A stretch of 64,000 bases of DNA from Gemmatimonadales bacterium (GCA_036556025.1 DATBKD010000033.1:11756-75755), one strand, 5' to 3'; positions 1-64,000 are shown, numbered from the stretch's first letter. Notes: generated by a model from the letters alone, not told the origin. Numbers and translations are program-made.

Positions 1-192
1 CTGCGCTTCCTTGATCTGAGCCTTGCTCCACGCCGCATGATGCGCCATGGTCTGTTTGGATGCCGAAGCGGTCGCACCCGCATTGGACTTCATTGTAGAA
101 TCGTGTTTGCTCACGCTGGCCTGAGCATGAAGGCCGCCGGCCATCAGGGTGCTCAAGAGCGCAGCCACGGCAAGAGTCAACTTCCCGTTCAT
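1..192 (-). CDS. Secreted hypothetical protein, N-terminal part only (gene runs off the window start)
   Basis: Reverse-strand ATG at 192-190, 5 nt after AAGGAGG (rc of 198-204). Translation MNGKLTLAVAALLSTLMAGGLHAQASVSK... is a typical signal peptide. It is absent from the ORF track because no stop lies inside the window. Confidence 0.45.
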   Translation of the reverse strand, partial: MNGKLTLAVAALLSTLMAGGLHAQASVSKHDSTMKSNAGATASASKQTMAHHAAWSKAQIKEAQ

Positions 193-253
193 ACCATCCT
201 CCTTGAAGGGTGCGGCGGCGGTGATGCTTGCCGCGGTGACGCGCGTGTGAAAG

Positions 254-268
254 GCAATCGACATGCCA
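254..268 (-). promoter_or_regulatory. Sigma54 (-24/-12) promoter candidate for the secreted-protein gene at <=192
   Basis: The reverse strand reads TGGCATGTCGATTGCC, i.e. TGGCAT-N5-TTGC with GG-N10-GC spacing, against the consensus TGGCAC-N5-TTGC. It sits about 60 nt upstream of the ATG at 192 and directly downstream of a sigma54-dependent activator gene. Confidence 0.6.
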
Positions 269-340
269 TGGTGAACGGCGTGGAGAGCGCGACATATGGA
301 AGGGAAGGGCGGCGGCCGGCCGCAGGTCAGCTATTCTGTC

Positions 341-373
341 GTGCCAATCTGTCCCGACAGGACAGACTGGCAC
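341..373. promoter_or_regulatory. 33-bp near-perfect palindrome: putative enhancer (UAS) for the NtrC-type activator and/or operon-end hairpin
   Basis: GTGCCA-A-TCTGTCC-CGACA-GGACAGA-C-TGGCAC. It starts 1 nt after the activator gene stop (374-376) and is centred about 90 bp upstream of the -24 element at 266-267. Confidence 0.5.
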
Positions 374-1801
374 TCATCCGTGACGGCGGGGCAGGCCCCA
401 GCGTTGAATCATCCGGCTCAGCGTGCGGCGTGAGATCCCCAGAATCCGGGCGCTCTCTTCCCGGTTACCTCCGGTCAGGCCGAGGACGCGCAGCACGTGC
501 TCGCGGTCGACCTCTTCGAGCGAGCGCAACGGGCTGGGCTCGGGTGAGGCCGGAGGAGCGCTGGGCCCGACCGGTGACGAGGCTCCCGGCCGGACTTCAG
601 GGGGCAGGTGCTCCGGACCGATCACATCCTGCTCGGCCAGCAGCATGGAGCGCTCCAGCACGTTCTGCAGCTCGCGGATGTTGCCGGGCCAGGAGTAGCC
701 GAGGAGCCGGTATTGCGCGTCGGGATCCACCGCAACCGGGCCACGCCCGTGACGGGCCGCCAGCTCGCGGAGGAAATGGTCGATGAGCAGAGGGATATCC
801 TGCCGGCGTTCGCGCAGTGGTGGGAGCACCAGCGTCACGACATTGAGTCGGTAGTAGAGATCTTCCCGGAAGCGGCCCTGCCTCACCAACTCCGGCAACT
901 CCCGGTGGGTTGCCGCCAACACGCGCACATCCACATGAACCGCTGTCTCGGCGCCGACCGGGACGATCTCATGCTCCTGGAGCACCCGAAGCAGACGGGC
1001 CTGCAGCCCCGGCGATATGTCCCCGATCTCGTCGAGGAACAGCGTGCCATGATCGGCCTCGCGAAACAGTCCCGGCCGGGACCCGGCGGCCCCAGTGAAG
1101 GCGCCGCGCACGTGTCCGAACAGCTCGCTCTCCAGCAACCCCTCGGCCAAAGCGGAACAGTTGACGGCCACGAAGCGCCGCTCCGCGCGGTCGGAGAAGC
1201 GGTGAATGGTGCGCGCCACCAGCTCCTTCCCCGTCCCCGTCTCCCCGACGACCAGTACCGTCGCCTGCGAGGGTGCGACCCGGGCAAGCGTCTTCATCAC
1301 CTGGATGATCGCGGGGCTGTGCCCCACCAGCGCCGGCTCGACCGATGGCCGGGAGTCCCCGGATTCCAGCCCGCCGGGTGAACCCTGCGATCGGCTGATG
1401 CTGACCAGGCGCCGCCGGCCGAGTGCCCGGCCCAGGGTCTCTCGCAGCGCCGCGATATCGTACGGCTTGCTGATGAAGTCATAGGCTCCGGCTCGGATGG
1501 CCTCGCCTGCGGCAGTCGCATCTCCGAAAGCGGTGAGGACCAGGACCAGCGCCGCCGGATCCCGTTCGCGCACGATTCGGAGGAGATCCAGGCCACTGGT
1601 GCGGGGCATCCGGAGGTCGGTCAGGATGGCGTCGAACGGCCCGGACTCCTCCAGCAGGGCAAGCGCCTCGTCGGCAGAGAGGGTCGGCACCACTTCATAC
1701 GACTCTCGTTGCAGCACTTCGGCCAGGAGCCGGCAGGCCGCTTCATCGTCGTCGACCAGAAGGAGCCGGGGGTGTGTCGGCGAGGGCAGGGTGTTGGTCA
1801 C
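374..1801 (-). CDS. Sigma54-dependent Fis-family response regulator (NtrC-type bacterial enhancer-binding protein)
   Basis: ORF 374..2128 trimmed to the GTG at 1801-1799, which overlaps the upstream kinase stop as GTGA. Receiver domain (LLLVDDDEAACRLL...DLRMP), AAA+ domain (GETGTGKELVARTIH, ESELFGH, GAFTGA motif) and C-terminal HTH (ARILGISRRTLSRMI). Confidence 0.9.
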   Translation of the reverse strand: MTNTLPSPTHPRLLLVDDDEAACRLLAEVLQRESYEVVPTLSADEALALLEESGPFDAILTDLRMPRTSGLDLLRIVRERDPAALVLVLTAFGDATAAGEAIRAGAYDFISKPYDIAALRETLGRALGRRRLVSISRSQGSPGGLESGDSRPSVEPALVGHSPAIIQVMKTLARVAPSQATVLVVGETGTGKELVARTIHRFSDRAERRFVAVNCSALAEGLLESELFGHVRGAFTGAAGSRPGLFREADHGTLFLDEIGDISPGLQARLLRVLQEHEIVPVGAETAVHVDVRVLAATHRELPELVRQGRFREDLYYRLNVVTLVLPPLRERRQDIPLLIDHFLRELAARHGRGPVAVDPDAQYRLLGYSWPGNIRELQNVLERSMLLAEQDVIGPEHLPPEVRPGASSPVGPSAPPASPEPSPLRSLEEVDREHVLRVLGLTGGNREESARILGISRRTLSRMIQRWGLPRRHG

Positions 1802-3366
1802 AAGGTCTCCACTCGTGGCAGGGTCAGCCGCCAGCGCACGCCGGAGGGGCTGGGGACACGAACCAGGTCGCCGCCGAGGGTGCGCGCCAGCCGGAGACTT
1901 ACTGCAAGACCCAAACCGGTTCCCGCCGGTCCCTTCGTGGTCGAGAATGGCCGGAAGAGGTTGGACTCCGCTTCGGCATCGAGGCCCGGCCCCTCGTCCA
2001 CCACATCGATGTAGGCGTGCCGCTCCGCCCGCCCGGTGAAGACCGTGACCCGCTCCCCCTGCGAGAGTGCCTCCATTGCGTTCTTGAGCAGGTTGAGCAG
2101 GATCTGCTCCACCATCGCGGGATCGCAACTGGCCAGGACCGGTGATGGCGAGTGGTCCCCGTTGAGGGGCAGTTCCAGCCGTGCCGTTACCCCCGCGTCG
2201 CTGAATGACGGCTCCAGGAATCGGAGCATCCGGCCGGCAATCTCGTTGAGATCTACCTCCTCCATAAAGGGCTTGGGCCAGGCGCCGCGGTTGAGGCCGG
2301 CTCGCACGATTCCGGCCACTCGGTCCATCTGAGCCAGCAGCAGGCGGACTCGCTCCACTCCGGCTTGATCCTGCTGGGCCTCGAAGTCGTCCCGCAGCAA
2401 TTGGAGATGGCCACTGACCGTGTTCAAAGGGGTGCCGATCTCGTGGGCAAAGCTCGCGGCCGTTTCATGCATGAGGGCGGCTCGATCCAGGCCCCGGGCC
2501 CGCTCTTCCAGAGTGAGGAGCATGGCCCGAGCCGCGCTCTCCTGTTCCCGGTCCGCCAAGGCCTCGCGCATCCGATTGTATCGCCGGGCCAGCTCCCGGA
2601 ACTCTGGTGGACCGATCTCCGGAGCCGGGGGAGCTCCCTGGGCACCGCCGTGGGCCGCCGCCATCGCACGGCCGATAGCCCCCAGTGGCTGGCCGACCCA
2701 GCGGGCCGTCAGCACCGCGACGCCCAACGAGACCAGAAGGGCCGACATCAGCGCGAGCAGGTAGGCGCGCTGGCGCTCCTGCCGGGCCCAGTCCTGGAGC
2801 CTGCGAATGGAGACTCGCACCTCGAGCACCCCATAGGGACGTACCGATCCGAGGGGCAGCAGCACCTGCCAGCCGGGTTGATCGCCATGGAGCAGCCGGA
2901 CCACTGAGGTCCGCCGGCTCAGAACCTGACGGGCGACATCGGGCACGGGCGACGAATCCGCAAAGCCGCTTCGAGCTGCCAGGACCAGATTCGGTCCCTG
3001 CTGGACGTAGACCGCAGCCCGGGACTCGGCAATCCGGTGGCGGGACAGTCCCTCGAGGCCTTGGGCGAGGCTCGCGGGGTTGCCCGTTGGCGCGATCCGG
3101 ACTAGGAGCGAAGCCAAGGTATTGGCCAACGCCACCGATTCCAGGCGGAAATCTTCCAGCCTGGTGCGAGCCGACCAAGAGAGGGCGATCTCGGTCGCGC
3201 CGAGCACCAGAAGCACCGCCATGATGGCCGTGAGAAAGGCCAGCCGGCGCGCCAGGCCCAGAGGCGGGTGATGCAGCTCGGGGCCCACCCTTGGCGTCAA
3301 GCTGGCGCCCGATTTCCTCTCCGCGGCGGTCCGGCTCCGCCGCGGCAGTCGCGTGGTGATGGTCAC
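1798..3366 (-). CDS. Sensor histidine kinase (membrane, HAMP-like linker, HisKA, HATPase_c)
   Basis: N-terminal hydrophobic segments. H-box FAHEIGTPLNTVSGHLQLL. ATPase boxes LLNLLKNAMEA, DEGPGL, GTGLGLAVS. GTGA overlap with the upstream gene at 3363-3366. Confidence 0.85.
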   Translation of the reverse strand: MTITTRLPRRSRTAAERKSGASLTPRVGPELHHPPLGLARRLAFLTAIMAVLLVLGATEIALSWSARTRLEDFRLESVALANTLASLLVRIAPTGNPASLAQGLEGLSRHRIAESRAAVYVQQGPNLVLAARSGFADSSPVPDVARQVLSRRTSVVRLLHGDQPGWQVLLPLGSVRPYGVLEVRVSIRRLQDWARQERQRAYLLALMSALLVSLGVAVLTARWVGQPLGAIGRAMAAAHGGAQGAPPAPEIGPPEFRELARRYNRMREALADREQESAARAMLLTLEERARGLDRAALMHETAASFAHEIGTPLNTVSGHLQLLRDDFEAQQDQAGVERVRLLLAQMDRVAGIVRAGLNRGAWPKPFMEEVDLNEIAGRMLRFLEPSFSDAGVTARLELPLNGDHSPSPVLASCDPAMVEQILLNLLKNAMEALSQGERVTVFTGRAERHAYIDVVDEGPGLDAEAESNLFRPFSTTKGPAGTGLGLAVSLRLARTLGGDLVRVPSPSGVRWRLTLPRVETL

Positions 3367-4277
3367 ACCGGCTCGGTTGCCCCGGCCCGAAGCAGTTCCC
3401 TCAGGCCGTGTCGCCCCAGCAGCAGCAGGCCGACTGCCAGGACCGGAAATACCTGCACCGCCTGAAGCGCGAGACCGGCAGCCACCACCTGGCTGCCTGG
3501 GAGGTGGAGTGGACGAAGCGCTAGCGCAACCGCTCCCTGCAGCACGCCAACATTACCGGGGGTAAGCCGCAACAATCCTCCGACGTTCGACAGGACCACT
3601 GCCGTCACCGAGTGCCCCGGATTGAGGGGCACTCCGGTGGCGGCAATCGCCCAATGATACCCCGCCCACTGCAACAGCCATGCGATCCCCGCAATCAGGA
3701 TCGGGACCATCAGGCTGGTGAGCGGCAGGCCCGGCCGACTGTCGGGGGCCTGGCCCGCGGCCCCGACCAGTCGGGAGCGCCAGACAATCAGGACCGATCC
3801 GGCCGCGAGAGCCGCCCCGGCGGCACCCAGGTACCAGCCGGGGCGGGCAAACCCGCCAACCGCCAGCGTTACAAGGAGAATGCCCAGAGCAGCCGCCTCG
3901 ACGAAACGGCTCGCGAGAATGGATCGGGCGGCGGTCATCGCCGGTACCCCATCGTAGCTCGCGACCAGGTGCATCCGTGCGGCTTCGCCGCTCACGGCGA
4001 CGCTGACCGTATTGACCGCCGCTCCCGCGTAGGTGGCCGCCAGCGTGCTGCGAAGCCGTACCGGCGCAATGCCCAGAAGCAGCAGATGCCAGGCGGCTCC
4101 CTTGGCGGCGAACGACAGCAAGTTGGCAATACCCGCGAGACCCAGAAGACTCCAGTTCGCCTGCAGGATCGTTCCCCAGGTGTCCTGCCATGGAAAACTG
4201 GAGGCGAATCGCGCACCAAACGCAAGCACCACGATCGCGAGGATCCACACCCACCACCGACGCATTATCTCCAACAC
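3363..4277 (-). CDS. Polytopic membrane protein, UPF0104 / lysyl-PG-synthase-TM-like (flippase-like) family
   Basis: About 8 hydrophobic helices. The pattern WxxLLLG...GEAARM resembles the LPG_synthase_TM family. First gene of the coupled three-gene operon. An alternative ATG lies at 4265. Confidence 0.55.
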   Translation of the reverse strand: MLEIMRRWWVWILAIVVLAFGARFASSFPWQDTWGTILQANWSLLGLAGIANLLSFAAKGAAWHLLLLGIAPVRLRSTLAATYAGAAVNTVSVAVSGEAARMHLVASYDGVPAMTAARSILASRFVEAAALGILLVTLAVGGFARPGWYLGAAGAALAAGSVLIVWRSRLVGAAGQAPDSRPGLPLTSLMVPILIAGIAWLLQWAGYHWAIAATGVPLNPGHSVTAVVLSNVGGLLRLTPGNVGVLQGAVALALRPLHLPGSQVVAAGLALQAVQVFPVLAVGLLLLGRHGLRELLRAGATEPV

Positions 4278-4442
4278 ACGTCTCCCCGGAGGAGATGGCC
4301 TGTCCCCAAAGATGGGGGTGAGGACATACCTTTCGCACGCTTCCCGTCCGCCCTAGGCGCCATTCTGTCTTGTGCGCTGGTACGGCCGGGTCAATCTGTC
4401 GCACGCCCCCTGCCTCCCACCGATTCGCACGGGAGCCGCACT

Positions 4443-6176
4443 GTGCTGGTGCCGAAGCTGTTCACTACGCTCAAGACCTACACCCGGGCCCAATTCCTCG
4501 CCGATCTCACCGCCGGCATCATCGTGGGCATCGTGGCGCTGCCATTGGCTATCGCCTTTGCCATCGCCAGCGGCGTAACTCCGGAGAAGGGCCTTTACAC
4601 CGCTGTCATCGCCGGGTTCCTCATCTCGGCGCTGGGTGGCTCTCGGGTACAGATCGGCGGCCCGACCGGAGCATTCGTCGTGATCGTCTATGGAATCGTG
4701 CAGCAGTACGGCATCGATGGCCTCACCGTCGCGACCCTGATGGCCGGCGTGATCCTCATTGGGTTTGGGGTGGCCAAGCTGGGCACGGCGATCAAATTCA
4801 TTCCCTTTCCGGTGGTCACCGGATTCACAGCGGCGATCGGCGCCATCATCGTCGTCCAGCAGCTCCGCGACGCCCTGGGCCTCCGACTGGCGAAGGCGCC
4901 CGCCGAGGTGCTCGAGCGCCTGAGCGCGTATGCCGAGCGAATCGAGACGGTCAACCCCTATGCTGTCGGGGTGACGGTGGCAACCCTCCTCATCGTGCTG
5001 TACTGGCCCCGGATCAGCCGGACCGTCCCGGCGCCCTTTGTGGCCCTGATCGCGACCACTCTCGCGGTCCAGGTGCTTGCCTTACCGGTCGAGACGATCG
5101 GCAGTCGGTTTGGTCAGATCTCCGCTGGCCTGCCGCATCCCCACATCCCAATGATCGCGCTCGCCGACCTGCGAAGGCTGGTTGCACCGGCGTTCACCAT
5201 TGCAGCGCTGGGCGCGATCGAGTCCCTGCTTTCGGCGGTGGTGGCCGACGGCATGATCGGCGGCCGCCATCGCTCCAACATGGAGCTGGTCGCCCAGGGC
5301 GTAGCCAACATTGCCTCACCGCTATTCGGCGGCATTCCGGCCACCGGAGCGATTGCCCGGACCGCCACCAACATCAAGAGCGGCGGCCGGACCCCGGTCG
5401 CGGGGTTGGTGCACGCGCTCACGCTCCTCCTCATCACGCTCTTCTTTGGTCGTTGGGCGGCGCTCATTCCGCTGGCGACGTTGGCGGCGATTGTCTTGGT
5501 CGTGGCCTACCGGCTGAGCGAGTGGCGGGTGTTCGGGATGGAGCTCCGCGCGCCCAAGAGCGATGCCATCGTCATGGTGACCACCTTCTTGCTCACGGTA
5601 TTGGTCGACCTTACCACCGCGATCAGCGTGGGGATGGTCCTTGCCGCCTTCCTCTTCATGAAACGGATGGCCGAGGTGACCAACGTCACCATGGTCACAC
5701 GCGAGTTCGAGGAGCCGGCGTTGGTGAAGGGCGATGATGCCGGTGCGATCTTCCGGCGCACCATTCCACCGGGGGTGGAAGTCTACGAGATCAACGGCCC
5801 CTTCTTCTTCGGCGCGGCGGAGAAGTTCAAGGACACCCTCTCGCAGGTGTCCAAGAAGCCTCGCGTCCTCATTATCCGGATGCGGAACGTGCCGGCCATC
5901 GATTCCACCGCGATCCACGCGCTCCGCGACCTGACTCGTCGTACTCGGCGGGATGGAACCCGGGTTTTGTTGTCGGACGTGCACTCCCAGCCGCTGGTGG
6001 CCCTCGAACGGTCCGAGCTGCTGGACGAAATCGGCGAAGATCAGGTCTTCGGGAACGTGGACGACGCCCTCCAGGCCGCGCGGGCCCATCTTGGACTCGG
6101 CGTGGATGTCAAGCAATCCGTCGTCGCGCCAACGGTTGCAGCGGGAGAGCGTCCGGCATCGCGTGACACACCATGA
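4443..6176 (+). CDS. SulP-family anion (sulfate/bicarbonate) permease with C-terminal STAS domain
   Basis: ORF 3612..6176 trimmed to the GTG at 4443. Contains DLTAGIIVGIVALPLAIAFAIASG and GGPTGAFVVIV plus many TM helices. STAS tail (VEVYEINGPFFFGAAEKF...VLIIRMRNVPAIDSTA). Confidence 0.85.
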   Translation: MLVPKLFTTLKTYTRAQFLADLTAGIIVGIVALPLAIAFAIASGVTPEKGLYTAVIAGFLISALGGSRVQIGGPTGAFVVIVYGIVQQYGIDGLTVATLMAGVILIGFGVAKLGTAIKFIPFPVVTGFTAAIGAIIVVQQLRDALGLRLAKAPAEVLERLSAYAERIETVNPYAVGVTVATLLIVLYWPRISRTVPAPFVALIATTLAVQVLALPVETIGSRFGQISAGLPHPHIPMIALADLRRLVAPAFTIAALGAIESLLSAVVADGMIGGRHRSNMELVAQGVANIASPLFGGIPATGAIARTATNIKSGGRTPVAGLVHALTLLLITLFFGRWAALIPLATLAAIVLVVAYRLSEWRVFGMELRAPKSDAIVMVTTFLLTVLVDLTTAISVGMVLAAFLFMKRMAEVTNVTMVTREFEEPALVKGDDAGAIFRRTIPPGVEVYEINGPFFFGAAEKFKDTLSQVSKKPRVLIIRMRNVPAIDSTAIHALRDLTRRTRRDGTRVLLSDVHSQPLVALERSELLDEIGEDQVFGNVDDALQAARAHLGLGVDVKQSVVAPTVAAGERPASRDTP

Positions 6177-6227
6177 ACCTATCGGTAATCCGCTTGCCTC
6201 CACCCCAGCCCCTGGCGACCTTTCAGC

Positions 6228-7271
6228 ATGGATCCGGACATCCTGCTCGCGGAGCTGCTGGCCGGAAAGACGGCCGCGCTGGCGCGTGGGATCTCAGTCG
6301 TTGAAAATGCGCGTCCTGGGTTTGAACGGCTGCTGGCTGGGGTGCATCCCTCGCTCGGCCGGGCTCGGCGCATCGGCATCACGGGGCCTCCGGGGGCCGG
6401 CAAGTCCACGCTGGTGGAACGCCTGATCGGCGGGTACCGGGGGCAGAACCTTCGAGTCGGGGTAGTCGCCGTAGATCCCACCAGTCCATTCACCGGCGGC
6501 GCCTTGTTGGGCGACCGCATCCGAATGGAATCCGTCGCGCTCGACGAGGGCGTGTACATCCGCTCGATGGCCAGCCGCGGATCTCTCGGCGGTCTCGCCA
6601 CCACCACCCGCGAAGTATGTGATCTCCTCGATGCTGCCGGCTTCGACCGCATTCTGGTCGAAACCGTCGGAGTGGGGCAGTCCGAACTCGACATCAGCCG
6701 CATGGCCGACTGCACCGTACTCATGCTGGTGCCGGAATCGGGCGATGGCATTCAGACGCTGAAGTCAGGGGTTATGGAAGCGGCCGATATCTTTGTGGTC
6801 AACAAGTCCGATCGCCCAGGCGCAGACAAGTTGCGCCAGGAGATCGAAGTGACCCTGGGCATCCGCCGGGGCAACGCGTTCCGCCACGTTCCGGCACACC
6901 ACGGCTTGCGGGGTAGTCCGAGTCCTGGCTCGGGTCGAGCCGTAGACAGCACCGAGGATGCGAAGTGGCGCCATCCCGTGATTCTCACGGTGGCAGCGAA
7001 GGGTGAGGGAGTGGCTGATTTGCTGGCTGCGCTTGACCGGCATCACGAGTGGCTTGCTCGAAGCGGTGAGCTGGCGCAGCGTCGCCGCCGCCGTCTGTTC
7101 GAACGCACCAGAGAGGTGGTTGACCGGGCAGTGCGGCGGTGGACTTGGGAGGAGACCCGGGCCGAGCAACTCATCGCCGAGCGAATGGACGAGGTGATGC
7201 AGGGCCGGTTGAGTCCCTACGACTTGGCAGGAGAGGTCCTCGACGGGCTCAAGCAAGGTGCGCGGACATGA
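6228..7271 (+). CDS. meaB: Methylmalonyl-CoA-mutase-associated G3E GTPase MeaB/ArgK
   Basis: P-loop GITGPPGAGKSTLVE, VVAVDPTSPFTGGALLGDRIRM and VNKSD. The stop overlaps the mutase start as ATGA (7268-7271). Confidence 0.9.
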   Translation: MDPDILLAELLAGKTAALARGISVVENARPGFERLLAGVHPSLGRARRIGITGPPGAGKSTLVERLIGGYRGQNLRVGVVAVDPTSPFTGGALLGDRIRMESVALDEGVYIRSMASRGSLGGLATTTREVCDLLDAAGFDRILVETVGVGQSELDISRMADCTVLMLVPESGDGIQTLKSGVMEAADIFVVNKSDRPGADKLRQEIEVTLGIRRGNAFRHVPAHHGLRGSPSPGSGRAVDSTEDAKWRHPVILTVAAKGEGVADLLAALDRHHEWLARSGELAQRRRRRLFERTREVVDRAVRRWTWEETRAEQLIAERMDEVMQGRLSPYDLAGEVLDGLKQGART

Positions 7272-8980
7272 CGACCTGGGAAGCCGGAGTGAATTCCGAC
7301 CTGGCGGCTCGGCTGGCACAGCAGGAACAGGAGATTGAGCGGCTGCGGGCTCAGGTGGCGGCCTGGCGAGCCCTCGCCAGCAAGCTCCCGGTCCGGGAGG
7401 ACGCCAGCTTTATCACGGTCTCGGGGCGATCGGTCGAGCCGGTGTACACTCCGCTGGACCTTCCCATCGATCTCATTTCGGCGTCCGGGCTCCCGGGCGA
7501 GTATCCCTTCACCCGGGGTATCCACCCCACCATGTATCGGGGCAGGCTCTGGACCATGCGGCAGTTCGCCGGGTTCGGAACCGCCGAAGACACCAACGCT
7601 CGCTACAAGTTCCTTCTGGAACGAGGGCAGACCGGACTCTCGGTGGCCTTCGATTTTCCCACCTTGATGGGTTACGACTCGGACCATCCTCGAGCGGAAG
7701 GAGAGGTCGGCAAGTGCGGGGTGGCGGTTTCCAGTCTGGCCGATATGGAGACCCTGTTCGCCGGCATCCCGCTGGACCAGGTGTCCACCTCGATGACCAT
7801 CAATGGCCCCGCCGCGATGTTGTTTTGCTTCTACGTCGCGGCGGCCGAGCGGCAGGGCGTGCCCATCGAGCAGCTCCAGGGGACCATCCAGAATGACATC
7901 CTCAAGGAGTACATGGCCCAGCACGCCTGGATTTTTCCGGCGGAGCCTGCCCTCAAGATCATTGTGGATCTGTTCGCCTGGGCTGCCGAGCACACCCCGC
8001 GGTGGAACACTATCTCGATCTCCGGCTACCATATTCGCGAGGCCGGTGCCACCGCCGCGCAGGAGCTGGCGTTCACTCTGGCAAACGGGTTCTGCTACGT
8101 CGAGCACGGCCTGGCGCGCGGGCTCGACGTGGATCGATTTGCGCCTAGGCTTTCCTTCTTCTGGGACGTGCACAACGACTTCTTGGAGGAGATCGCCAAG
8201 CTGCGCGCTGCCCGCCGCATCTGGGCTCGTCACATGCGCGAGCGCTACGGGGCCAAGGACCCGCGCAGCTGGAAGATGCGTTTCCATTGTCAGACCGCTG
8301 GGGTGACGCTCACCGCACAACAGCCCCACAACAACGTGGTGCGGGTTGCGTATCAGGCGCTGGCCGCCGTCCTGGGCGGTACCCAGTCGCTGCACACGAA
8401 CGCGCTGGACGAGACCCTCGCACTTCCCACCGAAGAGTCGGTGCGGATCGCGCTTCGCACCCAGCAGATCCTGGCTTACGAGACTGGCATTCCCAATGTC
8501 GCGGACCCCTTGGGCGGGTCGTATTATCTCGAGTCGCTGACCGACAGTTTGGAGCGTGAAGCGGAAGGACTCTTCGCCGAGATCGAAGTGCAAGGTGGCG
8601 TCGTCCGCGCCATCGAGTCAGGCTGGTTCCAGCGCCAGATTGCTCAGTCCTCGATGCGCTTCCAATCGGAGTTGGAACAGGGGCGCCGGATCATCGTGGG
8701 GATCAACGATTTCGTCGAGGAGGCGGAGGCACCGGTCGAAATCCTGAAAGTCGGCGATGCCGCGGAGCGGACTCAGCGGGAACGACTGAGCCGGCTGCGT
8801 GACTGTCGTGATGCCGGGTTGGTGCGGGAGCGGCTGGACGCGCTGCGCAGCGCTGCCGGAGATGATCGCAACGTCATACCTGCCATGCTGGATGCCGCAC
8901 GGGCGTACTGCACCCTATTCGAAATCCGGCATGTGCTTGAGGAAATTTATGGCAACTACCGTGAGCCGATATTCTTCTGA
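7268..8980 (+). CDS. B12-dependent acyl-CoA mutase, large (substrate-binding TIM-barrel) subunit of a split enzyme
   Basis: Contains FTRGIHPTMYRGRLWTMRQFAGFG, GLSVAFDFPTLMGYDSD, ISISGYHIREAGATA and RFHCQTAGVTLTAQQPHNNVVR. There is no B12 domain in this ORF; that domain is encoded separately at 10271. Confidence 0.9.
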   Translation: MTTWEAGVNSDLAARLAQQEQEIERLRAQVAAWRALASKLPVREDASFITVSGRSVEPVYTPLDLPIDLISASGLPGEYPFTRGIHPTMYRGRLWTMRQFAGFGTAEDTNARYKFLLERGQTGLSVAFDFPTLMGYDSDHPRAEGEVGKCGVAVSSLADMETLFAGIPLDQVSTSMTINGPAAMLFCFYVAAAERQGVPIEQLQGTIQNDILKEYMAQHAWIFPAEPALKIIVDLFAWAAEHTPRWNTISISGYHIREAGATAAQELAFTLANGFCYVEHGLARGLDVDRFAPRLSFFWDVHNDFLEEIAKLRAARRIWARHMRERYGAKDPRSWKMRFHCQTAGVTLTAQQPHNNVVRVAYQALAAVLGGTQSLHTNALDETLALPTEESVRIALRTQQILAYETGIPNVADPLGGSYYLESLTDSLEREAEGLFAEIEVQGGVVRAIESGWFQRQIAQSSMRFQSELEQGRRIIVGINDFVEEAEAPVEILKVGDAAERTQRERLSRLRDCRDAGLVRERLDALRSAAGDDRNVIPAMLDAARAYCTLFEIRHVLEEIYGNYREPIFF

Positions 8981-9011
8981 GGGTACGAGAGCGGTGGCAG
9001 GACGGGAGCGC

Positions 9012-10190
9012 ATGAGCAATGGACGGGGGCGAGCCCGAACCGAAGTTCCGGCACTGGAAGAACGGCTGCAGCGGCTGACTGGCGTCCGGCCGGGCCGTCA
9101 TCGCGTCGTGAGCTGTTATCTCAAGCTCGAGCCCAGAGACCGTAGTCGCGGCAAGTACCTGATCAAGCTCAAGAACCGGGTGCGGGAAGTGAGTCAGGCG
9201 CTTCCCCGTCTGGGACTCGACCGACAGGTGCAGGAGGAGGTCGAGCACGATCTCAATCGGGTACAGCAGCACCTCCGTGGCGACGGCAACCTGCCGGACA
9301 CCCAGGGCATCGCCATCTTTGCCTGCGAGGGGATCGGCCTGTTCGAGGCGCTGCCGCTGCCGTCGGTCTATCGCTCGCGCTTGGCGGTGGATGTCACGCC
9401 CTTGGTGCGGGAGCTGGCCTCTGTCGAGGACGAATTCGGCCGCCTGCTCACGGTCGTTCTGGACCGCACCAGCGCTCGCTTCTTCGAGGTGACGGCCTAT
9501 CAGAGCGTCGAGCTTCCAGGCCTCCGGGCCGACAGCACGCGCGGCAAGAAGTTCCACGGGGATCAGGATGGGCCCGGCTGGGGAGAGCATACCTACAACA
9601 ACCGCATCCGGCAGGAAAAGCAGCGTCACTACGAGGCGATCGCCCGCGAGCTCTTCGCCATCGACCGGCGCCAGCCGGCCCACGGCATCGTGCTCGCCGG
9701 CACCGGGGCCGAGGCGCGCGCCGTAGAACCCTTCCTCCACAGCTATTTGGTCGACCGGGTCCTGGGAACGGCCAAGCTCAATCCCAAGGAGGCCACGCCC
9801 GCGCTGGTCCACTCGGCCACCCTCCTCGTTCGCGAGACGTGGGAACGGGCCTCGGAGCGGGCGCTGGTCCAGAGGATGCAGGAGGGTCTGGGGAACGGCT
9901 GGGCACTCAACGGGATTGCGGCCACGCTTCGAGCCCTGGCCCGGGGTCAGGTCCGAGCTCTCCTGGTCCATTCGGATGCCACGGAGCCCGGATTCCGCTG
10001 CGCCGACACCGGACGCCTCGCTCTCACGGAGCGCGAGTGTCGCGCCGAGGGTGAGCCCGTGCCGGTGATCGACGTGGTCGATGACGCCATCGAAGAGGCG
10101 CTGCGCCAAGGCGTGGACGTCAACGTGGTCTACGAGCCCGACGCGCGAGATGAGGTTCAGGGTCTGGCCGCGCTGCTGCGATTCCGCTGA
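9012..10190 (+). CDS. eRF1/Pelota/Vms1-like protein (bacterial archaeo-eukaryotic release-factor family, baeRF / 'host attachment protein'-like)
   Basis: N-terminal [14 protein letters not shown]. Central loop KKFHGDQDG...[16 protein letters not shown], compared with eRF1 KKHGRGGQS...EKRHNYVRKVAE (recalled from memory). C-terminal eRF1-domain-3-like [24 protein letters not shown]...GLAALLRF. An alternative GTG start lies at 8994. Confidence 0.6.
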
Positions 10191-10270
10191 GCGGTGCGGT
10201 TCGCTGCGGTGATGGAGCTATCTTTCGGCCGCGTTGCCCGGCCTCATGTGCTGAAGGAGGAAGGCTCGAG

Positions 10271-10696
10271 ATGACCGCGCCGCGGACCCAGTCTCGCCCC
10301 ATCCGTGTCCTCGTGGCCAAACCGGGGCTCGATGGCCATGACCGGGGAGCCAAGGTCGTTGCCGCCGCGCTTCGCGATGCGGGCATGGAGGTGGTATACA
10401 CCGGCCTGCACCAGACGCCGGAGATGATCGCTACGGCGGCGCTGCAGGAGGACGTCGACGTGGTGGGTCTCTCGATTCTGTCCGGGGCCCACATGACCCT
10501 CTTTCCTCGGGTCCGGCAACTGCTGGAGCAGATGGGCCGCCCCGACATTCTGGTCACCGGTGGCGGCATCATCCCGGCCGACGACATGGCCGCGCTGCAA
10601 ACCCGCGGCATCGGCCGCCTTTTTGGACCGGGTACGCCCACCACCGAGCTCATCGGGTACATCGAATCATGGGCCGCTCAACATCTCGAATCCTGA
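10271..10696 (+). CDS. Acyl-CoA mutase small subunit (cobalamin-binding domain)
   Basis: [35 protein letters not shown] carries the DxHxxG B12 motif. Also [13 protein letters not shown] and [18 protein letters not shown] lies upstream. Confidence 0.9.
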
Positions 10697-10724
10697 TCCT
10701 CGCCAGGCGCGCACGCCCTCCAGC

Positions 10725-12371
10725 GTGACTGCATCCACCAGCTCGCCCAAGAGTGGACGCCTGCGTCCGCTCACCGAGGAGTACCAGCGCCTGGCCGCCC
10801 GGCTTCAGCAAGGCGGCGGCGCCGCCCGAGTGGCCAGGATGCACCAGCAGGGCAAACTTGCTCCCCGCGAGCGGGTGCAACGGCTGCTCGATCCGGGCAC
10901 ACCCTGGCTCGAGCTCGGTCTGCTGGTGGCCTACGATCAGTACGATGGCCAGGCTCCCGGCGCCGGAGTGATCACCGGCGTGGGGCTGGTCGAGGGGCGC
11001 GAGATCGTCGTGGTGGCGAACGATGCCACGGTCAAGGCAGGGTCCTGGTGGCCGGAGACCATTCGGAAGATCCTTCGCGCCCAGGAAGTCGCCATGCGCC
11101 AGCGGATCCCGATCATCTACCTGGTGGACAGCGCGGGCGTCAATCTGCCGTACCAGGGAGGCGTCTTTCCAGGGCAGTACGGCGCCGCCCGAATCTTTCA
11201 GTACAACTCGATCATGCGGCGGTACCTGCATGTGCCCCAGATCAGCGCCGTCATGGGCAGCTGCGTCGCCGGCGGCGCGTACCTTCCCGCCTTGTCCGAC
11301 GTCATCTTCATGGTCGAGGGCACCAGCTTCATGGGCCTGGGCGGTCCCAATCTGGTGAAAGGCGCCACTGGGCAGACCATAGACGCCGAATCGCTGGGCG
11401 GCGCCCGAACCCACACCGAGCTGAGCGCGGTCGCGCATTACCGGCCGGCAAACGACACTGAGTGTCTGGCGCGGATCCGGGAATACGTCGGCCGGCTCCC
11501 CAGAGTCGAGGGCGTCGGGCATCGACTCCGGCCGGTTCGCCCCGCGGCCCGTCCCGCCACCGATCTCTACGAGATTCTGCCCCAGGATCATCGTCTGTCC
11601 TACGACATGCGCCAGGTGCTCGCCTGCCTGCTCGATGCCGGGGCGCTGGACGAGTTCCAGCCCGATGTGGCCCGGGAGATGCTCTGCGGTCACGCCCACA
11701 TCGAAGGGTGGCCGGTCGCGGTGATTGCCAATCAGCGGGGCGTCATCAAGACCCACCCGGGCGAGCGTCCCCGCTTCGGCGGCATCATCTACACGGGGAG
11801 CGCCGAGAAGGTGGCCTTCTTCATCGAGACCGCCAGCCGGGAGCGCCTGCCGATCCTCTTCGTCCAGGACGTGAGCGGCTTCATGGTTGGTCCCGAAGCG
11901 GAGCAGTCCGGCATCATTCGCGCCGGTGCTCGGTTCGTCGAGGCCATGGCTACCGCGGTCGTGCCCAAGATCGTCCTCACGGTGAACCACGCTTCCGGGG
12001 CAGGCTACTACGCCATGGCGGGACAGGGATTCGATCCCGACTTTCTGCTCTCCTGGCCCACCGGACGAATGGGCGTAATGGAGGGGGAATCGGCGGTCAT
12101 GGCCGTGCACGGCCCGGAGATCGAGCGGGCCCAGCGCGAGAAGCGGGAAGTCGCGCCCGAGGCCAAGGCCGCGATCGACTCCATGCGCGCTGACTATGAA
12201 CAGCAGTTGGACGCCAAGTTCGCCGCGGCCCGCGGGTTCGTCGACGCGATCGTCACCCCGGAGGAAACCCGCGACCAGCTTGCCTTTGTGCTCCGGGTGA
12301 GCGCCAATTACGCCGGCCCTCATTTGGGTCCCTTCGTCCTGCCGCCGCTGGACGCGGTTCCTTCACGCTAG
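10725..12371 (+). CDS. Acyl-CoA carboxylase carboxyltransferase (beta) subunit, methylcrotonyl/geranyl-CoA-carboxylase-like
   Basis: Contains GKLAPRERVQRLLDPG, VVVANDATVKAGSWWP, RAQEVA, IIYLVDSAGVNLP and PQISAVMGSCVAGGAYLPA. The start is uncertain; an in-frame GTG at 10725 lies just after the previous gene. Confidence 0.8.
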   Translation: MTASTSSPKSGRLRPLTEEYQRLAARLQQGGGAARVARMHQQGKLAPRERVQRLLDPGTPWLELGLLVAYDQYDGQAPGAGVITGVGLVEGREIVVVANDATVKAGSWWPETIRKILRAQEVAMRQRIPIIYLVDSAGVNLPYQGGVFPGQYGAARIFQYNSIMRRYLHVPQISAVMGSCVAGGAYLPALSDVIFMVEGTSFMGLGGPNLVKGATGQTIDAESLGGARTHTELSAVAHYRPANDTECLARIREYVGRLPRVEGVGHRLRPVRPAARPATDLYEILPQDHRLSYDMRQVLACLLDAGALDEFQPDVAREMLCGHAHIEGWPVAVIANQRGVIKTHPGERPRFGGIIYTGSAEKVAFFIETASRERLPILFVQDVSGFMVGPEAEQSGIIRAGARFVEAMATAVVPKIVLTVNHASGAGYYAMAGQGFDPDFLLSWPTGRMGVMEGESAVMAVHGPEIERAQREKREVAPEAKAAIDSMRADYEQQLDAKFAAARGFVDAIVTPEETRDQLAFVLRVSANYAGPHLGPFVLPPLDAVPSR

Positions 12372-12378
12372 GAGACGG

Positions 12379-15243
12379 ATGCATTCGGTCCGTCTGGTCG
12401 TTTCCGCTCTCGCTCTGATCCTGGCCTGCGCTCCGGCGCGCAAGGAGCCGGAGCCCGCTGCTCCCACGCCGAACCGCGATCCCGGCCAGGCGAGTCAGCC
12501 CCGGGCTGAGCGTCCCTCGCCCGCACCCCCCGAGGATACGGTCCAGCGTCTCGTCCCCCCGCAGACCGCGTACGTGCACGGCTGGATGCCGGTGGCAAGC
12601 ACCGGAGTCGATCGCTTTCTCCGCGCCCATCCTTCATATGATGGACGCGGCGTGCTCATCGCCATTCTGGACACCGGCGTGGACCCGGGGATCCCAGGCC
12701 TCTCCACGACCTCAACCGGCGACCCCAAGATCCTGGACCTCCGGGATTTTTCCGACGAAGGAGTGGTGCCGCTTCGGCCGGTAGCCCCAGCCGGCGACAG
12801 CGTCATGGTGGCCGGCCGCAAGCTCGGCGGGTTTGGACGGATCAAGGCGCTCAACACCGAGGGGCCGTACTACGGCGGAGTCATCGCCGAGATTCCTCTG
12901 GGCCAGCCACCCGCCTCCGATCTGAATGGCAACGGCACGGCGGGCGACACCCTGCCGGTTGTGGTGACCCGTGCGAGCGATGGTTGGGTGCTCTTCGCCG
13001 ACACCGACGGAGACGGCTCGTTTGCCGGCGAGCGGCCAGTCCATGACTACCTGGCCGGTCGGGAGACGTTCGGGTGGGCGGCGCGGGGCCGGACCCCCAA
13101 GGCGACCATCGCCGCGAATTTCAGCGACTCTGCCTCGACCCCCCGGCTCGATCTGGTGTTCGACATCTTCGGGCACGGGTCCCATGTCTCCGGCATTGCG
13201 GCCGCCCACGACCTGTATGGCGTGACCGGGTTCGATGGGGTTGCACCGGGTGCTCAGTTGCTGGGCCTCAAGATCGCCAAGGGAGCGCTGGGCGGCATCA
13301 CCACCACCGGAAGTATCCTGCGCGCGATGGACTATGCCATCCGCTTCGCCGCGGCACGGCACCTTCCCCTGGTTGTCAACCTGAGCTTCGGTGTGGGGAA
13401 CGAGATCGAGGGCGGGGCCCGAATCGACCACCTGATTGATTCAGTGCTCACGGCGCATCCGGATCTGGTGTGCACCATCAGCGCGGGCAACGACGGACCG
13501 GGACTCTCCACTGTAGGCTTTCCCGGGTCGGCCAGGCTCGCCATCGGCGTGGGCGCCACGCTCCCATCCAGCTTCCTTCCGTCGGGGCCATCCGGCGAGC
13601 GCTCGGCTGACCAGCTGGCCTACTTCAGCTCCCGCGGCGGAGAGCTGGCCAAGCCCGATCTGGTGGCGCCGGGTGTCGCCTATAGCAGCGTGCCCAGGTG
13701 GGATGCGGGAGACGAGGTGGAGCAGGGTACCAGTATGGCCGCACCGCATGCCGCGGGACTGGCGGCTCTGCTGGTCTCGGCACTCACGCAGGAGAAACGG
13801 CCGGTGGATGCGCGCACAATCAAGCAGGCGCTCATGGTCACCGCGCAACCGACCCGGCAGGGGTCGTTCGTCGATCAAGGTACCGGCCTGCCGAACGTCG
13901 AGTCTGCATATCAGTGGCTCGGCGCCCGGCGCGAGCTTCCGGATGTGCAGGTGCGGGTAGCCCATTCCACCGGTGCGACGACTGGCGCGCTCGAGCATGC
14001 CGTCGCATCGCATCTCGAGACCGCCCAGACGTTCGAGTTGATCCGCCCGGCCGACGCACCAGTGGCCACCTACACCCTTCGGAGCGACGCCGCCTGGCTC
14101 ACCGCGCCTCGTGAGGTAACTCTCCGCGGCCCGGTTACCCGCGTCACCCTGCAGTATGCCCGCGGGTCGCTCGTCAGTCCGGGCGCGTATGTGGGAACGG
14201 TGTCCGCTTGGTCTCCCGACACCCTGGCGGGCCCGATTTTCCGACTGGTGAACACGGTGGAAGTTCCGGCGCCCGTCACGAACGGCCGGACCGACCTCCG
14301 TTCGGCAGCTCGGCTCAGTGCCGGCGCAACTTTGCGCACGTTCTTCGAGGCCGACAGTGCCCGGCCCTTCGTGCTCGACGTGTCGACCGGAAGTACCGGA
14401 GAGAAGGTGTTGACCTTCCTGCACGAACCCGACGGAATGCCCTATCGGGACCAGGCTTCTCGCGCGGCGGGGAGTGGAACCCAGGCGGCTGAGTATCAAG
14501 CGGATGGCCGTGATGTGGTCCCGGGTGCCTATGAGGCAGTCGTCGTGGTCCCTCCCAATCAGCCGGTCGTGGCAAACGTGAGCCTGCTGCAGTCGCCGGT
14601 CCGGCTGCGCGGAGTGACCCGCCAGGACGGTGTGACGGCCTCACTGGAGAACCTGAGTGCCCAGCCAGTCACGGCCGAGGTCAGCCTGCACGTGGGTGGG
14701 GCCGAACGGGTGGTGCAGATCCGCGCCCACGATTCGCAACCCCAGCGCCTCCAATTCGTGGCCCCGGCGGGAGCCACTGGTCTGGTAGTGGACGTCACCA
14801 TGGACCGGGCCCAGTGGGGTCGGTTCACCGATTTCGGACTCAGCGCGTTCGACTCATTGGGGCGCCAGCTCGGCAAACAGCCGCTCAACTACGCGTTCGG
14901 GCGAGTGCAGGTGGAGCTGCCTGCAAACCACGGCGACTTCCCCGTGACCGTGGGACTCTTTCCCGGCTTTGCCGACCCTATGGGTGATCAGAATTGGAGC
15001 GCGCGGATTTCCGTCCGATTGTACGGCGATTCCGCCAGCGCGATTGCCCCCACGGCCGGGTCTTCCGCGAACATCACGCTAGCACCGGGCAAGAGTGGCT
15101 CGGTTGCGTTCCCGCGGCCGCCGATGTCCTGGCATGTCAGCGAGGGCTTCTTCCCGCTGGGCGTGCTGGTGGCGCGGATTGATGGCCAGGTCTGGACCCG
15201 GGAGACCAGCTTTATGCCCTCGGATGCAGCTGCGACGCGATGA
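12379..15243 (+). CDS. Subtilase (S8) lipoprotein peptidase, tripeptidyl-peptidase-II-like
   Basis: Lipobox LILAC at the N-terminus. D/H/S triad motifs [23 protein letters not shown] and [16 protein letters not shown]. Long Asp-His insertion. [27 protein letters not shown] and [16 protein letters not shown] resemble eukaryotic TPPII. Confidence 0.85.
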
Positions 15244-16616
15244 AAGATTCGATCGTGAGAGTCGCCGCGGGGCAGGGGTTCTGGGGCGATTGGCTGGAGG
15301 CGCCGGTCAGGCAGGTTCAGGGCGGTCCCATCGACTACCTCATGATGGACTACCTCGCCGAAGTCACGATGTCGATCATGCAGAAGCAGAAGTCGCGAGA
15401 CCCGAAGGCGGGCTACGCCCGGGATTTCGTTCCGCTGATGGAACGGATCCTTCCGGACCTTGTCGCCAAAGGGATCAAGGTGACGTCCAACGCCGGAGGG
15501 GTAAACCCGCGAGGCTGTGCCGAGGCGGTGCTCGAGGCGGCTCGACGGCTGGGGCTGCAAGGCAAGCTTCGGGTTGGCCTGGTTTCTGGAGACGACATCC
15601 TCGACCGGTTGGACGAGCTGATCGCGAAGGGACACGCGCTGAATGACATGGAGACCGGGCGCCCGTTGGCCGACATCCGCCCTCGCGTGCTCTCGGCCAA
15701 TGCCTATCTCGGGATGGCCCCGATCGTCCAGGCGCTGCAGGGGGGCGCTGATGTGATCGTCACCGGGCGAGTGACCGATACCGGACTCACGTTGGGACCC
15801 ATCTTCCATGAGTTCGGCTGGGCCTCCGACGATTGGGACAAGGTTGCGGCTGGTACCGTCGCGGGGCACATCATCGAGTGCGGGGCCCAGGCGTCGGGCG
15901 GCAATCTGCTGCGCGGCTGGCGATCGGTGAAGGGAATGGCGAATCCCGGATTCCCTATCGTCGAGGCATCGAGCGACGGCACTTTCGTCATCACCAAGCA
16001 CCCCAAGACCGGCGGAGTCGTTTCGGTGGCGTCCGTCACCGAGCAGCTGGTCTACGAGATGGGAGACCCCAAGAGCTACATCACCCCCGACGGCGTCGCC
16101 GACTTCACTACCATCCACCTTGCTCCCGCCGGCAGCGACCGCGTGCGCGTGAGCGGAATCCGCGGCCGGCCTCGCACGCCAATGTTGAAGGTGTCGGTGG
16201 CGTATTTCTATGGCTACAAAGCAGTCGGGACGCTGGTGTACGTGTGGCCTGAGGCCTATGAGAAGGCCAAGGCCGCCGATCGGATCCTCCGCCAGCGCCT
16301 GACCGATCTCGGACTCGAGTTCGAGCGCATCCTTACCGAGTTCGTCGGGGTGGATGCCACCCATGGGCGGCTAGGCGGCCCGCCCGACCCCGATCTGCCC
16401 GAGGTGCAGCTGCGCGTGGGGGTCCGCGCGCCCGACCGGGCGTCGGTCGAACGCTTCACCAGAGAGATTGCTCCCCTGGTGCTGACCGGACCGCCCAGCG
16501 TGACCGGGTTCGCCGGCGGCCGCCCTGCCGTCGAAGAGGTCGTTGCCTATTGGCCTGCCCTCATCGATCGGCGGGAGATCGAGCCCCATGTGCGGGTCGA
16601 CATCCTGGAGGCCTGA
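15240..16616 (+). CDS. AtuA-family protein (DUF1446, acyclic terpene utilisation)
   Basis: [13 protein letters not shown]...[17 protein letters not shown] is the characteristic N-terminus. ATGA overlap with the peptidase stop. Confidence 0.75.
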
Positions 16617-16618
16617 GC

Positions 16619-16987
16619 GTGCCCCGAGCGGCCCGACGATCCGGCACCCGTCCCCTGCAGCTCCGCTATCTAGCCCATGCGCGCTCCGGTGACAAAGGCA
16701 ACACTGCCAACGTCGGTCTCATCGCATTGCGGCCGGAGTGGTACGACCTGCTTCGGCGTGGGGTGACGGTTGCGCGAGTGGCGCGCCACTTCAAGGGCAT
16801 GGTGAGCCGAGTCGAGCGTTTCGAGCTTCCCAATCTGCACGCGCTCAACTTCCTGCTGCACGATGCCCTGGACGGCGGGGGCACGATCTCGCTCAAGACC
16901 GACGCTCAGGGCAAGGTCTACTCTACCGCGCTTCTTCGAATGGAAATTCCAGTGCCCACCTCCCTGGCACGGCAGCTGGCCAAGTAA
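16619..16987 (+). CDS. AtuA-associated small protein (DUF4387-like)
   Basis: LRYLAHARSGDKGNTANVGLIA...LPNLHALNFLLHDALDGGG. The GTG at 16619 is 3 nt after the AtuA stop. Confidence 0.65.
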   Translation: MPRAARRSGTRPLQLRYLAHARSGDKGNTANVGLIALRPEWYDLLRRGVTVARVARHFKGMVSRVERFELPNLHALNFLLHDALDGGGTISLKTDAQGKVYSTALLRMEIPVPTSLARQLAK

Positions 16988-16989
16988 GC

Positions 16990-17748
16990 ATGCCCAAGCT
17001 TCTCCGGACCGCATTGGACGGGGGGGCGTTGACGCTCACGCTCGATCGTCCGGACAAGCGCAATGCGCTCAGCGCCGAGCTCATCGAGTCGCTGCACGCC
17101 GCGCTCGAGCGCGCCGATCTCGACCCCGACGTTCGGGTGGTCGCGGTACGGGGGGCGGGGCAGGACTTCTGCGCCGGCGCTGACCTGGACGAGCTCTTGG
17201 CGTCCGCCGATCGTCCACCCGCCGAAAACGAAGCGGCTGCCCTGCGATTGGGTGGGCTCTTTTCCCGAATGCGCCAGCTGCCCAAGCCGATTGTGGCCGT
17301 GGTCCACGGCCGCGCTCTCGCAGGTGGCGCCGGATTGGTCACCGCCTGCGACCTCGCCCTCGCCGCGGCCAGTGCCCGATTGGGGTACCCGGAAATTCAG
17401 CGAGGATTCGTGCCGGCCATGGTGACGGCTCTGCTCCGGCGACTCACCGGGGAGAAGGCCGCCCTCGAGCTGGTGCTCACCGGGCGCCTCATTCAGGCAG
17501 AGGAGGCTCGCGCACTGGGCCTGGTATCCCGGGTCGTGCCGGATGCCGACCTGGAAGAGGAAGCGAGCCGGTCCCTGCGAGGCCTCGCGCAGGCCAGCCC
17601 TTCCGCCCTCGCGCTCACCAAGCAGCTGTTCTATCGACTCGACGGCATTCCGTTTGACGAGGGAGTCGCGCTTGGCGCCCGGGTAAACGCCCTGGCGCGT
17701 CAGACGCCCGACTTCCGCGACGCGATCGCGCGCTTTCTCCAGCGGTGA
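16990..17748 (+). CDS. Enoyl-CoA hydratase/isomerase (crotonase) family protein
   Basis: ORF 16738..17748 trimmed to the ATG at 16990. Contains LTLTLDRPDKRNALS, VVAVRGAGQDFCAGADL and GRALAGGAGLVTACDL. Confidence 0.9.
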   Translation: MPKLLRTALDGGALTLTLDRPDKRNALSAELIESLHAALERADLDPDVRVVAVRGAGQDFCAGADLDELLASADRPPAENEAAALRLGGLFSRMRQLPKPIVAVVHGRALAGGAGLVTACDLALAAASARLGYPEIQRGFVPAMVTALLRRLTGEKAALELVLTGRLIQAEEARALGLVSRVVPDADLEEEASRSLRGLAQASPSALALTKQLFYRLDGIPFDEGVALGARVNALARQTPDFRDAIARFLQR

Positions 17749-17951
17749 ATCGGCTGCGCCTCGGACTGGCCCTGGCCGGCTTTCTCGCGGCGCTGCTCGC
17801 CGTGTCGCTGCAAGACGAGCGCGTGGGATGGGCCGGCATCGCTCTGTTGCTGGGGTCGCTGATCGTGCGCTTGTTGCGGAAACGCCACGGCCCAGGGGAT
17901 CACGGGCAAAGAGATATAGATGCGCCGCGGGATGAAAACGATTCGATGTGA
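17745..17951 (+). CDS. Small two-helix membrane protein, hypothetical
   Basis: GTG start overlapping the previous stop as GTGA. Hydrophobic LGLALAGFLAALLAV and GIALLLGSLIV. No recognisable family. Confidence 0.4.
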   Translation: MNRLRLGLALAGFLAALLAVSLQDERVGWAGIALLLGSLIVRLLRKRHGPGDHGQRDIDAPRDENDSM

Positions 17952-18090
17952 CCTGCCTCACGTATGAGTCTCAAGGTTGGCACTACTTTCCCAGCGCCCG
18001 CCATACGGCGGGTGAACGGGTGGTCCTCGGAAACCCAGGTCTCGAGCCCCCGCTCTCCACGGAGTTTCGGCGATCAGGGAGGTTTGAGGT

Positions 18091-18669
18091 ATGAGAAGCG
18101 TGTCCAGAACTGTCGCAGCAGTGTTGATCACCATGGCGCTGAGTACATCGGCGGCGCGAGCTCAGGGAGCGGAGTTCTCCCTTGGCGGTGGGCTCGGGAT
18201 CCCGCTGAGTAACTTCGACGACATCGCCAAACTGGGCTGGCATGGTCTCGCCGCCGTTTCCTTCGTGCCCACCGGTTCGCCAGTCGGCATTCAAATCGAC
18301 GGGCAGTATCACCAGTTCAAGCTGGACAACGACGTGGTCGGGCCGGGCAGCCTGAAGGATCGCTTTATTTTTGGCACCGCCGACGCGGTGTTCAAGTTCA
18401 AGACCGCGGAGACCAGTCCAGTCCGGCCGTATTTGATCGGTGGCGTTGGGGTCTACAACTTCAAGACCACGGGGTCGAGCGATGTGGGTACCATCATCGA
18501 CACGGATAACTCCACCACCAAGTTCGGCATCAACGGCGGTGCGGGGTTCGATTTCAAGGCCGGGAGCGCCGGCCTGTTCGTGGAGGGCCGCTTCCACAAC
18601 ATCTTCACCAGCGGCTCGGACGTCAATTTCATCCCGATCACCGTCGGCGTCAGGTTCGGCGGGCACTAG
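18091..18669 (+). CDS. Small outer-membrane beta-barrel protein (porin-family/OmpW-like)
   Basis: Signal peptide ending ARAQG. Alternating hydrophobic beta-strand pattern. C-terminal strand ITVGVRFGGH. GGGAGG lies upstream. Confidence 0.7.
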   Translation: MRSVSRTVAAVLITMALSTSAARAQGAEFSLGGGLGIPLSNFDDIAKLGWHGLAAVSFVPTGSPVGIQIDGQYHQFKLDNDVVGPGSLKDRFIFGTADAVFKFKTAETSPVRPYLIGGVGVYNFKTTGSSDVGTIIDTDNSTTKFGINGGAGFDFKAGSAGLFVEGRFHNIFTSGSDVNFIPITVGVRFGGH

Positions 18670-18694
18670 AGACCTGGGAGCCTTCTGAGATGGC

Positions 18695-18728
18695 AACCGC
18701 CTCGCCACCGCGAGGCGGTTTGCTTTTC
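18695..18728 (+). terminator. Rho-independent terminator
   Basis: AACCGCCTCG-ccaccg-CGAGGCGGTT followed by TGCTTTT, 26 nt after the OMP stop. Confidence 0.8.
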
Positions 18729-18768
18729 CGGAGGGAAATGATTCGCTCCGCACAGTCCGGATCGGAGC

Positions 18769-20730
18769 ATGGCGGCGGAGACCCGTCAGCTTCTACGGGT
18801 GGACCATCGCCTGCGTCTCGCCCGGGAGCTGCTCCGGCATCACTTCGGCTATCCTGAATTCCGCCCCGCGCAGACTCGGGTGCTGCGCTCGATCTTCGCT
18901 GGACTCGATACCCTGGCCGTCCTCCCCACGGGGGGCGGCAAGTCTATCTGCTTTCAGGTGCCCGCGCTCGTCTTCGGTGGACTCAGCATCGTTGTCTCGC
19001 CGCTGATCTCCCTCATGCAGGATCAGATCACCGCGGCCCGTGCCCGAGGGATCACGGCGGACGGACTGAACAGCACTCAGCCTCAAGCGGAGCAGCGCCG
19101 GGTGTGGGAGGAGCTGCGCGGCGGCCGCCTCCGGCTGCTTTATGTCTCACCCGAGCGACTGCGGCGGCTGGCACTCGAACTTCGCGAAGGGGGGATTCGG
19201 CCGACACTGCTGGCGGTGGATGAGGCGCATTGCATCGCCGAATGGGGCCACGATTTTCGGCCGAGTTACCGAACCCTGCAGGGCTCCCGATACCGCCTCG
19301 GTCGTCCCCAGACGATTGCCCTCACCGGCAGCGCAACGCCAACGGTACGTCAGGACATCGTGCAGGCACTTTGCTTTTCACCCGGTCGCCACGCCATCCA
19401 TCTGGGCTCGTTCGACCGGGCAAACCTCTGGTTCGGAGTGGTGCGCGTACCGGGCGAGCGGGAACGGCTGAACGCGCTGCTTGATCTCCTCCGAGGGGAT
19501 GATCGGATGGCAATCGTCTATGTCCCCACTCGCGGAGTGTCGGAGGCACTCGCCGGCGCTCTGCGGACGGCCGGCCATCGCGCCGAACCGTACCATGCCG
19601 GTCTGGCCAAGGCCCGACGCGCTGCCACGCTCGAGGCCTTTCTCGACGATCGACTGGACGTAGTCGTCGCGACCTGCGCGTTCGGTATGGGGATCGACAA
19701 GCCCAACATTCGCCTGGTAGTGCACTGGACCCTGCCGCCAACGCCGGAGAGCTACTATCAGGAGGCCGGACGAGCCGGGCGCGACGGCGAGTTCGCTCGC
19801 TGTGTGCTGCTGTGGCGAAAGGGCGACGCTCACCTGCATCGGCGCCAGCTGGACGTCACGTTCCCGCCCCGTGCCACGCTGGAAAGAATCTGGCGCGAGA
19901 GCGCACAAGTTCGCGGCGTGCCGCGCGGGGTGCTCGCCTCGGCGGAGCGCCTCCGGTTCGAATTGCGCCCGGACCTGGGGGCGATCGACTGGGCATCGGT
20001 CGAGCGCCGTCGCCGCCAGGCTGAGGCTCGCATCGCGGCCATGGAGGGCTATGCCAGCGGCAGCGGGTGCCGTCGCCGGCTGCTGGTCGGCTACTTCGGG
20101 GAAAAGCTGCGGCACTGCAGCGGGTGCGATCGCTGCGGCAGTCGCAGCCTTGGCCATCCCGAGAGCGGGGCCACCCGAGCCCGCCTACTTCGTGTTCGGA
20201 GCGCGCTCGGCGGGCGGCGCGGCCCTTGGGGCGGAGGGCTGCTGGAGCCTGACGTTATGCTCCGCCTAGCCCGGTGCCCGCCGGCGGACGCGGCCGCCCT
20301 GGCCGATGTGCCCGGTGTCGGCCCGGCTCTGGCGGCCGCCATCGGACGGACCCTGTTGCAGGCGCTCGGAGCAGCCGACGGCACCCGGGACGACGATCCT
20401 GTCCTCGACCCGCTCACCCGGGTGCTCTGGAATTGGCGCTCCACTCGAGCGCGCGACATGGGCGTCGTTCCTTTCGTCCTCCTGGGCGATTCGACCCTTC
20501 AGTCCATCGCCCGGGCCCGACCGGGCAATCGACGCGAGCTGGCCGCGATGCCGGGGCTGGGACCCAGAGCGCTGGCGAAGTTCGGGGACGAACTGCTGCG
20601 CCTGGTGCGAGGCTGGACGGAACACGCCCCCCCGGGGGAATCAGCGCACTCGCAAGGCGGGAGCCCTGTCACAGACCGCGGCGGGGGCGACCGTTACGCT
20701 TCACGTCCGGCGCACAGCTACCTGCCGTGA
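18769..20730 (+). CDS. recQ: ATP-dependent DNA helicase RecQ
   Basis: Contains FGYPEFRPAQ, LPTGGGKSICFQVPA, VDEAHCIAEWGHDFRPSY, a zinc-finger cysteine cluster (CRRRLL...CSGCDRC) and a C-terminal HRDC-like domain. Confidence 0.9.
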   Translation: MAAETRQLLRVDHRLRLARELLRHHFGYPEFRPAQTRVLRSIFAGLDTLAVLPTGGGKSICFQVPALVFGGLSIVVSPLISLMQDQITAARARGITADGLNSTQPQAEQRRVWEELRGGRLRLLYVSPERLRRLALELREGGIRPTLLAVDEAHCIAEWGHDFRPSYRTLQGSRYRLGRPQTIALTGSATPTVRQDIVQALCFSPGRHAIHLGSFDRANLWFGVVRVPGERERLNALLDLLRGDDRMAIVYVPTRGVSEALAGALRTAGHRAEPYHAGLAKARRAATLEAFLDDRLDVVVATCAFGMGIDKPNIRLVVHWTLPPTPESYYQEAGRAGRDGEFARCVLLWRKGDAHLHRRQLDVTFPPRATLERIWRESAQVRGVPRGVLASAERLRFELRPDLGAIDWASVERRRRQAEARIAAMEGYASGSGCRRRLLVGYFGEKLRHCSGCDRCGSRSLGHPESGATRARLLRVRSALGGRRGPWGGGLLEPDVMLRLARCPPADAAALADVPGVGPALAAAIGRTLLQALGAADGTRDDDPVLDPLTRVLWNWRSTRARDMGVVPFVLLGDSTLQSIARARPGNRRELAAMPGLGPRALAKFGDELLRLVRGWTEHAPPGESAHSQGGSPVTDRGGGDRYASRPAHSYLP

Positions 20731-20766
20731 CTGCGGCTCGGAATCGCAGAACAGGGGGAAAACTCA

Positions 20767-20919
20767 GTGTCCACGATCCTCATCATCATTCTCGTCTTGC
20801 TGCTCATTGGCGCACTGCCGACGTGGGGGTACAGCAGCGGCTGGGGTTATTTCCCCAGTGGCGGGTTGGGACTCATTCTCCTCATTGTGATCGTGTTGGC
20901 GCTCACCGGCCGTTTGTAG
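20767..20919 (+). CDS. DUF3309-family small membrane protein (50 aa)
   Basis: Read by hand: GTG..TAG gives MSTILIIILVLLLIGALPTWGYSSGWGYFPSGGLGLILLIVIVLALTGRL. It is below the size cut-off of the ORF track. Confidence 0.6.
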   Translation: MSTILIIILVLLLIGALPTWGYSSGWGYFPSGGLGLILLIVIVLALTGRL

Positions 20920-20973
20920 CTCTCCCCGCATGCCCACCTCCCCGGCCCCTTTCGCCGGGGAGTGACCTGCTCC

Positions 20974-21591
20974 TCAGTTGCCTGCCTTTCCCAATCCCTT
21001 GAGGTCGAGATCCTCGGCAATCTTGCGAGCGGAGCCCTCGCCGACGCCGCGAGTACTGGTCTTGACGATGAACCGATCGCCCACCATGACGATCGCCTCA
21101 CTCTCTCCACTCTTGCTCCACTTCTCATAGGCCGGGAAGCCACCGATCTGCGCGCTTCGCTCGTAGCCGTCGGTGCTCTCCGTGCTGACTTTCATGTTGA
21201 GCATCATCTGGAACGGCACGTACAAGAAGGGAATGTGGGCGTAGTCGAAGATCCCGACGTTGGCGCTGCGGCTGCCGTCTGGGTTGCGATAGTCGGCTTC
21301 GGCCTGGGAATACTGCCATTGGCCGGCGCTGGTGGTCTCACCCTTGGGCGGGTCACCCTTCATGTCGCCCATGCCTTTGGGCAGGTAGTCGATGAGCTGC
21401 TTGTAGCTGACCGGCGGCACCGGTTTCCGATTGGCCGCATCGGTCAGCCCCTTGCTGAGCTGGTTCGCCGCCGCGGTGAGCTGCGAAAGGGGATTGTTGG
21501 TCAAGGCGGTACCGCTCTGGTCTCCGCCGCAGGAGGGCAGACCGGCGGCGGCGAGCACAATGCTGAGGGTGAAAGTCAAACTTCGGCGCAT
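20974..21591 (-). CDS. Lipoprotein, hypothetical
   Basis: ORF 20974..22038 trimmed to the ATG at 21591. MRRSLTFTLSIVLAAAGLPSCGG is a lipoprotein signal. It is divergent from the ACAD gene. Confidence 0.6.
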   Translation of the reverse strand: MRRSLTFTLSIVLAAAGLPSCGGDQSGTALTNNPLSQLTAAANQLSKGLTDAANRKPVPPVSYKQLIDYLPKGMGDMKGDPPKGETTSAGQWQYSQAEADYRNPDGSRSANVGIFDYAHIPFLYVPFQMMLNMKVSTESTDGYERSAQIGGFPAYEKWSKSGESEAIVMVGDRFIVKTSTRGVGEGSARKIAEDLDLKGLGKAGN

Positions 21592-21762
21592 ACGGACGTC
21601 TCCGGGATGGGATATCCAGCGTCTGAAAAGTGGAGAGATGTCGTTCAAGATCAGGCCGCGATACAGCCGGCGCAAGACGGTCGCGTGCGCAGGCTCCCGT
21701 CGCCCACCGGCCCGGGTATATTGGAGGCCGACGCGCACCCGATCCCCCTCGCCAGGAAGCCT

Positions 21763-22980
21763 ATGGACGATTCCCTCTACTTCACCGAACAGCATCATCA
21801 GGTCCGCGAGATGGTCCGCGAGTTCTCGCGCACTCACATCGCTCCGGTCGCCCGCGAGCTCGATCGCACTTCCACGTTCCCGTGGGAGAACATCAAGGCG
21901 ATGGGCGAGTTGGGCCTCCTGGGCGTTCCCTGGAGTGAGGAGCTGGGTGGGGCAGGGATGGATCAGCTCTCGTATTACATCACCATCCACGAAGTGGCCA
22001 AGGTCGACGCCAGCCATGCCCTCACGATCAGTGCCCACACAAATCTGGGCACTTCTCCCATCGTTCAGTTCGGCAACGACGACCAGAAGCGACGGTTCGT
22101 CCCGCTGCTCGCCTCCGGCCGGGTACTGGGCGGGTTCGGCCTAACCGAGCCCGGCGCAGGGAGTGACGCCGGTGGCACCGCGACGACCGCGGTGGATAAA
22201 GGCGACCATTACCTGGTGAACGGCTCCAAGAACTTCATCACTCACGCAGGCGTGGGGGAGATCTTTTCGGTCACCGCACGCACGGAGCCCGCCCGGGGCA
22301 GCAAGGGCATCTCCAGCTTCATTGTCACCAAGGACACCGTAGATCTCGACACCTGCCGCCAAGTCGGTGCTGGGCACGTCGAGAGTCTGCCCAAGACTCG
22401 GGGGGTGCGGGCTGGTAAGAAGGAAGAGAAAATGGGCTGGCGGGCGAGCGATACCCGGGAGCTGATCCTGGAAGATGCCGTGGTGCCGAAGGAAAACCTG
22501 CTGGGCCAGCCGGGCCAAGGCTTCGTCAACTTTCTCAAGACCCTCGATGCCGGTCGAATCGGCATCGCTGCGCTGTCCCTCGGCATCGCCGAGGGAGCCT
22601 ACGAGGAAGCGCTCAAGTACGCCGGGGTGCGAAAGCAGTTCGGGCGCGTCATCGGGAGCTTCCAAGGAGTGAGTTTTCAGCTGGCCGACATGGCCATGGA
22701 GATCGAGGCCGGAACTCATCTCCTCTATCACGCCGCCTGGCTGAAACAGCACGGCAAGCCCTTCAAGAAGGAAGCCGCGATGGCGAAACTGTTCTGCTCC
22801 GAACTGGCCATGCGGACCACTACCAAGGCGGTTCAGATATTCGGGGGCTATGGCTACACCACCGAGTATCCGGTCGAACGGATGATGCGGGACGCCAAGG
22901 TATGCGAGATCGGCGAAGGAACCAGCGAGATCCAGCGGATCGTGATATCCAGGCAAATCTTGGGGCAGTTGAGAGATTAG
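21763..22980 (+). CDS. Acyl-CoA dehydrogenase (short/branched-chain type)
   Basis: ORF 20962..22980 trimmed to the ATG at 21763. Contains [51 protein letters not shown] and [11 protein letters not shown]. Confidence 0.9.
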
Positions 22981-23241
22981 TCGCGGGCGTCGGGTCACGG
23001 GTCCCGGCAAGCCCCTGGTCTGTGCATCTCTCGCAGTGGCGGCATCAGGTCGAGACCAGCGACCCGCGACTCGTAACCCCAATAGCCAACAATCCCAAGA
23101 CTTTATATACTTCCCGCCATCTGCGACGCGTCATCCCGCGGCATGCTCCGTCTTCGGTCGTTGGGCAGGCCGGGCGGGGGGGCGCGCTTTTCTTAGGGTC
23201 GGAGTGGCCGTTCTCCGGCTCCACAGCTGAGGTCTTCACAG

Positions 23242-24945
23242 TTGAAACGCGAGATCCTGATCAACGGGAGCCAGCGGGAAACCCGCGTGGCGATTCTCGA
23301 AGACGATCGTTTGGTGGAGTTGCTGGTCGACCGGCCCGATCATCGGCGCTCGGTGGGTGACATCTACCTCGGCCGAGTCGAGGCGGTGCTGCCCGGCATC
23401 CAGGCCGCGTTCGTGGATATCGGCCAGGAAAAGAGCGCCTTCCTCCACGCATCCGATCTGCTCGAGCCGGACGAGGATGAGGAGCCGGAGGAGGAAGCCG
23501 TCGAAGACCCCGATCCGGCTGAGGCCGAGGTCGCGGTGGAGACCGCCGCCGCGGAGGAAGCCTCCGAGCGCAAGGGGGGATGGCGAGGGCGCGACCGCCG
23601 GCGGCGCGGCCGGGGGAACAAGGGGCCCGGAGAAAACGGGGGCAACGCCATGGGTCAGGCAGAAACGCGCCAGCGGGAGATCTCGCCCAGGCGCGCGCTG
23701 CCGAACATCCAGGACATTCTCAAGAAGGGCCAAACCCTCCCGGTTCAGGTCACCAAGGAGCCGATCGGCACCAAGGGCTGCCGGGTCACCGCCCAGATCT
23801 CCCTTCCCGGCCGGTTTCTGGTGTACATGCCGTACGCCTCCAAGGTCGGGGTCAGCCGCAAGATCGAAAGCCGAGAGCAGCGGGCCAAGCTGAGGGAGAT
23901 GGTCTCCAAGCTGCTCCCCAAGGATGCCGGAGGCGTCATCGTCCGGACCGTCGCCGAGGGCGTGACCGACGAGCATTTCCGGCGGGAGATCGACTCACTG
24001 CTCGCACTTTGGAGGAAGATCAATCGAAAGAAGACCTTCGTCCGACGCGCCCCCGCGCTGCTCCAGCGGGAGACCAGCCTCACTCGCGGGATCATTCGCG
24101 ATCTCTTCAGTGCCAAGGTGGACGCACTTCACGTGGATTCCAAGGAACTCTACAACGAGATCGAGCAGTACCTCAACCAGATCGACCCGGAGCTCATGAG
24201 CCGGGTGCACCTGTACGGCGAAGCCAGTCCCCTCTTCGACAAGTACGACATCGAATCGGAGATCCGGGATCTATTCAAGGCTCGCGTCGAGCTCCCGACC
24301 GGCGGGTCGCTCATCATCCAGCCCACCGAGGCCCTCGTAAGTATCGATGTGAATACCGGCAGGTACACCGGGAAGAAGGATCCCGAAAAGACCATCCTTC
24401 GAACCAACCTCGAGGCGGCCAGAGAGATCGCCCGTCAGATCCGTTTGCGCGACATCGGCGGGATCATCGTCTGTGACTTCATCGACATGGAGACGCGGTC
24501 CAACCGAGACAAGGTGCTCCAGGAGCTCCGGACCCATCTGGGACGGGACCGGGCCCGCACCAAGGCCCTGGCAGTATCGGAGCTGGGCCTGGTGGAGATG
24601 ACCCGTCAGCGAGTGCGGCCCTCGCTTTGGCACTCCATGACGACCGACTGCCCGACGTGCGCCGGGAGCGGCCGGGTCTTTACGCCCGAGGTGGTCGCCC
24701 GACGCATGGAGCGCGCCCTGCGCCGGGCAGGCCACGAGCACCGCGAGCGCCAGCTCACCGTCCGGCTGCACCCGGAAGTGGCGCTCTATCTGTTGGAAGA
24801 GGAGCCGAAGTTGCTGCAGACGCTGTCCAAGCTGACCGGTATCGACCTGGAGCTGCGAGACGATCCGATGATGCGGTTGGACGAATTTCGCCTGATGAGC
24901 CGGCCGGCTGGGCGAGATGTGACCGATCTCTACGCCGTCGCCTGA
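23242..24945 (+). CDS. rng: Ribonuclease E/G family protein (RNase G-like) with acidic/Arg-rich insertion
   Basis: TTG start. S1 domain (GDIYLGRVEAVLPGIQAAFVDIG). Also ITLPGRFLVYMP, SIDVNTG and DFIDM, plus the Zn-link CPxCxGxG motif (CPTCAGSGRV). Confidence 0.85.
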   Translation: MKREILINGSQRETRVAILEDDRLVELLVDRPDHRRSVGDIYLGRVEAVLPGIQAAFVDIGQEKSAFLHASDLLEPDEDEEPEEEAVEDPDPAEAEVAVETAAAEEASERKGGWRGRDRRRRGRGNKGPGENGGNAMGQAETRQREISPRRALPNIQDILKKGQTLPVQVTKEPIGTKGCRVTAQISLPGRFLVYMPYASKVGVSRKIESREQRAKLREMVSKLLPKDAGGVIVRTVAEGVTDEHFRREIDSLLALWRKINRKKTFVRRAPALLQRETSLTRGIIRDLFSAKVDALHVDSKELYNEIEQYLNQIDPELMSRVHLYGEASPLFDKYDIESEIRDLFKARVELPTGGSLIIQPTEALVSIDVNTGRYTGKKDPEKTILRTNLEAAREIARQIRLRDIGGIIVCDFIDMETRSNRDKVLQELRTHLGRDRARTKALAVSELGLVEMTRQRVRPSLWHSMTTDCPTCAGSGRVFTPEVVARRMERALRRAGHEHRERQLTVRLHPEVALYLLEEEPKLLQTLSKLTGIDLELRDDPMMRLDEFRLMSRPAGRDVTDLYAVA

Positions 24946-25082
24946 GCCCACCACGGGCTCGTCTGCCAGGGCCGGCGTGTCGAGCGCCAAAACCAGCCAA
25001 TCTCCACTGACCCAGCACTCATTTCCTGCCAGTCTGACGCTAATCCCAGGCCCCAGCTTTGCTTCGAGGTGCGCTCGTAGCG

Positions 25083-25110
25083 CTTGACAGGAAAGCGCCG
25101 CTGCTTATCT
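25083..25110 (+). promoter_or_regulatory. Sigma70-type promoter of groESL
   Basis: TTGACA (25083-25088), a 16-nt spacer, then TATCTT (25105-25110). The CIRCE operator lies immediately downstream. Confidence 0.6.
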
Positions 25111-25124
25111 TTGCGGCCAGCGAT

Positions 25125-25151
25125 TAGCACTCTTTGTCGCTGAGTGCTAAC
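25125..25151. promoter_or_regulatory. CIRCE operator (HrcA binding site)
   Basis: TTAGCACTC-N9-GAGTGCTAA, a perfect match to the CIRCE consensus, about 55 nt upstream of groES. Confidence 0.95.
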
Positions 25152-25206
25152 AGCATGGTGCCATTAATGTTACCCAATTACAACACGGCTGTGGAGGTCC
25201 CCCCAG

Positions 25207-25521
25207 ATGGCGACGGCTACCAAGAGCAAGACCACCCTCAAGATCCAGCCCCTCGAGGACCGCGTGGTGATCGCGCCGGCCGAGGAGGCGGAGGCCATGC
25301 GTGGCGGCCTGTACATCCCTGACACCGCCAAGGAAAAGCCCACCCAGGGCGAAGTGATCGCCGTTGGGCCCGGACGTTTCGAGAAGGGCGAGCGGATTCC
25401 GATGGAGCTGAAGGTCGGCGACCAGGTCATCTATGGGAAGTACAGCGGCACTCCATACACCCTCGATGGCGACGAGTATGTCATCATCAAGGCGTCGGAC
25501 GTGCTCGCCAAGCTCAGCTGA
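25207..25521 (+). CDS. groES: Co-chaperonin GroES
   Basis: LKIQPLEDRVVIAPAEEAE...GLYIPDTAKEKPTQGEVIAVGPG. Confidence 0.97.
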   Translation: MATATKSKTTLKIQPLEDRVVIAPAEEAEAMRGGLYIPDTAKEKPTQGEVIAVGPGRFEKGERIPMELKVGDQVIYGKYSGTPYTLDGDEYVIIKASDVLAKLS

Positions 25522-25551
25522 ACCCAGCTCGCACCCACTAAGGAGAACTGA

Positions 25552-27186
<1,635 letters not shown>

Positions 27187-27210
27187 GCTGGTGCGCAGTC
27201 CAGCACGCAG

Positions 27211-27242
27211 ACGCCCCGGGAGCAATCCCGGGGCGTTTTGTG
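27211..27242 (+). terminator. Rho-independent terminator after groEL (possibly bidirectional)
   Basis: ACGCCCCGGG-agcaat-CCCGGGGCGT followed by TTTGTGTT. It lies between the convergent groEL and CHAT genes. Confidence 0.8.
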
Positions 27243-27342
27243 TTCCAGTCGCGGTTAGCCGACCCCTGAGCGAGGCACCCATGTGGCGCGCACTCAGCAG
27301 GGTTGTCGATCTCCGGCGGCGCGGGTGGGTCGACTGTCACTC

Positions 27343-30243
27343 TCACGACGGCTGGGCTGCAGGTCGAGAGCGCTGAGAGGATGCCCGGAGTGCGCTCGCT
27401 CCGCGCGTTCGAGCTCGCCAACCAAGGATGAAAGCCGCCAGCACGAGCGCCCCCGCCGCGACATACCCCCACGCGCGGCGAGGTTGGTGGAGTGGAAGGC
27501 GAACCAGGGGGTCACCCACCAGGGTAAACGCGGCCCAACTGGCAGCGGGTACACCTCGCCGGATGGCCTCGAGCTTCGCGGCCTGCAAGGCCTCGCCCAG
27601 GGGCAGTCCATCGGCCAGGGCCCGATAGAACCCCTGGATGAATTGCACCGTACTCCGGTCTCCGATCTGCCATTGAGTGGCCACGACAGCACGGGCGCCG
27701 GCGGCGAGCAATGGCGCGGTGAGTCCCTGGATCCCCTCACCGGTGACTACCACCCCGCCAGCGGAGCGGCACCCCGAAAGCACCACCAGGTCGGCGTTCA
27801 ACCGCAGCGCCGCGAGATCACCGGGTCCGACCAGGCCGTTGTCCTGTGCCTCGGGCGCGAGCGCGAGCGCGGTGCCGCCAAGAGAATGATCGTCCACCAG
27901 GGCATGCGTGGCGAAGTGCAGCACCTCAAAGTCGGCGAGCGGGAAGTGCTTGAGGTACTGGGCGCTCGCCTCCTTGCCCAGTCGCACCTCCGCATTCGGT
28001 GCATAGGTCGCGACCAGCTTCGCTTCCCGCTTTGACGCCTCAAGCCGGGGCAGAGTGCGCACGTCGGGATCGCCAAATGCGAGCAGCTTTACTGATCCCC
28101 CGGCTCTTGGCCGGGGATCGGGATGAGTCCACAGGGCGGAGATCACCCGGGCGGATGGCGCCGCGCTGATACTGTACCGCTCGACCACGGAGTGGCCGTC
28201 GGCCAGTTGCAGCGCGTCGAACGGGAGGCGGTGAAGTGGTCCGTCCGGCACCACGACGATACGCTTGATCTGCGGGCTCAGATCACTGAGGACAGGCCAG
28301 AGAAGGACTTTTCCCAACTCTCGGGCCAGCGGGTCCGCGGCGCCACCGCTCTCCAGGATTCCAAGAAAGCGCCCGATCGGGTCCACCAGCGAGTCCGCGG
28401 ACATCGTCACATGCGCCTTCACCCGGCCGGTCGGGGCGGCGCCTCGAGTGATCACGAACAGAGTGGTGGGCGCCCCCATCCCGCCGGTGACGTACTGAAT
28501 CAGCGCGGTGCTGTCATCAGGGAGGATCGCGGCTACAGCCTCTGCCGTCAGGGTTGAATCGGCCCGCCTGCTCCGGGCAGTCGCAGGGGCAGCGGTCGCC
28601 AGCGCCTGGGCTTGCGCCAGCCGGTCCCCCAGCTCGCGCGCCCGTCGGCGTTCTGCCAGAGCGAAGGCGCTGGTGATTCGGCCACTCTGGACCAGCCCAG
28701 CCAGGACCCGGGCGACGCTCGCATTGTGGTCGTTCACGAACTGCGGTCCTGCCTGAAAAGCGAACGCGCGAAGCTCCGTGTCGTCCACCGTCGAGCGCCA
28801 GCGCTCGAGCTCCGTCATCGCTCCGGTCAGTTCCCGCTCCGCCTCCGCGGCATGACCCGAGCGGGCGTACACGTCCGCGAGATAGGTCCGCACTTCGTAA
28901 CGCTGAAGGTGCTCGGTCGAGTCGAGCCGGATCAGATACTGGCGGAACCACCGCCGGGCGGGTTCCAGATCTCCCTGCCGCAGAGCGACTCGCCCGCGCT
29001 GATAGGGCAGCGCCACGGACCATTCGCCTCCCCCGTATCGCCGGGCCAACGCCTCGAGGGAGTCCAACTCCCGCTTCGCAGCGGCGAAGTCACCGGCCCC
29101 CATCTCAATGTCGGCGAGCTCCTGATGCTGCTCGGCCTGGTATGCCACGTCGCCCTGGCCCCGGTAGTACTCCAGCGCTTCCCGGATCGCGGCTCGCGCG
29201 CCGGCCCAGTCTCCCGCGGCCCGGTGGACGCTCCCTCGCCAGGAGCGTGCGAGCATTTCGCCCCGGCGGTCACCCAGCGAGGCATAGGCGGCGATGGCTT
29301 GTTCCAGGTGGCCAGCCGCAGTCACCTGATCGTTGAGCGCGAAGAACACCTGGCCCAAATCGAGCTCCACCGAGGCTGCCACCACCGCGGCTCGCGCGGC
29401 GGTAGCCTCCTCCAACGCACGCCGCAGCACCTCGCGCGCCTCGCCGTAGGCGGTGCGATGCAACAGCACGTCGGCCTGCCACAGCAGCGCTTCGCTGAGG
29501 CCCGCCCGATCCCGCGCCGCCCGCCGCAGAGCTTCGAGCCGTCGGAGCATGACGAGCGCGGAGTCCCGTTCGCCGCGATAGAGCAGATCGACCTGGCGCC
29601 CCCGGAGACAGAACGCTTCCGCCCGCCGGTACCCGTGTGCGACGGCCAGGTCGAGGGTCACCGCCAGCACCGCGGCCGCGGCGGTGTCGCCCTGGAGCAG
29701 GTCCAGGTGGGCGCGCCGGCACCGGGCGGCGCCCGCCGCATCGGCGGCGCTCGAGGGAAAGGCGGCGCGGGCGCTGTCGAAGTAGGCTCGACCGACAGCC
29801 AGCCCTCCCATTCGCAGGCGGGTCCCGCCCAAACGCAGGAGGGCTTCTCCCATGGCCAACGAGTCATGCAGCGCGCGGGCCCCGGTCAGCGCCCGCTCAA
29901 GGAGGCTATCGGCCTTCGCCACCCGTCCCAGGACGACCAGGGCATCTGCCTGCCCAAGGGCCGCATACACCGCATAGGCGTCGGCCCCTGGCCAGCTCGA
30001 GGGGAGGAGCTCCCGGTACAGCCGTTCCGCTTCGGGATAGTCGTACCGCAGCCGCCCCAGCGTCGCGAGGCCAAGGCGGGCCGCACGGCCTTCCCCTTCA
30101 GAGCGAAGCTGTGCCGTCCAACGTGCGGCCGCCTGCTGTACGGTGTCGCCGGCGACGGCAGCGGAGGCCTCCGCCACAACGGAGGGAGCCGTCTCCGCCG
30201 GGGCTTGTTGCAGCGCGAGTGCCAGAGAGAGCAGGGAGATCAT
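27343..30243 (-). CDS. TPR-repeat + CHAT (caspase-like peptidase) domain protein with C-terminal membrane anchor (paralog A)
   Basis: ORF 27343..30315 trimmed to the ATG at 30243 (ATGA overlap with the upstream paralog). N-terminal signal-like MISLLSLALAL. A long TPR-like helical array. CHAT motifs VVVPDGPLHRLPFDAL, HFATHALVD (His codon 27904-27906) and VVLSGCRSAGG (Cys codon 27769-27771). TM segment WGYVAAGALVLAAFILGW followed by a basic tail. Confidence 0.85.
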   Translation of the reverse strand: MISLLSLALALQQAPAETAPSVVAEASAAVAGDTVQQAAARWTAQLRSEGEGRAARLGLATLGRLRYDYPEAERLYRELLPSSWPGADAYAVYAALGQADALVVLGRVAKADSLLERALTGARALHDSLAMGEALLRLGGTRLRMGGLAVGRAYFDSARAAFPSSAADAAGAARCRRAHLDLLQGDTAAAAVLAVTLDLAVAHGYRRAEAFCLRGRQVDLLYRGERDSALVMLRRLEALRRAARDRAGLSEALLWQADVLLHRTAYGEAREVLRRALEEATAARAAVVAASVELDLGQVFFALNDQVTAAGHLEQAIAAYASLGDRRGEMLARSWRGSVHRAAGDWAGARAAIREALEYYRGQGDVAYQAEQHQELADIEMGAGDFAAAKRELDSLEALARRYGGGEWSVALPYQRGRVALRQGDLEPARRWFRQYLIRLDSTEHLQRYEVRTYLADVYARSGHAAEAERELTGAMTELERWRSTVDDTELRAFAFQAGPQFVNDHNASVARVLAGLVQSGRITSAFALAERRRARELGDRLAQAQALATAAPATARSRRADSTLTAEAVAAILPDDSTALIQYVTGGMGAPTTLFVITRGAAPTGRVKAHVTMSADSLVDPIGRFLGILESGGAADPLARELGKVLLWPVLSDLSPQIKRIVVVPDGPLHRLPFDALQLADGHSVVERYSISAAPSARVISALWTHPDPRPRAGGSVKLLAFGDPDVRTLPRLEASKREAKLVATYAPNAEVRLGKEASAQYLKHFPLADFEVLHFATHALVDDHSLGGTALALAPEAQDNGLVGPGDLAALRLNADLVVLSGCRSAGGVVVTGEGIQGLTAPLLAAGARAVVATQWQIGDRSTVQFIQGFYRALADGLPLGEALQAAKLEAIRRGVPAASWAAFTLVGDPLVRLPLHQPRRAWGYVAAGALVLAAFILGWRARTRGASALRASSQRSRPAAQPS

Positions 30244-33197
30244 CGAACCCGTGCCGAGCGTTTCCACAGGCCGTACCCCAGCGCCACACATCCAAACACC
30301 GCCGCCGAGATCCAATACGGCATCGCCTCATGCGAAGTACGAAGCCGCACGCGAATCGTCGGATCGCCCATCAGGGTGAAAGCGGCCCATTCGCCGGGTG
30401 GTCTTTTCTGCTGGATCATCCGGAGCTTTGCATTCCTGAGCGCCTGTGCCTCTGGTTGTCCCCGCGAGAGCTCCTGGTAGAACGCATCGATCAGTCTATT
30501 GGTCCCGCGATCGTTGATCCGCCACCCGGTCGCCAGAATGGAGCGTGCGCCGGCCTGCAACAGCGGAGCACTGAGACCCTGCACTCCCTCACCGTCTACC
30601 ACGACACCACCGGCCGACTGACAGGCCGAGACCACGACGAGATCCGCCGCGAGATGGAGTCCCGCGAGCTCGCCCGGTCCCAGGTATCCGGTCTCACCCT
30701 CTCCGGGTGCGAGCACCAGAGCCGTGCGGCCAGCCGCGTGCTCATCCACCAGAGCATGAGTGGCCAGATGGACGATCTGATAGCCCGTGAGATCGGCTCG
30801 CTTGAGGAACGCCGCGCTGGCCGACTCTCGAAGCCGGACGTCGGCGGATGCGGCGTATCGCGCCGCTCGCTCGACTTCCCGGGCCGATCCCTCGAGCCGG
30901 GGCAGGCCGCCGGCGCTGGCAAAGGCTTCCTGATAGGTTGCGGCAGCGGCCCGCGCCGCCTGGCCGACGTCGGACCCGGGTTGCCCCGTTGGAAATGACG
31001 GATCGCCCAACGCGAGCAGGCGAGTCGTCTGGGGCGCCAAGTCCCTGGGTCGTTGCCATAAGTCGACGAGAATCCTGGCGGAGGGAACCGTACTGATGGC
31101 GAATCGCTCGACCAGCGAGCGGCCGTCTGGCAGCAGCAGCACATCAAACGGCAGCCGGTGCAGCGGTCCATCGGGGATGATGATGAGGCGATTGATGCTG
31201 GAATCGAGATCCGGCAAGATGGGGTCGAATAGCGCTGCCCCCAGCGCGCGAGCGATGGCAGGAGCCTGGTCCCCGCTCTCCAGGAACGCGATCAGCCGGC
31301 CGATCTCTCCGGCAAGTGAGTCGGCCGGAGGAAGCACGGCGGCCCGGATGATCTCGCGCACTCTTCCCGGCCGGCCAACCAGGAATACCGTGGTGGGAGC
31401 GCCGTAGGCGCCGGTCGCATACTCCAGAATGGCGGTGCTGTCGTCCGGGATCAGCGCCGCAAGGGTGGGTGCGTCGAGGTTCTTTTCCGACGCAGGCGCC
31501 GAGCGATTTGTCTGAGAATCGGGCCGGGACGACACCAATGCCTGCGCCCGGCCCATTCGGTCGGCCAGCTCCCGCGCTCGCCGATGTTCGGCGAGCGCGA
31601 AAGCTGCGGCGGCTCTCCCCCCTTTGGCCAGCATCGCAAGCACCCAGGCGATACTGTTGTTGCGATCGTTGGCCTCGGAGGTGCTTGCCTGGAACGCGAG
31701 GGTGCGTAGCTCCCGGTCCTCCAGGGTCGCGCGCCACGCATCCAGTTGCGAAGTGGCCAGCGTCAGCTCCCGTTCAGCTTGGTCCAGTTGATTCCGTCGA
31801 GCGTAGATCTCGGCGAGATACGCCCGAGTCTCGTATTGCCAGAGACCCTCTCGAGAGCCAAGGCTCGCCAGGTACCGCTTGAAGTTCCGCTCCGCGGTTC
31901 CCAGGTCACCTTGCAGGAGCGCCAGCCGGCCGCGGTAACTGGGCATGTCCGGGTCTGCCGCTGCGGTGCCGCGGACCTTGAGCAACCCGGCTGCCGAGTC
32001 CAAGGCCTGTGCGGCGGCGCCCCAGTCCCCTTCTCGCATGGCGATATCGGCCAGGGTCTGATACAGGTCAGCTTCGTGCGAGATGTCACCTTGCCGCCTG
32101 AAGAACCCGATCGCGTCCAGGGTTTCCTGCCGGGCGCCGCCGAAGTCCCCGGTCGCCTCCTTTACCTGCATCGACCAGGAGCGGGCCATCATGAGACCGC
32201 CGGTGTCGGCTTGAGCCGTGTACTCGCGGATGGCCTGCTTGACGTACCCGGCGGCCGTCGCGTTGTCATTGAGCCGAAAGTACAGGGCGGCCAGTGCCAG
32301 CTTGGTCGACGCCAGCACATAGAGGTTGTGGGAAGCCCCGGCCTCGGCCAGAGCGAGGTGCCAGGCATTGAGCGCCTCGCCGAATGCGGCCAGATCCAGC
32401 AGGGCTTCTCCCTCGAGAAAGAGGGCCTCCGCCCGCCGGCTTCGGTCCCTGGTTCGCCGGCGAATCTCCTCCATCATCCGCAGGTCGGCCAGCGTGGAGT
32501 CGTAGTGCCCGGCAAAGCGGTGTTCCAAGGCACGGACCCGGAGACACATGGCCTCAGCGCGAGGCTCTGAGACTCGCCGGCTGAAGTCCAGGGCGGAGGC
32601 CAGCTCCTGGGACGCTGACGGATCGCCAAGGACCAGACGAAACTGAGCCCGAAGACACCGGCTGGCGGCTTGCACGAGGGACACGTCGCGCGGGGTGATC
32701 CGGAGGGCAGTATCTACCAGCGCGATGCCGACCTCGGCTCCCTGGCTCAGGGACCGGATTCGACCCAGCCAGAGAATGGCCTGTCCCTCCGCACCTCGAT
32801 CACCCGTCGCCCGTGCGTCGGCCCGCGCCTTGACCAGAAGCTGGTCGATCTCGCCTAGGCGCCCTTGCTCGTAGAGACCCTCGGCGAGTCCCAGATGGGC
32901 GTAGGCGGAGACGTGGCGATCGTCCGTCGGAGTGACGGCAAAGAGGCTGCGGTACAGCGAGTCGGCGGAGGGGTACTCATAGGTAAGGCGCGCGAGCGTG
33001 GCGAGGGCGAGCCTGGCAGTCGGGTTGGCGCTATCACGTGCTTCCAGCGCCGTCCATTGTGACCGAACCGTCGAGGCGCGATCGGCCTCAACGGCCACGG
33101 TCACCTCCCGCACGATTGCGCGAGGGTCGCTCGGGGCGGTGCCCTGAAGAAGGACGGCCGCGGAACCCGCAACCGCGATGACGGTGAGCATGGGCAA
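30240..33197 (-). CDS. TPR-repeat + CHAT domain protein with C-terminal membrane anchor (paralog B)
   Basis: Same architecture as paralog A. Motifs IIIPDGPLHRLPFDVL, HLATHALVD (His codon 30756-30758) and VVVSACQSAGG (Cys codon 30621-30623). TM segment YWISAAVFGCVALGYGLW followed by KRSARVR. Confidence 0.85.
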   Translation of the reverse strand: MPMLTVIAVAGSAAVLLQGTAPSDPRAIVREVTVAVEADRASTVRSQWTALEARDSANPTARLALATLARLTYEYPSADSLYRSLFAVTPTDDRHVSAYAHLGLAEGLYEQGRLGEIDQLLVKARADARATGDRGAEGQAILWLGRIRSLSQGAEVGIALVDTALRITPRDVSLVQAASRCLRAQFRLVLGDPSASQELASALDFSRRVSEPRAEAMCLRVRALEHRFAGHYDSTLADLRMMEEIRRRTRDRSRRAEALFLEGEALLDLAAFGEALNAWHLALAEAGASHNLYVLASTKLALAALYFRLNDNATAAGYVKQAIREYTAQADTGGLMMARSWSMQVKEATGDFGGARQETLDAIGFFRRQGDISHEADLYQTLADIAMREGDWGAAAQALDSAAGLLKVRGTAAADPDMPSYRGRLALLQGDLGTAERNFKRYLASLGSREGLWQYETRAYLAEIYARRNQLDQAERELTLATSQLDAWRATLEDRELRTLAFQASTSEANDRNNSIAWVLAMLAKGGRAAAAFALAEHRRARELADRMGRAQALVSSRPDSQTNRSAPASEKNLDAPTLAALIPDDSTAILEYATGAYGAPTTVFLVGRPGRVREIIRAAVLPPADSLAGEIGRLIAFLESGDQAPAIARALGAALFDPILPDLDSSINRLIIIPDGPLHRLPFDVLLLPDGRSLVERFAISTVPSARILVDLWQRPRDLAPQTTRLLALGDPSFPTGQPGSDVGQAARAAAATYQEAFASAGGLPRLEGSAREVERAARYAASADVRLRESASAAFLKRADLTGYQIVHLATHALVDEHAAGRTALVLAPGEGETGYLGPGELAGLHLAADLVVVSACQSAGGVVVDGEGVQGLSAPLLQAGARSILATGWRINDRGTNRLIDAFYQELSRGQPEAQALRNAKLRMIQQKRPPGEWAAFTLMGDPTIRVRLRTSHEAMPYWISAAVFGCVALGYGLWKRSARVR

Positions 33198-33377
33198 TGC
33201 TACAGTGATGCCGGTGCGGGAGTTCGCGCAAGAGCGAGTAGTGCACGGCGTTGCGCGAAATGAGAAAAAAATGAGGCGGTCTGCGTTCCTCTACCGGCAG
33301 CAGTGGGTTGATTGGCCGTTGGGGGCGCCACGGCGCTCGTGCTGGCGGCCGAATTGAGGGCGGCATACGATTGAAGG

Positions 33378-33923
33378 ATGACCGACCCCTCCGATCGAGT
33401 CTCCGCCTCTCTCGAAGCGCTGGTGGCCCGATTTGGCAGAATGGTCCGGCGGGTCGGCTTCGATCATGGCCTCACCGAGACCGACGTGGAAGAAGTGGTG
33501 CAGGAGGTGCGGATCCGGATCTGGAAGGCCCGGGCGGACATAATTGGTGAGCTCCAGGCCGCTTACGTCCACCGTACCGCCGTCTCGGCGGCACTGGATA
33601 TTATCCGGCGCCGACGGTCCGAGGCTAGGTTCGGGAGCAGTGATCCCGAGGAGGACGTTGCGATTACCACTGATTCAACGCTCGACGCGCAGCGAGGCTT
33701 GGAGGTCGCCGAAATGGAGGCGGGCGTTGCCCGGATGGTTGAAGCGCTTGCCGCCTCCCGGCGGCCGGTCGTCCGGATGTATCTGCAGGGCTATTCCCGC
33801 GAGGAGATCGCGGAGCTCCTGGGGTGGTCGGAGGGCAAGACCAGAAACCTGTTGTATCGCGGGCTGGCAGACCTTCGATCCATGCTGACGGCGAAGGGAC
33901 TTGGGCCGGGGGGTGACCGATGA
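33378..33923 (+). CDS. ECF-type RNA polymerase sigma factor (sigma70 regions 2 and 4)
   Basis: Region 2: DVEEVVQEVRIRIWKA. Region 4: VVRMYLQGYSREEIAELLGWSEGKTRNLLYRGLADLR. It is divergent from the CHAT genes, and its stop overlaps the anti-sigma start as ATGA. Confidence 0.85.
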   Translation: MTDPSDRVSASLEALVARFGRMVRRVGFDHGLTETDVEEVVQEVRIRIWKARADIIGELQAAYVHRTAVSAALDIIRRRRSEARFGSSDPEEDVAITTDSTLDAQRGLEVAEMEAGVARMVEALAASRRPVVRMYLQGYSREEIAELLGWSEGKTRNLLYRGLADLRSMLTAKGLGPGGDR

Positions 33924-34564
33924 CCGACGAGGAGCTGCGACGGGCCTATCAGGCAGCAGTGGCGACGCGTCAGAAAGGTCGGGAAGATTGTCCCGCTCCC
34001 GAGGCACTCAGCAGTTTGGTTGCGCGCGAAGGCAATGAGTCCAACCGGTTGGCCCTTCTGGACCACGTCATGACCTGTCCTGCCTGCCGACACGAGTTCG
34101 AGTTGCTTCGGGCGGTGCATGTGGCAGGCCGACCGCGTCCTGCTTGGCGTTACCAGCCTCTCGCGTTGGCGGCATCGATTGCACTCCTGGTGGGCCTCGG
34201 CGGCGCGGCGCTCTGGTCCAGACTGATGCCCTCCGGACCCGACACCCTCCGAGGGGGCGGGGGCGGGGGAGGGGGCGGGGGCGCGGGACAGGTGGAGCTG
34301 GTGCGCCCGACCGCCGGATCGGTGGTCACCCCGCCGCTCACGCTCGTGTGGCGGACCGTGTCCGGCACGCGTATCTACACCGTGGAGCTCCTCGCTCCCG
34401 ATGGGCGCCTGGTAAAGTCCTGGACCACGGCGGACACCTCCATCACCCTTTCCAATCCGGCTTCCGCCCATGTGCCCGCCGGCGCCTACGCCTGGTGGGT
34501 GCGCGCCCGTCTCCCCGACGGGTCGGAACGGCGGTCGACCGTGACCCGATTCGAGCTGCACTGA
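33920..34564 (+). CDS. Membrane-spanning anti-sigma factor (zinc-binding ZAS-type, HxxxCxxC) with extracytoplasmic beta-rich domain
   Basis: HVMTCPACRH motif. Single TM LALAASIALLVGLGGAALW. A Gly10 linker. A C-terminal ~100-aa domain (LTLVWRTVSGTRIYTVELLAPDG...). Confidence 0.75.
   Translation: MTDEELRRAYQAAVATRQKGREDCPAPEALSSLVAREGNESNRLALLDHVMTCPACRHEFELLRAVHVAGRPRPAWRYQPLALAASIALLVGLGGAALWSRLMPSGPDTLRGGGGGGGGGGAGQVELVRPTAGSVVTPPLTLVWRTVSGTRIYTVELLAPDGRLVKSWTTADTSITLSNPASAHVPAGAYAWWVRARLPDGSERRSTVTRFELH
34253..34281 (+). repeat. Five consecutive G5 runs (GGGGGC-type hexamer repeat), a G-quadruplex-capable tract encoding poly-Gly
   Basis: GGGGGCGGGGGCGGGGGAGGGGGCGGGGG lies inside the anti-sigma gene, in frame as GGGGGGGGGG. 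Confidence 0.9.
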
Positions 34565-34680
34565 AGCGACGGGTTTCCAGCCCGTTGGGATGTCGGTGTG
34601 AGACAGCCGGAGCGTGGCTCACGTTCCTCTAGTGAGTTTGCGATCCGACTTCCCGCTACATCTCGACTTCGGAGCCCGCC

Positions 34681-36009
34681 ATGCGTATCGGGGCATTGGT
34701 ACTCACCGCCATGTTGCTGGGGGTAACCACACTTCCGGCCCAGCAATCCTCCACCCCCCCGAAGACCTCAGCGAAGAAATCTGCCCCCAGCACGGTCCTA
34801 CCGGCCAAAGCCTCCGCCCCGGCCGTTCAGGCCGCGCCTCCCGTCGGGGGGGACGTTCAATCCGCCCAAGTCGCAGCTGCCACGGACTCGGTGCCTGATT
34901 CGACGGCCGCAAAGCCAAAGAGCAAGGGTGGGCTCTGGGGGAAGGCGAAGAAGCTCGCCAAGAACAAGGTCGTCCAGACGGTAGCGAAGACAGCGGCCTG
35001 CACGATGGTCCCCGGAGGGCAGGCGATCGCCGGTGCTATCGACGCGGCGGCGGCCAAGAGCGCCGGAGAGGCAGCGCAGGGCGCGGCGAGTGCCGCGAGC
35101 GGCTCGAGCTGCATGCCGGGCATGGGCGGGGCTGGTGGCGCCGCAATGTCGGGGGCCGGAATGGCGGGAGCCGGAGGATTAGCAGGGGCGGCTGGCATGG
35201 CCGGCGCAAGCGCGCTCCCATCGCTGGTCGGCGGTGCCACGTCCGGTGGAGACGCGATGTCGGCAGCGCAGATGCAGCAGATGCAGCAGATGCAAATGGC
35301 TGGAGCTTCAGCAGGTGGCATGGGCTACTCGGCCATGGGACCCGCGGCGGGCATGGTGCCCGATGAGGCAGAGACCGCGCGGTGCCTGGGGATCACGGTG
35401 GAGGAGTATCGCCAGTTCAGCAACCCCACTGGCGGAGAGTACCGCCAGATGACCAAGGCCGAGATGAAGCAGCAAATGAAGATCGGCAAGAAGGTCCAGA
35501 AGCGTCAGCAGGCGTGCGCGATGCAGCAGGCCGCGCAAGCCATGGCCATGTCGCAGCAGGCGATGGCCGCCTCACAGCCGGCGATGGCCGCTGCCCGGCA
35601 GCGGGTCGCTGCGGCCGACCCAGGGGTGATGACCGAAGCGTCTGGCAAGCAACCGGCCTTGGGGGCCGACCTGGTCGCCGAGTTGAAGAAGGGCAAGACG
35701 GCCGTTCGCGACATCGACTGGGTGGCTGGAGCCGTGACGGTGTCGGAGGCGGGAAAGCCCGGATTCGATGCAGCGATGGCGAAACTGGCTGCCGCGATGC
35801 AGGAAGCCGCCGGGAGTTACCGGATCGACCTCTACTTGGACAAGCGCTACGGTGACGCCGAGCTCAAGACGCTGTCGGTCTCGCGGATCGCGACGGTCGC
35901 CCAGGCTCTTCAGAATGCATCGAGCAACAGCCCGGTCGCTGTGAAGATGGGAAGCGGCAAAAAGGACAAGGATCCCCGGCTCGAGATCGTAAGGACGAGC
36001 GGACGCTGA
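34681..36009 (+). CDS. Secreted Ala/Gly/Met/Gln-rich low-complexity protein with degenerate OmpA-like C-terminal domain
   Basis: Signal peptide MRIGALVLTAMLLGVTTLPAQ. Tracts GMGGAGGAAMSGAGMAGAGG, MQQMQQMQMAG and AMAMSQQAMAASQPAMAAA. The C-terminus (YRIDLYLDKRYGDAELKTLSVSRIATVAQAL) aligns by eye with the OmpA-like end of the next gene. Confidence 0.6.
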   Translation: MRIGALVLTAMLLGVTTLPAQQSSTPPKTSAKKSAPSTVLPAKASAPAVQAAPPVGGDVQSAQVAAATDSVPDSTAAKPKSKGGLWGKAKKLAKNKVVQTVAKTAACTMVPGGQAIAGAIDAAAAKSAGEAAQGAASAASGSSCMPGMGGAGGAAMSGAGMAGAGGLAGAAGMAGASALPSLVGGATSGGDAMSAAQMQQMQQMQMAGASAGGMGYSAMGPAAGMVPDEAETARCLGITVEEYRQFSNPTGGEYRQMTKAEMKQQMKIGKKVQKRQQACAMQQAAQAMAMSQQAMAASQPAMAAARQRVAAADPGVMTEASGKQPALGADLVAELKKGKTAVRDIDWVAGAVTVSEAGKPGFDAAMAKLAAAMQEAAGSYRIDLYLDKRYGDAELKTLSVSRIATVAQALQNASSNSPVAVKMGSGKKDKDPRLEIVRTSGR

Positions 36010-36070
36010 GTCCTCCCGAATCCGTGCCTCTGAGTAGATGAACCGCCCGCATTCGTGAGGGGCTTCACCC

Positions 36071-37402
36071 ATGGATATCACGGCTCGGAAGTATGCCTCG
36101 CTCGGGTTTGTGAGCATCGCACTCTGGATCGCGACTCCAATCTCCGTGAACGCCCAGTGGACCGTCACCATGCGTGCCATGCAGAACCCCCTCGCCGTAG
36201 GTCAGTGCACCGGAATTGAAGTAACGATCGTAGACCAGCGAGGTTTTCCGCCGGTTCGGCCGGACAAGAAGCAGACGAGCGGGTGGGATTTCGACCTCGA
36301 GTTCACCGCGGCCAGCCCCGACGCGTTCGCCTGGCGGGATGAACGGCACCGGTTTCTTTGCGCCAAGGCGCCGACCGCTCCGACCGCGGTAGTCGTGGCG
36401 AGCTATCCGGCGAAGCATCTCCAGCCGTCGGAGCGCGTGCCCGGCCTGACGCTGCAGCGGTCCATCGAGGTGGCGATGCAGGGCGCACCGGCTGGGCCGA
36501 TGCCGCCGATGGATCCCTCGACTGGATATCCAGCCGGTGCGCCCGGAACGACGGCACCAGCGGGCTACGCCGCGCCGCTAACAGACCCCTCCCAGGCCTC
36601 TGGCCCGCCTGGCGGGCCGGCGTATCAGACTGGGGCCTCACCCGGATATCCACCTTCCCCGATGCCACAGCAGGGACCGAGCGGCTATGCGCCCGCTTCG
36701 GCGCCTCAGGTTTATCCCTACCCGGTGGACCCCGCGACGCAGGCCGGGCAGCCAGGGCTTCCGCCGCAGCCCGACGCAGCACAACCCGTTGCCGGACAGC
36801 CTGTCGCGGCACAGCCTGTCGCGCAACCGCAGGCCCGCAACTTCAAACAGCTGTTTCAGAAAATCGGGAGCCATGCGAGGCAACAGGCGCGCGACGTCGC
36901 CGGCAACACGGTGAATTACACCGCCGACGCGGCCAATAGCGTCGTCGACAACACGCTCACGTCCGGCAGCGATCTCATCAAGGCCAACGTGCAGACCACA
37001 GCCGGCGGTCTCGGCGGAGTAGGGCAGGCGCTCTTCAGCGGGGCCAAGGGGCAGGGCGGTCCCGGGGATCTCGCGGTCGCACTTGCCACGGGGCGAGTGG
37101 TGCTCCGCGAGCTCCGCTTCCAGGAGCACACGGCAGTCCTGGACCCGTCGTCGGGCCCGCTCCTGGCGAGGCTGGCGCAGGCCCTCCTGGCGACTCCGGG
37201 ACAATACCTCATCGAGGCGCACGTAGACAAAGTCGAGGGACCGCCGGCGCAGGCTCTTTCCGATCAGCGCGCAGTTGCGGTCAAAAATGCCCTCATCTCT
37301 TCGGGCGTTCCCGCCATGCAGTTGGTCGCGACCGGGTACGGAGCGACCCGGCCACTCACCAGCGGCAACAGTGCGCGCATCGAGATCGCGCGCACTCAGT
37401 GA
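36071..37402 (+). CDS. Secreted Pro/Gln-rich protein with OmpA-family C-terminal (peptidoglycan-binding) domain
   Basis: Signal or anchor segment LGFVSIALWIATPISVNAQ. A PxxGY/QPVA repeat region. C-terminal OmpA-like YLIEAHVDKVEGPPAQALSDQRAVAVKNALISSGVPAMQLVATGYGATRPL. Confidence 0.7.
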   Translation: MDITARKYASLGFVSIALWIATPISVNAQWTVTMRAMQNPLAVGQCTGIEVTIVDQRGFPPVRPDKKQTSGWDFDLEFTAASPDAFAWRDERHRFLCAKAPTAPTAVVVASYPAKHLQPSERVPGLTLQRSIEVAMQGAPAGPMPPMDPSTGYPAGAPGTTAPAGYAAPLTDPSQASGPPGGPAYQTGASPGYPPSPMPQQGPSGYAPASAPQVYPYPVDPATQAGQPGLPPQPDAAQPVAGQPVAAQPVAQPQARNFKQLFQKIGSHARQQARDVAGNTVNYTADAANSVVDNTLTSGSDLIKANVQTTAGGLGGVGQALFSGAKGQGGPGDLAVALATGRVVLRELRFQEHTAVLDPSSGPLLARLAQALLATPGQYLIEAHVDKVEGPPAQALSDQRAVAVKNALISSGVPAMQLVATGYGATRPLTSGNSARIEIARTQ

Positions 37403-37516
37403 GGCTGAGAAGAAACGCAGCGTCGTGGCGTTAATCGGATAGCAGTCGCCAGACAGCTATTTCCACCCGAATTCACGTCCTGCACCACACGCGCCCGCGA
37501 GGGCGAGGAGCCGCGT

Positions 37517-38134
37517 ATGTCCCGTAACCGCCTGACTGCCGCCACTGCGCTGGTCGCGCTCGGGGCCCTCCTGGGCGCCGCCGCGCCGGCCCAGGCCCAG
37601 AAGTTCTCCCTGGCACCAACTTTCGGGGTCTACATCCCGACCACTGAGCTGATCAAGGCGATCAATGGCCAGTCCTTCAAGCAGGAAGTCGGCATCGCGG
37701 TCGGCGGCCGGATGGGTATCGCTTTCTCCCGCCGCCTCGGATTCCAGGCGACCGGCTCGTATGTGCCGAGCAACCTCCGCTTTGCTCTCGATGGCACCAA
37801 CCAGACCACCGATGCCTCGTTGTTCTTCGGGGCCGGCAAGCTCTCCTTCTTCGTGCTTCCGCCGACCTCGCCCATCTCGTTCCAACTCAATGGTGGCGTC
37901 GCGTTGGTCAAACGGAGTGGCACCGCGTACCAGAACCTCAAGGACAAGAACAGCGTGGGTGGCACCGTAGGGGCGCAGCTGGGACTCCGGCTCGGGCCGC
38001 TGCCGCTTCTGCTCGCGGCGGAAACCTATCTCTACAAACAGCACCTCGAGGGCCTCACCACCGACAGCGGCGAGCAGGCCAGCCAGAAGGACGTGCAGCT
38101 CTCGATCGGCTTCGGCCTTCCGGGGATGCACTAG
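37517..38134 (+). CDS. Outer-membrane beta-barrel protein, 205 aa (paralog 1 of 2)
   Basis: Signal peptide ending AQAQ. Amphipathic beta-strand pattern. It shares long identical runs with 40828..41445 (GVYIPTTEL, FKQEVGIAVGGR, SYVPSNLRF). Confidence 0.75.
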   Translation: MSRNRLTAATALVALGALLGAAAPAQAQKFSLAPTFGVYIPTTELIKAINGQSFKQEVGIAVGGRMGIAFSRRLGFQATGSYVPSNLRFALDGTNQTTDASLFFGAGKLSFFVLPPTSPISFQLNGGVALVKRSGTAYQNLKDKNSVGGTVGAQLGLRLGPLPLLLAAETYLYKQHLEGLTTDSGEQASQKDVQLSIGFGLPGMH

Positions 38135-38168
38135 TCCGCCACGATTCGTGACTGAAGGAGATGCGCTC

Positions 38169-38921
38169 ATGATTCGCTCCAACTGGATGTGCGGCTTGCT
38201 CGCCTTGCTGGCGTCGCCGCTGTCCGCACAGGTCTCCGCGGAGGCGGCCCGGATCGAACAGCCGCAGGCTGCAATGCCCACGGCTACCCGCTCCCGGGCG
38301 AGTCTGGAACGGGTGGTCGTGAACACCAGCATCGGCGTGCGCGGGGTTTTTCCCACTGGCGGAGAGGCCATCGACATCTTCTTCGATGCCGTAGATGGCG
38401 CCACGACCTACACGCTCCGTCGCGCAAGCTCCTCGAATGGTCCCTATACCACGCTGCCGCCCAGTCAGGCCCGGCTTACGACCCACAACTACGTGGCCAA
38501 TCCGCCCTGCTGCGAGATCATGGACATGGAGGCATACAAGGTCGGTGTAGGCCAGACCGTGTGGTATATGGTCGACGCCTGGTCCGGCACAACGCTGATA
38601 AAGAGCACCGCCCCAATTCGGATGGACCTCCCCAGCTGGTTCACGGGGCCGCTGCGCGTCGATGTGGCCAAGACCGGCAACGATCAGTGGACCATCGGGT
38701 GGGAGCCGGTGGTAGGTGCGACGTCGTACTTGGTGTGGGTCAGAATCAATGGCGGCCAGATCAACACCCTCTACAACCCCAATGTCCCTGCGAGTCAGCG
38801 CCAGCTGACCCTGAGCGGTCTGTATCCCGGCACGCAGTACCTGGTCTATGTCTCCGGCTCGGTCACGTGGAACGGGATGAAACTCGGACGCAGCGGGTCG
38901 ATCTGGTACACGGCACCCTGA
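38169..38921 (+). CDS. Secreted protein with two fibronectin-type-III-like modules
   Basis: The ATG at 38169 lies 8 nt after AAGGAG. Signal peptide MIRSNWMCGLLALLASPLSAQ. Contains GATTYTLRRASSSNGPYTTL and WTIGWEPVVGATSYLVWVRING...LSGLYPGTQYLVYV. Confidence 0.65.
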   Translation: MIRSNWMCGLLALLASPLSAQVSAEAARIEQPQAAMPTATRSRASLERVVVNTSIGVRGVFPTGGEAIDIFFDAVDGATTYTLRRASSSNGPYTTLPPSQARLTTHNYVANPPCCEIMDMEAYKVGVGQTVWYMVDAWSGTTLIKSTAPIRMDLPSWFTGPLRVDVAKTGNDQWTIGWEPVVGATSYLVWVRINGGQINTLYNPNVPASQRQLTLSGLYPGTQYLVYVSGSVTWNGMKLGRSGSIWYTAP

Positions 38922-38968
38922 GGGCCGCAGGCAACCGTCCGCAACAGAAGATTCAGAGGGAAGAACAC

Positions 38969-40489
38969 ATGCTCTGCACTCATATTCGGGTGAGATCGTT
39001 CGTCACTCCCATCCTGACCGCCACAGCTCTGGTGTTGATCCTGAGCTGTGGAGGTGGCTCGGACCTCGGCGGACCTGACAGCCCGCAAGACCCAGGCGAT
39101 CCCGGCTCACTCCCGGCCCCCACGTCAGCAGGAACCCCCAACGGGGAGGCCGTCACCAAGAGCATTGGGCCGGAAGGCGGAAGTCTGGCTTCCTCAGATG
39201 GCGGGCTCACCCTGACCGTGCCGGCGGGGGCGGTCACTGCGACGACCGAGTTCGGGATCCAGCCGATTACCAATGAGGCATACAACGGGGTGGGCCAGGC
39301 ATACCGGGTGACCCCGGAAGGGCAGACCTTCGCTCAGCCGGTACAGGTCACCTTCAGTTATTCGGATGACGACCTGGTCGGCACCTCGGATGACGGCCTC
39401 GGCATTGCCAAGCAGGGTGCAGACGGCCGCTGGCGGGCGCTTCTGTCAACGACCGTGGATCCCACTCACCGCACCCTCTCCGTTTCGGTCACCCAATTTG
39501 GGGGAACTTCCCCTGCAGCCAGTGGCGACGGGCAGCCAGCGGCATTGTCACTGTCCGCCTCGAGTGCCAGCCCGGGTGGGGTGGCCAGGACGACATTCTG
39601 GAAGCAGCTCCCCGAGCCCAACTCTACGCCCGAGGTCAAGGTCAAGGAATCGACCCCGCTTGTCGTTCTGGCCTGCTTCCGGGAACCGACGCAACCGCTG
39701 CCGGCCGGACCCGGGGAAGACGAGCTTTTCACCCTCCCGACGGAGAGTTGCTATCCGTCGATCCGCACCGGCACTTGGTCGGTCAATGGCAGCCAGGGCG
39801 GGAACAGCTCGGTGGGCACCGTGGCTGCCCTTTCACCTACATCGCAGGCCCTGTACACCGCTCCTGCGAGCGCGCCCGGCGCCAATCCGGTTACCGTCTC
39901 CGGAGACCTGAGGTGGGAGGCTCGCGGGGTGACCAAGACATTCCGGTTTCGGGTCAAGGTCGTTGATGACGCCCACAACTTCCACATAGTCGGAAGCTTC
40001 AACTCCAATGGGCTCATGCCAATTGCGAACAACGGCGCCCGAGCCACGGTCAGCGATCGGTTCGAGGCCGACGCCATGATCGGCGATTCGGGGAGTATCC
40101 ACATCTCCAATATTCAGAACTCCGGAAGCCAGGTCGGTGGCCTCACCGGACCCGAAGATCCCCTGGGCATCTATTGCTTCTATAGCGTGGACGGCAACTA
40201 CGAACACATCACCGTGGCTCGGGGCGAAGGTGCTGCAGGTGCCTACGATCCCGATCGGCCGACCGAGCAACAGACCAGCATCACCTTCAGCGGCACCAGT
40301 AACATTCCGCCCTCGGTTCTGGGGACCCCGACCGACAATGGCTGCGAGAAAGCGCCTTACCCGGGCATGACCGCGGATAATCGGGTCGACCTGCGGTTCG
40401 ATCGCTTCCAATTGACCGAGGATGGACAGACCATCACCCTGCCCGCCGACCTGAACGGTTGGTCCTATACCATCGAGCGGCGCGATTGA
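38969..40489 (+). CDS. Lipoprotein, hypothetical, with possible ZU5-like beta-sandwich module
   Basis: ORF 38189..40489 trimmed to the ATG at 38969. Lipobox LILSCGG. The segment GGSLASSDGGLTLTVPAGAVTATTEFGIQPI...VQVTFSY resembles the ZU5 N-terminal signature (from memory). Confidence 0.55.
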   Translation: MLCTHIRVRSFVTPILTATALVLILSCGGGSDLGGPDSPQDPGDPGSLPAPTSAGTPNGEAVTKSIGPEGGSLASSDGGLTLTVPAGAVTATTEFGIQPITNEAYNGVGQAYRVTPEGQTFAQPVQVTFSYSDDDLVGTSDDGLGIAKQGADGRWRALLSTTVDPTHRTLSVSVTQFGGTSPAASGDGQPAALSLSASSASPGGVARTTFWKQLPEPNSTPEVKVKESTPLVVLACFREPTQPLPAGPGEDELFTLPTESCYPSIRTGTWSVNGSQGGNSSVGTVAALSPTSQALYTAPASAPGANPVTVSGDLRWEARGVTKTFRFRVKVVDDAHNFHIVGSFNSNGLMPIANNGARATVSDRFEADAMIGDSGSIHISNIQNSGSQVGGLTGPEDPLGIYCFYSVDGNYEHITVARGEGAAGAYDPDRPTEQQTSITFSGTSNIPPSVLGTPTDNGCEKAPYPGMTADNRVDLRFDRFQLTEDGQTITLPADLNGWSYTIERRD

Positions 40490-40500
40490 CGAGGGGATTC

Positions 40501-40776
40501 ATGGACTACGGCAGACGCACCACCGACGAATACCTCGCCACCTGGGATACGATCGTGGAGAATCATCTGTTCACCGAGCTGGCGAAGAGTCTTCGCCAGC
40601 TCGCCGGAACGGATGCACGGGCCGGCGGTCCCGGTCCGGAGCAGGTGGCAGCACTGGCCTACCATTTGGCGCATGCCCTTCGGGTGGCAGCCAGCTCGAG
40701 CGGGGGCATTCACGCGTCACTGGAATACCTGCAGCTGGCCGCGGCGGCGTCGGCAAAGAACGTTCCGACGAGTTAG
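40501..40776 (+). CDS. Small helical hypothetical protein (91 aa), no signal peptide
   Basis: The ATG at 40501 is 12 nt after the previous stop. It is predicted all-helical by eye. No recognisable family. Confidence 0.4.
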   Translation: MDYGRRTTDEYLATWDTIVENHLFTELAKSLRQLAGTDARAGGPGPEQVAALAYHLAHALRVAASSSGGIHASLEYLQLAAAASAKNVPTS

Positions 40777-40827
40777 GTTTGACTCGGTCTTCCTGCCCCG
40801 ACCACATCTCCTCCAAGGACGCCGACT

Positions 40828-41445
40828 ATGGGTATACGCCTCGTGTGCCTCGCGCTCGGAGCCGTCGCGGTGGGAGTGTTACCCCCGCCTCCTGCGGCTG
40901 CCCAGCACGTTTCGCTCTCGCCTACCGTTGGGGTCTACATCCCCACCACGGAGCTGGTGAAGGCGGTCAATGGCCAGGAGTTCAAGCAGGAGGTCGGGAT
41001 CGCCGTGGGCGGCCGGCTCAATCTTGCGTTCGGTCCCCGGTTCGGTGTTCTGACCTCGGTGTCTTACGTGCCCAGCAACCTCCGTTTCACCGTGAACCAG
41101 AACGAGACCAAGACCGACGCCAATCTGCTCTTCGGTAGTGCCCGCGCGACCTTCTACCTGCTCCCCATCACCGCGCCGGTCTGGTTGAACGTCAATGGAG
41201 GCGCCAGCCTGGTGCACCGCGGGGGCAAGGCGTTCGAGGACGCGGAGTACACGACGGACTATGGCGGGGTGGTCGGCACCACAGTGGGCTTCCATCTCGG
41301 CAGCCTGCTCAGCTTCTACGTCGCCGCGGACGACTACATCTACGGCGCTCGGCTGGAGGACGAGACCCTCGACATCGACAGCAAGAAAACTCAGAACGAC
41401 GTGCAGCTCGCCGTCGGGCTGGGCGTGCCCTTGGGTGGTCATTGA
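40828..41445 (+). CDS. Outer-membrane beta-barrel protein, 205 aa (paralog 2 of 2)
   Basis: Same length and co-linear motifs as 37517..38134. The C-terminus is LAVGLGVPLGGH. Confidence 0.75.
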   Translation: MGIRLVCLALGAVAVGVLPPPPAAAQHVSLSPTVGVYIPTTELVKAVNGQEFKQEVGIAVGGRLNLAFGPRFGVLTSVSYVPSNLRFTVNQNETKTDANLLFGSARATFYLLPITAPVWLNVNGGASLVHRGGKAFEDAEYTTDYGGVVGTTVGFHLGSLLSFYVAADDYIYGARLEDETLDIDSKKTQNDVQLAVGLGVPLGGH

Positions 41446-41497
41446 ATTAAGATGCTTGACGAGTCATCGTCTGAAGACTTGCTCCGACGAGGGACAC

Positions 41498-41890
41498 GTG
41501 AAGCTGTTGCCGTGGATTGTCGCAGTCGGAATCGTCGTGCCGGCGCGCGCCCAAGCCCAAACCAGTACTCCGGCCTCGCTGGTTGGCACCTGGAAATTCG
41601 ACCTGAAGCAAGACCCCAAGAAGGATGGCCCCCGGACCGTCGTGGTGCGGCCTGATAGCAGCGCCAGCTACGGTACCCAGACTGTACGCTGGCGTTTGGT
41701 GGGAGACAGTCTCGCGCTGGCTCTGGGCGGCGAGTGGGTGAACTACAAGTACAAGTTCAAGGGCAAGCGACTGGTGCTGTCTGGCGGCGACCTGACCGAG
41801 CCGGTCAGCTTCGATCGGTTGGGTCCCCCGACACCACGGCCCGACAGCGTGCCGGTGCCGCCGGACCCCGATGTGGCGGAGTCGCAGTAA
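41498..41890 (+). CDS. Small secreted hypothetical protein
   Basis: ORF 41195..41890 trimmed to the GTG at 41498. Signal peptide VKLLPWIVAVGIVVPARAQAQ. A beta-rich body and a Pro-rich tail. Confidence 0.45.
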   Translation: MKLLPWIVAVGIVVPARAQAQTSTPASLVGTWKFDLKQDPKKDGPRTVVVRPDSSASYGTQTVRWRLVGDSLALALGGEWVNYKYKFKGKRLVLSGGDLTEPVSFDRLGPPTPRPDSVPVPPDPDVAESQ

Positions 41891-41894
41891 ACCC

Positions 41895-42701
41895 CTACAA
41901 GGCCAACCTCAGCTGTGCGCCCCCTCGCGATACCAAGATGGCGGGCAAGGGCTCGTCCTGGAGCGCCACGTGCAGCTGCCCCCGGAACCCCAGCTTCTTG
42001 AGGGTTGGCGCAATGGCGCCGCGGGCATACGCCGGGGTATTGCAGCGCTCGCTCAAGTGTGCCAGCACGATGACCGTGAGGCCGGGATGATGTAGCTCCG
42101 CCAGGAGCTCGCCCGCGGCTCGGTTGGAAAGGTGCCCCGCGGATCCCGCGATCCTGCGCTGGACCACCGGTGGATAGTCGCTGGTTCGCAGCTGGACCTC
42201 GTCGTGGTTGGCCTCCAGCACCAGCGCGTTGACCTCACGCAGGAGATAGCGAACCCCAGCAGTCGCCCGCCCCAGATCGTAGGCTACACCCACCCGAGCG
42301 CCGTCTCCCGTCTGCACCACGATCGCGAGCGGCTCGGCCGCGTCGTGACTGGTGGGGCAAGCTTCGATGTCGAACGGGCCAAGCGCTCCCCGGGCGCAGA
42401 GTCCGAGGGGGCGATGCTGGATGGGTCGCCCGCCCGGTGCCACCCGCTCCCACGTCCCTGGTGTGGTGAGCACCGGGATACCCAGTCGTCGCGCGAGTCT
42501 GGGCGCGCCGCACGCGTGATCGCCATGCTCGTGGGTGAGCACGATACCTGCGACCCGCTCGAGCGCCAGACCGGCGGTCTCGGCCCGTCGTTCGATCTCC
42601 CGGGCGCTGAACCCGGCGTCGATCAGCAGGGCCACGCGCTCCGATTCCACCGCGAAGCAATTGCCGCGAGAGCCCGAGCCCAACACGTAGAGGGTGGTCA
42701 C
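41895..42701 (-). CDS. MBL-fold metallo-hydrolase
   Basis: LTHEHGDHACG (HxHxDH motif). GTGA overlap with the upstream gene. Confidence 0.85.
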   Translation of the reverse strand: MTTLYVLGSGSRGNCFAVESERVALLIDAGFSAREIERRAETAGLALERVAGIVLTHEHGDHACGAPRLARRLGIPVLTTPGTWERVAPGGRPIQHRPLGLCARGALGPFDIEACPTSHDAAEPLAIVVQTGDGARVGVAYDLGRATAGVRYLLREVNALVLEANHDEVQLRTSDYPPVVQRRIAGSAGHLSNRAAGELLAELHHPGLTVIVLAHLSERCNTPAYARGAIAPTLKKLGFRGQLHVALQDEPLPAILVSRGGAQLRLAL

Positions 42702-43870
42702 TGCCGAACCCCTCTGAGGAAGGTGCGGCGCAGCGATTCCCGCCGTTCGGCTGAGAGCTCCACGTTTCTTCGCGCCATGACGCGCTCCGCGATCCGGAGG
42801 AACCCCTCTTCGGTAAGCCGCTCTTCACCGGTGCAGCCCCAGGCGAACGGGCGCACGTGTTTGGGAGCAGTCGGAGTGCCGAACACATTGGCGCCGGCTG
42901 ACACGACCGTTCCTGTTGCCAGCATGGTTCCGATCGCGGTCTTGGCGTGGTCGCCGAACAGGGTCCCCAGATTGAGCCGCCCGCTTTCGATCCGGACGCC
43001 GTCGATGTCGAGCCGGACCGGCCCGTAGGTGTTCTTGAGGTTGGACGTGGTGGTACCGGCGCCCAGATTGACCCAATGTCCCACGACGCTGTGACCTACG
43101 AACCCGTCGTGGCTTTTGTTGGCATAGCCCAGGAACACGCTTGCCGCAATTTCTCCGTGCACCCGGCACTCGGGCCCGAACACCGATTGCCGGATGAATC
43201 CACCGAGCACTCTCGTGGCGGCGCCGACGTAGACCGGTCCCTCCAGCCGGGTGCCCTGCCGCACTTCCGCGCCTTCCTCCAATACGACCGCGCCATGGCG
43301 CACGTCGAAGACCACGCCTGGCTCGACCCGGGCGCCGAGGGATAGCACGTCCCCGGGATCGCCCAGGACCAGGCTGCCCTCGGGAATTGTGGCAACCGGT
43401 GCGGCACGAAAGTCGGCGCAGTCGGCTGGCAGGAGCCGCTCCAGGGCGGTGATGAGGTCATACGCTCCCCGAAGCAGGAGGCCATCGACCTCAAACCCCG
43501 CGCCCGCATTGCGGGGACCGCTCCAGCGCTCCCCGGCAGGGACCAGCCATGCCACCGTCGTGCCCGAATGAGTGAGCCGGCGCGCATCGGGCGGGGGATC
43601 GATCGGCGCGCCGGTCGGAGCGAACCACGCGGCCGCGATGGTCGCCGGGCCCAGGATCGGCCCCGGGGGAAGCACCTCGGGCTCGTCCCCCTCGCGGAAG
43701 CCCTCGACGTGGCTGCCCAGAATGCCGACCGCATCGGTTTGCAGCGCCGCCTCCCAGCGCTCCCTGATGCGCCAGATTCCGGCGCGAAGCTCCGCGATTG
43801 GCCGCACGCCGGCGAATGGCGCCCATTCAGCCCCGGCCGGCTCGGGTTCCAACAGGTACAGCGAGGTCAT
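42698..43870 (-). CDS. Putative sugar nucleotidyltransferase / left-handed beta-helix (hexapeptide) acyltransferase, GlmU-like
   Basis: ORF trimmed to the ATG at 43870 (ATGA overlap with manC-like). The C-terminal half is rich in hexapeptide repeats (VGHWVNLGAGTTTSNLKN, TMLATGTVVSAGANV). Confidence 0.65.
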   Translation of the reverse strand: MTSLYLLEPEPAGAEWAPFAGVRPIAELRAGIWRIRERWEAALQTDAVGILGSHVEGFREGDEPEVLPPGPILGPATIAAAWFAPTGAPIDPPPDARRLTHSGTTVAWLVPAGERWSGPRNAGAGFEVDGLLLRGAYDLITALERLLPADCADFRAAPVATIPEGSLVLGDPGDVLSLGARVEPGVVFDVRHGAVVLEEGAEVRQGTRLEGPVYVGAATRVLGGFIRQSVFGPECRVHGEIAASVFLGYANKSHDGFVGHSVVGHWVNLGAGTTTSNLKNTYGPVRLDIDGVRIESGRLNLGTLFGDHAKTAIGTMLATGTVVSAGANVFGTPTAPKHVRPFAWGCTGEERLTEEGFLRIAERVMARRNVELSAERRESLRRTFLRGVRQ

Positions 43871-44898
43871 CCGGGAAGGTCGCGAATCTCGGGCGGAAGA
43901 CGGTCCAGCAACTCTTTCATGGCTGCGGCCCGCTCCATGGGCATGACCAGGATCCGGCCGTTGGCCTGGACCACCACCAGATCCTGAACTCCGCTCAGCA
44001 CGACGGCGTCCCGGTCGGCCCACACGATGCAATCGTGGCACTCGTTGAGGAAGGCCTGTCCGATCACGACGTTGCCGCTGGTATCCTTGGGCCGTACTCG
44101 GCCCAGTGCTTGCCAGGTTCCCACGTCATCCCAGGCGAACGCCCCCGGTACAACCGCCACCGCGGCGCTGCGCTCCAACAGTCCGACATCGATCGAGATC
44201 GGGGTCACCGTGTTGAAGAATCCGGGGACGTCATCACTGCGCAGGTCAGGCAATCCCTTCGCCACCTCGGGCGTGTGGGCAGTCGCCTCGGTCATCAGCC
44301 GGCGCGCGGTCCAGGCGAACAAGCCGCTGTTCCACAATGCGCCCGCGGCCATGAGGTCGAGCGCGGTGGCGGCGTCGGGCTTCTCGGAGAACCGTGCCAC
44401 GGTGTGCGCCATCTCGTCCAACGGTGCGCCGGGTACGATATAGCCGTATCCGGTCTCGGGGCGGGAGGGAACCACTCCGACCGTGACCAGCCGGTCGTGG
44501 CGGCGGGCGGTGGTGAGCGCCACATCCGCCGTGCGACGGAATGCCGCGGCATCGCCCACCGCCCAGTCGGCGTGCAACGAGAGCACCTCTGCATCAGGGT
44601 CGCGCCGCTGCGCCTCGAAGGTGGCCCAGATGAGCGCCGGCGCGGTGGACGCGGGTCGAGGCTCGATCAGCATGTTCGCGGGCGACAGCTTGAGCCGGTC
44701 CTGGAGCTTGGGCGCCAGCGCGTTTCCCGCGACCACGAGGATGCGCTCCCGGGGAATGAGCCCGGTGAGCCGCTCGACCGATTCCTCCACACTGGAGCTG
44801 GAGCCGGAGAGGGGAAGAAGCTGCTTGGGGTGTTGGGGAGTGCTGAGTGGCCAGAAGCGTGTTCCAGACCCGCCGGCGAGCAGGACGGCCCACCTCAT
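43867..44898 (-). CDS. Mannose-1-phosphate guanylyltransferase (nucleotidyltransferase domain only)
   Basis: MRWAVLLAGGSGTRFWPLSTPQHPKQLLPL and SIDVGLLE. Confidence 0.85.
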   Translation of the reverse strand: MRWAVLLAGGSGTRFWPLSTPQHPKQLLPLSGSSSSVEESVERLTGLIPRERILVVAGNALAPKLQDRLKLSPANMLIEPRPASTAPALIWATFEAQRRDPDAEVLSLHADWAVGDAAAFRRTADVALTTARRHDRLVTVGVVPSRPETGYGYIVPGAPLDEMAHTVARFSEKPDAATALDLMAAGALWNSGLFAWTARRLMTEATAHTPEVAKGLPDLRSDDVPGFFNTVTPISIDVGLLERSAAVAVVPGAFAWDDVGTWQALGRVRPKDTSGNVVIGQAFLNECHDCIVWADRDAVVLSGVQDLVVVQANGRILVMPMERAAAMKELLDRLPPEIRDLPG

Positions 44899-44908
44899 GA
44901 CGGCACCG

Positions 44909-45262
44909 TCACAGCAGCGCCGCCAGCGCGGGTCGGTGGTGACGGAGATCGTAGAGCAGGGGGCCTACATCCGCATCCGTCCGCGCCAGAATCGCGAGCC
45001 AGTCTCCCGCACCGACGGCAGCCAGAACCAGGAGCCCTCCGGAAAATTCCATCACCGCGGTCTGAAGTCCTCCCTGGCCGGTGCCGCGACCGAGCCGGCC
45101 GGCATACTGCGCGAGGGTCGCGGCGAGCGCGGCCACCGTCTCCGATTCGAATCCGGGGCGGGCCGCGAACTCGATAGGCAGTCCGTCGCCGCTGAGGAGG
45201 AGCGCGGCTTCCACGCCGGGGCGCTGCCCGAAGCTCTGTACCACATCACCCAGCCCAGTCAT
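44909..45262 (-). CDS. Roadblock/LC7 (MglB-like) domain protein
   Basis: 117 aa with GVEAALLLSGDGLPI...LQTAVMEFSGGLLVLAAVGAGDWLAILA, the typical Robl pattern. Confidence 0.7.
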   Translation of the reverse strand: MTGLGDVVQSFGQRPGVEAALLLSGDGLPIEFAARPGFESETVAALAATLAQYAGRLGRGTGQGGLQTAVMEFSGGLLVLAAVGAGDWLAILARTDADVGPLLYDLRHHRPALAALL

Positions 45263-45379
45263 GGGACGCTTGACTCCACCGGAAAAAGAAACGAGCGCAA
45301 CGTATGAGCCGCCTCGGTCGAAGTCAAGAAAATAACGGAGGTTGACCCCTCTTCTCCCGGGCCTTAACGTTCCGCCTTT

Positions 45380-45937
45380 ATGCGACCGATTACGGCTCTA
45401 CTCTTGCTGCTTGCGCTGGCCGGCGTCGGCGGCTGCGACGACAACAACGGGCTGCCCGATCCTACCGTGCAGAACATCGTCGACACGGTAACTATCGGCT
45501 CGCTGGTGGGCACGCCCATTTCCACGCCCAGTGGCTTTTTCATCGACTTCTCCGGCGTGGGCGCAGTCCGCACCGACCAGTCTGTGGGCTTCGAGTTCGC
45601 CTATAATATTGAGCCCGGCGGCCGGCGGGTATTTCTCCCCCGCGCCGCGCTGGGGCTCGCCTCGACGACTGCCGACCCCGGAGTGCAGCTTCGGCCGGAG
45701 ACGTTTGATGAGATCTCCAAGGCCCGGAGCAACGGTTACGTGACCGACTCGGCCGTCGCCGTCGAAGTGGGCCAGCGCTTCCTGGTACGGTCGCGAGTAA
45801 TCTGCACCACCCTCGGCGTCCCTCTCTATGCCAAGTTGGAGATCCTCGGGTTCGCCGACAGCACCGTCACTTTCCAGGTGCTGGCTGACCGCAACTGCGG
45901 CTACAAGGGTTTGGATCCCGGCCTCCCCAGCGAGTAA
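45380..45937 (+). CDS. Lipoprotein, hypothetical
   Basis: MRPITALLLLLALAGVGGCDD is a lipoprotein signal. The body is beta-rich. Confidence 0.6.
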   Translation: MRPITALLLLLALAGVGGCDDNNGLPDPTVQNIVDTVTIGSLVGTPISTPSGFFIDFSGVGAVRTDQSVGFEFAYNIEPGGRRVFLPRAALGLASTTADPGVQLRPETFDEISKARSNGYVTDSAVAVEVGQRFLVRSRVICTTLGVPLYAKLEILGFADSTVTFQVLADRNCGYKGLDPGLPSE

Positions 45938-45942
45938 CCCCC

Positions 45943-47226
45943 GTGATTGACCTGAAGAGACTGCGGCAGGATCCTGACGGCAGCCGAGCCAGCCTCCTGC
46001 GGCGGGGCGACCCTGCCCTGGGCCCACTGGTCGACGGCTTGCTCGATCTCGATCGCCAACGGCGGGAGCTGCTGGTCCAGGTCGAACGGCTCAAGGCCGA
46101 GCGCAACGCCGCCAGTGAGGAGGTCGCTCGGCGCAAGCGTGCAGGTCAAGGGACCGACGAGCTCATGGGGCGGCTCAAGAGCTCCGGCGAGGAGGTCAAA
46201 GCTCTCGACGCGCAGTTGCGTGAGATCGACACCGCGCTGGAACAGTGCGCGCTCACGCTGCCCAATTTCCCCTCTGACCTGATCCCGGACGGCGATGCGG
46301 CGGCCAACCGCGTGGTCCGGGCCTGGGGCGAGCCTTACCGTTTCGACTTCCAGCCCCGGCCCCACTGGGAGCTGGCCACCAATCTCGGCATCCTGGATCT
46401 CCCGGCCGGTGCCAAGCTCGCGGGCTCCGGGTTCCCGCTGTTTCGCGGAGCCGGGGCTCGCCTGGTCCGCGCGCTTGCCGGGTTCATGCTGGATTTGCAT
46501 ACCCGCGAGCATGGATATGTCGAGGTGGCAACTCCCTATCTGGTCAATCGCACTACCCTGACCGGCACCGGCCAGCTTCCCAAGTTCGAAGAGGACCTTT
46601 ATTCGGCCACGGCGGATGATCTCTTCCTCATACCTACGGCGGAGGTGCCGGTTACCAATATCCACCGGGACGAAATCCTCGAGGCCCACGACCTTCCGCT
46701 GGGTTACGTCGCCTACACGCCGTGTTTTCGCCGGGAGGCAGGCGCGCATGGCAAAGACACTCGCGGCCTGATTCGGGTTCACCAGTTCGACAAAGTGGAG
46801 CTGGTCCGCTTCAGCCGGCCGGAGGAATCGTCGGCCCAGCACGAGCTGCTCACCGGCCATGCTGAAGCCGTGCTGCAACGGCTCGAGATTCCGTATCGAG
46901 TCGTCGAGCTCGCAGCCGGCGACACCGGGTTCAGCAGCGCGCGAACCTATGACCTCGAGGTCTGGGCTGCGGGGGTCGGTACCTGGCTCGAGGCCTCGAG
47001 CTCGAGCACCTTCACCGACTTTCAGGCTCGCCGCGCCAACATCCGGTATCGCGCCGAACCCAAGGCCAAGCCCGAGTTCGTGCACACGCTGAACGCCTCG
47101 GGAGTCGCGTTCCCTCGTACCATCATCGCTCTGCTGGAAAACAACCAGGCGGCCGACGGCTCGGTGCGCGTGCCCGAGGCGCTGGTGCCGTATCTCGGTG
47201 TCGAGCGCCTGGCCCCACGTGGGTAA
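45943..47226 (+). CDS. serS: Seryl-tRNA synthetase
   Basis: N-terminal coiled-coil arm. Class II motifs: FRREAGAHGKDTRGLIRVHQFDKVE, TYDLEVW and GSGVAFPRTIIALLENNQ. Confidence 0.95.
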   Translation: MIDLKRLRQDPDGSRASLLRRGDPALGPLVDGLLDLDRQRRELLVQVERLKAERNAASEEVARRKRAGQGTDELMGRLKSSGEEVKALDAQLREIDTALEQCALTLPNFPSDLIPDGDAAANRVVRAWGEPYRFDFQPRPHWELATNLGILDLPAGAKLAGSGFPLFRGAGARLVRALAGFMLDLHTREHGYVEVATPYLVNRTTLTGTGQLPKFEEDLYSATADDLFLIPTAEVPVTNIHRDEILEAHDLPLGYVAYTPCFRREAGAHGKDTRGLIRVHQFDKVELVRFSRPEESSAQHELLTGHAEAVLQRLEIPYRVVELAAGDTGFSSARTYDLEVWAAGVGTWLEASSSSTFTDFQARRANIRYRAEPKAKPEFVHTLNASGVAFPRTIIALLENNQAADGSVRVPEALVPYLGVERLAPRG

Positions 47227-47251
47227 GGAGCGGCTCCAGCGGCTGGCTCCC

Positions 47252-48379
47252 ATGGTTGCCGTCGGGCTGGTCGCCACGCTCGCGGGCCTGAGTCTCGGCA
47301 CCGGTCTCCTCATCATCCGTCACTTCAAGGGCGACGCGACCGCGACCAGCCGGCTCTACTCCGGCGTCTTCGGGGGACTGAACAATCCCCGCCCGGGGGC
47401 CGAGGCCGAGGCCCTGCTCCGACTGGGGGAGCAGGTGCGGTCGCTGGGCCTCCCGCTCGTTGTGACCGATCGCGCCGGTCGGGTGACGGCGGTGGCCAAT
47501 TTGCCCTTCGATGCACCCTTGGATGACCCCCGAATCAGGGACTATGCTGCCCGACTCGACCGGCAGAATCCGCCGATCGTCGATCAGGCGATCGGCACGG
47601 TGCACTACGGGCCCATGCCGGCGCAGCGCAATCTCACGGCGCTGGCCATCCTGCAGGGGTTGACCATCATGGTCATGGTGGCCGTGGCCGTCTTTGCGTA
47701 TCGCAGCGCGATGGCCGCCCAACGCGACCGGTTGTGGGTGGCGATGGCGCGGGAGGCTGCGCACCAGATGGGCACCCCACTCACCAGCCTCCAGGGCTGG
47801 ATCGAGCGGGTGCGCTCCCGGCCGACACCGCCTCCGGATCTGGCCGATCACCTCTCGGCCGACGCCGATCGACTGGACCGGGTGGCGCAGCGCTTCGAAC
47901 GCATCGGGAATCCGGCGAAGCGCGAGCCGATCGGGCTTGGCGCCCTGGCCGACCGGGTCGCGCTGTACTTCCGCCCGCGCCTTCCCAAGCGGGCCAACCC
48001 GATTGAACTGCGCCTGGAAGCGCCGGGAATGGGGCCCATGGTATTGGGTGATCCGGTACTGCTGGAATGGGCGCTCGAAGCCATGGTTAAGAACGCCATC
48101 GACGCCCTGCAGGGACGCTCAGGCACGATTATCCTGCGGGTCGGAGCGGCGCAGGGGATGGGAGAAATCCGGGTGCTCGACGACGGCCCCGGCATCGCCA
48201 AGGAAATCCGTCGCACCCTGTTCGAGCCTGGCATCACCACCAAGGGAGGGTGGGGCATCGGACTCGCCCTGTCTCGCCGGGTGGTCGAAGATGCCCACCA
48301 GGGGTCGCTGGTGTTGGAAGCCACCGACAAAGGAGCCTGTTTCCTGATGCGTATTCCGCTGGCCAAGCAGGACGTGTGA
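47252..48379 (+). CDS. Sensor histidine kinase (two TM helices)
   Basis: H-box AREAAHQMGTPLTSLQGW. ATPase boxes MVKNAIDAL, DDGPGI and GGWGIGLALS. The start is uncertain; the ORF track begins at 47198, overlapping serS. Confidence 0.8.
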   Translation: MVAVGLVATLAGLSLGTGLLIIRHFKGDATATSRLYSGVFGGLNNPRPGAEAEALLRLGEQVRSLGLPLVVTDRAGRVTAVANLPFDAPLDDPRIRDYAARLDRQNPPIVDQAIGTVHYGPMPAQRNLTALAILQGLTIMVMVAVAVFAYRSAMAAQRDRLWVAMAREAAHQMGTPLTSLQGWIERVRSRPTPPPDLADHLSADADRLDRVAQRFERIGNPAKREPIGLGALADRVALYFRPRLPKRANPIELRLEAPGMGPMVLGDPVLLEWALEAMVKNAIDALQGRSGTIILRVGAAQGMGEIRVLDDGPGIAKEIRRTLFEPGITTKGGWGIGLALSRRVVEDAHQGSLVLEATDKGACFLMRIPLAKQDV

Positions 48380-50649
48380 TCAATACCTCCTCGCCGGACT
48401 TGCCTCACGCACTCAACCCCGCGCAGAGGGAAGCGGTGGAGCACGTGCATGGTCCCATGCTGGTATTGGCCGGCGCGGGATCGGGAAAGACTCGCGTTCT
48501 CACCAGCCGAATCGCCACCCTGATCGAGCGCCACGGCGTTCCGCCGCAGCGAATCTTCGCCGTCACCTTCACCAACAAGGCCGCGGGCGAGATGAAGCAG
48601 CGCATCGGACGCCTGCTCCAGCGAGACCCGTCCGGCCTGTGGATCGGGACCTTTCACTCTCTGTCCGCCCGTCTCCTGCGGCGGGAAGCAGAGCTTCTGG
48701 GCTTCAGCCGTCACTTCACTATCTACGACGAAGACGACCGCCTAAGCCTGGTGAAGCGGCTCCAGGAACAGCGCGGCCATTCCACCAAGCTGTTCCCGCC
48801 CAAGGCGGTGCAGGCGCTGATCTCCTCAGCCAAGAATCGGATGGTGCCTCCCGAGCAGTTGGCCTCTGCGGCAGCCTTCGATCGGTTGGCAGAGGTAGCG
48901 GCCGACGTGTACGGCGCCATGGGGCCCGCGCTCAAGGCGGCGAACGCGATGGACTTCGACGATCTCCTGTTGCACCCGCTTACGCTGTTCCGGGAACACC
49001 CTGATCGGCTGCGCGTTTACAGCGAGCGGTTCAGCTTCATTCTGGTCGACGAGTTTCAGGACACCAATCGCGCGCAGTACGAGCTGGTCCGGCTGTTGGG
49101 CGCCCATGGTAACGTGTGCGCGGTGGGCGATGATGATCAGTCCATCTACGGCTGGCGTGGTGCCGACGTGCGCAACATGCAGGCGTTTCTCCAGGATTTT
49201 CCGGGTACCAAGCTCGTCCGGCTGGAGGAGAACTACCGCTCCACCCAGGTCGTTCTCGACGCCGCGAACGGCATCATCGCGGAGAACACTGGCCGGCTGG
49301 GAAAGACCCTGGTGACTCGGCGCCGGGGGGGAGAGCCGGTGACCCTGCTGGCAGCGGCCGACGAGCGCGATGAGGCGGAATGGGTGGTGCGCGAGCTCGA
49401 GCGGCGCCGGGCCGCCGGCGACTGGCAATACGGTGAAATGGCCGTGCTCTACCGCACCAACTCCCAGTCGCGCGCTCTGGAGGAAGCCTTCCGGCGAGCG
49501 GGGGTCAAGTACCGTCTGGTCGGAGCGATCAGCTTCTACGAGCGGCGTGAGGTCAAGGACCTGCTCGCCTACCTTCGGCTGCTGGCCAACCCGGCCGATG
49601 ACGAGGCCTTTCTCCGGGCGATAGCGGTCCCGCGGCGCGGTCTGGGGGAGTCGAGCCTGGCGACCTTGGGGCGAACAGCTACCCAGTGGCATAAGCCACT
49701 GCTGGAGACGGCGCGCATCGCCGACCGGGTGCCGGAGCTCCGGCCGAATGCGCGCGAGGCCCTGAGGAGCTTCGCCCGACTGATCGACGAATTGGCACAA
49801 CCGAGTGGGCAGCTTCCGCCGGCCGAGGTCCTGGAACGGGTCATCGCGGCCATTGACTACGAGGCTGTGCTCCTGGTCGAGGGGACCGAAGGGGTGGACC
49901 GGTGGGAGAACGTTCGCGAGCTGGTGGCGAGCGCGACCACTTGGTCGGAGGAGGTCACCGAGGATCCCGAGTCGGGCACTCCGCTCGAACGGTTCCTGGC
50001 CGAGGCAGCGCTGCTCTCGGCGGTGGACACCGCGGTCGGGCCCGATGAGGGTGTGACCCTGATGACGCTGCACACGGCCAAGGGCCTGGAGTGGCCGGTC
50101 GTGGTTCTGACCGGAATGGAGCACGGACTCTTTCCGTTAGCTCGCGCCGAGGAACAGCCTGACGGCTTGGAAGAAGAGCGACGTCTGTGCTACGTCGGCC
50201 TCACTCGCGCCAAGGACAAACTGTATCTGACCTGGGCCCGAGCCCGCCGTCGCGGGGGTGAGCTGCGGCCGGGCATCGCCTCCCGATTTCTTCGCGCGCT
50301 GCCACCGGATAGCGTGGAGGAGCGGCGGACCACCTCGCTGTGGGCACCGGACTGGGGCGGGAGGGCGGGAGGACGGTATGGCGGCATGGCGGAAGGGCGA
50401 TACGGCGGTAAGAGTGCGCAGTTTCCTGCCTCTGCGTCTTCTGCGTCCGAAATGGAATCCCAGGACGCTCCGAGGTACGTGAAGGGCGAGCGGGTTCGCC
50501 ATCGCCGCTTCGGCAGTGGGACGATTCAGGGACTGACGGGTACCGGGCGCGATCTCAAGGTCTCGGTTGCGTTCGACGATGCCGACGTCGGCGTGAAACA
50601 GCTGCTCGTGGCCTATGCCGGCCTCGAGCGCGAGTGGGAGAGCACATGA
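48376..50649 (+). CDS. uvrD: ATP-dependent DNA helicase UvrD/PcrA (SF1)
   Basis: GTG at 48376 (GTGA overlap with the kinase stop). Contains LNPAQREAV, AGAGSGKTRVLTSRIA, VDEFQDTNRAQY, YRSTQ and TLHTAKGLEWPVV. A C-terminal Tudor-like tail (GERVRHRRFGSGTI). Confidence 0.92.
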   Translation: MINTSSPDLPHALNPAQREAVEHVHGPMLVLAGAGSGKTRVLTSRIATLIERHGVPPQRIFAVTFTNKAAGEMKQRIGRLLQRDPSGLWIGTFHSLSARLLRREAELLGFSRHFTIYDEDDRLSLVKRLQEQRGHSTKLFPPKAVQALISSAKNRMVPPEQLASAAAFDRLAEVAADVYGAMGPALKAANAMDFDDLLLHPLTLFREHPDRLRVYSERFSFILVDEFQDTNRAQYELVRLLGAHGNVCAVGDDDQSIYGWRGADVRNMQAFLQDFPGTKLVRLEENYRSTQVVLDAANGIIAENTGRLGKTLVTRRRGGEPVTLLAAADERDEAEWVVRELERRRAAGDWQYGEMAVLYRTNSQSRALEEAFRRAGVKYRLVGAISFYERREVKDLLAYLRLLANPADDEAFLRAIAVPRRGLGESSLATLGRTATQWHKPLLETARIADRVPELRPNAREALRSFARLIDELAQPSGQLPPAEVLERVIAAIDYEAVLLVEGTEGVDRWENVRELVASATTWSEEVTEDPESGTPLERFLAEAALLSAVDTAVGPDEGVTLMTLHTAKGLEWPVVVLTGMEHGLFPLARAEEQPDGLEEERRLCYVGLTRAKDKLYLTWARARRRGGELRPGIASRFLRALPPDSVEERRTTSLWAPDWGGRAGGRYGGMAEGRYGGKSAQFPASASSASEMESQDAPRYVKGERVRHRRFGSGTIQGLTGTGRDLKVSVAFDDADVGVKQLLVAYAGLEREWEST

Positions 50650-50945
50650 GTATCGGTCGCGACGAGGTTCTTCACGTCGCCAAACTGGCCGAGCTGGCGG
50701 TGCGCGAGGACGAACTTAACCGTCTGGTCGATCAGCTGAATCGCATCGTGGACTATGTCGCCCAGCTGGATCAGGTGCCGGGTGACCGCATTGCCGAAGC
50801 CTTCATTCCCGGTCCTCAGGCGGTGCCGCTGCGCGAGGACGTCATCGCGCCGGTCCCCCTGTCACGACCGCCCGCCGCTATCGCGCCGGAGTTCGTGGAT
50901 GGCTTCTTTCTGGTGCCGAGACACACCGCCATGGAGGATCAGTGA
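50646..50945 (+). CDS. gatC: Asp/Glu-tRNA amidotransferase subunit C
   Basis: VLHVAKLAELAVREDELNRLVDQLNRIVDYVAQLDQV. ATGA overlap with the uvrD stop. Confidence 0.9.
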   Translation: MSIGRDEVLHVAKLAELAVREDELNRLVDQLNRIVDYVAQLDQVPGDRIAEAFIPGPQAVPLREDVIAPVPLSRPPAAIAPEFVDGFFLVPRHTAMEDQ

Positions 50946-52333
50946 GCACGGCAGCGGTGGCGCGCGACACCGGAGCACGGCTTGCCGAGGCAGATGCCCA
51001 CGGCCTGAATGCGACGCTTCACTGGTCACAGGCGTGCCTCGACGCCGAGGCCAGCCGGGTCGACCGGATGGCGGCGCCGGGACCGTTGGCGGGCATGGCC
51101 ATTGCGGTCAAAGACAACATCGTCACCGTTGAGCAGCCTACCACCTGCGGGTCGCGAATTCTGGCGGGCTATCTCTCGCCGTACAATGCGACGGCCATTG
51201 ATCGGCTCCGGGCTGCGGGGGCGCTCGTCGCCTGCAAGGCCAACATGGACGAGTTTGCGATGGGCTCCTCCACCGAGCACTCCGCCTATGGCCGGGTCAA
51301 ACATCCGCTCGACCCCGACCGGGTGCCTGGGGGCTCTTCCGGCGGCTCAGCCGCCTTGGTCGCCGCCGGAGTTGTCCCTGTGGCGCTGGGGTCCGAAACC
51401 GGTGGATCGGTCCGTCAGCCTGCCAGCTTCTGCGGCATCGTCGGAGTCAAGCCGAGCTATGGACGGGTGAGCCGATATGGCCTGGTGGCCTTCGGCTCGT
51501 CCCTCGACTGCATCTCGGCCTTCGGAAAAACCGTGAAGGATGCCTCGCGGGTGCTGAGCGTGATGAGTGGTCCGGATCCCCTGGATGCAACCACGGTGAA
51601 TCGTCCGCCCATGGCCGTGCCTGCGCCGCTGGCCAGTCTCAAGGGTCTGCGCGTGGGCCTGCCCCGCGAATACTTTCCTCCCGACCTTCACCCCGGAGTG
51701 GCCGCAGGTCTTCGTCGCACTATCGATGCCGTGCGCCAGTTGGGTGGTGACGTGTGTGAGGTCTCCCTTCCTAACTCGGCCTACGCAGTCCCGACCTATT
51801 ACATCGTGGCTCCGGCGGAGGCGGCAGCCAACCTCGCCCGCTACGACGGCGTGAGGTACGGCCCGCGGAAGGTGGGCCCCGGCGGCGATATCCGGGCCCT
51901 GTACCAGGCAACTCGAGGCGAAGGTTTCGGGGCCGAGGTGCGTCGGCGCATCCTGGTCGGCACTTACGTGCTGAGCGCTGGCTACTATGACGCCTACTAT
52001 AGGAAGGCGCAGCGGGTACGGGCGCTTATCGCCGACGATTTTCGCCGCGCCTTCGCGGGCGGCGTAGATCTGCTTCTCACGCCGACCACCCCGACCCCCG
52101 CCTTCCGTGCCGGCGAGAAGACCGAAGATCCGGTCGCCATGTACCTGGCAGACATCTTTGTCTGTGCCATCAGTCTGGCCGGTCTTCCCGCACTCAGCCT
52201 GCCGGTCGGACGGACGGACGGCCTGCCCATTGGCGCTCAGCTCATCGCTCCGTACTTCGAGGAGGAGCGCATGCTGGCGGCCGCCGCCGCGCTCGAGGGC
52301 GTGATTGCTGCCGGGTCGGAGGTGGAGCGATGA
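50942..52333 (+). CDS. gatA: Asp/Glu-tRNA amidotransferase subunit A
   Basis: Amidase signature GGSSGGSAALVAAG, plus KDNI and GSETGGSVRQPASFCGIVG. Confidence 0.95.
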   Translation: MSTAAVARDTGARLAEADAHGLNATLHWSQACLDAEASRVDRMAAPGPLAGMAIAVKDNIVTVEQPTTCGSRILAGYLSPYNATAIDRLRAAGALVACKANMDEFAMGSSTEHSAYGRVKHPLDPDRVPGGSSGGSAALVAAGVVPVALGSETGGSVRQPASFCGIVGVKPSYGRVSRYGLVAFGSSLDCISAFGKTVKDASRVLSVMSGPDPLDATTVNRPPMAVPAPLASLKGLRVGLPREYFPPDLHPGVAAGLRRTIDAVRQLGGDVCEVSLPNSAYAVPTYYIVAPAEAAANLARYDGVRYGPRKVGPGGDIRALYQATRGEGFGAEVRRRILVGTYVLSAGYYDAYYRKAQRVRALIADDFRRAFAGGVDLLLTPTTPTPAFRAGEKTEDPVAMYLADIFVCAISLAGLPALSLPVGRTDGLPIGAQLIAPYFEEERMLAAAAALEGVIAAGSEVER

Positions 52334-53757
52334 GCTGGGAGACCGTGATCGGCCTCGAAGTTCATGTCCAGCTGCGTACTCGGTCCAAAATGTTTTGCGG
52401 CTGCGCCACCAGCTTCGGCGATCCGCCCAACACCAACGTGTGCCCGGTCTGTCTGGGGCTGCCCGGCGCGCTTCCGATCCCCAATGCCGAGGCCGTGCGT
52501 CTGGCGGCGCGTGCGGCCCTTGCGCTGGGATGCACGGTTCACGAGACCAGTGTTTTCGCTCGAAAGAATTACTTCTATCCGGACTTGCCGAAGGGCTACC
52601 AGATTTCTCAGTACGACCAGCCGCTCTCCACTCGCGGGCGGATGACGTTCGACTCGGTAGAGCGAGGTCGAGTCGAGGTCGGCATCACCAGGCTGCATCT
52701 CGAGGAGGATGCGGGCAAGCTGCTGCACGACCGCTTTCCCGGGAAGACCGCGGTCGATTTGAACCGGGCGGGCATTCCCTTGGCCGAAATCGTGAGCGAT
52801 CCCGACCTCCGCTCCCCGGCCGAAGCCCGGGCCTACCTCACGACCCTCCGCCAGATCCTAGTCTATGCGGGGGTCAGTGACTGCAGCATGGAGCAGGGCA
52901 GTCTTCGGGTGGACGCCAACATCTCCATCCGATCGGTCGGCGAGCCGGCACTCGGCACCAAGACCGAGGTCAAGAACATGAACTCTTTCGCCAACGTCGA
53001 GCACGCGCTGGAGGCGGAGCGAGCCCGCCAGATCGCATTGGTGGAGTCGGGGCAGAAGGTCGAGCAGGTCACGCTGCTGTTCAACGCGGGATCCGGTCAG
53101 GTGAAGCCGACCAGGTCAAAGGAAGAGAGCCACGACTACCGCTACTTCCCGGATCCCGATCTGCCTCCGCTGGTCCTGACCATCCCCTGGATTGCGGAGC
53201 AGCGCACGGCCCTCCCCGAATTGCCCGATGTTCGTCGCTCTCGCCTGGAGCTCGCCCTCGGGCTCTCGGCGTATGACGCTCGAGTGCTCACCAGTGAGCC
53301 CACCCTCGCCGACTACTATGAAGCGGTGGTCGCTGAAGGGGTGGATGCAAAAACGGCGGCGAATTGGGTTATGGGTGACGTGATGACCCAGTTCAACGAG
53401 ACCGGCTCGTTTCCGGTGTCCGCCGCGAAGTTGGGTGATCTGATCGGATTAGTGCGCGCCGGCACGGTCAGCCATCAGGCCGCCAAGCGGGTTCTTGCGG
53501 AGATGGCCTCGAGGCCGGGTGAGGGCGCCGAGGCGGTCGCTCGCCGGTTGGGTCTGGTCCAGGTCAGTGACCAGGGCGCCTTGGGCGAATGGGTATCGGA
53601 GGTCCTGGCAGCTCACCCTGCCGAGGTCGCCCGATTCCGTGGAGGCGAGACCAAGCTGATGGGCTTCTTCGTGGGGCAGGTCATGAAGCGAAGCCAGGGC
53701 AAGGCCGATCCCAAGGGGGTGCAGCCGGTCCTGACCGAGAAACTGCGTGAAGAGTGA
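52330..53757 (+). CDS. gatB: Asp/Glu-tRNA amidotransferase subunit B
   Basis: WETVIGLEVHVQL, FCGC, CPVCLGLPGALP, NYFYPDLPKGYQISQ and NRAGIPLAEIVS. Confidence 0.95.
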   Translation: MSWETVIGLEVHVQLRTRSKMFCGCATSFGDPPNTNVCPVCLGLPGALPIPNAEAVRLAARAALALGCTVHETSVFARKNYFYPDLPKGYQISQYDQPLSTRGRMTFDSVERGRVEVGITRLHLEEDAGKLLHDRFPGKTAVDLNRAGIPLAEIVSDPDLRSPAEARAYLTTLRQILVYAGVSDCSMEQGSLRVDANISIRSVGEPALGTKTEVKNMNSFANVEHALEAERARQIALVESGQKVEQVTLLFNAGSGQVKPTRSKEESHDYRYFPDPDLPPLVLTIPWIAEQRTALPELPDVRRSRLELALGLSAYDARVLTSEPTLADYYEAVVAEGVDAKTAANWVMGDVMTQFNETGSFPVSAAKLGDLIGLVRAGTVSHQAAKRVLAEMASRPGEGAEAVARRLGLVQVSDQGALGEWVSEVLAAHPAEVARFRGGETKLMGFFVGQVMKRSQGKADPKGVQPVLTEKLREE

Positions 53758-53784
53758 AGGGGTAGGGTGCCGTGGCCCCTTCAC
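53754..53784. terminator. Hairpin between convergent gatB and M23 genes (possible bidirectional terminator)
   Basis: GTGAAGGGG-13 nt-CCCCTTCAC, starting inside the gatB stop codon. It is followed by a T/C-rich tandem repeat. Confidence 0.5.
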
Positions 53785-53801
53785 CTTTCACTCTTCACCT
53801 T

Positions 53802-54707
53802 TCACTGCAGTTGGAGCAGGCTCATCGGATCGACCGTAATCCCGCCATATCGCGCAATCCAATGAAGGTGCGGACCGGTCACCCGGCCGCTGCGACCGAC
53901 CCGACCGATCGCCTGACCCGCCCGAACCGTGTCGCCCACGGCCACATTCACTCGGCTCAAGTGGAAATAACCGGTGACCAGGCCGCCGCCGTGGTCGATA
54001 TAGACCGCGTGACCGGCGAGATAGAAGTTCCCCACCAGCGCTACCACGCCGCGGGCCGAGGCGGTCACCGGCTGTCCCACGGCTCCGGCGAAGTCGGTGC
54101 CCAGATGACGGCTGGTGATCTCGCCGTTGTACTCTCGCGTGGTTCCATAGGAGCTGGTAATTCGGCTCGGCCGAGGCAGGCGGAAGCGCCCCTGCCACAG
54201 CCGTGGGGTCTGGTGCGAGTGTTGGGAGATTTCCCGGGCCCGCGCAATTTCGGAATCGATGCGAGCCTGAGCCGCGCTATCCGGAGCGATCATGGCTGGT
54301 GCCACGGTCAGCCGCTCGTTCCGAAACACCGGGCTCCGGACCACCAACCCCACGATCGTAGTGTCGACCCGGCCGCGCCGCTCGACCCGCAGCCATACCG
54401 GCAAGGTGTCCCCGCCCCCGCCCTCGAGTGGGACGCCGAGCAAGGTCTCGAACGAGCCGCCCGCCCGGCGGGTAAAGTGCAGCGGCTCGCCCCCGGCCTC
54501 TCCATTGATGCCAATCGGTGCATCCTCCGGCATGCGTCCGGTCACCGGCCGCACGATCAAGCGGGCCACGGTGCCGCGGAAGGGCAGTGATGGAATCGGC
54601 CGGACAGACAGGCTCAAGGCGGGACTTCGGGCCGGGGGCGCGCTCCCGCGCCATCCGAGCACCGAGAGCAGAGCGGCCAAGCACCACGCGCCACGTGCCC
54701 AGCTCAC
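53802..54707 (-). CDS. M23-family (LytM-type) metallopeptidase
   Basis: HLGTDFAG...GHAVYIDHGGGLVTGYFHLS...GRSGRVTGPHLHW (HxxxD and HxH motifs). N-terminal signal. Confidence 0.9.
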   Translation of the reverse strand: MSWARGAWCLAALLSVLGWRGSAPPARSPALSLSVRPIPSLPFRGTVARLIVRPVTGRMPEDAPIGINGEAGGEPLHFTRRAGGSFETLLGVPLEGGGGDTLPVWLRVERRGRVDTTIVGLVVRSPVFRNERLTVAPAMIAPDSAAQARIDSEIARAREISQHSHQTPRLWQGRFRLPRPSRITSSYGTTREYNGEITSRHLGTDFAGAVGQPVTASARGVVALVGNFYLAGHAVYIDHGGGLVTGYFHLSRVNVAVGDTVRAGQAIGRVGRSGRVTGPHLHWIARYGGITVDPMSLLQLQ

Positions 54708-55153
54708 CGCAGGAGCTGGCGAATCAGAGCCTCCTGATCGGGGTACTCGGCAAGCAGAGTCTCGAGCGTTCCGACCTCGAAATCCTCGAATTCGAATCCG
54801 GGGGCGACAGTGCAGCCGCAGAGGGTAGCTCCTCCATCAGGCAGGGCAGCCTGCCAGACACCAGTCGGCACGACAGCTTGGGGCGAGCGGCGATCCAATC
54901 GCGCAGGTTCCATGCCCAGCCGGAAGAGTTGCAGTGGGGCGCCCTCGTAGTGGTGCCAGACCTCATCGGCCTGTACCCGATGCCACGTGCTCCAGGCGCC
55001 ATGCGGCAGCAGGTAGTAAATCGCGGTGGAAGCGCTGCGCTCCCGCCCGTCCGGAAGGCGGACCTTCTGAGCGCTGCGAAATGATTCCCGGTAGAAACCA
55101 CCCTCGGGGTGGGGCGCCAGGTGCAACCGGCGAACGGTCTCGGCGGCATCCAT
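54704..55153 (-). CDS. Cupin-superfamily protein (DUF985)
   Basis: LHLAPHPEGGFYRESFRS...YYLL...WHRV..DEVWHYYEG. Confidence 0.75.
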   Translation of the reverse strand: MDAAETVRRLHLAPHPEGGFYRESFRSAQKVRLPDGRERSASTAIYYLLPHGAWSTWHRVQADEVWHHYEGAPLQLFRLGMEPARLDRRSPQAVVPTGVWQAALPDGGATLCGCTVAPGFEFEDFEVGTLETLLAEYPDQEALIRQLLR

Positions 55154-55168
55154 AGCGGAAACGCGAAG

Positions 55169-56137
55169 TCAGCGCTCGCCGCTCACCAGCGCGCGGGGAG
55201 AGGGGGCCGAGCCCTCCGGCGCGCCCCAGGGAAGTTTCTGAGGCACTCGCTCCCAGTGCGCCAGGGGAATTTCCGGAAGGCCGAAGTGCTCCAGCGCGGC
55301 GTCCTGCAAGAGACCCACGTTGCGCCGGCCGACCTCCTTCAGAACCCGGCGGCGCAGCTGCTTGGCGATCTTGAGCGGCCGTTCACCGGAAGGGTCCAGC
55401 CGGAGCGCGCCTGAATCCGAGCCTCCCAGCAGGTCCATCATGAAATCGAAGGACAGTCCCAGGTGGCGATCCACGTCCTGATCGGCCAGGGGCCAGCGGC
55501 TGTATTCCCGGACGACCCGCGTCGCCCGTTGCCAGCTGTTGGTCTCGGTGAGATGTACCATGCCGCGAAAAAGACGGCGGTTGGTCCGCACGCTGAAAAT
55601 CGTCGGGGCAATGATCCGGTCCAGATGGGCGTCCGCTTCGCCGTGGTCGACCAGAATGACGTCCTTCGCCGCCTTGGAGTACGCATCGCCTAGGTGAGAC
55701 TCTACCCGCGCCTCCCAATACGAGTGCCCGACGGCTGCGGTGCTGCTGGTGAGCATGAGCTGGCGGGGAACGAAATAGTTGTGCGCCACTGTATCGGCGG
55801 AGAGGTGGCAGAGATAGCCCAGACCGAAGGCGCGGAGCCCTTCCGAATCCGCCAGGTCGTGAATCTCCTGACCCACATGCCAGTAGTGGCAATGCCGGCC
55901 GAGTGGAGCGTAATGCTTGGCGATGGAAGAATCCGCTGCGATGTTGCCGTAGAGAAAGTCGAACGGGTAGGCCCGCAGCAGGTCGGCCACCGCGGCGGGC
56001 AGATATTGCAGGTTGGCGAGAATGGATTCCCCGAGATAGATGTGGGTGCCCGGGGTCCAGGCGTGCGCCGGTTCCGGAAACGCGAGGAGCACGAGCCCCA
56101 CGCCAAGGACCGCGAGCGTGAGGCGAGCCAGGCGCAT
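55169..56137 (-). CDS. Zinc-dependent phospholipase C-like family protein
   Basis: Signal peptide, then AHAWTPGTHIYLGE...YGNIAADS...LCHLSADTVAHN. Confidence 0.7.
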   Translation of the reverse strand: MRLARLTLAVLGVGLVLLAFPEPAHAWTPGTHIYLGESILANLQYLPAAVADLLRAYPFDFLYGNIAADSSIAKHYAPLGRHCHYWHVGQEIHDLADSEGLRAFGLGYLCHLSADTVAHNYFVPRQLMLTSSTAAVGHSYWEARVESHLGDAYSKAAKDVILVDHGEADAHLDRIIAPTIFSVRTNRRLFRGMVHLTETNSWQRATRVVREYSRWPLADQDVDRHLGLSFDFMMDLLGGSDSGALRLDPSGERPLKIAKQLRRRVLKEVGRRNVGLLQDAALEHFGLPEIPLAHWERVPQKLPWGAPEGSAPSPRALVSGER

Positions 56138-56616
56138 CAGCGTCCCGGCACCAAAAGCCGTCGGACTCGCCCCAGCATCCCGTTACCTCGTCGAGCCGAA
56201 CGGAGGGCGGCCGCTACATCCAATGCGGTGTCCTCGACCTCATCGTGCACCAGGTCGTAGAGCGTCTCCAGGTCGGAGAGCTTCCCCTCGACCCGATCGA
56301 CCCCCTTGATGACCTTGCGACGCAGGCGGCGACTGGTCTGGGCGAACGCGCCGACCTCGTTGCGAACCACCACCATGAGGTCCTGTCCTTGCTCGATCAG
56401 ACGCCTCACCGAGGTGACCCCCTCGGTCACGTCGTCCTGAAGCCCTTCGACCACGGATCCCATCTTCTTGACCTGACCGGACAGACGCAGAACCGCGATC
56501 CCCAACGCGACAGCCGCGCCGAGAACCGAAAGCGCGATTACCGCGAGCGAAATCGCCATGGTCGGGCCAACCCACTCGGGCGAGGCCGCCACCTGAACGA
56601 GCGCGAGCGTCATCAT
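56137..56616 (-). CDS. DUF948-like membrane-anchored coiled-coil protein
   Basis: This is the C-terminal 159 codons of ORF 56137..57831; the rest of that ORF is antisense to murA. ATGATG start at 56616 with GAGGTGG upstream. One TM helix, then a helical region. The TGA overlaps the downstream ATG by 1 nt. Confidence 0.6.
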   Translation of the reverse strand: MMTLALVQVAASPEWVGPTMAISLAVIALSVLGAAVALGIAVLRLSGQVKKMGSVVEGLQDDVTEGVTSVRRLIEQGQDLMVVVRNEVGAFAQTSRRLRRKVIKGVDRVEGKLSDLETLYDLVHDEVEDTALDVAAALRSARRGNGMLGRVRRLLVPGR

Positions 56617-56754
56617 GTCTTGGCCACCTCTCTGCTGGCTTTTCGGAGCCGTCCGACGATGTCGATCTCTTGCGTTAAAAACAAAGGGGTCGCAGACACA
56701 TCGCAACCCCCTTGCTCCGCTTGACTCGAATCCAGGACATGGGCAGCTTTGGCC

Positions 56755-58038
56755 ATGCCTCCTCGTTTTCTCGTCCGCGGTGGGCGTCCACTGCGCGGAA
56801 CCGTACATCCAGCCGGCAACAAGAACGCCGCTCTTCCGATCCTCGCCGCGAGCGTGCTCGCCGATGGGGCGATGGAGCTGGAAAACATCCCTCGGATCCG
56901 GGATGTCGAAACCATGCTCGCGCTGCTGGTCGATCTTGGTGCGCATGCCGAGTGGACCGGCCCCAATGCGGTTCGACTGGACACCGGCGGACTCAAGCCC
57001 AAAGCGCTCGATCCGATTCTGTGCGCCCGGATCCGCGCGTCCATTCTCCTCGCGGGTCCGTTGCTGGCGCGGTTCGGCGTGGTGACCCTGCCGCCACCCG
57101 GCGGCGATGTGATTGGACGCCGCAGAGTCGATACCCATTTCCTGGCGCTGGAACAGCTCGGCGCATCGGTGATGGTGGGCGATCGGTACGAGCTCGAGGC
57201 CAAGTCCCTGGTCGGCAGTGACATCTTCCTCGACGAGCCGAGCGTCACCGGGACCGAGAACGCCCTCATGGCCGCGGTGATGGCCAAGGGTCGAACGGTG
57301 CTGCGCAATGCCGCGTGCGAGCCCCACGTGCAGGACCTGGCGCGAGTCCTGGTCGCCATGGGCGCCCAAATCGAGGGGATTGGTTCCAACATTTATATCA
57401 TCGATGGCGGCCGTCCCCTCAAAGGGGCCAACTACGCGATCGGACCCGACCACATCGAAATCGGCAGCTTCATTGGGCTCGCCGCCGTGACCCACGGCGA
57501 GATCGTCATCGATCCGGTCCGGCCCGAGGACCTCCGCAGTACCCTCCTCGGCTTCGAACGCCTGGGCATCCGGGCCCGGGCGGATGGCAGTCGACTCACC
57601 ATCAGCCATGACCAGGAACGGCGCATCCGCCCGGATCTCGGCGGGCATGTACCGAAGCTGGAGGATGGGCCCTGGCCCGCGTTCCCGGCCGACGTGATGT
57701 CCACCACCATCGTGACCGCCACTCAGTGCTCCGGCATGCTGCTGGTGTTCGAGAAGATGTTCGAGTCCCGTCTCTTCTTCGTGGACAAGCTCATCGGCAT
57801 GGGCGCCCGGATCGTCCTGTGCGACCCCCATCGAGCGGTCATCTCCGGCCCCTCACCCCTCAAGGGAGGCATCGTCGAATCGCCCGATATCCGCGCAGGG
57901 ATGGCGATGCTGCTCGCCGCCCTCGCTGCCGAAGGGCCGAGCACCATCCACAATGTCGGCCAGATCGAGCGGGGATACGAGCGGATCGATGAGCGCCTCC
58001 GTCAGCTCGGTGCCGACATCCAGCGGGCGGATGACTGA
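56755..58038 (+). CDS. murA: UDP-N-acetylglucosamine 1-carboxyvinyltransferase
   Basis: FLVRGGRPLRGTVHPAGNKNAALPILAA... The track start is a TTG at 56749; the ATG at 56755 is preferred. Confidence 0.93.
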   Translation: MPPRFLVRGGRPLRGTVHPAGNKNAALPILAASVLADGAMELENIPRIRDVETMLALLVDLGAHAEWTGPNAVRLDTGGLKPKALDPILCARIRASILLAGPLLARFGVVTLPPPGGDVIGRRRVDTHFLALEQLGASVMVGDRYELEAKSLVGSDIFLDEPSVTGTENALMAAVMAKGRTVLRNAACEPHVQDLARVLVAMGAQIEGIGSNIYIIDGGRPLKGANYAIGPDHIEIGSFIGLAAVTHGEIVIDPVRPEDLRSTLLGFERLGIRARADGSRLTISHDQERRIRPDLGGHVPKLEDGPWPAFPADVMSTTIVTATQCSGMLLVFEKMFESRLFFVDKLIGMGARIVLCDPHRAVISGPSPLKGGIVESPDIRAGMAMLLAALAAEGPSTIHNVGQIERGYERIDERLRQLGADIQRADD

Positions 58039-58798
58039 CGACGCAGGTTTGATCGTTTCGGAAGTCCCGGCCGTTGGCCCGATCCCCCGCTTTGAGATTC
58101 CCCACTGGCAGGACTTCGGCGTGGTGGCGGGAATTACCGTCAAGGGCCAGCAGGGCGGCCGAGGATTCGATCTCGGGCTCTGGAGCGATGCGCCGATCGG
58201 TGGGGTCATGGGACACTGGCGGGCGCTTGGTCGAAGCTTTCCTGACTTTTGCGCGGTGGTGGTGGGGCATCAGGTGCATGGCACCGATGTGGCTCGTATC
58301 GATACCGCCGAGGGCTGGGTCCATCGGGAGGGGATCGACGGTTGGGTCTCGGCCGTCCAGGGCATCCTGCTCACGGTCACGGTCGCCGACTGTATCCCCG
58401 TCTACCTCGCGATTCCAGGCAAGGCCATTGCTCTGCTGCACGCCGGATGGCGCGGGACCGCGAACGGCATTCTCGCGGCCGGCCTGACCCGCTTGCTAGG
58501 CGCCGCCGGTGGCACTGCGGCAGATGTTGTAATGCATTGTGGGGTTGGCATTTGTGGTGCGTGCTATGAAGTTGGATCTGAGGTCATGCTGGGCTGCGGT
58601 TTGCCCGCGCCCGGCCCCGGGCCCTGGCACCTGGATCTGCGCCGACACCTTCTCGCTGAGGCGCAGGGGCTGGGCATCAGGCGGGTGACGGTGTCCGGCT
58701 GGTGCTCCGCTCACGATCGGGCCCACTTCTATAGTCACCGAGCGTCCAAGGGGGACGATGGGCGCATGGCAGCCTATCTTGGACTGAGGCCGCTGTGA
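58031..58798 (+). CDS. pgeF: Peptidoglycan editing factor PgeF (YfiH / laccase-domain, DUF152)
   Basis: ORF trimmed to the ATG at 58031 (8-nt overlap with murA). Contains TVADCIPVYL, LLHAGWRGT, CGACYEVG and FYSHRA. Confidence 0.85.
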   Translation: MTDDAGLIVSEVPAVGPIPRFEIPHWQDFGVVAGITVKGQQGGRGFDLGLWSDAPIGGVMGHWRALGRSFPDFCAVVVGHQVHGTDVARIDTAEGWVHREGIDGWVSAVQGILLTVTVADCIPVYLAIPGKAIALLHAGWRGTANGILAAGLTRLLGAAGGTAADVVMHCGVGICGACYEVGSEVMLGCGLPAPGPGPWHLDLRRHLLAEAQGLGIRRVTVSGWCSAHDRAHFYSHRASKGDDGRMAAYLGLRPL

Positions 58799-58834
58799 GG
58801 CGCCAATCGGCTCGCTGGAGTGCAGCGGATGACG

Positions 58835-58863
58835 TTGACTCCGCTCCAATTCGGCAGTAGTAT
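58835..58863 (+). promoter_or_regulatory. Sigma70-type promoter upstream of rimP-nusA-infB
   Basis: TTGACT (58835-58840), a 17-nt spacer, then TAGTAT (58858-58863). Confidence 0.55.
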
Positions 58864-58904
58864 TTCAACGCTGTCTCGGGGGCGCCGGTTCGGGCCAACT
58901 GTCG

Positions 58905-58933
58905 ATGTGGGGGAGTTCCCCCACATTTTTTTT
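58905..58933 (+). terminator. Strong intrinsic terminator in the rimP leader (attenuator or end of a ~65-nt sRNA)
   Basis: ATGTGGGGG-agtt-CCCCCACAT followed by T7. It is about 40 nt downstream of the promoter's -10 and 8 nt upstream of the rimP start. Confidence 0.8.
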
Positions 58934-58941
58934 CCTGCTCC

Positions 58942-59424
58942 GTGATGTTTGTAGACGCGCTCCTCGCTCCCATTCGCGATCATCTGGCTGGTCTCGGCTT
59001 CGAGCTGGTCGATCTTCGGCGAACGGGCACGCTGGATCGCCCCATCCTGCAGGTGCGGGTGGACCGCCCCGACAGCCGACCTGGCCGAGGTGTGACGGCC
59101 GACGACTGCGCGGGCATCAGTCGGTCTCTCGAGCGTTTCCTTGAATCCAGGGCGATGGTTGGGCCGCGGTACGTGCTCGAGGTCTCGTCCCCGGGCCTGG
59201 AGCGGCCCCTGCGGTGGCCGGAGCACTGGCGGCGCTTCGTCGGACAGCGCGCCCGCCTCCGAACGGAATCGCTCCCTGGCCGACCGCAAGTCGAGATCGT
59301 GTCGGTCCCCGATGACGAACACGTTGTCGTGCGGCTGCCCGATGGGGTCGAGATGACTCTGGCGCTGGCGTCGATCCGTGAAGCGCACCTGGTGGTGGAT
59401 TGGGCCTCGGTGCGGATGCGATAA
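58942..59424 (+). CDS. rimP: Ribosome maturation factor RimP
   Basis: LLAPIRDHLAGLGFELVDLRR...LQVRVDRPD...YVLEVSSPGLERPL. The start is the GTG at 58942 or the ATG at 58945. Confidence 0.9.
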   Translation: MMFVDALLAPIRDHLAGLGFELVDLRRTGTLDRPILQVRVDRPDSRPGRGVTADDCAGISRSLERFLESRAMVGPRYVLEVSSPGLERPLRWPEHWRRFVGQRARLRTESLPGRPQVEIVSVPDDEHVVVRLPDGVEMTLALASIREAHLVVDWASVRMR

Positions 59425-59447
59425 AGGACTGAAGAGGAGTGACCCGC

Positions 59448-60770
59448 ATGGCTGGTTCGACCGAAATGTTGGCTGCCTTCCGCGAGCTGACGACGGCAAA
59501 GCAACTGGAACGCTCCGATCTGCTGGAGCTGCTCCGCGACGGTATTCAGGCGGCACTGGTCCGCAAGTTTGGCCCGAATGTCAAGTTCGAGCTGAGCGTG
59601 GACGAGCTGCAGGGCACCATCAAGGTCGTGCGCCTTCGTCAGGTGGTGGAGACCGTCGAAGACCCCAGCTGGCAGATCGCGCTGGAGGAAGCCCAGTACG
59701 AGGACCCCGACTTCCAGGTGGGTGACATGCTGGAGGAGGAGGTGCCCTTCGTGGACTTCGGCCGGCTTGCCGTTCAGGCTGCCAAACAGCGGATCATTCA
59801 ACGGGTGCGGGAGGGCGAGCGGGCTCGCATCCGCGAGGAGTTCAGCTCCAAGGTGGGTGAGCTGCTCTCGGGCGAGGTGCAGCAGATCGAGCGCGGCAAG
59901 CTGGTGATCATGCTGAACAAGTTCCGCGAGGCCGAGGCCATCATCCCCTATCGGGAGCAGAATCACCGGGAGCATTTCCACCAGGGCGACACCATTCGGG
60001 CCGTGCTCAAGCGATTGGAAGAGACGCCCAAAGGCCCCAGGTTGATCCTGTCTCGGGGCGACCCGCTCTTCGTGAAAGCGTTGTTCAAGCTGGAGGTTCC
60101 GGAGATCCAGCAGCAGATCGTCGAGATCCGGGCCATCGCGCGCGAGGTTGGCAGCCGCACCAAGGTCGCGGTGATCTCGAGGGACGATGCGATCGACCCG
60201 GTCGGTGCCTGCGTCGGGCTCAAGGGTTCCCGGGTCCAGGCGGTGGTGAATGAGCTGGGTGGCGAGCGGATCGACATCGTGCCCTGGTCGCCCGATCCGG
60301 AGCGATTTGCCCGGCTGGCGCTGGCCCCGGCACGAGTGGCCAAGGTCTTCTCCGATCCGGAGGCCAAGACCATTCAAGCAGTGGTGGACGAGGACCAGTT
60401 GTCTCTCGCGATCGGCCGCAACGGACAGAACGTCCGGCTGGCCTCGGAGCTGACCGGCTGGAAGATCGACCTCTACTCCAGCCGGGAGTGGTTGGAGCGG
60501 GGCGGCGAGGGACCGCTGTTCGCCCCGCTGCCGCCGGAGGAGGAGATGGCCGGTCAGGTTCCTCTAAGCGAGCTCAAGGGTCTGACCCCGGAGCTCACCG
60601 GCATTCTGGAGAATGCCGGCTATCGGATGCTGAACGACATTCTCGACCTCGAGCGTGAGGACATCAACAAGATCCCGAGCATGACGCCCGAGGCCGCGGA
60701 CCAGCTCATGGCGTTCCTGGCCGAGCTCACCGATGAGGAGGGTGGAGACGAGGCCCGGCCCAGAGCATGA
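59448..60770 (+). CDS. nusA: Transcription termination/antitermination factor NusA
   Basis: The ATG lies 8 nt after GAGGAG. S1 and two KH domains (DPVGACVGLKGSRVQAVVNELGGERIDIV, LAIGRNGQNVRLASELTGWKIDL). Confidence 0.95.
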   Translation: MAGSTEMLAAFRELTTAKQLERSDLLELLRDGIQAALVRKFGPNVKFELSVDELQGTIKVVRLRQVVETVEDPSWQIALEEAQYEDPDFQVGDMLEEEVPFVDFGRLAVQAAKQRIIQRVREGERARIREEFSSKVGELLSGEVQQIERGKLVIMLNKFREAEAIIPYREQNHREHFHQGDTIRAVLKRLEETPKGPRLILSRGDPLFVKALFKLEVPEIQQQIVEIRAIAREVGSRTKVAVISRDDAIDPVGACVGLKGSRVQAVVNELGGERIDIVPWSPDPERFARLALAPARVAKVFSDPEAKTIQAVVDEDQLSLAIGRNGQNVRLASELTGWKIDLYSSREWLERGGEGPLFAPLPPEEEMAGQVPLSELKGLTPELTGILENAGYRMLNDILDLEREDINKIPSMTPEAADQLMAFLAELTDEEGGDEARPRA

Positions 60771-61072
60771 GCCAGGTCCTGGGCCTGCTCGGCCTGGGGT
60801 ATCGTGGGCGTCGGGTGACCGTAGGAGTGGACGCTGTACGGAACGATTTGCAGGCCGGGAAATGTTATTGCGTGGTGCTGGCGGAGGATGCCAGCCCGCG
60901 TGCTGTGGAGAAAGTGGTTCGGTTGGCGACGGCCAAAGCGGTGCCGATCGTCCCCGGTCCACGCGCCGACGCGATAGGCGCACAGCTAGGCAAGCCGCCG
61001 GTGATGGCGGTCGGTGTCCGGGACCGCGCCCTGGCTCGCGGCATCATGTCGCGAGCGCCCGGACGCTCCTGA
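60767..61072 (+). CDS. L7Ae/YlxQ-family RNA-binding protein
   Basis: LGLGYRGRRVTVGVDAVRNDLQAGKCYCVVLAEDASPRAVEKV. ATGA overlap with the nusA stop. It occupies the position of ylxQ in nusA-infB operons. Confidence 0.7.
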   Translation: MSQVLGLLGLGYRGRRVTVGVDAVRNDLQAGKCYCVVLAEDASPRAVEKVVRLATAKAVPIVPGPRADAIGAQLGKPPVMAVGVRDRALARGIMSRAPGRS

Positions 61073-61083
61073 TGGAGGATTGA

Positions 61084-63774
61084 GTGGTCAAGACAAGAGT
61101 GCACGATCTGGCGGCGGAATTCGGGGTCGCACCCGAGCAACTCCTGGGCATGCTCAAGGAGATGAACATCTTCGTGCGCAGCCATATGTCTGCCCTGGAA
61201 AACGATCAGGTCTCAGCGATCCGGGTGCGCTGGGAGCGCGAAAAGCGGAAGAGCGCGGAGGAGCCGGCCGCCAAGAAGGGGCGGCGCAAGGCTGCCAAGG
61301 CGGAGCCCGCGCCGGCGCCGGTCGAGGCAAAGCCGACCAAGCGACGCCGGACGGCCGCCGAAGTAGCCCAGGTCGAGGCCCAGGCGCAGGCGGAGAAGGC
61401 TGCCGAGCTGGCGGCACTCGAGCTGGAGCGCCCGGTGGTCGAGCTGGAGGAGGCCGCGCCGGCGCAATCCCTGGAGGAGCGCGCCCGGGCACTCTTCAAG
61501 GATCTGCCGCCAGCCCCGGTTGAAGCCGAAGAAGACGCCACCGTCACCGAAGAAGCCGCCGGTGCCCGTCCGGCCGAACCGGGTGCGCTCCGCTCGGCGG
61601 CGCCGGTGACCGGCGAGCCCACCCGAGCGCCCTTCATTCCTCCTCGCATCCAGCGTCCCGCGCCCGCGGCTCCGCGCGGGCCCAAGCCGGTCTTCAGCAG
61701 CAGCGCACCGCCGGCGCCGCCTCGGTCAGGGGCGCCCGCCCGGCCGGGGAGCGACCGTGCCACACCGGTCCGCACCTTCGGTCCCGATGCCGAGAAGGGC
61801 GGCGGCCGGAAGAAGGGGAAGAAGGGCAAGCGCTCGATGGTGGATCAGGATGCGGTCCAGGCCAACATCCTCCGGACCCTGCAGGGCATGAAGGGACCAG
61901 CCGGACGAAAAGGGCGCCGGTCCGACGAGCCATCGTTCCGGGACCTCCAGGCCGGACGCCTGGCGGAAGAGCGCGAGAAGGAAAAGACCCGCATTCGGGT
62001 CAATGAGTTCATATCGGTGTCCGAGCTGGCCGCCGCCATGAAAGTTCCTGCCACCCAGATCGTCCAGTTTGCGTTCAAGGAGCTGGGCCTCATGGTGACG
62101 GTGAATCAGCGACTCGACTTCGACCAGATCGAGCTGATCGCGTCGGCCTTCGGATTCGAGGCGGTGCGAGAGGACGAGTACGCCGCCCAGCTGGAATCGG
62201 AAACCGAGGAGGAAGCTCCGGAGTCGCTGGAGCCGAGGCCGCCGGTCGTCACCATTATGGGGCACGTCGACCATGGAAAGACCTCGCTGCTGGACTACAT
62301 TCGCAAGGCAAATGTGGTCGCGGGCGAGGCCGGCGGGATCACCCAGCACATCGGCGCGTACCATGTCACCCTTCCGGGCGATCGGGAGATCACCTTCCTC
62401 GACACCCCGGGCCACCAGGCCTTTACCGCCATGCGGGCCCGGGGAGCGCAGGTGACCGACATCGTGGTGCTGGTGGTCGCAGCCGACGACCAGGTGATGC
62501 CGCAAACCGTCGAGGCGATCAGCCACGCCCGCAACGCCGGGGTGCCGATCATCGTCGCGATCAACAAGATCGATCTTCCGACCGCCAACGTCCCCAAGGT
62601 CAAGCAGGACTTGCTCCAGCAGAACGTGGTGCTGGAAGAGTTCGGCGGCAACGTGCTGTCGGCCGAAATTTCGGCGAAGAAGGGAACCCGGGTGGATACG
62701 CTGCTGGAGCAGATTCTGCTTCAGGCGGAGATCCTTGATCTCAAGGCGAATCCCAAGGGCAAAGGGCACGGAACGGTACTCGAGGCGACGCTCGACCCGG
62801 GCAAGGGTCCTCTGGCCACCATTCTGGTCCAGAAGGGCACACTCCAGGGGGGCGACAACTTCATCTGCGGCAAGTTCTCCGGCCGGGTGCGCGCGCTCTA
62901 CGATGAGCGCGGCCGGACGGTCAAAGAGGCCGGTCCATCGATTCCGGTTCAAGTTCTCGGCTTCGAGGGTGTGCCCGCGGCCGGCGACACCTTCGCCGTG
63001 GTGACCGACGCGGTGGAGGCGCGGGAGATTGCCCAGAAGCGCCAACGGCTGGAGCGCGAAGCCCAGAATCGGCGGAGCGCCCGAGGCGGCACGCTGGAGG
63101 ACTTCAGCCGCGCACTCAAGGAAGGCGAGGTCTCGACCCTCGGCATCATCATCAAGGCCGACCAGGGCGGTCCGGCGGAGGCATTGGCCGACGCCCTGGC
63201 CCAGCTCAGCACCAACGAGGTGCGGGTGGACGTGGTTCATCGGGGGGTGGGCGCGATCACTGAGAGCGATATCCTGCTCGCCAAGGCCTCCAACGCGATC
63301 GTGCTCGGCTTCCACGTGCGGCCGGACAGCAACGCTCGCGGGGCGGCCGAGCGGGAGCAGGTGGACGTCCGCACCTACCGCATCATCTACGAGGCGGTGG
63401 AAGACGTGCGGAGCGCGCTCGAGGGATTGCTCAAGCCGGAGGAGCGGGAGACCGTGCTGGGCGAAGCCGAAGTGCTGCAGCTCTTCAAAGTCAGCAAGGT
63501 CGGCACCATCGCCGGTTGCGCGGTGCGCAGCGGCACGATTCAACGCACCGCGAAGGCACGGGTTATCCGCGATGGGGTGACGGTGTACACCGGCGGCCTC
63601 GCCAGCCTCAAGCGCTTCAAGGACGATGTCCGCGAGGTCCGAGAGGGGCTGGAGTGTGGCATCGGCATCGAAAACTTCAACGACCTCAAGGTGGGCGATC
63701 GGATCGAGTCGTTCCGCATGGAAGAGGTCAAGCGGACGCTAGCCGCCAGCGCGGCTGGCGGGGCTGCTGGGTGA
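61084..63774 (+). CDS. infB: Translation initiation factor IF-2
   Basis: N-terminal [10 protein letters not shown]. An Ala/Pro/Glu-rich linker. GTPase motifs ([23 protein letters not shown]). Confidence 0.97.
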
Positions 63775-63851
63775 GGAGGTCGCGGGCTACGGGTCGCGAG
63801 TCATGGCCAGCGACGGCCAGGGACGCGTGACCCGGATCCGCGACTGCTTGT

Positions 63852-64000
63852 ATGTCTCTCATTCTTGCGCTTCAGACCTGGGACCTCCATCTCCCCGGCT
63901 GCCACTCCCTAAAGGAAAAGCGAGGAGTGCTCAAGCCGCTCACCCTGGGGCTTCGCCGGAGCCTCAACGTTTCCATCGCCGAGACCGATCACCAGGACCT
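63852..64000 (+). CDS. DUF503 (YlxP-like) protein, 5' part (runs off the window end)
   Basis: Hand translation gives MSLILALQTWDLHLPGCHSLKEKRGVLKPLTLGLRRSLNVSIAETDHQD, the typical DUF503 N-terminus found between infB and rbfA. Confidence 0.65.
   Translation, partial: MSLILALQTWDLHLPGCHSLKEKRGVLKPLTLGLRRSLNVSIAETDHQD

Follow-up and report, generated by a model that had tools for sequence, protein, structure and literature searches.

A conserved locus of ECF sigma factor, anti-sigma factor and TPR-CHAT proteins in Gemmatimonadota, a possible split variant of the DdvA signalling concept

An ECF sigma factor, its membrane-spanning anti-sigma factor and large TPR-CHAT proteins form a three-part module that, by comparison of gene neighbourhoods, is conserved across Gemmatimonadota. 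We describe it from a 64,000-nucleotide stretch of DNA of a Gemmatimonadales bacterium, referred to here as the window, and put the probability that it acts as an envelope signalling module at roughly one in two. Such a module would comprise the sigma factor, an anti-sigma factor co-translated with it, and a single TPR-CHAT cysteine protease or, in this locus, a pair (ChatA and ChatB). The anti-sigma factor would cross the membrane once, with a zinc-type domain in the cytoplasm, a disordered linker next to the membrane and an ectodomain of Fn3-like fold. An N-terminal signal would direct export of the protease, and a C-terminal transmembrane (TM) helix would anchor it on the outer side of the inner membrane, leaving a basic tail in the cytoplasm. 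Release of the sigma factor by the anti-sigma factor would then induce chatAB. The locus looks like a split, phylum-wide variant of the DdvA concept, which is itself already known.

The genes are arranged as the initial annotation had described, with two paralogs sharing an ATGA at 30240-30243, where the chatA stop overlaps the chatB start, and a divergent sigma/anti-sigma pair that is likewise ATGA-coupled. The flanks of the locus hold groES/groEL, RNase G, an OmpA-like gene and OMP genes.

Table 1. Positions of genes, protein features and predicted promoter elements of the chatAB locus, counted from the first letter of the window.
Feature	Position	Strand	Description
chatA	30240..33191	-	983-aa TPR-CHAT protein; likely ATG start 33191; ORF 30240-33197
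chatA signal-like segment	residues 1-17
chatA alpha-solenoid	residues ~23-551
chatA CHAT domain	residues 646-943
chatA catalytic residues	H812, 30756-30758; C857, 30621-30623	-
chatA TM helix	residues 959-976, 30264-30317	-	followed by tail KRSARVR
chatB	27343..30243	-	966-aa chatA paralog; likely ATG start 30243; ORF 27343-30315
chatB catalytic residues	H780, 27904-27906; C825, 27769-27771	-
chatB TM helix	residues 926-942, 27418-27468	-	followed by Arg-rich tail
Predicted ECF-type chatAB promoter	33260..33289	-	-35 GGAACG 33284-33289, 18-nt spacer, -10 TCTCAT 33260-33265
TACGAT, sigma-70-type -10 hexamer	33366..33371	+	6 nt ahead of sigma ATG
ECF sigma factor	33378..33923	+	181 aa; sigma2 and sigma4 only
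Anti-sigma factor	33920..34564	+	214 aa, single-pass
Anti-sigma helical anti-sigma domain	residues 3-70		carries C24 and H49xxxC53xxC56
Anti-sigma TM helix	residues 79-102, 34154-34225	+	disordered linker 103-121 beyond
Anti-sigma Fn3-like beta-sandwich	residues 127-213, 34298-34558	+
Arg111 codon and Gly10 tract	34250..34282	+	Arg111 34250-34252; Gly10 34253-34282, G-rich hexamer repeats
Second, weaker ECF-type motif	34598..34627	-	-35 GGAACG 34622-34627, 18-nt spacer, -10 TCTCAC 34598-34603

The linkage between the three components is kept in about 75% of loci, whether one starts from the CHAT or from the sigma gene, and down to about 35% protein identity. An orthologous sigma/anti-sigma pair adjoins the CHAT gene in 55 of 73 informative GTDB loci; conversely, a CHAT gene adjoins 20 of the 27 metagenomic sigma loci with both flanks visible, as well as three of four long contigs reached through anti-sigma homologs. 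Convergent, divergent and co-directional gene orders all occur, and the rearranged loci include cases where the open reading frames overlap at their 3′ ends. About a quarter of CHAT loci have no sigma pair and about a quarter of sigma loci no CHAT gene, as would be expected had unrelated genes come together by chance. Against that reading, which we consider very unlikely, close to negligible, stand the persistence of the linkage through such divergence and three gene orders and a promoter motif common to the genes.

Both ChatB and ChatA match the CHAT family PF12770 in a Pfam search (E-values 1.3e-61 and 6.8e-64; 209 and 216.5 bits against a curated cut-off of 24). Their His/Cys dyads are intact, and the catalytic histidine and cysteine are invariant in a 30-sequence alignment of the family, so that we regard the two as predicted CHAT cysteine proteases. 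A TPR array had been proposed for each protein: this stands for ChatB by Pfam, whereas ChatA has no Pfam TPR match and its TPR-like solenoid is visible solely in an AF2 model and through profile matches. The ChatA model (mean pLDDT 85) places 27 helices in the solenoid region, followed by the alpha/beta CHAT domain. In a Foldseek search of the PDB, its best match was the periplasmic TPR-CHAT domain of DdvA (E 4e-15), followed by separase and Csx29; DdvA barely outranks separase, and the TM-scores are low (0.40–0.44). ChatA and ChatB share 45% identity across 925 residues, and a chatB ortholog with 78% identity occupies the same tandem position in a related locus (L081). The two may pair with each other as a heterodimer, with a homodimer serving in single-copy loci.

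ChatA and ChatB both have the C-terminal TM helix and basic tail that had been noted (KRSARVR in ChatA, RARTRGASALRASSQRSR... in ChatB), and among 98 homologs 75 have such a helix, with tails averaging 5.1 Lys and Arg and 0.9 Asp and Glu. The signal-like N-termini held up in part: a hydrophobic segment is present in both proteins, as in 85 of the 98 homologs, but neither window protein has a basic n-region. This last feature would suit tail-anchored cytoplasmic proteins whose N-terminal stretch is no signal peptide and whose bodies cut cytoplasmic targets such as the anti-sigma domain or the sigma factor, in the way Csx29 acts on Csx30. The stretch of 15 residues directly ahead of the TM helix is fairly basic as well (2.5 Lys and Arg), and the characterised CHAT proteases are all cytoplasmic save DdvA (PMC11506125). 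We nevertheless judge a cytoplasmic location decidedly improbable, as it would force tails rich in Arg, and up to some 30 residues long, across the membrane, many homologs carry canonical n-regions (MR/MK) ahead of the hydrophobic segment, and the closest structure is a periplasmic domain. The N-terminal helix of ChatA is moreover detached and of low confidence in the model, as is usual for signal peptides. The extracytoplasmic placement of the TPR and CHAT parts that had been predicted is thus the more likely topology, and ChatA and ChatB probably leave the cytoplasm and stay anchored in the cell membrane.

The divergent operon encodes an ECF sigma factor, as had been annotated, which falls in group 4 of the sigma-70 factors: Sigma70_r2 (32.1 against a cut-off of 24), Sigma70_r4_2 (39 against 25.7) and TIGR02937, sigma70-ECF (53.3 against 42.9), all score above threshold. 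No NCBIfam subfamily reached its cut-off for the protein. Its orthologs in related loci score 130–190 bits, against about 33 bits for the best ECF sigma factor in the PDB, and the main text of the ECF reclassification paper makes no mention of CHAT. Upstream of the sigma start, a TAnnnT element lies at a distance of 5–8 nt in most of 51 loci and is kept in the A2 alignment; in the window this is TACGAT, which hints at transcription of the operon from a leaderless promoter of housekeeping type. No ECF motif was found upstream of the window's sigma gene.

The anti-sigma factor is, as proposed, a single-pass HxxxCxxC protein coupled to the sigma gene, with a small beta-rich ectodomain that takes the form of an Fn3-like beta-sandwich. 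In its model, helices span the whole of the cytoplasmic domain that bears the motif and an additional cysteine, in line with ZAS (class I) anti-sigma factors. Pfam zf-HC2 scores 16.5 bits, under its cut-off of 22.2, and some orthologs are without the cysteines. All orthologs (53 from GTDB and 34 from database searches) are about 200 residues long and have no CHAT domain. The Gly10 linker, which had been singled out as a feature, is not conserved: it arises from a strain-specific insertion of eight glycines, missing in a 99%-identical protein (P0121). The neighbouring Arg111, in turn, is invariant in 34/34 and 53/53 orthologs, and model confidence around it and the Gly tract falls below a pLDDT of 50. 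The linker is disordered and tolerates insertions, and Arg111 within it is a candidate site for recognition by a protease.

A search of the two intergenic regions (33198-33377 and 34565-34680) for ECF-type promoters, as had been suggested, found GGAACG-N18-TCTCA in both, on the minus strand. The copy upstream of chatA, GGAACG-N18-TCTCA(T/C), lies 69 nt ahead of the ATG and is the top match of our position weight matrix (PWM) in the window (24.1 bits; 128 kb of strand). Both of its hexamers are conserved and its spacer variable in two related loci (L081 and L082), and a third (L083) has an equivalent site. Upstream of CHAT genes the strict motif is present in 12 of 76 regions, and upstream of sigma genes in 9 of 51, compared with 0.04 and 0.02 in shuffles. 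At 16 bits or more, the PWM has 90 matches in the GTDB loci (6 in shuffled sequence) and 72 in an independent metagenome set (4). In all, 11–13 loci carry the motif ahead of the sigma gene itself, a classic sign of ECF autoregulation. The earlier suggestion that the proteases are under ECF control thereby gains direct sequence support, because the motif stands upstream of chatA and recurs at CHAT and sigma genes elsewhere. We infer, indirectly, that the local sigma factor recognises the motif as its cognate promoter, and ChatA and ChatB appear to be switched on by their neighbour.

The second motif lies 34 nt beyond the stop codon of the anti-sigma gene and faces into the sigma operon, co-directional with chatAB. 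It has AGAGGAACG in common with the chatA promoter and scores only 14.9 bits; sites at the equivalent position score 18.2 bits in L081 and 23.3 bits in L083, and are also present in L010 and L045. Where an antisense copy lies inside the sigma ORF, conservation is at the nucleotide rather than the amino-acid level. Such antisense-facing promoters could exert negative feedback on the sigma operon.

How the CHAT proteins relate functionally to the sigma pair can be read in several ways. The motif might serve another, general sigma-E-like ECF factor; the CHAT proteins, made constitutively and not as targets of the local sigma, would then be co-sensors for the local anti-sigma factor or its site-1 proteases. 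GGAAC-N17-TCTnA does resemble the widespread sigma-E-type consensus, the motif precedes only about 20–30% of the CHAT genes of related loci while the others, the majority in the family, have sigma-70-like promoters, and 34 of the 90 GTDB matches lie outside the module. The remaining 56 and 61 of the 72 metagenome matches are nonetheless concentrated on the module, and the motif precedes the sigma gene in a subset of loci; we regard this reading as improbable. A stronger contender, to which we give appreciable weight though well short of even odds, is that the TPR-CHAT proteins are purely outputs of the ECF regulon, for instance in envelope protein quality control or in defence against foreign periplasmic proteins, while the anti-sigma factor is left untouched by them and its Fn3 ectodomain senses alone or via another protease. 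Sigma-E induction of DegP offers an analogy, and genes next to ECF operons often belong to the output of the regulon. The one direct piece of sequence evidence is indeed regulatory, namely the ECF-type promoter upstream of chatAB; orphan CHAT paralogs occur apart from sigma pairs, at least one (L073) with the motif, and there are sigma/anti-sigma pairs without an adjoining CHAT gene. A direct functional partnership is favoured, however, because DdvA fuses the same TPR-CHAT fold to an anti-sigma factor (PMC11506125). An invariant arginine in an otherwise variable, disordered linker also wants explaining, and adjacency maintained through rearrangements, 3′ ORF overlap included, is tighter than a mere regulon member would need.

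Within the signalling module that we prefer, the TPR-CHAT protein could be the detached equivalent of the DdvA periplasmic domain, its TPR solenoid binding a protein ligand and its CHAT domain cutting the anti-sigma linker in trans at or near Arg111, as a site-1 protease in positive feedback. We advance this role tentatively, on analogy and the invariant linker arginine. The fullest version, which we hold to be doubtful, is a split, trans-acting DdvA mechanism across Gemmatimonadota: a dimeric, tail-anchored periplasmic TPR-CHAT protein (a homodimer, or here a ChatA/ChatB heterodimer) would capture a protein ligand and cut after Arg111 as a caspase-fold site-1 protease, and the freed sigma factor would drive more protease together with delayed negative feedback. 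The latter would arise by convergent transcription from the antisense promoter, placed within the sigma ORF or, as here, after the anti-sigma gene.

The initial annotation had seen an undescribed signalling route in this locus. The concept is not undescribed, because the ChatA model most closely resembles DdvA, an anti-sigma factor of Myxococcus that carries a periplasmic TPR-CHAT domain in the same chain, and CHAT proteins acting on sigma inhibitors have precedents (PMC11506125, PMC10028731). DdvA and the present module share an ECF sigma factor, a single-pass zinc-type anti-sigma factor and a large TPR-CHAT part with a His/Cys dyad, extracytoplasmic in DdvA and probably so here; in both, a flexible juxtamembrane linker is the proposed CHAT target, with RseP-type site-2 cleavage next. 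Unlike the single polypeptide of DdvA, CHAT and anti-sigma parts are encoded here by separate genes on opposite strands, the CHAT protein having its own signal and C-terminal anchor and the anti-sigma factor an Fn3-like ectodomain in place of TPR-CHAT. DdvS promoters read GTAA-n16-CGT (PMC6061681), as opposed to GGAACG-N18-TCTCA here. DdvS drives a CBASS/CRISPR island, whereas no defence genes were found beside the present locus and PADLOC returned no significant match. DdvA-like fusions have been reported only from Myxococcota and one Comamonas species.

Other relatives are more distant. In craspase (type III-E Cas7-11, Csx29, Csx30 and CASP-sigma), the CHAT protease Csx29, a TPR-CHAT protein among our top structural matches, cuts the sigma inhibitor Csx30 and frees an ECF-like sigma factor (PMC10028731). 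That system is cytoplasmic and RNA-activated via Cas7-11, and Csx30 is no ZAS transmembrane anti-sigma factor; no Cas genes adjoin the present locus, and Cas7-11, Csx30 and Csx31 were absent among the neighbours inspected, about 6 kb on each side. Separase shares the overall architecture of alpha-solenoid and CHAT/caspase fold, but is eukaryotic, nuclear or cytoplasmic, securin-regulated and without membrane context. It cleaves behind the arginine of an ExxR sequence, which resembles D-x-x-R111 in the anti-sigma linker. A three-helix insert that completes the active site occurs in separase and Csx29 but is missing from DdvA. The RseA/DegS/RseP pathway offers a further parallel in its single-pass anti-sigma factor, whose periplasmic domain needs site-1 removal, and in the sigma-E-like promoter form GGAAC...TCTnA; the candidate site-1 protease here, however, is a caspase-fold cysteine protease with a TPR sensor instead of a PDZ serine protease, and is apparently controlled by the same sigma factor.

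The tandem TPR-CHAT genes chatA and chatB and the neighbouring ECF sigma and anti-sigma genes reported in the initial annotation lie where it placed them, as judged from the open reading frames, the CHAT HMM matches, the catalytic dyads and the ATGA overlaps. Their protein products, ChatA and ChatB, share 45% identity, and both match Pfam CHAT with E-values of 1e-61 to 1e-64; an ATGA at 30240–30243 is common to the two genes. The His/Cys dyads (H812/C857 in ChatA, H780/C825 in ChatB) are intact as described, with both residues invariant in an alignment of 30 sequences of 30–62% identity. The window has a G+C content of about 66%. On one flank are groES/groEL (25207–27186, plus strand) and RNase G; on the other are a 442-aa gene without a Pfam match, an OmpA-like gene and a possible β-barrel outer membrane protein (weak Pfam match). 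A 711-aa ORF at 25147–27282 on the minus strand was rejected as a true neighbour, being a shadow of groES/groEL on the opposite strand; its GC3 is 0.64, against 0.89 in groES/groEL. Apparent homologs of the shadow ORF turn up in other loci. Searches with PADLOC, NCBIfam and Rfam led to no specific classification.

Features of the TPR-CHAT and ECF sigma/anti-sigma locus, in window coordinates
Feature	Position	Strand or orientation	Description
groES	25207-25521	+	Pfam Cpn10
groEL	25555-27186	+	Pfam Cpn60
chatB	27343-30243	-	966 aa, counted from ATG start
chatA	30240-33191	-	983 aa, counted from ATG start
ECF-type motif of chatA	33260-33292	-	reads AGAGGAACGCAGACCGCCTCATTTTTTTCTCAT; 69 nt upstream of chatA ATG
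TACGAT hexamer	33366-33371	+	TAnnnT element ahead of sigma gene
ECF sigma gene	33378-33923	divergent, 186 nt off	181 aa; passes Sigma70_r2, Sigma70_r4_2, TIGR02937
anti-sigma gene	33920-34564	ATGA-coupled to sigma	214 aa; H49xxxC53xxC56
Gly10 run	34253-34282	+	G-rich hexamer repeats (GGGGGC-like); 24-nt insertion relative to P0121, a 99%-identical anti-sigma homolog
second motif copy	34598-34630	-	reads AGAGGAACGTGAGCCACGCTCCGGCTGTCTCAC; 14.9 bits

The protein homologs come from Gemmatimonadota, and the related loci that we fetched (L-numbers below) are nearly all from Gemmatimonadota MAGs. A CHAT-based search returned 481 relatives in species-representative genomes, for 80 of which loci were fetched. 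Sigma and/or anti-sigma orthologs adjoin CHAT in 55 of the 73 loci that are intact at the 3′ end of CHAT; the sigma orthologs score 130–190 bits, against about 33 bits for the best ECF sigma factor in the PDB, and the anti-sigma orthologs 75–133 bits. Metagenomes were scanned with the sigma alignment, the anti-sigma alignment being too variable, and this search returned 535 relatives, with loci again fetched for 80. Wherever the downstream region is visible in these 80 loci, the anti-sigma gene follows sigma, and CHAT is adjacent in 20 of the 27 that show 1 kb or more on each side. An anti-sigma-based search found CHAT adjacent on three of four long contigs. The association of the three genes assumed in the initial annotation is thus a conserved one. 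In the commonest layout (CHAT-> <-anti-sigma <-sigma), the 3′ ends of CHAT and anti-sigma overlap by 14–85 nt, as in L003:12838–12916 and L028:12814–12898; there, the DNA coding for the CHAT transmembrane helix and tail is antisense to that of the final strands of the anti-sigma ectodomain. The divergent layout of the window recurs in L081, L082, L083, L035, L056, L075, L115, L121, L147, L153 and L160, and L019 is co-directional. As several layouts keep the genes together, the linkage survives rearrangement; it is strong but falls short of being obligatory. The sigma loci without CHAT have no alternative neighbour in common.

Most of 51 loci carry a TAnnnT hexamer 5–8 nt before the sigma ATG, often with a TTGnnn element 16–18 nt upstream of it, which suggests a leaderless mRNA and a housekeeping-type promoter for the sigma gene in these Gemmatimonadota. 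Many CHAT and sigma genes are preceded by a motif that can be written (G)nAACGC-N16/17-(A)TTCTCAC; ECF promoters typically take the form GGAAC-N17/18-TCTnA. Of the regions upstream of CHAT, 12 of 76 contain the strict pattern, as do 9 of 51 upstream of sigma, against 0.04 and 0.02, respectively, in shuffled controls and 2 and 1 on the opposite strand. With a position weight matrix trained solely on the CHAT and sigma upstream sites and a threshold of at least 16 bits, we obtained 90 matches across 2.9 Mb, compared with 6 in shuffled sequence, and 72 against 4 in the independent metagenome loci, where 61 of the 72 were module-associated. Within the window the best match, at 24.1 bits, is the chatA site. 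Both of its hexamers are conserved in L081 and L082, with a variable spacer, and a corresponding site is present in L083. ATTCTCAC by itself shows no enrichment in the window (20 found, 30 expected), so that only the bipartite motif is informative.

From these matches we infer that the local sigma factor recognises the chatA motif as its cognate promoter, with chatAB in its regulon. One option in the initial annotation, that the ECF factor controls the proteases, thereby gains direct sequence support, and its proposal to look for ECF-type −35/−10 elements in the gaps on either side of the sigma operon led to a minus-strand site in each. Across the family, the motif is present in only about 20–30% of CHAT genes, the others having sigma-70-like promoters, so sigma control of CHAT appears to be lineage-dependent and would hold for the window's clade. 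A generic scan for sigma-70 promoters and terminators was uninformative, and an inverted repeat in the 5′ leader of chatA showed no significant RNA structure (z = −0.62). A third ECF-type motif (TTAACGC-N-TTCTCAG, 21.8 bits) lies at 37405–37437 on the minus strand, in the intergenic space that follows the OmpA-like gene. Of the four best motif matches of the window, three are intergenic, on the minus strand and no more than 4.2 kb upstream of chatA. In L014:9250–9282, L021:440–470, L036:9210–9242 and L050:4925–4955 (+), CHAT has, besides its proximal promoter, a second, distal motif copy 500–600 nt farther upstream, which reads antisense through an opposite small membrane-protein or lipoprotein gene.

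The second motif copy of the window lies 34 nt past the anti-sigma stop, points into the operon and is co-directional with chatAB; L081, L083, L010 and L045 have sites at the equivalent position. Elsewhere, a copy is found antisense within the sigma ORF instead, in 23 of the 52 loci from GTDB and 35 of the 80 from metagenomes (among L002–L080 and L087–L164; for example L013:13930–13960, plus strand). The window's sigma ORF has no internal antisense copy, and the distribution is complementary, with the external copy present and the internal one absent in the window's clade. At the −10 element of the internal copies, the encoded residue is Ser or Gly, with codon AGT (21 loci) or GGT (17 loci), AGT being the rarest Ser codon in the sigma genes (55 of 742). 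At the −35 element it is Ala, Ser or Thr with a codon that is always nCG, and the preceding codon ends in T in at least 32 of 59 cases, against 11% overall. The nucleotides AGT/GGT-GAG, nCG-TCn and the third-position T therefore persist across changes in the encoded amino acids, and this indicates that selection on the internal copies acts at the DNA level, on the motif. Where CHAT and anti-sigma overlap convergently, transcripts of CHAT must themselves extend into the anti-sigma gene; what the layouts share is ECF-type transcription that converges on the sigma operon. Such converging transcription would act as a built-in negative feedback on the sigma operon, a reading that goes beyond the original finding. 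The predicted chatA promoter and the antisense copy in the sigma ORF offer concrete predictions for ECF feedback in a little-studied phylum. In L120, a sigma/anti-sigma locus without CHAT, a motif copy (8199–8231, minus strand) directly follows the anti-sigma gene and is almost identical in sequence to the promoter of CHAT in L116, as though a deletion had removed CHAT and spared the convergent promoter.

An AlphaFold2 model of ChatA, built on the family alignment, has a mean pLDDT of 85 and a pTM of 0.82. A low-confidence, detached helix (residues 2–14) precedes an α-solenoid of about 27 helices (residues 23–551), followed by the α/β CHAT domain and a terminal helix (residues 959–982). In a Foldseek comparison with the PDB, the top match was DdvA, a transmembrane anti-sigma factor of Myxococcus xanthus (8rw5, E 3.8e-15; 8rot), then human separase and Csx29, the craspase TPR-CHAT protease; the TM-scores are low (0.40–0.44), with DdvA barely ahead of separase. 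The safe statement is that the model has a separase/craspase/DdvA-type architecture, to which DdvA is closest only nominally. PDB sequence searches with the family profile or the CHAT domain alone returned only TPR proteins or nothing, and the DdvA match was reached only by fold comparison. Hydrophobic segments occur at the N-terminus in 85 of 98 full-length homologs, many with canonical MR.../MK... n-regions, and a hydrophobic helix at the C-terminus in 75 of the 98, followed by tails with a median of 13 residues and on average 5.1 K+R and 0.9 D+E. We rejected the idea that this helix and tail are by-products of ORFs overlapping with the anti-sigma gene, because ChatA and ChatB keep both without such an overlap. 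That ChatA and ChatB are exported and C-terminally anchored is the more likely reading, with the DdvA match counted in support; the extracytoplasmic placement first given to the TPR and CHAT parts holds as a probable periplasmic location.

A model of the anti-sigma factor (mean pLDDT 80) comprises a helical anti-sigma domain (residues 3–70), a transmembrane helix (79–102), a disordered linker with pLDDT below 50 (103–121) and a confident β-sandwich (127–213) that weakly matches Fn3-type modules. Across 34 diverse orthologs just eight alignment columns are invariant; one of them is an arginine of the linker, R111, found within D-x-x-R-(G/S/A) and 9 residues past the transmembrane helix. Insertions are tolerated just after it, and one clade has 5–7 extra residues. 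Separase-type enzymes cut after Arg. R111 is a lead, a candidate protease recognition site in a disordered, length-variable linker. The Gly10 linker noted in the initial annotation is not conserved: eight of its glycines form an insertion after R111 that is absent from P0121, and the run is probably a recent slippage expansion, as this insertion separates homologs that are 99% identical. The other option of the initial annotation, that the TPR-CHAT proteins serve as site-1 proteases of the anti-sigma ectodomain, is tentative, with little better than one chance in four.

Two known systems bear on this option. DdvA/DdvS combines a ZAS anti-sigma factor with a periplasmic TPR-CHAT region, and linker self-cleavage in trans followed by RseP has been proposed; DdvA-like fusions were reported only from Myxococcota and one Comamonas species (PMC11506125). 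In craspase, Csx29 cleaves Csx30, freeing CASP-sigma (PMC10028731). The locus is a member of neither system. A single polypeptide is the defining feature of DdvA, whereas protease and anti-sigma are separate here; the defence-island context of DdvA and the Cas context of craspase are both absent, and the DdvS promoter consensus GTAA-n16-CGT (PMC6061681) differs from the GGAAC-N17/18-TCTnA form of this locus. It plausibly works like DdvA or craspase. The literature searched contained no description of a split Gemmatimonadota module, and CHAT and Gemmatimonadetes go unmentioned in the main text of the ECF reclassification paper. With DdvA and craspase as precedents, the earlier description of an undescribed signalling route was nevertheless overstated, while the linkage and the probable periplasmic location stand, and sigma control of the proteases is supported by sequence. 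CHAT proteases are tied to ECF-type sigma release in these two unrelated settings; a third setting that spans a phylum, with more than 480 related loci among species-representative genomes and over 530 among metagenomes, would point to caspase-fold proteases and anti-sigma switches being general partners. Because protease and anti-sigma factor are separate proteins here, they can be mixed and separately mutated, which is not easily done with DdvA.

DdvA functions as a dimer, its active sites turned toward the interface (PMC11506125), which makes a ChatA/ChatB heterodimer a reasonable inference by analogy. No second full-length CHAT was found in the 80 GTDB loci. The tandem pair and its ATGA overlap are kept in L081, where ChatA is 75% and ChatB 78% identical to the window's proteins and the ChatB dyad is intact. 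ChatB is less similar to ChatA than are ChatA's orthologs in other genomes, and therefore appears to be an old or imported paralog under selection. L082, whose CHAT is 60% identical to ChatA, and L083 each have a single CHAT between sigma and groESL.
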